A DNA stretch of 36,014 bases from an uncultured Candidatus Cloacimonadota bacterium. GTDB lineage: Bacteria > Cloacimonadota > Cloacimonadia > Cloacimonadales > CAYQPF01. The DNA lies in assembly GCA_964419225.1 (NCBI GenBank), contig CAYQPF010000035.1, forward strand, positions 1 through 36,014, read 5' to 3'. The notes under the pieces are model-generated. The model saw only the letters and a program-made list of their open reading frames with translations, was not told the origin of the DNA and did no database searches. The position numbers and the translations under genes were made by a program. Shown piece by piece: positions 1-36,014 of this stretch. The first letter of the stretch is position 1. Each line of letters starts with the position of its first letter.

Positions 1-16
1 ACCTTTTTATATAGTA

Positions 17-2212
17 ATGATTGGCAGAACAGATATGCAGGATTATGAAGTCATGGCAGATGTCAAAAAGACTATCAACAGTGCTATCACTAAAGAAGCA
101 GTTAAAAACTCTCTTGGTACTGAAATCATCTCAAAAATCATTTCTTTGAATGAAGTTCTGACTGAGAATGAAATCAAATTAATGATCAAAGGTGTTGCTA
201 ATTGTAACCTTGAAGGTAGTAAAGTCTTTGATTCAGCCAACTTAAGGAACTATCTTTATCAATTTGGCAAAGTAGAAGTTTATCCCTTACAAACGGAACC
301 GGCACTCACTGGCGTGTCTAAGGCTTCAAAAAAGATAGAAGTCGAAGTAGTTAAAGATTTGAACTCAGGCTTAACCAGTAATTTAAAACCTGCTGAAACT
401 GCAAAACTTAGTGAGCAGTTAACCGAAATCAGCGGGTTAAATACAGAGAATCAAAGTAAGCTCCAGAATATTGCCAATCTCGCTAAATCTGTCATCTCCA
501 AAGAAAACAAGAAAATCAAAGAAAATGAAAGTGAAGTATCTTTACGAGAAACTGTTTTAACAAAATACAATGAAGAACTGAATATTTTGAAGAGTGAATT
601 GATAACAACCAAAGTACAGCAAAATGATGAAACCTTGAATTATTCCAGAGTTAAGAGCAAATACGACAGCTTTGTCAATGGTGAGAAGAAGTTTAAAATA
701 ATCACCATCACTGCCAAGCAATCCGAATCCCAATCCAATCTGGACTCCTATAAAGAATTAGTAATCAGAAATATTGAGAAGTTCCGCACTTCTGTTTCCT
801 CTGAAGGTGTGTCCAGTGAAACAACTTATAACAACTCACAGACCACAGAGAAAGAACGCGGAAAGATTGGAAGTGCTAAGATTACTGATATCAGGATCAT
901 AGGCAAATACCAGAAGAATACTGAGAATGAAACCGGAACAGATACCGAGAATGGTGTTTCCATAGCCTATAAATATGTGTTTCAAATTGATGAGACCAAA
1001 GATCTGAAAGTTAATGAAGCTGCTGTTACAGTTACAGGTGAACCGAAAGATGCTCTGATCAAAGTTGGCAAATATATTTTGGATTCAGGAGTTACACAAA
1101 ATATACCAATGGGAAAATACTCTCTTCACTTAGAGAAATATGGTTATAAGAGTCTTGATCAAGAGATAGATATAAACAATGCTACTTACCCAATTACCTA
1201 TCAAATGCAAGCTTACCAAATTCTGGATTACAAAATTGATTCAGAACCTCAGGGTGCTGATGTTTACTTCAACTCAGAAAATAAGGGTAAGACACCTCTG
1301 GAAATCAAACTATTGCCCGGACTTTACTATATTACTCTTTCCAAGGCAGGTTACTCAGATTACCTTGATTCGACACAAATTAAAGAAGGTTATCGTTACA
1401 ATTCCTCCCCTACTTTGTATAAATTGACCAGAGAACCTCTCAAGTCAGGTAACAACTTAGTATTAGTAGAAGGCGGAACCTTCACTTTGGGTGACTCAAA
1501 AGATGCAGGATCCTTCAATGAAAATACTGCTCATGAAGTAACAGTTTCCTCATTTTATATGGGGAAATACGAGGTCACTCAAAAAGAATGGTTTGAAATC
1601 ATGGGACGTATTAAGAACTTCAAAGCTGCAGATTATCCTGCATGTGATATTTCCTGGTATCAGGCTGTTGAATACTGCAATCTCAGGAGCATCAAAGAAG
1701 GCTTAGAACCCTGTTATGATATAAAGGTATGGTTGAGAGACTACGAATCCAATCTGAATGTGCCTTTGAATGATGATATTCGTTGGACTGTCACATGTGA
1801 TTTCAAGAAGAAAGGTTATCGTCTGCCAACCGAAGCTGAGTGGGAATATGCAGCCAAGGGTGGCAAGAATCAGTCCAAATACAATTTCTCCGGTGGCAAC
1901 AGTCTGAAAAAAGTAGGCTGGTTTGCAGATAACAGTAATAATGAAATTCAAATGGTTGGGCTAAAACTGCCTAATAGTCTGGGCTTGTATGACATGAGCG
2001 GAAACATGGAAGAATGGTGCTGGGATTGGCATGGTAAGTTTAGCGATCAGAAACAGACGAATCCTAAAGGTGCAGAATCAGGGTATTATAAAGTCATTAG
2101 AGGAGGAAGTTACAGTGAAATGTGGGACTTGACTTGTGGCGTCAGCACCCGTGGAAAAACCTTTCCTCCGGCAAACTCAGATCATGGGCTGAGAATAGTT
2201 ATTAGTTATTAG
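17..2212 (+). CDS. Coiled-coil / PEGA-domain / formylglycine-generating-enzyme (FGE-sulfatase, SUMF1-like) domain protein. The reading frame is open to the window edge, so the N-terminus may lie upstream.
   Basis: Long ORF of 731 aa. A PEGA-like segment reads 'SEPQGADVYFNSENKGKTPLEIKLLPGLYYITLSKAGYSDY'. The C-terminus carries FGE-sulfatase signature blocks 'GGTFTLGD', 'HEVTVSSFYMGKYEVTQKEW', 'GYRLPTEAEWEYAAKGG', 'GLYDMSGNMEEWCWDW' and 'RGGSY'. Confidence 0.8.
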   Translation: MIGRTDMQDYEVMADVKKTINSAITKEAVKNSLGTEIISKIISLNEVLTENEIKLMIKGVANCNLEGSKVFDSANLRNYLYQFGKVEVYPLQTEPALTGVSKASKKIEVEVVKDLNSGLTSNLKPAETAKLSEQLTEISGLNTENQSKLQNIANLAKSVISKENKKIKENESEVSLRETVLTKYNEELNILKSELITTKVQQNDETLNYSRVKSKYDSFVNGEKKFKIITITAKQSESQSNLDSYKELVIRNIEKFRTSVSSEGVSSETTYNNSQTTEKERGKIGSAKITDIRIIGKYQKNTENETGTDTENGVSIAYKYVFQIDETKDLKVNEAAVTVTGEPKDALIKVGKYILDSGVTQNIPMGKYSLHLEKYGYKSLDQEIDINNATYPITYQMQAYQILDYKIDSEPQGADVYFNSENKGKTPLEIKLLPGLYYITLSKAGYSDYLDSTQIKEGYRYNSSPTLYKLTREPLKSGNNLVLVEGGTFTLGDSKDAGSFNENTAHEVTVSSFYMGKYEVTQKEWFEIMGRIKNFKAADYPACDISWYQAVEYCNLRSIKEGLEPCYDIKVWLRDYESNLNVPLNDDIRWTVTCDFKKKGYRLPTEAEWEYAAKGGKNQSKYNFSGGNSLKKVGWFADNSNNEIQMVGLKLPNSLGLYDMSGNMEEWCWDWHGKFSDQKQTNPKGAESGYYKVIRGGSYSEMWDLTCGVSTRGKTFPPANSDHGLRIVISY

Positions 2213-2243
2213 TTGTTAGTTAGGAAAATGGGGAAAATTCAGG

Positions 2244-2717
2244 TTATTTTTCTTTATTAAGTTTCTGGATTTCACGGTTTAATAAGTTGGTTAGAATTTC
2301 CTCTTCATCAATGAAATCAGGGTTTCTGAGACATTCGTTATAGTAATCAACTTTGTATTTTTGACACGATACTTCGTAATAAAACAGATCATTTTCTTTC
2401 GATTCTTTGATAATGGTATAAACATGGTTAACAATCCTTGCTCTGCTGAGTACAATTATCTGTGTATTTAGTTCTTCTTTTACAGAATCTTTGGTAGCAG
2501 ATTCGTAGGATTCAATTAAAGCAAAGACACCTGTTTTAATATTCTGAGTCATTTCTGCTAAAGCTCTGGTTTTAGCTAAATCCAAGGCTTTGTTCTGGTT
2601 TTTATCCTGAGCTGTACCCTTCCCATAAAAAACTTTTGGATCTTGATTGCAAGAGAGAGAATAAATTAGATTAGTTGAAGTAATAATCAGGAGAAATAAG
2701 TACATAACTTTATTCAT
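2244..2717 (-). CDS. Small secreted/lipoprotein-like hypothetical protein
   Basis: ORF of 157 aa. The N-terminal hydrophobic signal 'MNKVMYLFLLIITSTNLIYSLSC' ends in Cys. It is convergent with the upstream gene. No recognisable domain. Confidence 0.45.
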   Translation of the reverse strand: MNKVMYLFLLIITSTNLIYSLSCNQDPKVFYGKGTAQDKNQNKALDLAKTRALAEMTQNIKTGVFALIESYESATKDSVKEELNTQIIVLSRARIVNHVYTIIKESKENDLFYYEVSCQKYKVDYYNECLRNPDFIDEEEILTNLLNREIQKLNKEK

Positions 2718-2749
2718 AGAAGTTCTCCCGAATATGATTGTTTCTTTAT

Positions 2750-3766
2750 TTATTTTTGTTTTACAAAATAAATAGTGAAGGAAGTACCTTCATCTTCTTT
2801 AGATTCTACTGTGATTTTGGCATGATGCAGTTCCACCAGTCTTTTAACAATAGAGAGTCCCAGTCCGGTTGTAGCTTCACCGGATGTACCTTTTCTGCTT
2901 GCTTTGGTGAATTTATCAAACAAATGGATCAAGTTTTCGTCAGGAATTCCGATACCTTCATCTCTGATTCTTAAGGCACAATAAGTATTTCCTTCTTCAT
3001 CCACATGATCAAAGATTTCATAGAAAATATTAGCTTTTTTCTGACAGAACTTAACAGCATTAGTTGATAGATTTTCTACAATTTGCCAGAACCTGTCAAC
3101 ATTAAGCATGACGAAATCATCCTGAGATGAATATGTAAAATGCACTTTCAGAGCTTTCCGGCTGGCAATAATCTTCAAATGATTCTCATACGTTTTAATG
3201 ATCGCTTGTAAAGAATGACTGCTCAATTCCAAAGCAAAATCTGTATGATCAATTAGATTTGTATCCAGGATATCATTCACGAGTCGGATGGCTCTTTCAC
3301 TGGATTGATTGATCACATCAATATATTGTCTCAGATTCTCATTCAAATCTTCCAGCATGATCAGATCAACCACGGAGTGTATTCCGCCGATAGCACCTCT
3401 TAAATCATGTGAAACAATGCTGAGGATAGAGTCTTTAGTCTTATTCAGATTCAGAAGTTCATCTCTCTGGATCTTCATTTGGTCCAGAATATTCTTCAAA
3501 TCGAAATCCTTGAGTTTGAGAATTTCTTCATCTTTTTCTTTGAGGGATATTTCATATTTTGTCTGCATATCATGCAGTTCATGATTATATTGTTCGGCAA
3601 AAATCCTGCTGTTCAGTTCGTTCAGTGCCTTTTGATGCTCAATAGCCTGTAGATATTGTTTGTGGGTGATATAATAATCTGTAATTTTTGCCAGCAGTTT
3701 TGCTCTGTCTTTCAAGTTCTTTTCAGCTTGCAATTGATGTAATAACTCGTTGATGTGTTTGTCCAT
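2750..3766 (-). CDS. Cytoplasmic sensor histidine kinase (coiled-coil N-terminus, HisKA + HATPase_c), with no receiver domain and no transmembrane segment
   Basis: H-box 'SHDLRGAIGGI' is present. ATPase G-boxes read 'DEGIGIPDE' and 'GTGLGLSIVKRLVELHHAKI'. The ORF is 338 aa. Confidence 0.85.
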   Translation of the reverse strand: MDKHINELLHQLQAEKNLKDRAKLLAKITDYYITHKQYLQAIEHQKALNELNSRIFAEQYNHELHDMQTKYEISLKEKDEEILKLKDFDLKNILDQMKIQRDELLNLNKTKDSILSIVSHDLRGAIGGIHSVVDLIMLEDLNENLRQYIDVINQSSERAIRLVNDILDTNLIDHTDFALELSSHSLQAIIKTYENHLKIIASRKALKVHFTYSSQDDFVMLNVDRFWQIVENLSTNAVKFCQKKANIFYEIFDHVDEEGNTYCALRIRDEGIGIPDENLIHLFDKFTKASRKGTSGEATTGLGLSIVKRLVELHHAKITVESKEDEGTSFTIYFVKQK

Positions 3767-3773
3767 TTGCTAC

Positions 3774-4172
3774 CTAATTCATGAATTTTTTAAAATCGTT
3801 AAAAATGTATTCCGGGATCCTGAAAGGCTTGCTATTCCTGATAAAGACCGCTTTTACTACTCCCAGGGAACATACTTCTTCCTTGGTGTTATAGATCTCC
3901 TGGACCCAGATAGAAGTTAACCTGTTTATCTCTTTGACATATGATTTAATCGTTACAATTTCATCTATGGGAATCGCTTTTTTGTAATCTACTTCGGCTC
4001 TCGTTAAATAGATCTGGATATCAAGTTCATGCATTTTATGGATAGGATACCCCATATCCTCCAAGGCAATGGAACGTGCTGCTTCAAATAACTGCAAATA
4101 ACGGGAATTGTTCAAGTGACCATATATGTCACAGTCGTAACCATAAATGCGGTATTTGAATTCAAAGATCAT
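3774..4172 (-). CDS. YbgC/FadM-type 4HBT acyl-CoA thioesterase
   Basis: Hot-dog thioesterase signature near the N-terminus reads 'YRIYGYDCDIYGHLNNSRYLQLFEAAR'. The protein is 132 aa. An ATGA overlap joins it to the downstream gene at 4169-4172. Confidence 0.7.
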   Translation of the reverse strand: MIFEFKYRIYGYDCDIYGHLNNSRYLQLFEAARSIALEDMGYPIHKMHELDIQIYLTRAEVDYKKAIPIDEIVTIKSYVKEINRLTSIWVQEIYNTKEEVCSLGVVKAVFIRNSKPFRIPEYIFNDFKKFMN

Positions 4173-4531
4173 ACTTTATATAAAAGCTGGTAAAGCTTTC
4201 CGGATAGTTCAAAAGTTGTTAAATCACTGCAGATAAGACTGATATTTTCTTCCTTTGCTTTTTTGATAACAGGTTCATCGGGTCTGACACCTTTGGCAAA
4301 ACATATAGCAGAAATCCCGGCCAAAGAAGCCACTGCCACAACATTGAGATGCTTCATAATTGTGATCCAGACCTGATTATCTGCCGCACTTCCCATAACA
4401 TCACTCAATAAGTCTGAAACATATCCACCTGCAACTTCTACAGTGGCAGCATCAAATTCGGGAGTTAAATACTCTCCGTTTATTGCTTCAATAAATGCAT
4501 TTAATTTTATATTCATTATCTTCCTCACCAT
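4169..4531 (-). CDS. DRTGG-like domain protein (small CBS-associated-type domain, 120 aa)
   Basis: The motif 'GGYVSDLLSDVMG...VWITIMKHLNVVAVASLAGI' resembles stand-alone DRTGG-domain proteins. SD 'GGTGAGG' sits upstream of the ATG. This is recalled similarity only. Confidence 0.5.
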   Translation of the reverse strand: MVRKIMNIKLNAFIEAINGEYLTPEFDAATVEVAGGYVSDLLSDVMGSAADNQVWITIMKHLNVVAVASLAGISAICFAKGVRPDEPVIKKAKEENISLICSDLTTFELSGKLYQLLYKV

Positions 4532-4605
4532 CTCTTTTTAGAGATTATCTAAATTACCATTCACATTTTTGCCTATATCTGTCAAGTGACATATTCACTC
4601 TTCTA

Positions 4606-5391
4606 TCAGCTCTTTAATAGATTATAAATTATTTTAACCAGTAAAAGGACTAAGACAAAGAGGAATAAGGGTCTGATGATCTTCCCGCCCTTTTTAACAA
4701 CCAGTTTGGAACCCAGTAAATTTCCGGCGATTCCGCAGATAGCGGCCGGGATCCCTATAGCAAAAATAACCTTCCCACTGATGAGAAAAGTAATTACAGA
4801 ACCCAAATTAGATGAAAGATTAACCACCTTTGTGTTTCCGTTGGCCACGACAAAATCGTATTGAAGTAAAGTAACATAACAGATTATCAGGAAAGATCCT
4901 GTACCAGGACCAAAGAATCCGTCATAAAACCCGATTATGAAACTGAATATGGACGAAAGGATCACTTTTTTCAACATCGTTAATTCATGCGAAGAATTGT
5001 GTTTACCCATATTCTTGTTTACCAGACTGAAAACAGCTATGATTGGAATAAGTATAACAAGAATTATATTCAAAAAGCCGGGATTGAGAATCAGCACAGT
5101 ACGGGTACCCAGCCAGGAGCCAACTAAAGCCAGCAGTCCGTTTCCTAAGGCAATTTTTAGATCTATCATCCCATGCCGGAAATATCTGGCAGTGGCAAAA
5201 AGAGTACCAAAAACTGAAGAGAACTTGTTGGTTGCCAGAGCAAAATGGGGAGGTAATCCGGCCGCCAGGTACGCCGGAACAGAGATCAAACCTCCACCGC
5301 CAGCGATGGCATCTACTATTCCTGCAAAAAACACCACAGGTAAAATAATTAGATAAGTATGCCAATCAAGCATAACTAAATTTTCCCACAT
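4606..5391 (-). CDS. TauE/SafE (TSUP) family sulfite/anion exporter membrane protein
   Basis: Polytopic membrane protein with the repeated glycine-rich motif 'GIVDAIAGGGGLISVPAYL' and an internal duplicate 'GFYDGFFGPGTGSFLI'. The ORF is 261 aa. Confidence 0.8.
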   Translation of the reverse strand: MWENLVMLDWHTYLIILPVVFFAGIVDAIAGGGGLISVPAYLAAGLPPHFALATNKFSSVFGTLFATARYFRHGMIDLKIALGNGLLALVGSWLGTRTVLILNPGFLNIILVILIPIIAVFSLVNKNMGKHNSSHELTMLKKVILSSIFSFIIGFYDGFFGPGTGSFLIICYVTLLQYDFVVANGNTKVVNLSSNLGSVITFLISGKVIFAIGIPAAICGIAGNLLGSKLVVKKGGKIIRPLFLFVLVLLLVKIIYNLLKS

Positions 5392-5515
5392 AATTACTCC
5401 TAAAATATACTAAAGAGAAAAAAGCTGGTTAACTGTCCCTGGGAGATGACGCAGCTTGCGTCATTATAATAAAGAACCTGGCAGGCTCTTCTCCCACTGA
5501 CACCCGACACCTTTT

Positions 5516-6670
5516 CTATGGTTTGACAAATCTGCCCAGGAAAAGAATAGAATTGGTTTCATTATCCATAATTGCAAAGAGGAATGGGTGATCTGCTTTG
5601 AAAGTAATAGGATCAGGTGGCAAGCATTTAGCCATATTAACAGCAGTAGCAGCTGCAGCTACTGTCTTTTTTTCATCAATTTTCAATGCAGTTTTATGGA
5701 TAACTTTTGATATAAAAAGTCTTTCGTCTGAAATTCCTGAGAAGTCTGCTGAACCAAATGCGGTAACTAATCCCATCTTAATAAGAGGTTTCTTAAGATC
5801 ATATTCCATTTCCAAATCAAATTTTGGCAAACTTAGATGCACAATACCAGGTATCCCAGAACGCTTGGGGAGAATCTGTGCATTTATTACGTTCTCTAAA
5901 GCCTGTAAACCATCATCATCTCTAGGTAAAAAAATATACAGAGATTTTGTTCTGTTTTTATAAGGTATCTCTATAAATTGATATTCATCCGTTTCATAGT
6001 GGAAATAATTTGAGCTATCTACCATAAAATTCATTTTTACAGTCTCATTTTTAGATACTTTAAAATCATCTAAATGTGTAAGTGTTGTGTCAAAGCTTTT
6101 GGCCCATTCTCCACTGAAATAAACAGCATTTGTGAGAACCAGACTTGTAGCCTTTGGATTCAGATCATCCGGTTTAATCAATTCCTTAATCATATTGTTT
6201 GTTTGGGATAAAACCCATTTATTTATTATTTCTGCTGACTCAACATTCTTTCCAAAGTTCAAGGATTCAGCCTTTGCCTGATAATTGACATTCAATAATT
6301 TTCTGTAGTCAGGTTTGATCTTAAAACCATAATTGAACCAGATAGCATTAGCAATTGTAAGCTGATTATCTTTATCTGTGGAATTACTCAACTTCATCAA
6401 TTGCTGTCCAAGTCTTTCAGAGGTAAAATGCTTGTTAAGATACAGAACTTTTTCGAATTCTTTTCTGGTTTGTTTTCTGGCACCTTCAGCAGTCATTAAC
6501 AGAGCTATATCAATACTCAGAGGCGAGAAGAAAAGGTTTTTGCCATCCTCTTTCAACTCATGATACAAATCAAAGGAAAACCTGTTCAGAGAGCTACCCT
6601 GAGAAATTGTTTGAGCAAATAAACTGCAACTCATTGTTATTAAAATCAGGCCTAAAATTTGAAACCTCAT
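5516..6670 (-). CDS. Secreted serpin (serine protease inhibitor)
   Basis: N-terminal signal peptide. Serpin hinge/RCL reads 'EKKTVAAAATAVNMAKCLPPDPITFKADHPFLFAI' and aligns to the alpha1-antitrypsin RCL and 'PF(L/V)F' C-terminal block. SD GGAGG lies 5 nt upstream of the ATG. Confidence 0.85.
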   Translation of the reverse strand: MRFQILGLILITMSCSLFAQTISQGSSLNRFSFDLYHELKEDGKNLFFSPLSIDIALLMTAEGARKQTRKEFEKVLYLNKHFTSERLGQQLMKLSNSTDKDNQLTIANAIWFNYGFKIKPDYRKLLNVNYQAKAESLNFGKNVESAEIINKWVLSQTNNMIKELIKPDDLNPKATSLVLTNAVYFSGEWAKSFDTTLTHLDDFKVSKNETVKMNFMVDSSNYFHYETDEYQFIEIPYKNRTKSLYIFLPRDDDGLQALENVINAQILPKRSGIPGIVHLSLPKFDLEMEYDLKKPLIKMGLVTAFGSADFSGISDERLFISKVIHKTALKIDEKKTVAAAATAVNMAKCLPPDPITFKADHPFLFAIMDNETNSILFLGRFVKP

Positions 6671-6749
6671 GTAACCTCCGATATTTTTAGTAACATAAAG
6701 GTAACATTAGAGTATTAAAAATTAAGTCAAGCAGATAATCTTTTGGATA

Positions 6750-6777
6750 GTTAAGAGATAAGAGTTAAGAGATAAGA
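6750..6777. repeat. Perfect 2 x 14-bp tandem repeat 'gttaagagataaga' in the divergent intergenic region. It is followed at 6821-6865 by four copies of 'ctaaag' spaced about 11-12 bp apart.
   Basis: Read directly from the sequence. The region is purine-rich on the + strand and lies between the divergently oriented serpin and VOC genes. Confidence 0.6.
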
Positions 6778-7109
6778 CATGAGGATAATTTCCGTTGTTA
6801 TTAAACAGTAAAAACTAAGAGGAGCTAAAGGGATGCTAAAGAGAAGCTAAAGAGGAGTGTCTAAAGTTCGGAGTCATAATTTTGAGTAGTTTCATAGGAG
6901 ATAAGAACTTTTAATCAGGCATTGCATGATTGTTTAGTATAGATGAAACTCTATTATTCAAGAATTGAGACCAATTCGCGGAGGATTTCCAAACAAGAGT
7001 TCTCCACTGTGTGACTCTGAGATTTCCTCTGTGTAACTTTGTGATACTAAAAAATTAATATTTTTATTTACATAATTTACAATTTCTACAACCTTAGTTC
7101 GGAGGATTT

Positions 7110-7514
7110 ATGAGAGGTAAATTACATCATGTGGAATTATATGTAAGCGATTTAGCTGTGACCCGCACTTTTTGGAGCTGGCTGTTAGAAAAGTTAGGCT
7201 ATACTTTGTTCCAGGAATGGGAGGAAGGTTTCAGTTATATGTTGGATAGCACATACCTTGTGTTTGTTCAAACCGAAGAAAAACACCTGTCTGTTCCTTA
7301 CCACAGATGCAGAACAGGGCTGAACCATTTGGCTTTTCATGTATTTGATAGCGATGAAGTTGATGATTTCACAGCACTCTTACGAGAGAAAAATGTAACA
7401 ATTCTTTATGAAGATCGTCATCCTTATGCAGGTGGTGCAGGTTATTATGCCGTATTCTTTGAGGATCCTGACAGAATAAAAGTAGAACTGGTCGCTGCAA
7501 AGATAGTCAAATGA
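7110..7514 (+). CDS. VOC/glyoxalase-bleomycin-resistance family protein
   Basis: 'HHVELYVSDLAVTRTFW' is a beta-alpha-beta-beta-beta VOC fold signature. SD GGAGGA lies 6 nt upstream. The stop overlaps the recO start as ATGA. Confidence 0.7.
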   Translation: MRGKLHHVELYVSDLAVTRTFWSWLLEKLGYTLFQEWEEGFSYMLDSTYLVFVQTEEKHLSVPYHRCRTGLNHLAFHVFDSDEVDDFTALLREKNVTILYEDRHPYAGGAGYYAVFFEDPDRIKVELVAAKIVK

Positions 7515-8266
7515 ACCAAAGAAGCCGAGAATATAAGACCCGGGTTATTGTTTTACGCAAGACCTTGTTCAAGGAGAGCAGCTATGTATTGGAGTTGCTG
7601 TCGGACGATCTGGGAAAGATCCCGGCATTGGTCAAAGGTGCCAGAGGTGGTAAATCTTCAGAACCGGGCAAATTTGAGATCCTCAATATTCTAAGTGTCA
7701 TTTTGCATAAAAGTCCTGATGCTGAAATGTATCTCATCAAATCGGCTGATTTCGAGAAGAGTTATTTACTGGAGGCTGCCTTCAAAAAATCCATCCTCAT
7801 GCAGGCAGGTGCCGAAGTGCTCTTGCAGTTGGAAATAGCTATGGAAGACAGAACCAAGTTCTTTCTGTTATTGGAAACTTATCTGGACTATTTAAGAAAA
7901 AGTGATAAATATTCTCCACAAATATTCTGGAGATTTCTCTTGAGAGCTTTCGAATTCTCCGGAATCGAACTCGCTCCCAATACTTGCAGTGATTGTCAAA
8001 AAAGTAAAATCCCGATGAAAATCTTCAATTATCCCAACCGTTTTCTCTGTGCAGAATGTGCAGCTCAAATCCTCAGAAAGCCGGACTTTTCCTTCTCACC
8101 CAAAGTCGGTGAAATTTTTGCCGGCATCTATGATTTAAATAAAACTGACTCTGTTGACAGCCTGGGCAGGGTTGTCATCGACGAAATAAATAATTTTCTA
8201 CTGGAAGTATTTAAAGAACACTTCCATCTGAAACTGCACTTACGGAGCTTCGGTTTATGGACCTGA
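7511..8266 (+). CDS. recO: DNA repair protein RecO
   Basis: N-terminal OB-fold block reads 'RVIVLRKTLFKESSYVLELLSDDLGKIPALVKGARG'. C-terminal Cys4 zinc motif reads 'CSDCQK...CAEC'. The ORF is 251 aa. Confidence 0.8.
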   Translation: MNQRSREYKTRVIVLRKTLFKESSYVLELLSDDLGKIPALVKGARGGKSSEPGKFEILNILSVILHKSPDAEMYLIKSADFEKSYLLEAAFKKSILMQAGAEVLLQLEIAMEDRTKFFLLLETYLDYLRKSDKYSPQIFWRFLLRAFEFSGIELAPNTCSDCQKSKIPMKIFNYPNRFLCAECAAQILRKPDFSFSPKVGEIFAGIYDLNKTDSVDSLGRVVIDEINNFLLEVFKEHFHLKLHLRSFGLWT

Positions 8267-10833
8267 TCATTTCCCATATCAATTGTGATTTCGATGCTCT
8301 GGCTTCCATGTTGGCAGCAAGCCTGTTATTTCCTGAAGCTCAAATGTGTCTCGTGGGATCCACAGAGCAGACTGTTAAACTCTTTTTGGAAAGAAACAAC
8401 AATAGATTCAATTTTCTTAAGGAAAAGAACGTTAAACTTTCAGAAGTCAAAAGAGTTATCACTGTTGATAACAGAGATCTGGACCGGATGGGAAAAATAG
8501 GCGAATTTCTAACGTTACATCCTTCTATTCCTGTCCTGGCTTTCGATCATCATCCGGAAAGCAAGAATGATGTTAAATCCACTTATTCACACGTGGAACT
8601 AACCGGAGCCTGTACAACGATTATGTACCAATTACTGGAAGAAAGAGGCATATTGATAGATAATTTCACAGCATCTCTATTTGCTTTGGGGATCTATGAA
8701 GATACAGGACATTTTCTGCATGCTAATACAACTGCCAAAGATATGTTCATTGCCTCCAAACTGCTCTCACAAGGTGCATCCTTGAATTTTATCAATAAAT
8801 ATCTGCACCCGAATCTCTCCCAGAATCAACTTGTTATCCTCAACTCTATGATCAATTCGGTCGAAAACCTTACGGTAAAAGGAATTGAATTTGCCATTAC
8901 TGCCCTGGAGCTGGATCATTATCAGGAAAATATCTCCTATATGGTGCAGATCTTTCAGCGTACAGAAAAGCTGGATATGGTGATCTGTATGTTTCATTAT
9001 GGCAACAAAACGACCTTGATCGCCCGCAACAGGTATGATTTTCTGGACATTGGCTTAGTAATGAAGCAATTAGGCGGAGGTGGACATAAGTCCGCCGGTT
9101 CAGCCGTTATCAACAAAAAAGATAATAATGAACTCAAAACAGAGATTCTGGCCTTAATATCTGCTCAGATTGAGCACAATGGTACAGCAGCAGATATCAT
9201 GACCTCATCTGTAGAAACAATCCCCTCAAGTTTATTGCTCGCAGATGCTCTGGATGCTCTGACCCATAAAAAATACAGTTCCCTGCTTATCGCAGACAAT
9301 AATATTCTCAAAGGTTTAATCACAAGTAAAGATCTTACCAAACTTGCCCAGCACAGGATGCTGAATCTGCCGGTTGAAAACTTCATGACTACCAATCTGA
9401 TCATAGTCTCGCCCGATACTTCCATAATCAAAATCAAACAGCTGATTCTGGAAAACAGTATTGGCAGAATCCCAGTTGTTGAAGGTGGTCAATTGAAGGG
9501 AATAATCACCCGGAGAGATATCCTCAAAGGCAAACAAATTCAAATCAAAGAAAGTCAGTTTGTGGATAATATTACTAATCTGATGAAAAAGCAGTTTCTG
9601 CCTGAGCAAATGACCTTACTCGGCAAGATCGGTTATGTGGCAGAGTATCTGAATATGAAGGTTTATCTTGTGGGAGGAGTTGTCCGCGATTTACTCTTAG
9701 CTCAACCCAATCAGGATATTGATATTGTTGTCGAAGGAGATGCCATAGAATATGCCAGAGTGTTTAGTCAGAAATTCGGCAAAAGGTATGTGTATTTCAG
9801 CAAGTTCGGTACAGCTATCATTACCCTGGGTGGTTCACATAAAATCGATGTGGCTACTGCCAGAACAGAGTCCTACTCACAGCCAGGAATCTTACCTGAA
9901 GTGGAAGCGTCCACCTTGAAGCATGATCTTTACCGCAGAGATTTTACCATCAATGCTATGGCCGTAGAACTCGACTCTGCCAGATTCGGCAATTTCATCG
10001 ACTACTTCGGCGGGAGAAGAGCCTTGCAACTGAAAATCCTGAAAGTACTACATAATCTAAGCTTTATTGATGACCCCACCCGGATTCTCAGAGCTGTCAG
10101 ATTTGAGCAGAGATTTGGTTTCAGAATCGAATCAAGAACTTTGCATCTACTTAATAAAGCACTGTGTCAGGATTCTTTAAAAACTGTGGCACCTGAACGC
10201 ATCAGACAAGAACTTATTTTGGCTGCCAAAGAACAAAGACCGGAAAACTTCTTCAACCGTCTGCAGGAACTAAGTATCCTAAAAAGGATCTACCAGCCAC
10301 TCTGCTTTGACGCAGAAAAGAAAGTTATTTTCAATAATATCTTTGAGAATCTGATCTGGTTTAAGAGAAGCTTTCCTGATGATAAAACCGAGGCCTGGGT
10401 TATTTATCATTTAGGTTTGGTGCATGATTTAAAACACCGGTCAAAAGTTAAATTTAGTGATATGCTCAAGTACCCAAAAATCTTCATGAATGCTCTTGAT
10501 ACCTTGGACTGGTTTGCAGAAAAGGAAATTGTCAAACTTCAGTGTATAGAGAATAAAAGTCTAATCACCGAGTCTCTGCAAAAGTTGAGTAATGAATTAC
10601 TGCTCTATCTTTTATCCATACCTCAAGAAAACGGTTTGAAACTAAAAATAAAATCTTATCTGCTGGAATGGAGATATGTTAAACTGGAGATCAATGGCGA
10701 AGACATAAAGAAGCTTGGTATCAATGAGGGAAAAAGAGTCGGAGAATTACTCAAAGCTGTTCAGCGGGAAAAACTGGATCATGGCCTGAAAGGAAAGCAG
10801 GAAGAACTGGAATTTCTTAATCGCCTTAGATAG
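8257..10833 (+). CDS. Multidomain DHH/DHHA1 phosphoesterase - CBS pair - poly(A) polymerase/CCA-adding tRNA nucleotidyltransferase family protein
   Basis: N-terminal DHH is shown by 'HINCDFDALASM' and 'AFDHHPE'. DHHA1 is shown by 'GGGGHKSAGSA'. Two CBS-like segments lie at about aa 310-420. The nucleotidyltransferase head reads 'VYLVGGVVRDLLLAQPNQDIDIVVEGDA' and 'RRDFTINAMA'. The ORF is 858 aa. Confidence 0.8.
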   Translation: MDLIISHINCDFDALASMLAASLLFPEAQMCLVGSTEQTVKLFLERNNNRFNFLKEKNVKLSEVKRVITVDNRDLDRMGKIGEFLTLHPSIPVLAFDHHPESKNDVKSTYSHVELTGACTTIMYQLLEERGILIDNFTASLFALGIYEDTGHFLHANTTAKDMFIASKLLSQGASLNFINKYLHPNLSQNQLVILNSMINSVENLTVKGIEFAITALELDHYQENISYMVQIFQRTEKLDMVICMFHYGNKTTLIARNRYDFLDIGLVMKQLGGGGHKSAGSAVINKKDNNELKTEILALISAQIEHNGTAADIMTSSVETIPSSLLLADALDALTHKKYSSLLIADNNILKGLITSKDLTKLAQHRMLNLPVENFMTTNLIIVSPDTSIIKIKQLILENSIGRIPVVEGGQLKGIITRRDILKGKQIQIKESQFVDNITNLMKKQFLPEQMTLLGKIGYVAEYLNMKVYLVGGVVRDLLLAQPNQDIDIVVEGDAIEYARVFSQKFGKRYVYFSKFGTAIITLGGSHKIDVATARTESYSQPGILPEVEASTLKHDLYRRDFTINAMAVELDSARFGNFIDYFGGRRALQLKILKVLHNLSFIDDPTRILRAVRFEQRFGFRIESRTLHLLNKALCQDSLKTVAPERIRQELILAAKEQRPENFFNRLQELSILKRIYQPLCFDAEKKVIFNNIFENLIWFKRSFPDDKTEAWVIYHLGLVHDLKHRSKVKFSDMLKYPKIFMNALDTLDWFAEKEIVKLQCIENKSLITESLQKLSNELLLYLLSIPQENGLKLKIKSYLLEWRYVKLEINGEDIKKLGINEGKRVGELLKAVQREKLDHGLKGKQEELEFLNRLR

Positions 10834-10854
10834 TTAATGGTTAATAGTTAAGGG

Positions 10855-11118
10855 ACGCTTAATAGAACGCGGATGGCGCTGATCAGGCGGATGGTCGCAG
10901 ATCGGAGAGATATGTTAAAGACAGATATGTCAGGTAAAACTACCAAAAACTGAGTCTACAATTTTTAGGACTGACCGTAAGAGAAAGCATTTTTCAAATC
11001 GGCCCGGCATTTATGCGGAAATAAAAAAAGATGAAAACCTCTCTTTCTGTTTCGATCAATAATTTACAAATCCGCGATTAACTGCGTTTTCCGTGTTAAT
11101 CCGCGTTCTATTAAGCGT
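10855..11118. repeat. Perfect 20-bp inverted repeat 'acgcttaatagaacgcggat' / 'atccgcgttctattaagcgt' flanking 224 bp in a convergent intergenic region. It is a MITE-like or long-stem structured element.
   Basis: Arms at 10855-10874 and 11099-11118 are exact reverse complements. Nested imperfect 'gcggat'/'atccgc' sub-repeats lie just inside both arms. No ORF is inside. Confidence 0.6.
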
Positions 11119-11122
11119 CTCT

Positions 11123-14100
11123 TCATTCTTCTAATCTTACCTTACAGGCAAGGGCTTTTTCCGGCTGTCCTGCTTTTTCATACAGATCACATAAATGTTT
11201 ACCAACCGTAGTTGTATAGAGATGATCCGGGCCAAAGTATTTCTCACAGATAGCTAAGGCTCTGATATACAAAGGTTCGGCTTCTGTATATTTCCCTTGA
11301 GATTTATATATTCCTGCTAAATTGCTCAATGAACTCGCGGTTTTTAAATGTTCAGGGCCAAGTATTTTTTCGCTTATAGCCAAAGCTTTCAGGTTAAATA
11401 TCTCAGCTTGAGCAAATTTGCTTTGAATCTTAAACAAATCTGCCAGACTATTGAGTAAACTCACAGTATCTGGATGCTCTTCACCCAGAGTTTTTTCCTG
11501 GATCATTAAAGCTCTTTGATAAAGCGGTTCGGCTTTCTCATAAACTCCTTGTTTTCTGTACAGATCTCCCAGATAGTTAAGTGTTTTCGCAGTATCAGGA
11601 TGTTCCATTCCCAGAATCCTCTCCCTGATTTCCAATACTTTGAGGTATAGGTGTTCAGCCTGATCAAATTTACTCTGATTGTGATAAAACACAGCCAGAT
11701 TATTCAGGGATAATGCTGTACTGGGATGTTCTTCACCCAGAACCGTTTTCTGAATGTTCAAAGCTCTTAAATAGCTAATTTCAACCTCATCATATTTACC
11801 CTGTATATCATATAAATTTGCTAAATTGTTCAGTGTGGCTGCTGTTTCATGATGATCAACTCCCAATGTCTCTTCTCTTATTTTTAAACATCTTAGATAA
11901 TAAATCTCAGATAACTCAAATTTACCTTGCTCAGTATATAAGTGCGATAAATTATTAAGCATAGTCGCTGTTTCAGGATGCTCAGCACCAAAGACTCTTT
12001 CGGAAATTTTTAAGGTTTTCAGATACATTGACTCTGCCAAATCTAATTTGCCCTGATTCGTATATAAAATAGCCAAATTATTGATCACTCCTCCAGTATT
12101 TGGATGTTCTGAACCAAGCTTTTCTTCTAATATTTCTAAAGCCTGTAAGAACATAGATTCACCCAGGTCATATCTTCCTTGATTTACATACAGGAGTCCC
12201 AGATAATTAATAGTTAAGGCTGAGTTCACATGCCTTAATCCAAAAAGTTTCTTTTGAGTTTCCAAAGTACTCAGATAAAGGACTTCTGCTTGATCATATT
12301 TTGTCTGACAAACATACAAATATGCCAGATTTATAGCTGTTCGGGCTGTTTCCTGATGCTCGGATCCATAGACCTTCTTAAAAATATCCAAAGACTTTAA
12401 AAACAACAACTCTGATTGATCATATTTACCTTGACTCATATATAATGTAGCCAGATTATTCAGAGAAAGTGCTGTATCTGGATGATCTGAACCTAAAACT
12501 TTTTCTCTAATATTAAAGGCTGTCTGGAATAAGAGTTCAGCACGGTCATTTTGACCCAACACATAAAACATACACGCCAAAAGATTAATTGAACTTGCAG
12601 TATCCGGATGTTCTTCTCCGAGTATTCGTTTATGGATTTCCAAAGCTCTATTCAAATTTGTTTCAGCTTTAGTAAAATCATATTTTTCTGCAAAATAGTC
12701 TCCAGCTTTAGAGTAATATTGTGCAGCCTTAATCTCCTCACCCGCACATAAATAATGATTGGCGATGTCTTCAGCATTCGAATCAAGCTCTTTTGCAAAT
12801 AAACGTTCCATAGCTTGAGCCGCAAGCAAATGCAATTGTTGCAAACGTTGAGTAAGCATACGCTGATATGCAATATCCTTAATCAGCACATGTGAAAATA
12901 TGTAACTGATCTCATCAAAATTTGTCCAAACCCTCCTGCTTTTTCCAAAACTTAGATCTTCTTCAATTTCCATGCCCAACATATTAGCAAGCAATTCGGT
13001 ATTGAACTCCAATCCCAAAACACAGGCATTTTGCAGAGTTTGACGAACTCTTTCTGTTAGGTTATCAATGCGGTTACCAATAATGTCGGCAATACCGAAA
13101 GTGCTTATCAGAGTTGTATCCACAGTAATATTGTAAAATTGATCAAATTGGTTATTCTCCTTTAAATAAGCTGTCAATTGCTCAATAAAAAATGGATTTC
13201 CTTCTGACCGGGTTATTATTAATTCTAATGTTGTCCTGGGTATATTGCTATGATTCAATAACTGGCTTATCAAGTTTTTACTACCTACTGGTGTTAAATG
13301 GTTCAGATCCATAACTTCCTTCCTGAAACCTGGCAAACCTAAATCTACCTGACTGCCATCTTCATTATAACGGCAAGCACAAATGATGTGTACAAAAGGA
13401 ACTGAGTTTTCACCTAAAGCTCTAAAATATTCCAGTGTTTTTGTCTCTATCCACTGAGGATCATCCAAATGTATGATAATTGGTTTCTGCTCTGCTAAGG
13501 CTTGTAAAAAAGAAACAAAAGCATGCTTAATCTGCTCTGATCTTTTTTCCGGGGGCAAAAAACTGAATATCGAATGCTCCCACTCATAACCAAGCAGCGA
13601 AGCAATAAAAGATTCTATGCGCAAGAGTTCCTGATCTTCCTGAGCTAGTTCAGACCATGTCCTGTGGAATTTTTCCAGGTTACGCTTAATAGACTGTAAA
13701 TGTTCAGTACCAAAGTAGCTGTGAAGAATCTGTTTTACAGGTTCAAGAGATTTTTTACTGACCGGATCACAAAAAGTAAAGAACTTATGAAAGCAGGAAT
13801 CTGGAAGACCTTTTATGGCTTCAGATATGAGTCGGCTTTTACCAACTCCGGCTTCTCCTGAAACATAAACAACAGAGCTGTCCTTGGCCTTCAAGAAGCT
13901 TTGTAAAACCGATATTTCTACATCCCGCCCGGTAAATTCACTTTCGGACAAATTTAATTTCTCTGATCTGAAACCCTCCAACCGGTAAACATTGACTGGG
14001 GCAGAAAACCCTTTAAGCTCAATGAATCCAATATTCGAAAATATGTAACGATGATGCAAATCTCGTTGTAACCAAGTATCAGTAATGACCCTTCCATCTG

Positions 14101-15106
14101 CAGACTTGCTCAATAAGCGTGCAACCAGATTAACTGCTGCTCCCACTGCCGTGTATTCACGAGTATGCTTTACCCCGACAAAACCTGCATAAACATTACC
14201 ACTGGCAATACTCATAAGCAGTTTAGGAATTGTGTTAGCAACATCAAGAGCAAAACGGCAAATCCGGTCCAGGGTATTTCCCTCAGATTTAGGTAACCCA
14301 AAGAGGATAAAGCCCTCCAGTCCTTTGCCTGTCCCGTCCAGTCTGGTCAAAAAACCACTATAAGCATCCAGTTTATCATGCAGAACAGCCAAAGTTTGTT
14401 CCCACTCCTCAACAGCTATCTGACTTAGATCTACAAAGCAAAAGGCTGCATCACGGATTTCATTAGCCGGCTGCTCATTTAAAAGACGTTTATGACAGAA
14501 TTTCTCATAAGAAGCGTGGGAGAAAGGATAATCCAAACAAAGATCAGGATAAATCGTTTCTGTTTCAACTGCATTAATCCTGTCAATTTGCTCCAAAACT
14601 CCTTTTGACCAGGCGACAGCTTGTTTCGCAACTGAAAGTTGGGAGATCTCCTGTAACGGTTCGCCATAGAAAACATATTCATTTTGATACTCATTTTGAA
14701 AGATCTGCCAATTAATCATTCCGGAACTAATTGTTAACCTTACGGCTATCTTAAAATCACCGCAGGCAGAAGAAAATATTCTATGTTTCGCGAAATATTG
14801 TTCTATCTTCTTTACAACATTAACAATTCTTTCGGGTTTTCCCTCAGGAAACAAAGTACAAAAACCATCTCCGGCAAACACACTGACGAAACCGCCATTT
14901 TTCTCTACAAGATTTAAAGGATATGTAAATATTTCTTCCAGAAAACGGCTTAATTCTTCGGCTCCTCTTTTACCATGTTTACGAAATTCATTGCTGATAA
15001 CGGTAAAATCTGCTATATCAAAAAACAAAACAAAACTTTCGAAACTTCCCGAATATCTGTCATTTTCAAAACGGTTAAGAAAAAAAGGCGGTATATATCT
15101 AATCAT
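11123..15106 (-). CDS. Adenylate/guanylate cyclase (tandem class-III cyclase-homology domains) - AAA/STAND NTPase - TPR-repeat signalling protein
   Basis: Cyclase blocks read 'FFDIADFTVISNEF...FAGDGFCTLF', with a second block 'FCFVDLSQIA...'. Walker A reads 'VSGEAGVGKSRL'. At least 12 TPR_10/12-type repeats carry the recurring 'EHPDTA..LNNLA.LY..QGKY..AE' unit. The ATG at 15106 is preferred over the GTG at 15127 because an AGGGAG SD lies 6 nt upstream of it. Confidence 0.8.
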   Translation of the reverse strand: MIRYIPPFFLNRFENDRYSGSFESFVLFFDIADFTVISNEFRKHGKRGAEELSRFLEEIFTYPLNLVEKNGGFVSVFAGDGFCTLFPEGKPERIVNVVKKIEQYFAKHRIFSSACGDFKIAVRLTISSGMINWQIFQNEYQNEYVFYGEPLQEISQLSVAKQAVAWSKGVLEQIDRINAVETETIYPDLCLDYPFSHASYEKFCHKRLLNEQPANEIRDAAFCFVDLSQIAVEEWEQTLAVLHDKLDAYSGFLTRLDGTGKGLEGFILFGLPKSEGNTLDRICRFALDVANTIPKLLMSIASGNVYAGFVGVKHTREYTAVGAAVNLVARLLSKSADGRVITDTWLQRDLHHRYIFSNIGFIELKGFSAPVNVYRLEGFRSEKLNLSESEFTGRDVEISVLQSFLKAKDSSVVYVSGEAGVGKSRLISEAIKGLPDSCFHKFFTFCDPVSKKSLEPVKQILHSYFGTEHLQSIKRNLEKFHRTWSELAQEDQELLRIESFIASLLGYEWEHSIFSFLPPEKRSEQIKHAFVSFLQALAEQKPIIIHLDDPQWIETKTLEYFRALGENSVPFVHIICACRYNEDGSQVDLGLPGFRKEVMDLNHLTPVGSKNLISQLLNHSNIPRTTLELIITRSEGNPFFIEQLTAYLKENNQFDQFYNITVDTTLISTFGIADIIGNRIDNLTERVRQTLQNACVLGLEFNTELLANMLGMEIEEDLSFGKSRRVWTNFDEISYIFSHVLIKDIAYQRMLTQRLQQLHLLAAQAMERLFAKELDSNAEDIANHYLCAGEEIKAAQYYSKAGDYFAEKYDFTKAETNLNRALEIHKRILGEEHPDTASSINLLACMFYVLGQNDRAELLFQTAFNIREKVLGSDHPDTALSLNNLATLYMSQGKYDQSELLFLKSLDIFKKVYGSEHQETARTAINLAYLYVCQTKYDQAEVLYLSTLETQKKLFGLRHVNSALTINYLGLLYVNQGRYDLGESMFLQALEILEEKLGSEHPNTGGVINNLAILYTNQGKLDLAESMYLKTLKISERVFGAEHPETATMLNNLSHLYTEQGKFELSEIYYLRCLKIREETLGVDHHETAATLNNLANLYDIQGKYDEVEISYLRALNIQKTVLGEEHPSTALSLNNLAVFYHNQSKFDQAEHLYLKVLEIRERILGMEHPDTAKTLNYLGDLYRKQGVYEKAEPLYQRALMIQEKTLGEEHPDTVSLLNSLADLFKIQSKFAQAEIFNLKALAISEKILGPEHLKTASSLSNLAGIYKSQGKYTEAEPLYIRALAICEKYFGPDHLYTTTVGKHLCDLYEKAGQPEKALACKVRLEE

Positions 15107-15133
15107 AATTAACTCCCTACTTCTCACGGAAGA

Positions 15134-15159
15134 ATTATAAATAAACTACGTACTGTCAA
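15134..15159 (-). promoter_or_regulatory. Putative sigma70-like promoter for the cyclase-STAND gene. On the minus strand the -35 is TTGACA and the -10 is TATAAT.
   Basis: Both hexamers match consensus exactly, but the spacer is only 14 nt. The predicted TSS near 15127 leaves a 21-nt leader with an AGGGAG SD before the ATG at 15106. Confidence 0.35.
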
Positions 15160-15240
15160 GGAATATGTGATTTTTAAGTTAATTGTGAGTGGTATGACAT
15201 AGCATCGTAGGGACAGGGCATGCCCTTTCTCTACATTGGA

Positions 15241-17694
15241 TTAAAACAATTTCTGCGGATTGGAGAGAATGCTTAAATACATTTTCCGGGAAGTACTCCC
15301 TTGAGAGTTTTGGGTGGAAGCTTTCAAACTGTATCTTGCAGGAAAAATACCCTGATCAAGAAAATATGTTTTTAAGGATTCCTCGAATTCAATTTTGGAC
15401 ACAGCTGCATTAGTCTCACTGACAACATTGATCCTCAAAAAATAGGTAGGATTAGTTCGCATGATTTTGATCACATCTTTGAACTTAGTCTGATAAAAAT
15501 CAGGTGCCGGATTGGTTAACTCGGGATAAGCAGAAATCGTATAATCATAAGAAAACAATCTGGTATTGGACAGGAAATAATATCCTGCTTTAATACTTCT
15601 GAAACTGAGGTATTTTTCATTCAGTTGGAAAGTCAATAAAGTAAGTTTGAACCCATCATCATAGTACAGATACAGATCTGACTGATTATTAAGTGAAACA
15701 AGAGAATCAGTCATAGGCAGGTAAATGGTTGAAGCTGATAGAGATTCCCCGAATTGATATACACAATCCCAAGCCGGGTAGTTCATCAGAATAAGGCTGT
15801 CAGTGACAATAGAAAAATCTTTGAGGTTATCCAACAAATTGACATAAGCCCCATTCGGGAGAAAACTGGATTTATTACCGTCAAAAGCAATCTCAGTAAC
15901 TTGTTGATTTTTCAAAACAAAGGACTTTTCGCTTTTTGTCAGTTTATCAAAGTAAGGTGCCATCAGTAAATAATTTTTGGCAGATAAGGCCGCTAATTTA
16001 TATGATTTGAAAACAGGATCAGAGAAGATGGGAATAACACGTTCGGTGAAATTAAACAATTGAGCATACTTTTTTTCTTTATTAAGAGCCCAGGCATAGT
16101 GAAGAGCAATTTGCTTTAAACTGTCAATAGTACCAGGAACAGAAGTTTGTAACTCTTGGAATAAGTCCACAATTTCACCGGATTTGCTTTCTTGCCGTAG
16201 TTTGCGGGCAAGTTCATTTTTAGCGGGATAATACAATTTATGGTAAGGATAATAAGCAATAATTTTACGAAGTGACTGGACCGCAAGGGTATCACTTTTC
16301 AGTTGCTGTGAACAACGGTATTTAAGCCAATAGCAATCTGCAGAAACAGAATTATCTTCAACACTACTGATAACTCCATCCAGAACCTGAATACATTTTT
16401 GGTATTCATTATTCTGGAAAAGCAGCTTCGCATTTTGCAAAGACATCTTCAACAAGAAATCCAGAGAATTGATTTCCGAACAGGACTTATTGATCTCATC
16501 TACAGTTTTTGTCAAATTTTTGGGGGAGTAGTTAAGTAAAGAAAGATAGCACTTGGCATAATTCTTATGTACAGCAAGTTGATTAGAGCTGAGAGAATTA
16601 AAAACATATCCGGCCTGAGCAAAATCACCTTGCTTGTAACATTGCTCTGCCCACATAAAGAGGACTTTTTCCTTCAAAGGTGTGTCTTTAAATTGATCTA
16701 GAAAAAAAGCATAATCTGCCAAAACAGGTACCTGCTTCGTAGAGCTGGTTTCCAATTTTTCGTATAATTCCAAGTCGAATTTCTGTTCAAAAGTGTAAAA
16801 CATAGAGTTCAAAGCAGATGCTTGAGGAAACTTGATACCGAACTGCAAATTAGGCTCCTGTTTAAAATCATTAATGGGAAAATCTAAAAGGATAGTTTTT
16901 CTAATCTGTTGCAGAATGGTCTGTAATTGACCTTCCAGTTTAATTTCACTGGAAAGGTTTGTATAAAACCCGTTAAACTTAAGGCACATTCTTTCCATTG
17001 TCGCAGTAGGTTTGGGAGCTATATCCAGAACATAGATAGATACATCTGAGTTTTTTAAAACACCAACCAGATCTTTATTGGAGACAGACGAACCATTATC
17101 TTCGCCATCAACAATGATAAAGAGATATTTATTATGAAATCGTGGTTGTTCATTAAGGTCTGCCACTGCCAGGACAAGTGCATCATTGGTATATGTTTTA
17201 TCTGTAAAAGAAGGAATATTGGCTATTTCTTTCTTTATTAAAAAAGGTGAATTGGAAAAGAATAATCTTTTACGGGTTATCAAGCTGGCTTCACTCTCGT
17301 TGATCCGGGAAATATTACGCCCATCTCCATAATCATAAAGAGACAGGTAAAAATCACTGCTAAGGCTGTCCTGAAAGGAAGTCAGAGCTTTTTGCACATT
17401 GGCATATTTATCCTTCATTGATAGTGAGTTATCCAGTACTATACTTATATTTTTTATCTCTGCAGTATTACCAAGAAATGCAGTTTTTTTAACAACTGTT
17501 CTTTCAGAATTAACTTCCAGAGTAATTTCTGACGGTTTGACTACTTTTATAAGTGATGTTTGGCCCGGAGTTAAATAAAGTCGATACAGGGAGTCTTGCC
17601 CTGCAAAAACACGTGTAACTTTATAAGGTTCGGTCTCTGCAGCAATTAAGCAAGCCCAAATGAAGAGAACAAACAACAGTATAATTTTTTTCAT
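15241..17694 (-). CDS. Secreted von Willebrand factor A (vWA) domain protein with a C-terminal TPR-like/helical region
   Basis: Signal peptide 'MKKIILLFVLFIWACLIAA'. MIDAS-type motif in 'ISIVLDNSLSMKDK...YLFIIVDGEDNGS'. The ORF is 817 aa. Its start overlaps the upstream gene as ATGA. Confidence 0.7.
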   Translation of the reverse strand: MKKIILLFVLFIWACLIAAETEPYKVTRVFAGQDSLYRLYLTPGQTSLIKVVKPSEITLEVNSERTVVKKTAFLGNTAEIKNISIVLDNSLSMKDKYANVQKALTSFQDSLSSDFYLSLYDYGDGRNISRINESEASLITRKRLFFSNSPFLIKKEIANIPSFTDKTYTNDALVLAVADLNEQPRFHNKYLFIIVDGEDNGSSVSNKDLVGVLKNSDVSIYVLDIAPKPTATMERMCLKFNGFYTNLSSEIKLEGQLQTILQQIRKTILLDFPINDFKQEPNLQFGIKFPQASALNSMFYTFEQKFDLELYEKLETSSTKQVPVLADYAFFLDQFKDTPLKEKVLFMWAEQCYKQGDFAQAGYVFNSLSSNQLAVHKNYAKCYLSLLNYSPKNLTKTVDEINKSCSEINSLDFLLKMSLQNAKLLFQNNEYQKCIQVLDGVISSVEDNSVSADCYWLKYRCSQQLKSDTLAVQSLRKIIAYYPYHKLYYPAKNELARKLRQESKSGEIVDLFQELQTSVPGTIDSLKQIALHYAWALNKEKKYAQLFNFTERVIPIFSDPVFKSYKLAALSAKNYLLMAPYFDKLTKSEKSFVLKNQQVTEIAFDGNKSSFLPNGAYVNLLDNLKDFSIVTDSLILMNYPAWDCVYQFGESLSASTIYLPMTDSLVSLNNQSDLYLYYDDGFKLTLLTFQLNEKYLSFRSIKAGYYFLSNTRLFSYDYTISAYPELTNPAPDFYQTKFKDVIKIMRTNPTYFLRINVVSETNAAVSKIEFEESLKTYFLDQGIFPARYSLKASTQNSQGSTSRKMYLSILSNPQKLF

Positions 17695-18422
17695 TTTATC
17701 CTCAGCAAAATATAGTCGGTCGTTTTTTCAATTCTAAAATACTTGCAGGTTAGTTTATTATTGCCGGCTATTTTATCAAATTGATTCAGCCATTCACCGG
17801 TGGAAATCGCTTTATCTTTGTTTGTATCAGAAGTTTTTAGAGCTTTAGTAGTTCTATAAACAGTTTGTCTTAAATAATAAAGTTGATCATCAAGAGATGT
17901 GCTTTGCACATCAGAACTTTGGGAATTGATAACAACGAGATACTTACCTGAGGTAAAGTCTGTACAAGAATATTCCTGCAAAAATTCTTCAGGAAGAGGA
18001 GATTTTCCGGGTGCTACGATAAATATGATATTATTGAACGCCGGACTGATCTTAATAAAATTCAAAAGATAATCCAAAGTCAGAGTGGTTTTGTATTCTG
18101 TTGCCAAAATACTGGATTCTCCACCAGATTTTTTTTCCCAGGCTCCTGCTAAAACACCACAGAAGAAGGAACTATCTGTTAAAGACTTGGAAAAATCCAG
18201 ATATTGAGAGAAAACATTTTCCTTGAGATTAATCTGGACTGAACGTTGGGGTGTTTGCTGAAAAGCTCCGCTAAGTATTTGAAGCAGTTCATCCTTGTTC
18301 GAGTCGAACCCTTTTGCTTTGAATTGATCATTACCTTCAGAGCTATGTATTAGCAAACTATAGTTTAACCCATTAAGGCTAAAACTGAGCATAAGGCAAA
18401 TTAAAATAATTATGGATTTCAT
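17691..18422 (-). CDS. Secreted hypothetical protein
   Basis: ORF of 243 aa with an N-terminal signal peptide 'MKSIIILICLMLSFSL'. It is translationally coupled by ATGA overlaps on both sides within the MoxR-vWA operon. Confidence 0.45.
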   Translation of the reverse strand: MKSIIILICLMLSFSLNGLNYSLLIHSSEGNDQFKAKGFDSNKDELLQILSGAFQQTPQRSVQINLKENVFSQYLDFSKSLTDSSFFCGVLAGAWEKKSGGESSILATEYKTTLTLDYLLNFIKISPAFNNIIFIVAPGKSPLPEEFLQEYSCTDFTSGKYLVVINSQSSDVQSTSLDDQLYYLRQTVYRTTKALKTSDTNKDKAISTGEWLNQFDKIAGNNKLTCKYFRIEKTTDYILLRIK

Positions 18423-20155
18423 TTTTTCTTTCCTTTACCGGCAGGAACGGTATTGGTATTCTCAATTTCCGGAGTGGTTACCACCGGAGCTTCTGCTGCT
18501 TTCAAAGCAGTTTCCAGAATTTTAATTTGATTTAAAAGTTCAAAATAGTTTTTATAATTTTTGAATTGTTCCAGCATCTTACCCGATTCAGGATCAGTTT
18601 GATTCATTTGAGACTGTAGATTTTGATACTTCTGCAGAACAGGTGGAAATTTCTGGTACAGTTGATTAAGCGGATTTTTCAGCAGAGGAACAGCATTAAT
18701 CTTTTCAAAATAAATCATGTCAGGATACAACAAAGAAAGATCTTTCAGAGTGTTCGTTTTTGCTTTGAGCTCTTTATTGAATTTCGGCATTAAAAAGGTT
18801 GTTAAATATTGCTGACACAGATTAAGACTATCCGGTACAAAAAGAACATTTACCGGATTTGCACTCCCCGTAAAAATATTATCTAACTGCCCATATAGAA
18901 GACCAGGGCTGTCAACAGATCCATAGAATATGATATTTACCCCATTAAATGGCTTTTCATTAATGCTTCGTAAAAGATTATTTACGGTAAAGGCAGACCT
19001 GTCATTCTTCAAAACAGTAGCTGTTTCAGTGACAAAAAGATCTCCACAGATAATCAGATTCAGGGTGTAATCTAAATTTGTTTCCATCTTGGATATCCCG
19101 GACAAATAGGTCTCCAAGGTCGCAGGACTTTCATATGAGTAAAGAATATTGGCATTTGCCTTCTGTCCTATTCCAGTCCATTGATTGGAAAACAGATCAT
19201 AAAAGAAGTTTGCCTTTTCTTCATATGCTTTGTTACCGTTAAAAATATAAGTATAGTTATTAGTATCCTGCTTCAAATCCATCCAGTCCTGAGGATAGCC
19301 CTGAACAATATTCTGCAGATAATAATTCAAACTATCTTCTAATGCATAGAAATCATTGTTTTTGGCAAAAGAAGAGTAAAAAAGCGAAAACGTATCTGTT
19401 CTTACTATTTCATAAATATCTTTACAGGAAAAAATAAAGTTGTTCAATCCGGGTTTAAGAATCAGGTTTTTCTTGAAGATTTTTTCCTTTGTTAAAGGCA
19501 ATTTCTCATTATTAAGAATAACCTCCTTCAAGGAGTATTTATGATTCACAGTAAAAGTCAGTTCTGCTGTAGGGGGAGTAAAACTTAAGATACTCGAGTT
19601 GAAGGTAACTTTTGGAGTTGGAAGATTGTTTTTGAATTTATCAGGGAAGTCGGTCATTAGACATTCTTTAATCAGAGAAGACATTTTGGAATTGGTTTGC
19701 TGAGAAAAGAATTGATAGTAAGCAAACAACATTTTGTAAATATCCGGCGAACGTCGATCAATTTTATGGATCAGATTCTGATAATATTTATCCTGATATT
19801 TTGTAAGCGAAAGCAAAGTTAAAAGGGAATCTGATGGATTTATTAAATAGGCCTGTGACAGATAATTGTAGGCCAAATCACTCTTTTCACACTGAAAATA
19901 AATAACACCCTTTGCCTTTAAAAAAACCGGTTGAGGTACAACATTATCCTCAAAATTACTCAGCTCCTGACTTGCCATGACCGGCATAAAATTGGCCAGA
20001 TAACTCTCCAGCAATTCTATTCGCAAAGCTATACTCTTAGGATTATAAAAGACTTTCTGATACAAACTGTCTAAAGAAGTCGCACTATTTTCAGCAGTCA
20101 ATAAGGTTAAAACTGAAAACAGTATTAATAATAGAATTATCTTTTTCATACTCAA
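18419..20155 (-). CDS. Secreted hypothetical protein with an N-terminal TPR-like region
   Basis: ORF of 578 aa. Signal peptide 'MKKIILLLILFSVLTLLTA'. The C-terminus is Lys-rich. ATGA overlap with the MoxR stop. Confidence 0.5.
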   Translation of the reverse strand: MSMKKIILLLILFSVLTLLTAENSATSLDSLYQKVFYNPKSIALRIELLESYLANFMPVMASQELSNFEDNVVPQPVFLKAKGVIYFQCEKSDLAYNYLSQAYLINPSDSLLTLLSLTKYQDKYYQNLIHKIDRRSPDIYKMLFAYYQFFSQQTNSKMSSLIKECLMTDFPDKFKNNLPTPKVTFNSSILSFTPPTAELTFTVNHKYSLKEVILNNEKLPLTKEKIFKKNLILKPGLNNFIFSCKDIYEIVRTDTFSLFYSSFAKNNDFYALEDSLNYYLQNIVQGYPQDWMDLKQDTNNYTYIFNGNKAYEEKANFFYDLFSNQWTGIGQKANANILYSYESPATLETYLSGISKMETNLDYTLNLIICGDLFVTETATVLKNDRSAFTVNNLLRSINEKPFNGVNIIFYGSVDSPGLLYGQLDNIFTGSANPVNVLFVPDSLNLCQQYLTTFLMPKFNKELKAKTNTLKDLSLLYPDMIYFEKINAVPLLKNPLNQLYQKFPPVLQKYQNLQSQMNQTDPESGKMLEQFKNYKNYFELLNQIKILETALKAAEAPVVTTPEIENTNTVPAGKGKKK

Positions 20156-21144
20156 CCAAGGGTTTTTAGTATTTTTTGGACAATATCCTGAGATTTGTAT
20201 CCCTCTGCTTCTGCAGCAAAAGAGAGAAGCAGTCTGTGTTGCAGAACGATCTCAGCAGAGCTGATCACATCTTCAACCGATGGTGTAAGTCGATTATCCA
20301 TGGCAGCTTTGGCTTTGGCAGCCAGAACCAGGAATTGAGAAGCTCGAGGCCCGGCACCCCAGTTAACCATACTCTTAACAAAGTCCGGTGCTTCAGGATT
20401 TGAAGGGCGGGTTTTTCTTACCAATTTAACAATAAAATCAAGAACATGCTCACTCACAGGAATATTCCGGATTGATTCCTGAATTTTTACAATGTGGGCG
20501 GCATCTGTTATCTTTCTCAATTCTGTTTTTTCTGAACTTGTAGTTTTTTCAGCTATCATTTTCTCAGTATCATAAGAAGGATAATCAATATAAATCTTAA
20601 ACATAAATCTGTCTAACTGAGCTTCGGGTAAAGGGTATGTACCCTCCTGCTCGATTGGATTCTGGGTCGCTAATACTAAAAATGGTTGATCCAAATTATA
20701 TGTCTGATTTCCTGCTGTAACCTGATACTCCTGCATAGCCTGCAATAGTGCAGACTGCGTCTTGGGAGGTGTTCTGTTGATTTCATCTGCCAGAATAATA
20801 TTAGCAAAGACAGGACCCTTGATGTATTCAAAATACCGTTTACCATCAGATTTATCTTCAGCTAAAATATCTGTACCTGTAATATCAGATGGCATTAAAT
20901 CCGGGGTAAACTGAATTCTGCTAAACTTTAGATCCATTACTCGAGCTAAGGATGATACTAAAAGTGTCTTAGCCAAGCCAGGGACTCCTTCCAACAAACA
21001 ATGCCCGTTACAAAACAAGGCACAAAGGAAATCCTCTATTACTTTTTCCTGTCCGTAAACAGACTTATTTATTTCCGAAATTATCTTTTTCTTAGTATCC
21101 TGTACTGTTTCCAGCACTTTTACGAAATCAGCGTTACTTTTCAT
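20152..21144 (-). CDS. moxR: MoxR-family AAA+ ATPase
   Basis: Walker A reads 'GVPGLAKTLLVSSLARVM'. Walker B/sensor reads 'ILADEINRTPPKTQSALLQAMQE'. The ORF is 330 aa, typical MoxR size. Confidence 0.9.
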   Translation of the reverse strand: MKSNADFVKVLETVQDTKKKIISEINKSVYGQEKVIEDFLCALFCNGHCLLEGVPGLAKTLLVSSLARVMDLKFSRIQFTPDLMPSDITGTDILAEDKSDGKRYFEYIKGPVFANIILADEINRTPPKTQSALLQAMQEYQVTAGNQTYNLDQPFLVLATQNPIEQEGTYPLPEAQLDRFMFKIYIDYPSYDTEKMIAEKTTSSEKTELRKITDAAHIVKIQESIRNIPVSEHVLDFIVKLVRKTRPSNPEAPDFVKSMVNWGAGPRASQFLVLAAKAKAAMDNRLTPSVEDVISSAEIVLQHRLLLSFAAEAEGYKSQDIVQKILKTLG

Positions 21145-22141
21145 TTTCTATTGCTCCTGTTTCTATAACATCAATAATTTTATAACCGGAATAACTGATG
21201 GCAATAAATCCCACCAGAATAATCAAACCGCCTGTCAATAAATGGGCAAAAGCCATGACAGCACTCACCATCGTTTTATCAAGTCCCAGACCTGCTGAGA
21301 ATACAATAATCATCACAAGTTCATTACTCCCGATTTGAGCAGGAGGATGTGGTATAACATAAGACAAATATATCAGGGTATATCCGAATAAAATCATAAA
21401 ATAATTGATCTCCTGATTAAATGCCTTGAACATAAACAGGAAATAAACACTATCAATACTGACAGCTAATAGTGTAAGAATAAGTAACTCCGGCAGAAGA
21501 ACGTAATGATTTTTGAAAATTGCAACACCTTCGACAAACAATTGCACAATATCTTCGTATTTTTTTTCGTATTTATAGGGGATATATTTACTCCAACGGT
21601 GGAGAAAAGCAATAATTTCATCTTTCTTTATTGCAGATAAAATCAAAATAGTAAATCCAACAAAAAATACAGCTATCAACATAATAATCAGAAATAATAA
21701 ATAATCCGATACATGTACATTAAGAAAAGGTAATAAAATTAAGACCAGAAAAATTGAAACTGAATCAAACATCTTGTCAATGAAAACAGAAGGTAGTGTT
21801 TTCGAAATAGGAACACCCGTAGTCTTTTTAACAAAAAAACTCTTTGCCAACTCGCCTGCTCGAACAGGGATCATATAATTTATAAAATTCCCTGCCATCC
21901 AAATCAAAAAGGTACGACCTGCACCCATCTTTAAATTCACAGAGAGAAGTTTATTCCAGCGTAAGGAGCGTACAAAGTATGATAATAAATACAAAAATGC
22001 TGCAATCACGACATATGATAGTTTTACACTCCGGAAATATGGCACAATATCTTTTACATCAATAAATTTAGACCAGATACCCAGAAAAAGAACACCGATA
22101 ATTAATCCCAGTATTACTTTCCAAATATTACTTTTTTTCAT
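21134..22141 (-). CDS. Polytopic membrane protein, flippase-like/UPF0104 (lysyl-phosphatidylglycerol-synthase transmembrane-region-like) family
   Basis: ORF of 335 aa with about 8 hydrophobic segments. The N-terminus 'MKKSNIWKVILGLIIGVLFLGIWSKFIDVKDI...SLRWNKLL' is typical of this family. It overlaps both neighbours. Confidence 0.55.
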   Translation of the reverse strand: MKKSNIWKVILGLIIGVLFLGIWSKFIDVKDIVPYFRSVKLSYVVIAAFLYLLSYFVRSLRWNKLLSVNLKMGAGRTFLIWMAGNFINYMIPVRAGELAKSFFVKKTTGVPISKTLPSVFIDKMFDSVSIFLVLILLPFLNVHVSDYLLFLIIMLIAVFFVGFTILILSAIKKDEIIAFLHRWSKYIPYKYEKKYEDIVQLFVEGVAIFKNHYVLLPELLILTLLAVSIDSVYFLFMFKAFNQEINYFMILFGYTLIYLSYVIPHPPAQIGSNELVMIIVFSAGLGLDKTMVSAVMAFAHLLTGGLIILVGFIAISYSGYKIIDVIETGAIENEK

Positions 22142-23237
22142 AGTTTTCAGGATTAGAAAATCCCTTTACTCCGATTAGCTTTTTAGGACAAATATCGTAA
22201 CAGTGCAAACAACGCAAGCATTTTTTACGATCAAATGTAAACTTTGCAGATATTGCTCCAACTGGGCATTCTTCAAGACATTTTCGACAATCCTGACAGA
22301 AGGAAATAGGTTCCAAAATCGGCCTCGTCCCAAAATAGCCTGTCTTGTAAAGAAAAGTATTAAAATGTACGGAAAATAATTTTTCGAACACAAAATCAAT
22401 TATATACAGACATCTGTAGGCAAACTGATAACCCTTACTTTGCTTTGGCAGTTCAAATTTATGTCTTTCAATATTCCCTTCGATTTCAATTGGTACATTA
22501 TTCCGAGCTAAGTTTATATAGGAAATATCTTTATAATCTACACCCATGAAATCGCAGGCAATTTTATCAGTTGCAAAGGGATCTAATCCTGCTATCAGAG
22601 TCATAGTCTTTTTCAAATTTCCATAAACCGCCCCATCACCTTCCATGGAATTGATAGCATCGATAATGGTTAAGGTTGGCTTTATAACCTTGTTCAGATC
22701 AGCCACAGCCGCATGAATCCCTAAACTATGCATCAATTTACGAGTGTCATGATGACAAAAACCCATCAGATTCTTCATCCCCAGAGTAACCTGGGTTATA
22801 ACGTGCGTTTTCAAAATCGGCACATTTACAATCTTATTTTCCAAAACTATTCTTGGGACTTTAATCTTTTTCAGTACAAAAGAATTGGGAACAGGTATGG
22901 TTATAAAATCCTTCTCTTCAGGAATAAATACTTCTATATCGTGTTTTTCTGCAAATTCCCAGATCTTCAAATAATTGAACACTTCGCGGGTATCAAATTC
23001 CATTCCCGGCATCTCACAGATTATAGGCTTACATCCCAGTGTCTGAAGTTTCTGCACGATAGCTTCCAGTAATCCAAGATTGGTCGTGGCACCCTTGGAA
23101 TTCTCTCTGGGTGCTACAAAATTCGGCTTTAGGATAACCCTTTCTCCACTCTTGAATAATTGAGTCCATTCTAATTTATCCAGAAAAGGATATATGTCCA
23201 GTTCATCCTTAAGCTTCTGTATATAAACCTTATTCAT
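22128..23237 (-). CDS. DUF362 domain protein with a C-terminal 2x[4Fe-4S] ferredoxin module
   Basis: Two CxxCxxCxxxCP motifs read 'CQDCRKCLEECP' and 'CLRCLHCYDICP'. The start is placed at the internal 'MNKVYIQ' ATG, because the longer ORF would overlap the upstream gene by about 100 nt. Confidence 0.65.
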   Translation of the reverse strand: MNKVYIQKLKDELDIYPFLDKLEWTQLFKSGERVILKPNFVAPRENSKGATTNLGLLEAIVQKLQTLGCKPIICEMPGMEFDTREVFNYLKIWEFAEKHDIEVFIPEEKDFITIPVPNSFVLKKIKVPRIVLENKIVNVPILKTHVITQVTLGMKNLMGFCHHDTRKLMHSLGIHAAVADLNKVIKPTLTIIDAINSMEGDGAVYGNLKKTMTLIAGLDPFATDKIACDFMGVDYKDISYINLARNNVPIEIEGNIERHKFELPKQSKGYQFAYRCLYIIDFVFEKLFSVHFNTFLYKTGYFGTRPILEPISFCQDCRKCLEECPVGAISAKFTFDRKKCLRCLHCYDICPKKLIGVKGFSNPENYEKK

Positions 23238-23241
23238 TGTC

Positions 23242-24072
23242 TCAATTGGGAACAAAAACATAGTATTTATGATGAGCCCAGAATTGCTTGAAGAAGTCCG
23301 GTGCTGCTTTTTCCAACCAAAAATACTGAAGCATTTTATCTTCAAAAAGAGGATCTTTGTCCCGATAAAAATCCATAATCGTTACTGCACTCTTAGGTTC
23401 ATCACTTGGGGGTAACTTAATCCCGAACTTAGCCACAAACTCCTCTTTAGGCATCCCGATATCCGGCCAGGGTGGACAATCAATGAAATTACTCAATATC
23501 AAATTCCAGCCCATACTTTTCATTATTGGTTTAAAACACCCAGGTGAAATATATTCTTCCTTTAAGGTCGATTGTAACTCTTTCTTCCCAAAATATTTCT
23601 GGGACAAATAACCTAAACCTGTTGTATTCGGAACACAAAGCACAATAACTTTCTTTGTAACCCTGTTCAGTTCTGCTAAAAATTGCGTAATATCTTGTAC
23701 AAACCAAAGTGCAGAGAAATTCCAGGAAAAATCTATACTTTTGTCAGGTAAATTAATATTATCGTAGTTTGTGTTATATTGAAAATTGGCTGAAAGATTT
23801 GTCTTCTTCCATTCTTCTTCCATTAAACTAATTCTTTCTTCATCATGATCAAGCAACGTAATATTCATTCCCTTCAGAGCTAAATTCATACTATTGATTC
23901 AACTCAGACCTGTAAAACCAAAACAAGGTGCCTCTAAGACAGACTCTACCTTGAAATTGCGGACAATCTTATTCAAAAAATGATTAATTATTACTCTTTC
24001 ATAGGAAGAGCCTAGACCCTCATCAGGATCAGAAAAATAGTTTTTCCAGATATTAACAATTGGAATGGCCAT
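23242..24072 (-). pseudogene. Class I SAM-dependent methyltransferase interrupted by a single in-frame TGA at 23899-23901. It is a nonsense-mutation pseudogene, an assembly error, or recoded.
   Basis: ORFs 23899..24129 and 23242..23889 are in the same frame, separated only by TGA-ATC-AAT-AGT. The joined sequence '...VLEAPCFGFTGLS*INSMNLALKGMNITLLDHDEE' reads like a methyltransferase motif I/post-I region. Confidence 0.6.
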
Positions 24073-25033
24073 TTTGCTCCTTATACCAATCAATAACTCT
24101 CTGAAAATCAGGTATTGTATGGCATTCATCTAACTTCAAATCAGCGTATGTATCCTCGGTATTGTAATCCCAATCCCGTGAGATCAATTCTATTCTGCTG
24201 GTCCACAATTCGTTCTTTAAAGCCTTGAAAAAAGTTTCACTCAAGCGAAAACAACTGTCAGATAACATAATATTATAATTCTTTTTCTTTAAGCCATCTC
24301 TGATAAAAGTGAACAAGTCTTTCAATATAACAGGTTCTTTATCTGCTAAATTATATGCTTTACCGACAGGAAGATCAAGTTCGCAAGCATTGACAAACGC
24401 CTGTGTTATCAAATCCACATTCGCCAAATGAATCTTAACCTCACTCATAGGCAGGGCCATCATATATTTATCTGTCAGTTTTGTCAGAGTATAAGGAAAT
24501 CCATAATCTCCTTCACCATATGTAATCGAAGGTCTCAAAACCACTGCATTCAAGCCAAGTTTCACCTTCTCCTGAATCATTTTTTCACATTCTATCTTAG
24601 TGATATGATAATAATTATCCCGTTTGAACGGAGTTGAATCATTCGCCGGGACGCTTTGCGGTATCGCTCCATACACACCGACTGAAGAGCAGAATATGAA
24701 TTTACTGTTGTTCTTCAGAGCGTTATCAAGCAATTTACCGGTTGCTTTGATATTGGCCAGAAAGTACGAAGACATGGGGAACCTTCTCCCGCCTCGCAAA
24801 GCACCAATATGCATAATAATGTCGAAGGAATTCTGATTAAGGTATTTCTCCAAACCAAAAACATTCTCCAAATTGATTTCTACCAATTGAATCTTATCTC
24901 TGTATTCTGCAATTTTCTGCAAATCAGAACCAGGTCGGACAAGCCCTGTTATCTCATAATCTTTTTCTATTAATTGCTTCAGAATGTGATGTCCGATAAA
25001 GCCATTGATCCCTGTTACTAATATTTTTTTCAT
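24053..25033 (-). CDS. NAD-dependent epimerase/dehydratase (extended SDR) family protein
   Basis: The Rossmann motif 'KILVTGINGFIGHHIL' and the YxxxK region are present. The start is set at 'MKKILVTG', adjacent to the cpsB stop, and the 24-codon upstream extension is rejected. Confidence 0.8.
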   Translation of the reverse strand: MKKILVTGINGFIGHHILKQLIEKDYEITGLVRPGSDLQKIAEYRDKIQLVEINLENVFGLEKYLNQNSFDIIMHIGALRGGRRFPMSSYFLANIKATGKLLDNALKNNSKFIFCSSVGVYGAIPQSVPANDSTPFKRDNYYHITKIECEKMIQEKVKLGLNAVVLRPSITYGEGDYGFPYTLTKLTDKYMMALPMSEVKIHLANVDLITQAFVNACELDLPVGKAYNLADKEPVILKDLFTFIRDGLKKKNYNIMLSDSCFRLSETFFKALKNELWTSRIELISRDWDYNTEDTYADLKLDECHTIPDFQRVIDWYKEQNGHSNC

Positions 25034-25034
25034 T

Positions 25035-25820
25035 CTATAATCCAAATAATTTCTTAAATAATGATTTTTTTGCTTCCGGCTGCTTCTTAAAGCGTTCCGC
25101 TCCAAAATAATTTACTTTTTCGTTTTTCAGCATCTTCATGGGATTGATTTCGGAAAGTAATTTAGCAGTATGATCATTGGTTTCACTCCGAATAGCTTCT
25201 ACTGCATCAACATAACTATAATCCTGTGTATGACAGTGAGTATCAGAACCTAAAAAATGTGCATATCCGTTGTAGATCATTTCCCAGGCAGTATCCTGAA
25301 TCTTCTTGCCATAACCACCCAACAGGCTTCCGGTATTGATCTGCATATAAATATTCCGATGAATCAGATCTTCTACTGCATAGGGATTATTAATAAATTC
25401 TGTATATCTTTCAGGATGAGCCAAAATCGGTTTATAACCCTGTTTTACCAGAATATAATAAATATCGAGCAAACCGTTGGGAAAACCATTCATACTGGTT
25501 TCCATAAGAATATAATTTGTATTATTTAAGGTCAGGTTTTCCTTGATAACATCCAAGTGAATATCTTCACTAAGAAATATTTCTGCACCACGGTAAAGTT
25601 CAATATTTATATTCTCTCTTTGTACTGCATCTTTTAATATCTGAAATTTCACATTTTGAATTTCCGCTGTATTATCATAAAATCCCTTCATGTAATGGGG
25701 AGTCAAAATTACACCTTTAATTCCCTCCTCACTCATAAACTTCAAATAATCTAAAGATGTATCCAGATCCGGAGATCCGTCATCAACATCAAACATAATG
25801 TGAGAATGTATATCAATCAT
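25035..25820 (-). CDS. CpsB/CapC-type PHP-family protein-tyrosine phosphatase (capsular polysaccharide biosynthesis)
   Basis: Diagnostic N-terminus 'MIDIHSHIMFDVDDGSPDL'. Further His/Asp metal ligands are seen in 'LTPHYM', 'LAHPERY' and 'LGSDTH'. The ORF is 261 aa. Confidence 0.85.
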   Translation of the reverse strand: MIDIHSHIMFDVDDGSPDLDTSLDYLKFMSEEGIKGVILTPHYMKGFYDNTAEIQNVKFQILKDAVQRENINIELYRGAEIFLSEDIHLDVIKENLTLNNTNYILMETSMNGFPNGLLDIYYILVKQGYKPILAHPERYTEFINNPYAVEDLIHRNIYMQINTGSLLGGYGKKIQDTAWEMIYNGYAHFLGSDTHCHTQDYSYVDAVEAIRSETNDHTAKLLSEINPMKMLKNEKVNYFGAERFKKQPEAKKSLFKKLFGL

Positions 25821-26572
25821 ATGCCATCCTTACTAATTTGTATTGCCTGAGCAAATTCACTGATTAATGCTTTATCCGGAGTGTTCTCGAAAACAGTCCC
25901 AATCACCACAAAATCTGCTCCGGCTCTTGCTTTACAAGCCGCTTCCTCAGGTGTTTTTATGCCACCCCCGACAATAAGAGGGATTTCAATATTATTTTTT
26001 ACAACGGTAATCATTTCTTCAGGCACAGAGTTTTTAGCTCCGCTTCCGGCTTCCAAATAAACCATTCGCATGCCTAAATACTGCCCGGCTAAAGCATGCG
26101 TCACCGCAATATCAATTTTCTTTCTGGGTATGGGAATACTGTGACTCATGTACTGCACCGAAGTCAAACTGTTGGATTCGATCAACAAATAAGCAGTACC
26201 AATACTTTCCAGATTATACTTTTTAATCAAAGGAGCAGAACGAACCTGTTCTCCTACTAATAATTCCGGATTCCTGCTGCTCAGCATACTTAATAAGAGT
26301 ATTGCATCAGCATATGGAGAAACGAAATTAAACAATCCTGGGAAGATTATTAATGGTATTTTTACCTGCTTTTTTATTTCTCTTAAACACGATTCAAAAT
26401 TATCATGGAGCATCATACTACCACCTATGAGAAGTGCATCTGCCCCACTTTCTTCGCAATCCAAGGCAAAATCTATAGCAGTTCCCTCGCTATGCTTATC
26501 CGGATCGATAAGACAGAAAAACCCAGTTCTTTTCCGGGCAATTTCTAAGAGTTTCTCATATGTTTTTATCAT
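25817..26572 (-). CDS. PcrB/GGGP-synthase family (geranylgeranyl- or heptaprenyl-glyceryl phosphate synthase) TIM-barrel prenyltransferase
   Basis: The ORF is 251 aa with 'FFCLIDPDKHS', 'LLIGGSMM' and a C-terminal 'LIVGGGIKTPEEAACKARAGADFVVIGTVFE' phosphate-binding block. An ATGA overlap joins it to cpsB. Confidence 0.8.
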   Translation of the reverse strand: MIKTYEKLLEIARKRTGFFCLIDPDKHSEGTAIDFALDCEESGADALLIGGSMMLHDNFESCLREIKKQVKIPLIIFPGLFNFVSPYADAILLLSMLSSRNPELLVGEQVRSAPLIKKYNLESIGTAYLLIESNSLTSVQYMSHSIPIPRKKIDIAVTHALAGQYLGMRMVYLEAGSGAKNSVPEEMITVVKNNIEIPLIVGGGIKTPEEAACKARAGADFVVIGTVFENTPDKALISEFAQAIQISKDGI

Positions 26573-26573
26573 A

Positions 26574-27404
26574 TTATTTACCTATCCACATTATTATCAG
26601 GATGAAAAACATATTCAGTTTCATCAAATTAGAGATATAATTCAAATTTTTCTTGGTAACATTTCTGTTCAAAAATAAGTAAGAGATCAACAAAGGCAAA
26701 ATGGTAAAAATATTGAGCAAATTAAAAGTCAGCATCGATATCATTCCATGCCAAAATAGAGAAAAAACACCAATACCCATCGCTAATATCAGCGTAAATG
26801 TAATCGAAAAAGTCCAAGTCTTTCCCATTACAATTGGTATAGTTTTTGCCCCCTGACTCATATCACCTTCCACATCTTCCGTATCCTTGATGATTTCCCG
26901 GATCAATGTATATGTAAAAGCAATAAATGAAATTGCCAGCGCATAACTGACATTATCATTGGCTATTGCCCCGTAAAAGAATGTCGAAGCTGCAGAATAT
27001 GCTATCAACAAATTACCCAACAAAAATGTCTTTTTCAAATATCCTGCATAGACCACTAACAGCAATGTATTCACAACTGCAATTATGATACACCATTTAT
27101 GCCAGGTCAAAACACTCAGAAAAAAACCGGTAATCATCAGAATCCAGGCATACTTTAAAGCCGTACCTGGTGAGATTTTACCAGAAGGTAAAACCCTGTC
27201 TTTTCTGTTTATCTTATCGATTTCCAGATCATAATAATCATTAAGTACATAACCACCTGCTGCTATAAAAGTGGCAGCTAAAGCACTTAAAATTATGACC
27301 CTGATATCAAAAACAGTTGCCTTGATCATTGCCCCATACACTACACATAAAGCAGTAAAAAAGCAATTGAAAGGTCTGATTATCTGCAGAAATGCTTTTA
27401 TCAC
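26574..27404 (-). CDS. UbiA-family prenyltransferase, DGGGP-synthase-like (digeranylgeranylglyceryl phosphate synthase homologue)
   Basis: Eight or nine TM helices. Asp-rich motif 'NDYYDLEIDKINRKDR'. It sits immediately upstream of the PcrB/GGGPS gene, which is the archaeal ether-lipid gene order. Confidence 0.7.
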   Translation of the reverse strand: MIKAFLQIIRPFNCFFTALCVVYGAMIKATVFDIRVIILSALAATFIAAGGYVLNDYYDLEIDKINRKDRVLPSGKISPGTALKYAWILMITGFFLSVLTWHKWCIIIAVVNTLLLVVYAGYLKKTFLLGNLLIAYSAASTFFYGAIANDNVSYALAISFIAFTYTLIREIIKDTEDVEGDMSQGAKTIPIVMGKTWTFSITFTLILAMGIGVFSLFWHGMISMLTFNLLNIFTILPLLISYLFLNRNVTKKNLNYISNLMKLNMFFILIIMWIGK

Positions 27405-28292
27405 TTAAGGTAATCTGTCCTTGATCATGGCGACAAATTCAACCAGTATCTCATTATTATCCATATTCTTGATCATTTTATAGGAATCTTCCAGGAGCTT
27501 TTCTGCTGTCTTGCGTGCCTTATCCAAACCCAATAAGGAAGAATATGTTATCTTATTATTCCGATAATCTTCACCTGGTTCTCTGCCTAAATATTCAAAT
27601 TCACCGATTTCATCCAATATGTCATCTATAACCTGATAAGCTAAACCTAAATTCAATGCATAATTCCCAATTGTGATGGTTATATTATCTTCCGCATCCG
27701 CCATTATGCAGGCCAAATCTGTGGCTGCCTGAAGCAGTGCACCCGTCTTCTTCAAATGAACATATCTCAACACATTGATTCTGACATTCTTGTCCGTCGA
27801 TAAAATATCAACAGCCTGACCACCTATCATTCCCCGTGTTGATACTGCCCGGCACATGGTATTGATGCAGCGTACTGCTTTTTCAGGTTCCTGAACCAAG
27901 GTAAGCATCTCAAATGCTTTGGTGATTAATGCATCCCCGGCAAGTATTGCCGTTGCGGGATCAAACTTCTTGTGGCAGGTCGGCTGTCCTCTTCTCTCAT
28001 CTGAATTATCTACACTCGGTAAATCATCATGAATCAATGAAGCTGTATGGATCATCTCCAATGCACAACCAACAGGCAGAACAGGATTCAGGACATTAGC
28101 ATTCTTCTTGCCTTTCAACATCTCATAAACAGCAAAAAAAAGAATTGGTCTAAGCCTCTTCCCTTCAGAAAATACAGAATATCGCATAGCCTCAAAAAGA
28201 CTTGACGGATTCTCTTTTACCGGAGTCAGATAACTGTCCAGAGCGTCTTCCAATATTTTTTTCCTACTATCAAAGTATTTTTGGATTAACAA
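27405..28292 (-). CDS. Polyprenyl diphosphate synthase (GGPP/FPP synthase, trans-IPPS)
   Basis: FARM 'LIHDDLPSVDNSDERRG' and SARM 'YQVIDDILDE' are present. The ORF is 295 aa. Confidence 0.85.
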   Translation of the reverse strand: MLIQKYFDSRKKILEDALDSYLTPVKENPSSLFEAMRYSVFSEGKRLRPILFFAVYEMLKGKKNANVLNPVLPVGCALEMIHTASLIHDDLPSVDNSDERRGQPTCHKKFDPATAILAGDALITKAFEMLTLVQEPEKAVRCINTMCRAVSTRGMIGGQAVDILSTDKNVRINVLRYVHLKKTGALLQAATDLACIMADAEDNITITIGNYALNLGLAYQVIDDILDEIGEFEYLGREPGEDYRNNKITYSSLLGLDKARKTAEKLLEDSYKMIKNMDNNEILVEFVAMIKDRLP

Positions 28293-28306
28293 ATTGCACC
28301 TCGCTT

Positions 28307-29335
28307 TTAAAGTGGTAAGGAAATTTTTGTGCCTTTTTTGGCAGATTCATACATCCCCAAAATGATTTCCAAAGACTTACGTCCCTCCCGACCATCTGTG
28401 TTTGCTTCTTCATGCCCCAGCAAAGTGGCTGCCACATTCCGGAGAAAACCGGTATGGCCATAACCATAAACACTTTGCGGATTGGTTGCGACATTTTCAA
28501 CCAATTTATCATCATCATCATAGTCCTTGAATTCCCAGTGCTCAATCTTATTCACTGCAATTCCTCCGACTTTGACTGTTCCGTTTTCACCCATTATTGT
28601 TATAGAGCCTTCCAGATTTTTGGGGAAAATATTCATCGTTACTTCCACATTTCCTAAAGCTCCGTTTCTGAATTTAATTATACCCATACCCTGATCCTCT
28701 ACTTCGATCCTATGGTTGGATGTTGTCGTAAATGACATAACTGACTCCACCGGTCCCATCAACCATTGAATCAGATCAAAATAATGCGAAGCCTGATTAA
28801 GAAAGGCTCCCCCGTCAAACTCCCAGGTTCCCCGCCATTTGGCCAAATCATAATAGGATTGAGGTCTGGCCCATCTGACTGTTACATTGGCAGAAAATAA
28901 TCTTCCGAATCTGCCTTTATCAATAGCTTTCTTTAAAAGCTGAATCGGAGAATTTAGTCTGTTCTGTTTAACTACAAAAAGACTAACCTGGTTTTGATCA
29001 CATGCTCTTATAAGTTCATCTGCAGACTTCAAATCGATAGCCATAGGTTTTTCACTTACCACATGGATCTTTCGTCTGGCAGCTTCAATTCCCATCTCAG
29101 GATGTAATCCACTCGGACTACAGATAAGCACTGCATCCATTTCTTCCTGATCAAGCATAAGTTTGTAGTCAATATAAGTTTTGTTGATCTTGTAGGTTTG
29201 TGCGGCTCTTTCTGCTCTTTCAGAAATGATATCTGCACAAGCTACAATTTCAGCTTCATCGATATTAGCAATTGCTTCAAAATGCTTTTCAGCTATTCTC
29301 CCGCATCCTATGAGACCAAATTTAATTTTCTTCAT
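28307..29335 (-). CDS. Gfo/Idh/MocA-family NAD(P)-dependent sugar (UDP-sugar) dehydrogenase
   Basis: N-terminal Rossmann 'KFGLIGCGRIAEKH'. C-terminal GFO_IDH_MocA_C-like region. It is adjacent to wecB. Confidence 0.8.
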   Translation of the reverse strand: MKKIKFGLIGCGRIAEKHFEAIANIDEAEIVACADIISERAERAAQTYKINKTYIDYKLMLDQEEMDAVLICSPSGLHPEMGIEAARRKIHVVSEKPMAIDLKSADELIRACDQNQVSLFVVKQNRLNSPIQLLKKAIDKGRFGRLFSANVTVRWARPQSYYDLAKWRGTWEFDGGAFLNQASHYFDLIQWLMGPVESVMSFTTTSNHRIEVEDQGMGIIKFRNGALGNVEVTMNIFPKNLEGSITIMGENGTVKVGGIAVNKIEHWEFKDYDDDDKLVENVATNPQSVYGYGHTGFLRNVAATLLGHEEANTDGREGRKSLEIILGMYESAKKGTKISLPL

Positions 29336-30414
29336 TTATCACTCTCTTTCAATAAATATTCTAAAATAAATTCCGCTGCCTTACCGTCCCCAAAGGCAGC
29401 ATTTTGTTCTGATGCTATCTCCTGGCAGGCTACAGCTTTTTTTATCTTTTCAGTATCTGCACCGCATATTATGTTCCAATTTCCGACTAAAGTTTCCACC
29501 CATTCTGTTTCATCTCGTAATGTTATGCAGGGTTTCTTTACAAAATAAGCTTCTTTCTGTAAACCACCGGAATCAGTCAGTACCTTAACACATCCATTCA
29601 ATAAAGCTAACATTTCCAAATATCCAACTGGATCAATCACTTTAATTGATTCAGACAGCTGAATCTTCTGCTCAGCAATATACTTTTTCGTCCTTGGATG
29701 TAATGGCAATATCACAGGAGCATCCAAAGTTCCCAACGCACCCAGAATACTCGAAAGTCTGGCCGGATGATCTGTGTTCTCCGCCCTGTGTAAAGTGGCA
29801 AGATAGTAGCTTTCAGGCAAATCATTAGTCTTATATAATTCCGGGTTACTCAGAATTTTATCCTGATAAAACAAAACCGAATCATACATTACATCACCGG
29901 ACAATACAGCATGCTCCAGCAGTCCTTCTGTTGTCAAATGCTGCATAGCTGTCTGAGTGGGTGCAAACAAAATATCACTGATCTTATCGGTAACAATCCG
30001 GTTGATCTCCTCGGGCATATTCCTGTTAAAACTTCTTAGACCGGCTTCTACATGTGCGACTTTCATATGCAGTTTCACAGCTGCCAATGAACCAGCTACC
30101 GTAGAATTGGTATCACCATAAATTACTACCCAATCAGGGTTTTCCTGCATGAGTACTTTTTCTATTTTGTCCAGCATTAATCCGGTCTGTTCTCCATGTG
30201 AACCTGATCCAACTTCCAGATTATAATCAGGCTTGGGGATATCCAGCTGTTCAAAAAATATGTCAGACATGTTCTGATCATAATGCTGCCCGGTATGTAC
30301 CAACACTTCCTGAATCTCAGGATGCCTTCCAATCACCCGGCTCAGGGTCGCAGCCTTGATAAACTGTGGTCTGGCTCCAATAATAGTCAGTATCTTTAAT
30401 CTATTTTTTTCCAT
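29332..30414 (-). CDS. wecB: UDP-N-acetylglucosamine 2-epimerase (non-hydrolysing)
   Basis: 'ILTIIGARPQFIKAATLSRVI', 'VHTGQHYDQNMS' and 'DSGGLQKEA' are present. The ORF is 360 aa. Confidence 0.9.
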   Translation of the reverse strand: MEKNRLKILTIIGARPQFIKAATLSRVIGRHPEIQEVLVHTGQHYDQNMSDIFFEQLDIPKPDYNLEVGSGSHGEQTGLMLDKIEKVLMQENPDWVVIYGDTNSTVAGSLAAVKLHMKVAHVEAGLRSFNRNMPEEINRIVTDKISDILFAPTQTAMQHLTTEGLLEHAVLSGDVMYDSVLFYQDKILSNPELYKTNDLPESYYLATLHRAENTDHPARLSSILGALGTLDAPVILPLHPRTKKYIAEQKIQLSESIKVIDPVGYLEMLALLNGCVKVLTDSGGLQKEAYFVKKPCITLRDETEWVETLVGNWNIICGADTEKIKKAVACQEIASEQNAAFGDGKAAEFILEYLLKESDK

Positions 30415-30511
30415 GCAATAACAAACCTATCTTTTATCTTATCTGTCAAGTATCTTCTTTGCAACAGCAGTATGCTTGCACAAATACTAACAGTACACAC
30501 GACGACTACTG

Positions 30512-30546
30512 TTAAAAAGGAGTCCCTATCCAAGGGATAAGGACTC
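30512..30546 (-). terminator. Putative intrinsic terminator downstream of the flotillin-like gene
   Basis: On the minus strand the hairpin 'gagtccttatcc-ctt-ggatagggactc' has an 11-12 bp stem with a 3-5 nt loop. It is followed by 'cttttt'. Confidence 0.5.
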
Positions 30547-30585
30547 ATATCTATAGTAATGTTTGAAAGATAAACGGAATTAAAC

Positions 30586-33132
30586 TTATTTTACTTCCGC
30601 ATCTCCACCTTGTACATTCTTCGGTGTTATCTGTTTAACTAAAAATGCTGATAATAATTCCATTACCCCATTTCCTTCACTTCCACCACTCTGGACAAGA
30701 AAATCAGGAGTTATCTTCACATTACTGCTGGATAATAACTTCGTTACTTCTATGGCTACAAGTCCTTCCGCACCTACAGCATTCTGTTGAAGCTTATATG
30801 CAGCTGCAGTAGCTTCACCTTTTGCCAGAATTGCAGTACCCTCTGCCTTACCTACAAAGGTTATACCATCAGACTCACCCTTCTTCTGCAACCTCACAGC
30901 TTCTGAACTTCCTTCCGCCTCAGTAATAACCTGTGCTTTTATGTTCTGTGCTATCTCTACATTGATGGCAGACTGGACAAGATCTCCCTGCCTGTCTGCT
31001 TCAGCCTTGGTCTTCTCAGTCGCGATACGGCTCTGCTGAGCTTTCTGCTGTTCAACATACATCGTCTGTTCCTGCTGAGCAATAATCTTCTGCGTCTGTG
31101 TATTCATCAGATCCTGAGGTAACTTAATCTGACAAATTAAAACTGAAACCAGCTCTACATGGTATTTTTCCAGTTCACGGCGGGCCCTTTCTTCAGCTTT
31201 TTCCTGTTCCTCATGTCTGTTTTGCATGAAGTTCATTGCTGATGTCGAGGATGCCTGATTCCGGAAACTGGAATCTATCATCGGATGTATAACATGATCC
31301 ACCAAATTCTCGATCGATCCAATCTTTGCCACCATATACGGTGCCTGATCAGGTCTGATTCTGATCACAACTTTTACCGATACACTTATCTCAAAACCAT
31401 CCCTGGAAATTACCTTCAACGGATCAAATTTTGTCGCTTCCTCTTCATCCCAATCTATTGTGATATTGGTTGTATTGACCACATACACTATGAAAGCCCG
31501 ACGGTTCAAATAATATATACCAGGTCCTACAACTTCACTCTGAATACCACGGAATCCTTTGGGAACTACATATCGTTCAATCCCTGCTTTTAGTCTGTCT
31601 TCAAAAATATCTGGTTTCACCGCAGGAACAGTCTCTCCGGCACTCTCATTCAAATCAGTCAGGGTAACAATTCTTTCTTCTTTTTGCTGTTCTGCTTCTG
31701 ATACGATCAGCGAAGCTTTGGGTTCTTCCCCCACATTAGAGATAACCACTGCAACTTCACCTCTCTGAATTGTGGTTACATCATCCTGATCTACAGTAAA
31801 CATTAAAGGATTTATATAATATGTACCTGGCTTAAGCACATCAAGCTGAGGTCCTCTCTGACCACCTTTATCCAAAAATGCCGTTATGTTCTGATAATTA
31901 TTATGCCCTTCTATCGGCTTCGCTACATACTCATTCTCAGGTAAGGGCTCACCATCTCTAGCCGTAACTAACCCAATCTTTGATGCCTGAATTACAGTTG
32001 CATCTTTGATAATTACATTGAATAAGTTAGTATTAACACGGTAAGTACCAGGTAATAAAATCTGGCATTGCGGTCCTTTTTCTCCGTTATTTCTCAAAAA
32101 CTCCTGCCCGTTTTCAAAATTAGAATGCCCCGGCACAACCTTGGCCAACAACCTTCCTTTGGTTATCTGAGCTCCGTCATTGGCTGTAATGACACCAACC
32201 TGACCCTGACCAACCACAATCGCATTTATCGGTTTAACGTTGAATAATTTAGTATTGATCCGGTAATTTCCCGGAGGCAATACTGCGATTTGCGGTCCCT
32301 TCTGCCCACCATTGTCCAGGAACATCTTGCCATCCTGGAAAGAATTACATTCTGCATCCTCTGCAAAAATCCTTCCTGCCGGTACCGGATTACCGTCTAT
32401 CGATTCCACAAGACCAATTTTACCTTCACCGATTGACGTTACTTCCACAACTGTTACGATAAATAGTCTCGTATTGATACGATAATTACCGGGAGGTAAA
32501 ATTCCTATTTGCGGTCCTTTCTGACCTTTGTTTTCAAAGAATTTCCGTCCGTCTTGAAACAGATTACAGTCCACATGCTTGGCAAAAATCCTTCCCGGAG
32601 GTACTGATTCACCGTCTATCGACTCTACCAGCCCTATCCTGCCTTCCCCGATTGTTATTACAGAATGAATTGTGACCTGAAACATTCTGGTATTTATTCT
32701 ATAAGTTCCAGGAGGTAAGATATCAACCTGCGGTCCTTGCTGACCGTTATTGTTCAAGAAGGCTTCACCATCCTGAAAATAATTCGATTCCACAGGTTCA
32801 GCAAAAATGCGACCCTTTGGTACCGGAATACCGGTTCTGGATTCTACAAGACCGATCTGATTATCTCCGATGATCACAAAATTAACTTTCTCCGACACAA
32901 AAATGTAAGGAACTACAAAGTGTAAACCGGGTCCAAGTGTCTTTACCTGAACACCAACTTCGCCACTCATAGCAAAAACACGGCCTTCAGGCATACTCTT
33001 ACCAAACCAGCGACGCTCCAATATCCGGATATTATTACCGCCTACCACTATAAAAGATTTGATAATGGTTATCAGCAGTATCAAGGCTCCCAGTCCGATC
33101 AGAATGTTCGTAAATGTCATCAATTCTAACAT
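30586..33132 (-). CDS. Flotillin-like SPFH/band-7 membrane protein, carrying an N-terminal array of five ~75-aa tandem repeats upstream of the SPFH and 'flotillin' coiled-coil (EA-rich) regions
   Basis: N-terminal TM helix. The repeat unit 'IGLVES.DG.PVP.GRIFA....CN.FQDG..F..N.GQKGPQ...LPPG.YRINT.LF.V' occurs 5 times. It resembles the start of YqiK-type SPFH domains. The C-terminal EA/Q-rich coiled coil is typical of flotillins. SD AGAGAGG lies upstream. Confidence 0.7.
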   Translation of the reverse strand: MLELMTFTNILIGLGALILLITIIKSFIVVGGNNIRILERRWFGKSMPEGRVFAMSGEVGVQVKTLGPGLHFVVPYIFVSEKVNFVIIGDNQIGLVESRTGIPVPKGRIFAEPVESNYFQDGEAFLNNNGQQGPQVDILPPGTYRINTRMFQVTIHSVITIGEGRIGLVESIDGESVPPGRIFAKHVDCNLFQDGRKFFENKGQKGPQIGILPPGNYRINTRLFIVTVVEVTSIGEGKIGLVESIDGNPVPAGRIFAEDAECNSFQDGKMFLDNGGQKGPQIAVLPPGNYRINTKLFNVKPINAIVVGQGQVGVITANDGAQITKGRLLAKVVPGHSNFENGQEFLRNNGEKGPQCQILLPGTYRVNTNLFNVIIKDATVIQASKIGLVTARDGEPLPENEYVAKPIEGHNNYQNITAFLDKGGQRGPQLDVLKPGTYYINPLMFTVDQDDVTTIQRGEVAVVISNVGEEPKASLIVSEAEQQKEERIVTLTDLNESAGETVPAVKPDIFEDRLKAGIERYVVPKGFRGIQSEVVGPGIYYLNRRAFIVYVVNTTNITIDWDEEEATKFDPLKVISRDGFEISVSVKVVIRIRPDQAPYMVAKIGSIENLVDHVIHPMIDSSFRNQASSTSAMNFMQNRHEEQEKAEERARRELEKYHVELVSVLICQIKLPQDLMNTQTQKIIAQQEQTMYVEQQKAQQSRIATEKTKAEADRQGDLVQSAINVEIAQNIKAQVITEAEGSSEAVRLQKKGESDGITFVGKAEGTAILAKGEATAAAYKLQQNAVGAEGLVAIEVTKLLSSSNVKITPDFLVQSGGSEGNGVMELLSAFLVKQITPKNVQGGDAEVK

Positions 33133-33669
33133 AATACCTCTCTAAATGAACTTAATTTATAGTTTCAATAGTACAATCATTGATTTATGTCAAGAAAATT
33201 GATAATTTCTTTTTGCGTGCTGGCAGAAAATTGAAAAGTGTCACAAGATTTGCAAATTTGGTCACCTCTAAAGTTGGGACTACAAGATTCCTTGTGGACC
33301 AATACAAAATAATCCATAACTTTTATTAAACTTCTACATATTTTGAATCTCTTTTTTTACTAACTTACTCTCCTGTTTTAATTTATTAACACTGTCAAGG
33401 TATAATATATTACTTTAATTTATTATATAGCAACATGTTAATTCCCCTCTATCAAGAGGGGTGGCAACGAAGTTGACGGGGTGTGTAAATCCAAAACCCT
33501 GTTTGCTATCATTAAACTTATACCATTTTTCAGATTATTCTCTTTAAACTTTGAACTAATTTCACAAACAGAATCAAGTAGTGTCCAAAATATTAACCTC
33601 CATTCGAAAAATACTCTCAGAAAAACTACTCCGTAAATAGAGTTTTCCCCAACTAATAACTCAATTCTG

Positions 33670-34092
33670 CTAATTTATAACTAACATGTGGGAGAGTTCA
33701 ATCGCTCTTGCACCAGTCTGCTTTGCCCATTTAGTAGTCAGCATCTGGTTAGCAGCTTTTTCAAACTCTCCAGATTTGACAAAACTAAGAGTGGTCTTAA
33801 ACTGCAATAGTCCTTTAATTCCAAGGTTGAAACACATATCCAGAAGCACCAGTTTACGGTTTTCTGAGAGGTTGTTGTAGATATCAGGAATGCTGGAAAT
33901 AAGCTCCAACTCACATCGCAAAATATCATTTTGAAGCAGTTCTTTGGCTTCCTGCTTTGAAATCCCTCAGTCTTCAAGATTACGACTGACTCCGATGGTC
34001 AGTTTACCTGATGTGCAGCGATACGGCTTAAGTCTCAAACCTTCATGCCTGATGAGTTGCTCTTTGACTCTAACTAATAAGCTCTGTTCCAT
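33670..34092 (-). pseudogene. T4-type (GH24) phage lysozyme gene interrupted by one in-frame TGA at 33967-33969
   Basis: The minus-strand frame reads 'MEQSLLVRVKEQLIRHEGLRLKPYRCTSGKLTIGVSRNLED*GISKQEAKELL...NRKLVLLDMCFNLG...KWAKQTGARAIEL'. This aligns along its whole length to T4 lysozyme ('[25 protein letters not shown]', 'RRCALINMVFQMG', 'SRWYNQTPNRAKRV'). GGAG lies 7 nt upstream of the ATG. Confidence 0.7.
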
Positions 34093-34322
34093 CTATACTC
34101 CAAATGTTATATTCAGAGTGATAGGAACCTGCTGCTGGTAATTTTATCAAATCGGCTTGCCTATGGATGCCACAGAAATTATCATTGACAGATGGTGTTT
34201 GCTCAGATTAATGTTAGCTAATTAAGAGCTTAAATTTGAGTCTATATTTTACGATCAAGCATGATCATATAGATATCAAATGAGTAGGAGTGGGAGGATG
34301 CATGATAAAGCTGTAGCGATGA

Positions 34323-34514
34323 TATCTATACCGCAGCTTGGTACAATGGGCTAAGCCAGCCAATGAACTATGTATATTTGATATGCACGACAACGTATGG
34401 GAGTGGAATTGGGACATTCATGGTAGCTATCCCAGCACTCAGGGTAACCAGCATAGTGCCCTGAGCAGGTCACTTAGTGCAATTCAAACGATCTATGAAA
34501 TATGCTGCAAATGA
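34323..34514 (+). pseudogene. Remnant (C-terminal fragment) of an FGE-sulfatase/SUMF1-domain gene
   Basis: A 63-codon open frame reads '...AKPANELCIFDMHDNVWEWNWDIHGSYPSTQGN...'. It matches the 'LGLYDMSGNMEEWCWDWHGKF' block of the 17..2212 protein and the canonical FGE 'YDMxGNVWEW' signature. There is no start codon and no upstream domain. Confidence 0.5.
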
Positions 34515-34570
34515 TCCAAAAAAAAGAATTGAGACTTGAGTTACGTACCTAAGTCAGAAAGGTTGGGTAG

Positions 34571-35614
34571 ATGTTAAATATTATTCGCATTACTCTTAAG
34601 AATCATCCTAAATTAAAAGATATAGACATATTGGGTGAAGATTTAGCTAAATCTCTTGATGCCTCAAAAGAAAATGCTGAACTTCTTGATCTTATATGTG
34701 ATTGTATGTACCATAGCGTAAGGCATTTTTTGGAAACTCCCTTTGGTGCAAGTACCTTCGAACTAACTGTCCATTTTATTGATGCCTATGGAAGAGAGTT
34801 AATAAGAACGTATCGGGATTATCAATATACACAAAGTACACTACCAGACATTCGAAATATGCATAAGGCAGATACAGATCAAGTGATCGATAGATTATTT
34901 GTTATTATTGTTGATAAAATTTTCCAGTTGTACTATCGACATTATGTCATTCCTGTTTACGAGGTAACTGATTTCGAAGGTGATCACTTCGCAGCTTCAA
35001 GTTTTATAATTAATCATAATAATAAAAATTATCTACTTACAGCAAAGCATGTTTACTTCGATATGGATAAAGAACAACCTGTTTTGCTATCTGATAGGTC
35101 TTATTGTTTTGGATGTAAAAGAGAGGCTATAGATATCTCCAAATCTATATATACAAAAGTGCATTTACCAGATTTTATTATTATTCCTATCGATAACCAA
35201 CTAACAAGAGAGATTATAGGTGATAATTTTCAAATAATCCCCGATAATCTCATTGATAAGTCAAAGTCTGAGACAAAAGGCCCTTTGATTTGTCACGGTT
35301 TTCCATATTCAAGGAATAAAAAACATTGGACACCAAGGCAAGACGTTTATATTCTAGGCACTTATGTGAAGTTTGATGAATGTAGTTTTGGTTTGACTTA
35401 TGATATAGAAAATACTAAACGTATGAATGGAACTATTGGAGCAGGTGTATCAACTCCTGGTATGAGCGGTTGTCCAATTTGGGAATTGTCCCTACTAAAT
35501 CTGATTACTAAATTTTCGCTAAAAGGTTTGTTTACAGGTTATTACAAAGAATTAAAAAAGAATAGGGGTGAGTACATCTATAAAGCCATTGAATATATTG
35601 ATAATCAGGTTTAA
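34571..35614 (+). CDS. Intracellular trypsin-like (S1/chymotrypsin-fold) serine peptidase with an uncharacterised ~130-aa N-terminal domain
   Basis: The ORF is 347 aa with no signal peptide. Catalytic-triad contexts are 'NYLLTAKHV' (His), 'LPDFIIIPID' (Asp) and 'GVSTPGMSGCPIWE' (GxSGxP Ser). The region is more AT-rich than the window's core genes. Confidence 0.6.
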   Translation: MLNIIRITLKNHPKLKDIDILGEDLAKSLDASKENAELLDLICDCMYHSVRHFLETPFGASTFELTVHFIDAYGRELIRTYRDYQYTQSTLPDIRNMHKADTDQVIDRLFVIIVDKIFQLYYRHYVIPVYEVTDFEGDHFAASSFIINHNNKNYLLTAKHVYFDMDKEQPVLLSDRSYCFGCKREAIDISKSIYTKVHLPDFIIIPIDNQLTREIIGDNFQIIPDNLIDKSKSETKGPLICHGFPYSRNKKHWTPRQDVYILGTYVKFDECSFGLTYDIENTKRMNGTIGAGVSTPGMSGCPIWELSLLNLITKFSLKGLFTGYYKELKKNRGEYIYKAIEYIDNQV

Positions 35615-35671
35615 AGAAATCTTCAATTCATTCGCATGAACTAAGTAAGTTCATAAACTTATCACAATAGC

Positions 35672-35950
35672 TCAATCAATATAATCTATGAATTGCACCT
35701 GAGCATCGTTTAATCCCAGCCTGAGACATCGGGAAGTGTAAGACTTGGTCTCTTTCATTACTTCTGCTGAGAACTCATCTCCAAGCTGATTTGATACTAT
35801 TTCCATTAGTTTCCGGAGATGCTCACTTGATACCTTTTCTGACTTCGGCATATCTGATAGCATTTTAATGGTTATTCTGGCAGATTCTCTGTTATTAAGA
35901 TGTAACAAGTTAAGATCTTTTGACCCGGATTGTGCAGTAGAGGTTTGCAA
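35672..35950 (-). CDS. Hypothetical small protein (92 aa), convergent with the trypsin-like protease gene
   Basis: ORF only. No recognisable motif. Confidence 0.25.
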   Translation of the reverse strand: MQTSTAQSGSKDLNLLHLNNRESARITIKMLSDMPKSEKVSSEHLRKLMEIVSNQLGDEFSAEVMKETKSYTSRCLRLGLNDAQVQFIDYID

Positions 35951-36014
35951 ACTGGGTCAAAGATCGTGAAGAATGAAGGTTTGCAATCGAACGAGGTTAT
36001 ATAATAAATATATG

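Follow-up and report, generated by a model that had tools for sequence, protein, structure and literature searches.

Defective lambdoid prophages of E. coli K-12 contain stranded lysozyme genes, which are what remains when prophages erode by deletion and point mutation. Phage lysozymes of the GH24 family include T4 lysozyme (gene e) and P22 gp19, as well as the short P22-like 'endolysin/autolysin' class. In the T4 and P22 lysozymes, D20C and D20A are reported to be the sole substitutions at position 20 that keep hydrolytic activity, and both are well represented in phage sequences (bioRxiv 10.1101/418723, on the co-opted GH24 domain SpmX). A different kind of precedent is relevant to lysozyme frames that contain an in-frame TGA: bacterial selenoprotein genes combine a UGA with an adjacent SECIS hairpin, and a distinct 'Cloacimonetes type' of tRNA-Sec has been described (PMC5330540).

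The window analysed here, i.e. the whole stretch of 36,014 nucleotides of the Candidatus Cloacimonadota contig CAYQPF010000035.1, harbors a 141-codon lysozyme frame with one in-frame TGA on the reverse strand (Table 1). We put at roughly 90% the probability that this frame is a recently inactivated endolysin pseudogene in the remnant of a member of a Cloacimonadota temperate-phage family. The joined translation, read across the TGA, matches the Pfam family PF00959 (Phage_lysozyme) with an E-value of 2.2e-14 and 54.3 bits (cut-off 22.3), covering most of the profile (positions 2-113 of 125), and the endolysin family PHROG 7 with an E-value of 5e-19. Searched against the PDB, it retrieves several hundred T4 lysozyme (T4L) chains, the top one being that of the D20C mutant (PDB identifier 1qtz, E=2e-12). 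A protein search yielded 2368 relatives, the closest two of which share 82% (P0001) and 80% (P0002/L081) identity with the query; the best 120 of these 2368 are 140-152 residues long, nearly all 140 or 141, and the source-named entries among the same 120 are mostly from Cloacimonadota (Cloacimonetes) metagenome-assembled genomes (MAGs). The comparison with GH24 lysozymes that a first-pass annotation of this DNA had asked for is therefore significant both for the family profile and for the T4L structures (E about 1e-12), and it confirms, far beyond chance, a predicted GH24 lysozyme homologue. The same annotation had described an end-to-end alignment with T4 lysozyme. Both halves of the frame, on either side of the codon 42 stop, do align, but they do so in two stretches (query 11-40 with T4L 5-34 and query 29-130 with T4L 44-146), and the region of T4L past residue 146 is without a counterpart in the shorter product (140 residues versus 164). 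The frame differs from a regular family member in being interrupted by the TGA at codon 42 and in lacking the native C-terminus, its last six codons being foreign.

The active-site positions are retained, with Glu17, Cys26 and Thr32 at T4L positions 11, 20 and 26, respectively. The catalytic Glu had been placed in 'IRHEG' from the DNA letters alone, and it is this Glu that aligns with T4L E11. The replacement of Asp20 by Cys in 'YRCTSG' had likewise been read correctly, but its being singled out as noteworthy finds no support, as Cys is present at this position in 18 of the 18 first aligned relatives, in 144 of the 161 loci from genomes and metagenomes, and in all 80 viral loci. Judged by these alignments, Cys26 is the normal residue of this lysozyme family and neither a peculiarity nor a defect.

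Table 1. Features of the lysozyme remnant and its surroundings (positions within the 36,014-nt window)
Feature	Position	Strand	Remarks
GH24 (T4/P22-type) endolysin, probable pseudogene	34092..33670	-	140 codons + TAG; PF00959 match
Codon 17, catalytic Glu, equivalent to T4L E11, in 'IRHEG'	34042..34044	-	T4L alignment; invariant in alignment A1
Codon 26, Cys at the T4L Asp20 position	34015..34017	-	Aligned with Cys20 of 1qtz
Codon 32, Thr at the T4L Thr26 position ('LTIG')	33997..33999	-	T4L alignment; invariant in alignment A1
In-frame TGA, codon 42, probable disabling nonsense codon	33969..33967	-	Sole internal stop of the 141-codon frame
Aberrant 3' tail (…HMLVIN*), past the homology breakpoint	33670..33688	-	Stands in place of the (L/M)MRKG end
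GGAG ribosome-binding site	34098..34101	-	5 nt before the ATG; conserved in aligned leaders of relatives
Conserved 5' region (promoter-like and leader), travels with the lysozyme gene	34093..34206	-	Alignment of 33 loci
Upstream box TGTCAA-N8-TCTGTGGCA of the lysozyme-led operon	34168..34190	-	Conserved
347-aa ORF in the variable 'cargo' slot between two element fragments	34571..35614	+	Not seen beside other lysozyme copies
Upstream partner gene, internal fragment (residues 24-89 of 291)	35694..35887	-	Inside ORF 35672-35950

That codon 42 is TGA, as had been noted earlier, is evident from the sequence, and the question arises whether it is real. It could be a sequencing or assembly error in a gene that in reality has Cys at codon 42, given that the change amounts to one base and that the Logan contigs of this organism reach just 2-3 kb, possibly a sign of low coverage. 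We consider this very unlikely. In a second assembly, made by Logan from run SRR13723396, a 2331-bp contig matches positions 33462-35792 of the window with 100% identity, TGA included; the change is a substitution and lies outside any homopolymer; and the copy carries an independent lesion at its 3' end and is missing its operon, a setting in which nonsense mutations are found in seven of 80 other copies. Were the base call wrong, the locus would nonetheless be a remnant on account of its 3' lesion and its lost operon.

The origin of the TGA as a point mutation can be traced by comparison with the nearest relatives. In both of these, L169 and L081, which are located on one long contig, codon 42 is TGT (Cys), so that a single T-to-A transversion of this probable ancestral codon would have given the TGA. 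The codon corresponds to a site close to T4L Gly56 and lies apart from the three active-site positions. When the window copy is compared with L169 or L081, dN/dS comes to 0.05-0.10 both before and after the stop, as low as that between the two intact genes themselves (0.068 for L169 versus L081), suggesting that the stop is young relative to the divergence (dS about 0.5). Among 46 columns with a conservation of 95% or more, the window copy deviates, beyond the changes shared within its lineage, only by G36S and the tail, and its lineage-specific replacements number only about five. The stop at codon 42 would yield a peptide of at most 41 residues, and we infer that this copy is not expressed as a full-length protein. 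Since a low dN/dS fits a young pseudogene and a still-translated gene alike, readings in which the TGA is recoded retain a small residual probability.

Among the latter, we tested selenocysteine, because the TGA aligns with Cys and the phylum has a tRNA-Sec; the gene would then be a selenoprotein variant of a lysozyme with Cys at the position of codon 42. As in bacterial selenoprotein genes, the UGA lies opposite the Cys of the nearest homologues (14 of 18 close homologues and both nearest relatives) in a phylum with a known tRNA-Sec (PMC5330540), a 6-bp stem (AAGCAG/CUGCUU) with a G opening its loop is found from 12 nt past the UGA, and dN/dS is still low 3' of the stop. Unlike in those genes, the site is variable: over 161 loci the column contains C 51, R 38, V 20, L 16, N 12, K 9, M 8 and others, and over the best 80 of 518 viral loci R 43, C 28, N 4, K 4 and S 1. 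It is also not one of the three active-site positions, and a stop is observed in this column in none of the 241 homologous loci (161 + 80). Nor does a SECIS-like structure rise above background, as the 63 nt past the TGA have a minimum free energy of -8.7 kcal/mol (z=+0.64), with 149 of 200 shuffled sequences folding at least as well, and fold worse than the equivalent stretch in 90% of 137 homologues with a sense codon. Rfam searches of the whole window found nothing at the gathering threshold. Moreover, the native 3' end of the gene and the operon following it are gone. Thus, of the features of selenoprotein genes looked for here, viz., a conserved Cys, a SECIS stem-loop 3' of the UGA and recurrence of the UGA in orthologues, none was found, and we reject selenocysteine as extremely improbable in view of the variable column, the lack of recurrence and the lack of structure above background. 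A TGA opposite Cys in the nearest homologues is hence insufficient to call selenocysteine, and column conservation, stop recurrence and downstream RNA structure should be checked before such a call.

A leaky or conditionally suppressed stop would be another way of keeping the gene in use, with a little regulated full-length lysozyme being made either by a read-through lysis gene, as the first-pass annotation had proposed, or by a domesticated, attenuated lysin. The upstream box, leader, ribosome-binding site and start codon are all intact, few additional substitutions have accumulated, and co-option of an attenuated GH24 domain is known from SpmX (bioRxiv 10.1101/418723). However, neither the folding of the stretch past the TGA nor Rfam gives a recoding signal, the stop does not recur, and neither the genes that lie 3' of the lysozyme in intact relatives nor other lysis or phage genes were found nearby. 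Other stranded copies contain stops of all three types at other positions, which argues for random decay and not for a programme. TGA is also a normal terminator within the window, where it ends 12 of 28 long ORFs, and read-through of this kind appears highly improbable to us. The same count, together with the long ORFs being intact under table 11, leads us to reject an alternative genetic code. 

The state of the relatives provides the context for reading the frame as an endolysin pseudogene. In intact elements, the lysozyme leads a conserved module: three small genes follow it, then come a portal (PF04860) and a fusion of protease and capsid (Peptidase_S78_2), and after these four small head genes and two Dam-type methylases. 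For example, in L081, L164, L166-168 and L169, small proteins of 110-152, 139-163 and 68-136 residues are followed by PF04860, Peptidase_S78_2 and two MethyltransfD12 genes. The gene after the lysozyme overlaps the lysozyme stop in the intact loci, and tblastn over all loci places this gene at +422 nt in the majority of Cloacimonadota copies. A relative is encoded on 518 viral contigs of IMG/VR; the best 80 of these 518 (L170-L249) are about 5-42 kb in length with the lysozyme well inside in most, and have the next gene in 79 and the portal in 75 cases within 3 kb. Several MAGs hold multiple copies of the lysozyme. Based on these gene neighborhoods, the lysozyme family is the predicted endolysin of temperate phages of Cloacimonadota. 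The context points to a prophage family that is widespread and multi-copy in this phylum, in which the head module led by the lysozyme is conserved, the upstream box is highly specific, and a variable slot frequently contains defence genes.

In contrast to the intact relatives, in which the lysozyme lies among phage structural or lysis genes, the window has no such neighbors, and tblastn detected no head-module genes in it. The nucleotide similarity to L169, L081 and L084 stops at 33689-33691, within the lysozyme frame, and where most of the 81 relatives counted have a C-terminus of the (L/M)MRKG type, the last six codons of the window copy read HMLVIN. The gene had been described earlier as complete and otherwise intact; this does not hold, as its 3' end is replaced past about codon 135 and the operon downstream is gone. 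On the other side of the variable slot, only a fragment of the partner gene remains. In L169, this gene (94-969, 291 aa) gives a faint match to Phage_Mu_F, and in L081, L084, L085, L092 and L034 it likewise lies upstream of the lysozyme, at a distance of 1-10 kb. The fragment in the window is 91% identical to it in amino acids and 88% in nucleotides, with the similarity stopping at both ends. Compared with L169 as the closest intact element, nucleotide similarity is thus confined to 34017-33689 (lysozyme nt 76-404, 89%) and 35887-35694 (88%), and the surviving element measures about 2.2 kb (33689-35887). As the module is present in relatives and absent here, and the partner gene is only a fragment, the locus was filed as a remnant. 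The earlier suggestion of a recent inactivation in a prophage remnant is well supported by the presence of intact relatives in prophages, the scraps found here and the low dN/dS before and after the stop.

Ordinary chromosome makes up the 33 kb left of the remnant, with housekeeping functions such as recO, a polyA-polymerase/CCA-type nucleotidyltransferase, a serpin, MoxR, sugar epimerases, a PcrB/UbiA/polyprenyl-synthase cluster and an SPFH protein. The 36-kb window contains no tRNA or tmRNA genes and hence no clue of this kind to an att site, and a repeat search found no convincing direct repeats flanking the remnant. The lysozyme gene itself shows affinities to two lineages. Its leader and first about 75 nt (34018-34206) most resemble the L009/L088/L084 lineage (85-91%), and for the remainder of the gene (33689-34017) the best match is the L169/L081 lineage (87-89%). 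The window copy is thus a recombinant mosaic, as phage genes usually are.

Comparable decay is common in this lysozyme family. In-frame stops (TAA, TAG or TGA) are present in seven of 80 chromosomal copies from bacterial genome assemblies, at positions 10, 11, 58, 63, 110 or 111, and in none of the best 80 of the 518 viral copies, and several chromosomal copies are without the downstream module (for example, L039, L043 and L044). The stop-bearing, inserted and module-less copies form a graded decay series of the prophage family in Cloacimonadota MAGs, and the window copy fits the random erosion of stranded copies. In this connection we note that L031, L032, L035, L050, L055, L058 and L062 have in-frame stops at other places or, in the case of L055 and L058, an insertion. 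Most probably, in the window a deletion or recombination removed everything 3' of about codon 135 of the lysozyme and also took most of the partner gene beyond the cargo slot, leaving the present remnant in ordinary chromosome. The TGT-to-TGA transversion at codon 42 then plausibly made the stop in the already stranded copy. We infer this order, the 3' loss coming before the stop.

The region upstream of the frame, by comparison, is well preserved. The clear ribosome-binding site reported by the first-pass annotation is indeed there (Table 1). Over 86-114 nt, the conserved 5' region shares 85-91% identity with the corresponding stretch in L009, L088, L090, L091 and L084. The box within it is present at the same position in L001-L062, L084-L092 and L164-L168; searched as TGTCAA-N7-9-TYTNTNKCA in 1.49 Mb of loci, 48 of its 50 matches are located 75-89 nt upstream of a lysozyme start. 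In most loci the box is followed by GCATCC-N4-GCATCC and TTTG. In the window it is followed by a good extended -10 element (TGATAAAAT, 34149-34141), with no -35 hexamer. Scanning for sigma-70 promoters and terminators gave no signal above chance, and the strand of the gene showed no canonical promoter. A box with an extended -10 and without a -35 would fit an activator-dependent phage late promoter, a suggestion drawn from the motifs. It is conceivable that, in a Cloacimonadota host that uses Sec, with the UGA decoded as selenocysteine or read through in another way, the stranded lysozyme is still made from its own promoter-like box and leader. We regard this as exceedingly unlikely; if true, the product would perhaps act as a domesticated hydrolase of the wall, with Cys26 and Sec42 as a redox pair.

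With regard to RNA structure in the leaders, an anti-SD-like CUCC lies some 15-45 nt upstream (34114-34119 in the window) and might base-pair with the GGAG (34096-34101), and one apparent compensatory change is seen between lineages (ACUCC/GGAGU versus GCUCC/GGAGC). Over alignment A2 this pairing has almost no covariation and the largest lineage does not fit it, and RNAalifold gave no consensus structure for 36 leaders. A sub-threshold Rfam match to SNORD44, a eukaryotic snoRNA, is located at 34201-34263 on the reverse strand (28.5 bits versus a gathering threshold of 40, E=0.005) and is the single match with an E-value of up to 1 over 33000-36014. We take it to be a chance match in AT-rich non-coding DNA.

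Between the faint Mu-F-like gene and the lysozyme, the intact elements harbor a slot (986-9853 in L169, 48-9839 in L166, 1882-9702 in L164 and 2577-9828 in L081), the cargo of which differs per element, is often defence-like and is mostly encoded on the opposite strand. Examples include a Gabija-like pair of AAA_15/OLD-TOPRIM and UvrD helicase genes accompanied by an Eco57I-type methylase, a type I restriction-modification system, Trypco1, and a DEAD helicase with methylases and MazG. From its gene content, the slot looks like a prophage defence hotspot. In the window it is occupied by the 347-aa ORF, which has no match in Pfam or PHROG and a weak PADLOC match to LmuA, a Lamassu effector (E=6e-6, residues 142-304). 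This ORF also contains a GMSGCP motif that is reminiscent of the GDSGGP of serine proteases.

Two other loci of the surrounding chromosome are worth recording. Genes for a PcrB family protein (GGGP-synthase-like), a UbiA prenyltransferase and a polyprenyl synthetase are adjacent at 25817-28292 on the reverse strand. Such a set is presumably the one proposed to give bacteria of the FCB group, including Cloacimonetes, archaeal-type ether-lipid potential, and it would fit a Cloacimonadota origin of the contig. At 30586-33132, also on the reverse strand, an 848-aa SPFH/Band 7 protein is encoded, the homologues of which, at 56-67% identity, are widespread across phyla; its N-terminal half contains several tandem repeats of roughly 95 residues (…GRIFA…FQDG…GGQKGPQ..ILPPGNYRINT…) before the Band 7 domain.

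The locus is an ordinary decayed prophage lysis gene that matters little in itself, and it should be annotated as a pseudogene, neither as a pair of small ORFs nor as a selenoprotein candidate. With T4 lysozyme and P22 gp19 it shares, by sequence, the GH24 fold family, with the catalytic Glu and the equivalent of Thr26 in place, and it differs from T4 lysozyme by the Cys for Asp20, the stop at codon 42 and the foreign C-terminal tail of a pseudogene. It resembles the short P22-like 'endolysin/autolysin' class in length and domain layout, and its intact relatives are prophage-encoded. The nearest comparison is with the prophage lysozymes of Cloacimonadota (P0001, P0002/L081, P0241/L169 and L170-L249), to which it is related by 80-82% amino-acid identity (P0001, P0002), by the same box and leader, and by the same partner gene across a variable cargo slot; in those genes the frame is uninterrupted, the end is (L/M)MRKG and the portal/capsid module comes next, whereas the window copy has none of these three features. 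The endolysins of the defective prophages of E. coli K-12 differ from it in belonging to another host phylum and another phage family, and here about 2.2 kb of the element survives.

Follow-up and report, generated by a model that had tools for sequence, protein, structure and literature searches.

Immunity gated by proteolysis has lately come to be seen as a major theme of bacterial defence; in the systems characterised so far, a protease fused to a sensor works together with a pro-effector dedicated to it. Trypsin-like proteases fused to sensors cleave adjacent latent effectors (an MBL nuclease, an alpha/beta-hydrolase, Pepco or EACC1) upon infection (PMC12799240; PMC12642450; bioRxiv 10.1101/2025.09.03.673762). 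A stand-alone caspase-like protease of E. coli 27-18K, which has no dedicated effector, also provides phage protection in E. coli (PMC12642450, Discussion). Here we describe a protease gene from an uncultured Candidatus Cloacimonadota bacterium which, to judge from its sequence, is best described as a stand-alone, orphan-domain form of the defence-associated PA-clan proteases, carried by a phage-like element. The gene lies close to the end of a contig of 36,014 nucleotides (CAYQPF010000035.1), the whole of which is referred to below as the window. The gene and the parts of its product are as follows:

34571-35614, + strand: complete open reading frame of the protease, 347 aa, with an orphan N-terminal domain and a predicted chymotrypsin-fold serine protease
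34571-34906, + strand: N-terminal domain (aa 1-112), predicted to be a small alpha/beta domain
34865-34945, + strand: long helix (aa 99-125) ahead of the first beta-barrel
34946-35611, + strand: protease domain (aa 126-347), two beta-barrels and a C-terminal helix (336-346)
35048-35050, + strand: codon of the catalytic His160 (TAKHV), invariant across 44 sequences
35171-35173, + strand: codon of the catalytic Asp201 (DFIIIPID), invariant across 44 sequences
35465-35467, + strand: codon of the catalytic Ser299 (GMSGCP), invariant like the adjoining G297 and G300

The reading frame starts with an ATG preceded by GAAAGG and runs uninterrupted for 1044 bp in DNA of 32% GC. With a GC3 of 0.23 the gene is a compositional outlier and hence foreign in composition.

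The product is predicted to be a catalytically competent, cytoplasmic serine protease of the PA clan (chymotrypsin fold). In an alignment of 44 family sequences, whose mean column identity is only 17%, eight residues are invariant (A158, H160, D201, G243, P245, G297, S299 and G300), and the window protease keeps all eight. The triad has the chymotrypsin order of His, Asp and Ser, with spacings of 41 and 98 residues, and the GxSG nucleophile/oxyanion motif is preserved, as are the two six-stranded beta-barrels and the C-terminal helix that characterise the clan. The window protein has no transmembrane or signal-like segment, and a signal-like N terminus is found in none of the 44 relatives. The preliminary description, which had proposed a cytoplasmic trypsin-fold protease behind an unfamiliar N-terminal domain, is borne out by the invariant triad and by this lack of export signals.

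Membership is assigned at the level of the clan only, because the window protein matches neither Trypsin_2 nor Trypsin and its relative P0002 stays below the threshold (14.2 bits against Trypsin_2, with a cutoff of 27.6). A Pfam scan of the window protein gave no trypsin or peptidase match even at E ≤ 10, which leaves it below the gathering thresholds of both Trypsin_2 (PF13365) and Trypsin (PF00089); 27 of the 44 relatives match Trypsin_2 at E ≤ 0.01, the best of them at 1.2e-6. Searches with the single sequence against PDB sequences (phmmer) and PHROGs returned nothing. The family profile reached a staphylococcal exfoliative toxin and V8-type S1B proteases in the PDB at 7e-5, and the protease-HamA chain 9wh1_A at 0.044, while the structural matches in BFVD are generic RNA-virus proteases and the visible matches of the whole-model structure searches are proteases only. 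The S1B enzymes (S. aureus exfoliative toxin B, V8/GluV8 and Spl) act outside the cell as toxins or virulence factors and are made with a signal peptide and a propeptide; the window family, in contrast, carries neither, and its genes lie in accessory or defence settings. Weak matches to Csa5/Cas11a (E 0.04 and 0.009; aa 76-167) are regarded as chance, since they run from the linker helix into the first strands of the protease.

The N-terminal domain is an orphan, as had been described, but it is shorter than the proposed 130 residues or so: it extends over about 112 aa and passes into the helix of aa 99-125, whose C-terminal half is common to the stand-alone relatives of ~250 aa, starting at about residue 113-125 of the query. 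In the model of the window protease the domain has strands at 4-10, 64-70 and 76-81 and helices at 22-28 and 33-54, with a pLDDT of about 55-83; an AF2 model built from the two-sequence alignment was discarded (pLDDT 39.5). Residues 1-112 occur in just two proteins, the window protease and P0002, the starts of which align, and three of the four closest relatives do without them. No relative of this region was found in Pfam, PADLOC, PHROG or the PDB, and its profile matched neither the small genes that flank stand-alone relatives nor the open reading frames of ~100 loci. Fusion with a neighbouring gene was accordingly rejected as the origin of the domain, since the profile matched no neighbouring gene of the relatives.

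The protease is rare. A word-indexed search of 5.8e9 clustered proteins retrieved a single non-self relative, P0002 (42% identity, 325 aa), and an exhaustive HMMER search of 1.84e9 representatives retrieved 49 proteins at E ≤ 1e-3. All of these but the window protein and P0002 are stand-alone proteins with a median length of 267 aa, which align only at residues ~113-345 of the query. None was found in 185,579 species-representative genomes, nor in IMG/VR or INPHARED (50,697 phage genomes). This distribution, together with the GC3 of 0.23, marks the gene as accessory. The clade is rare, fast-evolving and horizontally mobile. The proteases P0004 and P0005 are only 26-29% identical to that of the window, whereas the lysozymes beside them are 66% identical to the window copy. 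Such a distribution bears directly on the alternative that the gene encodes a secreted or periplasmic housekeeping protease for quality control, of the HtrA/DegP type. The protein is of another kind. A PDZ domain is absent from all 44 family members (Pfam), and the window protein has neither the C-terminal PDZ domain nor the export signal or membrane anchor of HtrA, DegP and DegS (S1C). The family is also missing from every species-representative genome searched, and its gene here is compositionally foreign. All PA-clan subfamilies score about equally against the window protease, and we regard an HtrA/DegP-like function as effectively refuted.

Among defence-gene profiles, the protease domain scores best, to a modest degree, with the proteases of LmuA, retron-XI RT, Avs2 and HamA. 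The protease-type LmuA model of PADLOC matches the window protein at E 6e-6 (24 bits), aligning aa 142-304 with positions 17-157 of a profile of 425, and it matches 22 of the 44 relatives, with a best value of 6.4e-17, so that it outscores Trypsin_2 for both; relatives also match RT-Protease_XI (7+4), Avs2, HamA1 and PDC-S45. LmuA belongs to Lamassu and HamA to Hachiman, and such systems are reported to use trypsin-like proteases for the activation of pro-effectors (PMC12799240, PMC12642450). In common with these enzymes, the window protein appears to be a cytoplasmic PA-clan protease with an intact triad, found among defence genes and on mobile DNA. Unlike them, it has no LmuA C-terminal domain, HamA domain, STAND NTPase or RT, and carries only the orphan domain of 112 aa. 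The protein ends with the protease domain, so that the C-terminal region specific to LmuA is absent; no RT domain was found in it (Pfam), and an Rfam scan of the window, which would bear on a retron ncRNA, returned nothing; and none of the recognised sensor fusions (STAND, HamA, ABC3C, DRT, SPARTA, Dsr2 and others) is present. The caspase-like protease of E. coli 27-18K offers another comparison. That enzyme is a single gene with no dedicated effector partner; no such partner was found either in the 400 bp that follow the window protease or among the examined neighbours of its relatives, and the window protease could likewise cleave host or phage proteins directly. However, the E. coli enzyme is a Cys protease, whereas that of the window is chymotrypsin-like with a catalytic Ser, and the two show no homology.

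The genomic setting of the protease is that of a phage-like element. Directly upstream lie three further features:

33670-34092, - strand: pseudogene of a T4-type lysozyme, interrupted by one in-frame TGA (33967-33969) and 62-69% identical to intact copies
34093-34191, no strand assigned: boundary element upstream of the lysozyme (...GGATGCCACAGAAATTATCATTGACAG), with TTGACA at 34185-34190
34338-34514, + strand: fragment of a gene for an FGE-sulfatase domain (DMHDNVWEW; E 2.8e-4), debris within the slot described below

The lysozyme pseudogene matches Pfam Phage_lysozyme at 2.2e-14. An independent assembly reproduced its TGA; at this place the intact relatives encode Arg, Ser or Cys. Probing with the lysozyme gave 80 loci from species-representative genomes, mostly Candidatus Cloacimonadota MAGs; about 60 of them are copies of one Cloacimonadota-type module, and at least 12 MAGs have 2-4 copies. 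The operon is conserved in the order lysozyme, 152 aa, ~163 aa, 146 aa, portal and a 580-aa fusion of prohead protease and capsid; the portal is phrog_12 (1e-17), the prohead protease is phrog_3017 (2e-22), and the matches in phages are of the XkdF type. The lysozyme thus heads a multi-copy phage-like element, found mainly in Candidatus Cloacimonadota MAGs. The window copy is the remnant first gene of this module and no incidental neighbour. The 152-aa gene, the portal and the capsid are all missing from the window, where the element has decayed to the nonsense-mutated lysozyme. As a separate observation, the lysozyme family has a Cys in place of the catalytic Asp20 of T4 lysozyme (motif YRCTxG; Cys26 in the window copy, codon 34015-34017), invariant in three aligned copies, while the equivalents of Glu11 and Thr26 are kept.

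Upstream of the lysozyme start, at a distance of ~60-105 nt, lies a conserved intergenic element (GGATG-N6-7-GGATGCGACAGA-N9-11-TTGACAG; window 34130-34191, L009 853-960, L028 5890-5940 on the - strand), which could be an operator or promoter, or the end of the element. Every lysozyme copy has it, with a GGATG...GGATG direct repeat and with its TTGACAG end facing the cargo gene. Among nine aligned loci, the window included, similarity ends right after TTGACAG, and a variable slot begins there. A 141-aa lysozyme adjoins the proteases P0004 (six independent contigs) and P0005 divergently upstream, and the short contigs of P0002 and P0003 begin within the boundary element, as would be expected if assemblies break at multi-copy repeats. 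With the latter two placed by alignment, all five of the closest family members would be the first gene of the slot. The preliminary description had noted the broken lysozyme in AT-rich DNA but had missed that it is syntenic with the modules of other genomes. The protease is, on this synteny, probably cargo of a prophage or other mobile element rather than a gene of a chromosomal defence island.

The contents of the slot vary. At the loci L021-L076, in each of which the lysozyme lies at about 6001-6426, the slot holds BREX PglZ (2e-113), type I restriction-modification (R-M) genes, and HKD/PLD-SNF2 (DrmD-like) helicases with large N6/N4 methylases; it also holds genes that are not defensive, namely C25 gingipain-like T9SS proteins in about 16 of 54 loci and TetR/OEP efflux genes. 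Given the C25/T9SS and efflux genes, some of what is counted here as slot may simply be the host sequence next to an insertion, and the slot itself may represent either a hotspot of defence genes or the edge of an insertion. The cargo slots of P2/P4-type prophages and satellites are defence hotspots. The Cloacimonadota element resembles them in its conserved phage-like backbone and its sharply bounded variable slot with R-M, BREX and other defence genes, but it is a distinct element from an uncultured phylum, its slot also contains non-defence genes, and the position of the slot inside the element is only putative. We know of no description of this phage-like module with its variable slot.

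A protease at this position might serve the element itself, by processing a repressor, lysis or virion protein, or by degrading host immune proteins as an anti-defence factor. The placement of all five closest homologues directly after the boundary element, divergent to the lysozyme operon, would suit such a role, as would the phage-like nature of the element, with its phrog_12 portal and its XkdF-type prohead protease of phrog_3017. None of the 80 lysozyme loci from representative genomes contains the protease, however, which makes it optional cargo and no core function; the element has a prohead protease of its own; the protease is intact in the window, where the lysozyme carries a stop codon and no structural gene is left; and no homologue occurs in the 50,697 phage genomes or in IMG/VR. 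A service to the element is therefore improbable in our estimation. The lysozyme was also considered as a pro-effector of the protease and rejected: it is an ordinary 141-aa enzyme of the T4 type, all 80 loci have it without the protease, and in the window it is broken while the protease is intact.

Downstream of the protease, the window adds one feature before the contig ends at 36014:

35672-35950, - strand: convergent open reading frame of 92 aa with a TTG start, without homologue or family

These last 400 bp contain only this frame and no remnant of an R-M gene. In the relatives, the genes beside the protease are the following:

P0002 (L001, 1298-5794): two type II methyltransferases, then three unannotated reading frames of 160, 391 and 331 aa, all on the same strand
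P0003: a convergent HsdM/Eco57I-like methyltransferase follows
P0004: a convergent, complete type I HsdM-S-R set with abutting stop codons, in six independent contigs, then M78/HigB
P0005 (L015, 2031-2039): hsdM, on the same strand, begins 8 bp past the protease stop
P0050 (distant relative): lies between a Shedu (SduA_C) gene and an AAA_15/21 ATPase
P0007 (distant relative): adjoins PemK/Phd toxin-antitoxin genes
P0008 (distant relative): adjoins PD-(D/E)XK and DUF3368 genes
P0006 (distant relative): IS fragments nearby
P0040 (distant relative): adjoins GGDEF and M78 genes
P0011 (distant relative): an isolated orphan gene amid housekeeping genes

In P0002, P0003, P0004 and P0005, four of four relatives whose contigs run on past the protease, the next gene or the next but one thus encodes a DNA methyltransferase. 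The spacing in P0005 suggests that the protease and hsdM are co-transcribed, and the operon downstream of P0002 could represent an unusual kind of R-M or defence system. The 331-aa frame of that operon has a weak 4Fe-4S ferredoxin-like Cys motif. At the loci of P0006 (L016-L019, on several metagenome contigs) a trio recurs, made up of an unfamiliar gene of 152/158 aa, a stand-alone protease of 277 aa and a hydrophobic protein of 169 aa, and this arrangement could be a small protease-effector module. [quoted passage not shown] An SMC-like gene (LmuB) was found neither beside the window protease, to 400 bp downstream, nor at L001, L003 or L009-L015.

The recurrent methyltransferases raise the alternative that the protease is an accessory of R-M systems, either as a PrrC-like guard that fires when R-M is inhibited by a phage or as a control factor that removes a restriction subunit by proteolysis until a newly arrived mobile R-M system has its methylation in place. 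Both roles have precedents, in PrrC, which is embedded in the EcoprrI locus, and in the ClpXP-dependent degradation of HsdR during restriction alleviation. Against the count of four in four stands the variation of R-M type (I or II) and of orientation from locus to locus, which fits co-residence in the slot better than a dedicated partnership; the remaining 400 bp of the window hold no R-M gene, and the more distant relatives have no adjacent R-M. We consider a dedicated R-M accessory unlikely, though somewhat likelier than the other alternatives.

These neighbourhoods also bear on how far the initial proposal of a single-gene abortive-infection or defence effector can be carried. Its defence part gains from the kinship of the domain with defence proteases (LmuA, 6e-6; 22 of 44 relatives) and from relatives that sit among R-M, Shedu and toxin-antitoxin genes. 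Its single-gene, abortive-infection part goes further than the sequence does: the contig breaks off 400 bp past the protease, methyltransferase or R-M genes come next in four of four relatives, and abortive infection, a phenotype in which infected cells die or are arrested, would be a conjecture here. So would a sensor-like role of the N-terminal domain, an orphan of two proteins that three of the four closest relatives lack.

Because the immediate neighbours of the window protease are pseudogene debris, the open frame might also be a stranded, functionless remnant, the left-over cargo of a decayed prophage-like element. Its neighbours have decayed (a nonsense mutation in the lysozyme, loss of the 152-aa, portal and capsid genes, and an FGE-sulfatase fragment), no recognisable terminator was found, and promoter-like sites are no commoner than in shuffled sequence (11 against 12.7 expected). 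On the other side, 1044 bp remain uninterrupted at 32% GC, the eight invariant residues are kept and the start aligns with that of P0002. The single nonsense mutation of the lysozyme indicates that the decay is recent, and the intactness of the frame is for this reason weak evidence either way. A functionless remnant seems to us quite improbable.

We tentatively favour, with somewhat less than an even chance of being right, the explanation that the protein is a conflict-system protease, engaged in defence against phages, in superinfection exclusion or in the rivalry of mobile elements, which is latent and cleaves its targets on a trigger. It is supported by the slot, which holds BREX, type I R-M and SNF2/methylase genes, by the methyltransferases that follow the protease in four of four relatives, and by the similarity to defence proteases. 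The gene would have arrived horizontally as accessory cargo of a Cloacimonadota-type phage-like element, in the variable slot beside its lysozyme; its product would be held latent until a trigger led to the cleavage of cellular or phage proteins; and the N-terminal domain of 112 aa, gained only in the lineage of the window protein and P0002, might act as a regulatory or target-binding module. The sequences show the fold and intact triad, the lack of export signals, the rarity and foreign composition of the gene, its synteny with the phage-like module, the defence genes of the slot and the kinship with protease domains of defence systems; that the protein acts in defence at all, its latency and triggering, its substrates and any sensing by the N-terminal domain are inferred. 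Several points count against the conflict explanation. The window neighbours are pseudogene debris, with no defence gene beside the protease in the 400 bp downstream; the likeness to defence proteases is confined to the domain and modest (24 bits), and in the PDB the family profile matches exfoliative toxin and V8-type enzymes better than protease-HamA; the slot is not solely defensive; and P0011 lies amid housekeeping genes. A role of the window protease in phage-host conflict is nevertheless plausible on sequence grounds.

Beyond the decayed element, the window carries chromosomal polysaccharide, ether-lipid and SPFH genes and has nothing in common with the lysozyme loci that were fetched. 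Within a polysaccharide-biosynthesis cluster, genes for PcrB (GGGP-synthase-like), a UbiA prenyltransferase and a polyprenyl synthetase stand in a row (25817-28292, - strand). PcrB-UbiA-type genes belong to the archaeal-type ether-lipid set reported for Cloacimonetes/FCB bacteria (PMC7852524). Together with the distribution of the lysozyme family, they would place the window in Cloacimonadota/FCB. An 848-aa SPFH/Band-7 protein (30586-33132, - strand) has about five tandem repeats of ~95 aa (...GPQ..ILPPGxYRINT...) before its SPFH domain. An intact PEGA and FGE-sulfatase gene lies at the opposite end of the contig (17-2212, + strand). A full-length bacterial serpin (Pfam Serpin, E 9e-108) is encoded at 5516-6670 (- strand), 29 kb from the protease and with no evident link to it, and a 1333-aa protein with nucleotide-cyclase, AAA_16 (STAND-like) and TPR domains at 11123-15127 (- strand), 19 kb from the protease, was not treated as a partner.

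If the protease is a stranded remnant, the finding is an ordinary one. The more surprising by-product of the analysis is the multi-copy Cloacimonadota phage-like module with its sharply bounded cargo slot. A more specific and in our judgement improbable picture is that the clade of the window protein and P0002 comprises stand-alone immune proteases borne by phage elements, R-M-linked guards that need no pro-effector and in which the domain of ~110 aa would be trigger-sensing or autoinhibitory, and that the lysozyme-proximal slot is an unrecognised defence hotspot. A minimal protease with a small orphan domain, placed again and again next to R-M on a phage-like element, would extend proteolysis-gated immunity to proteases that are effector-independent or act as guards, and would do so in an uncultured phylum. 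With the boundary element and the variable slot as markers, Cloacimonadota metagenomes can be searched in practice for further accessory and defence genes.
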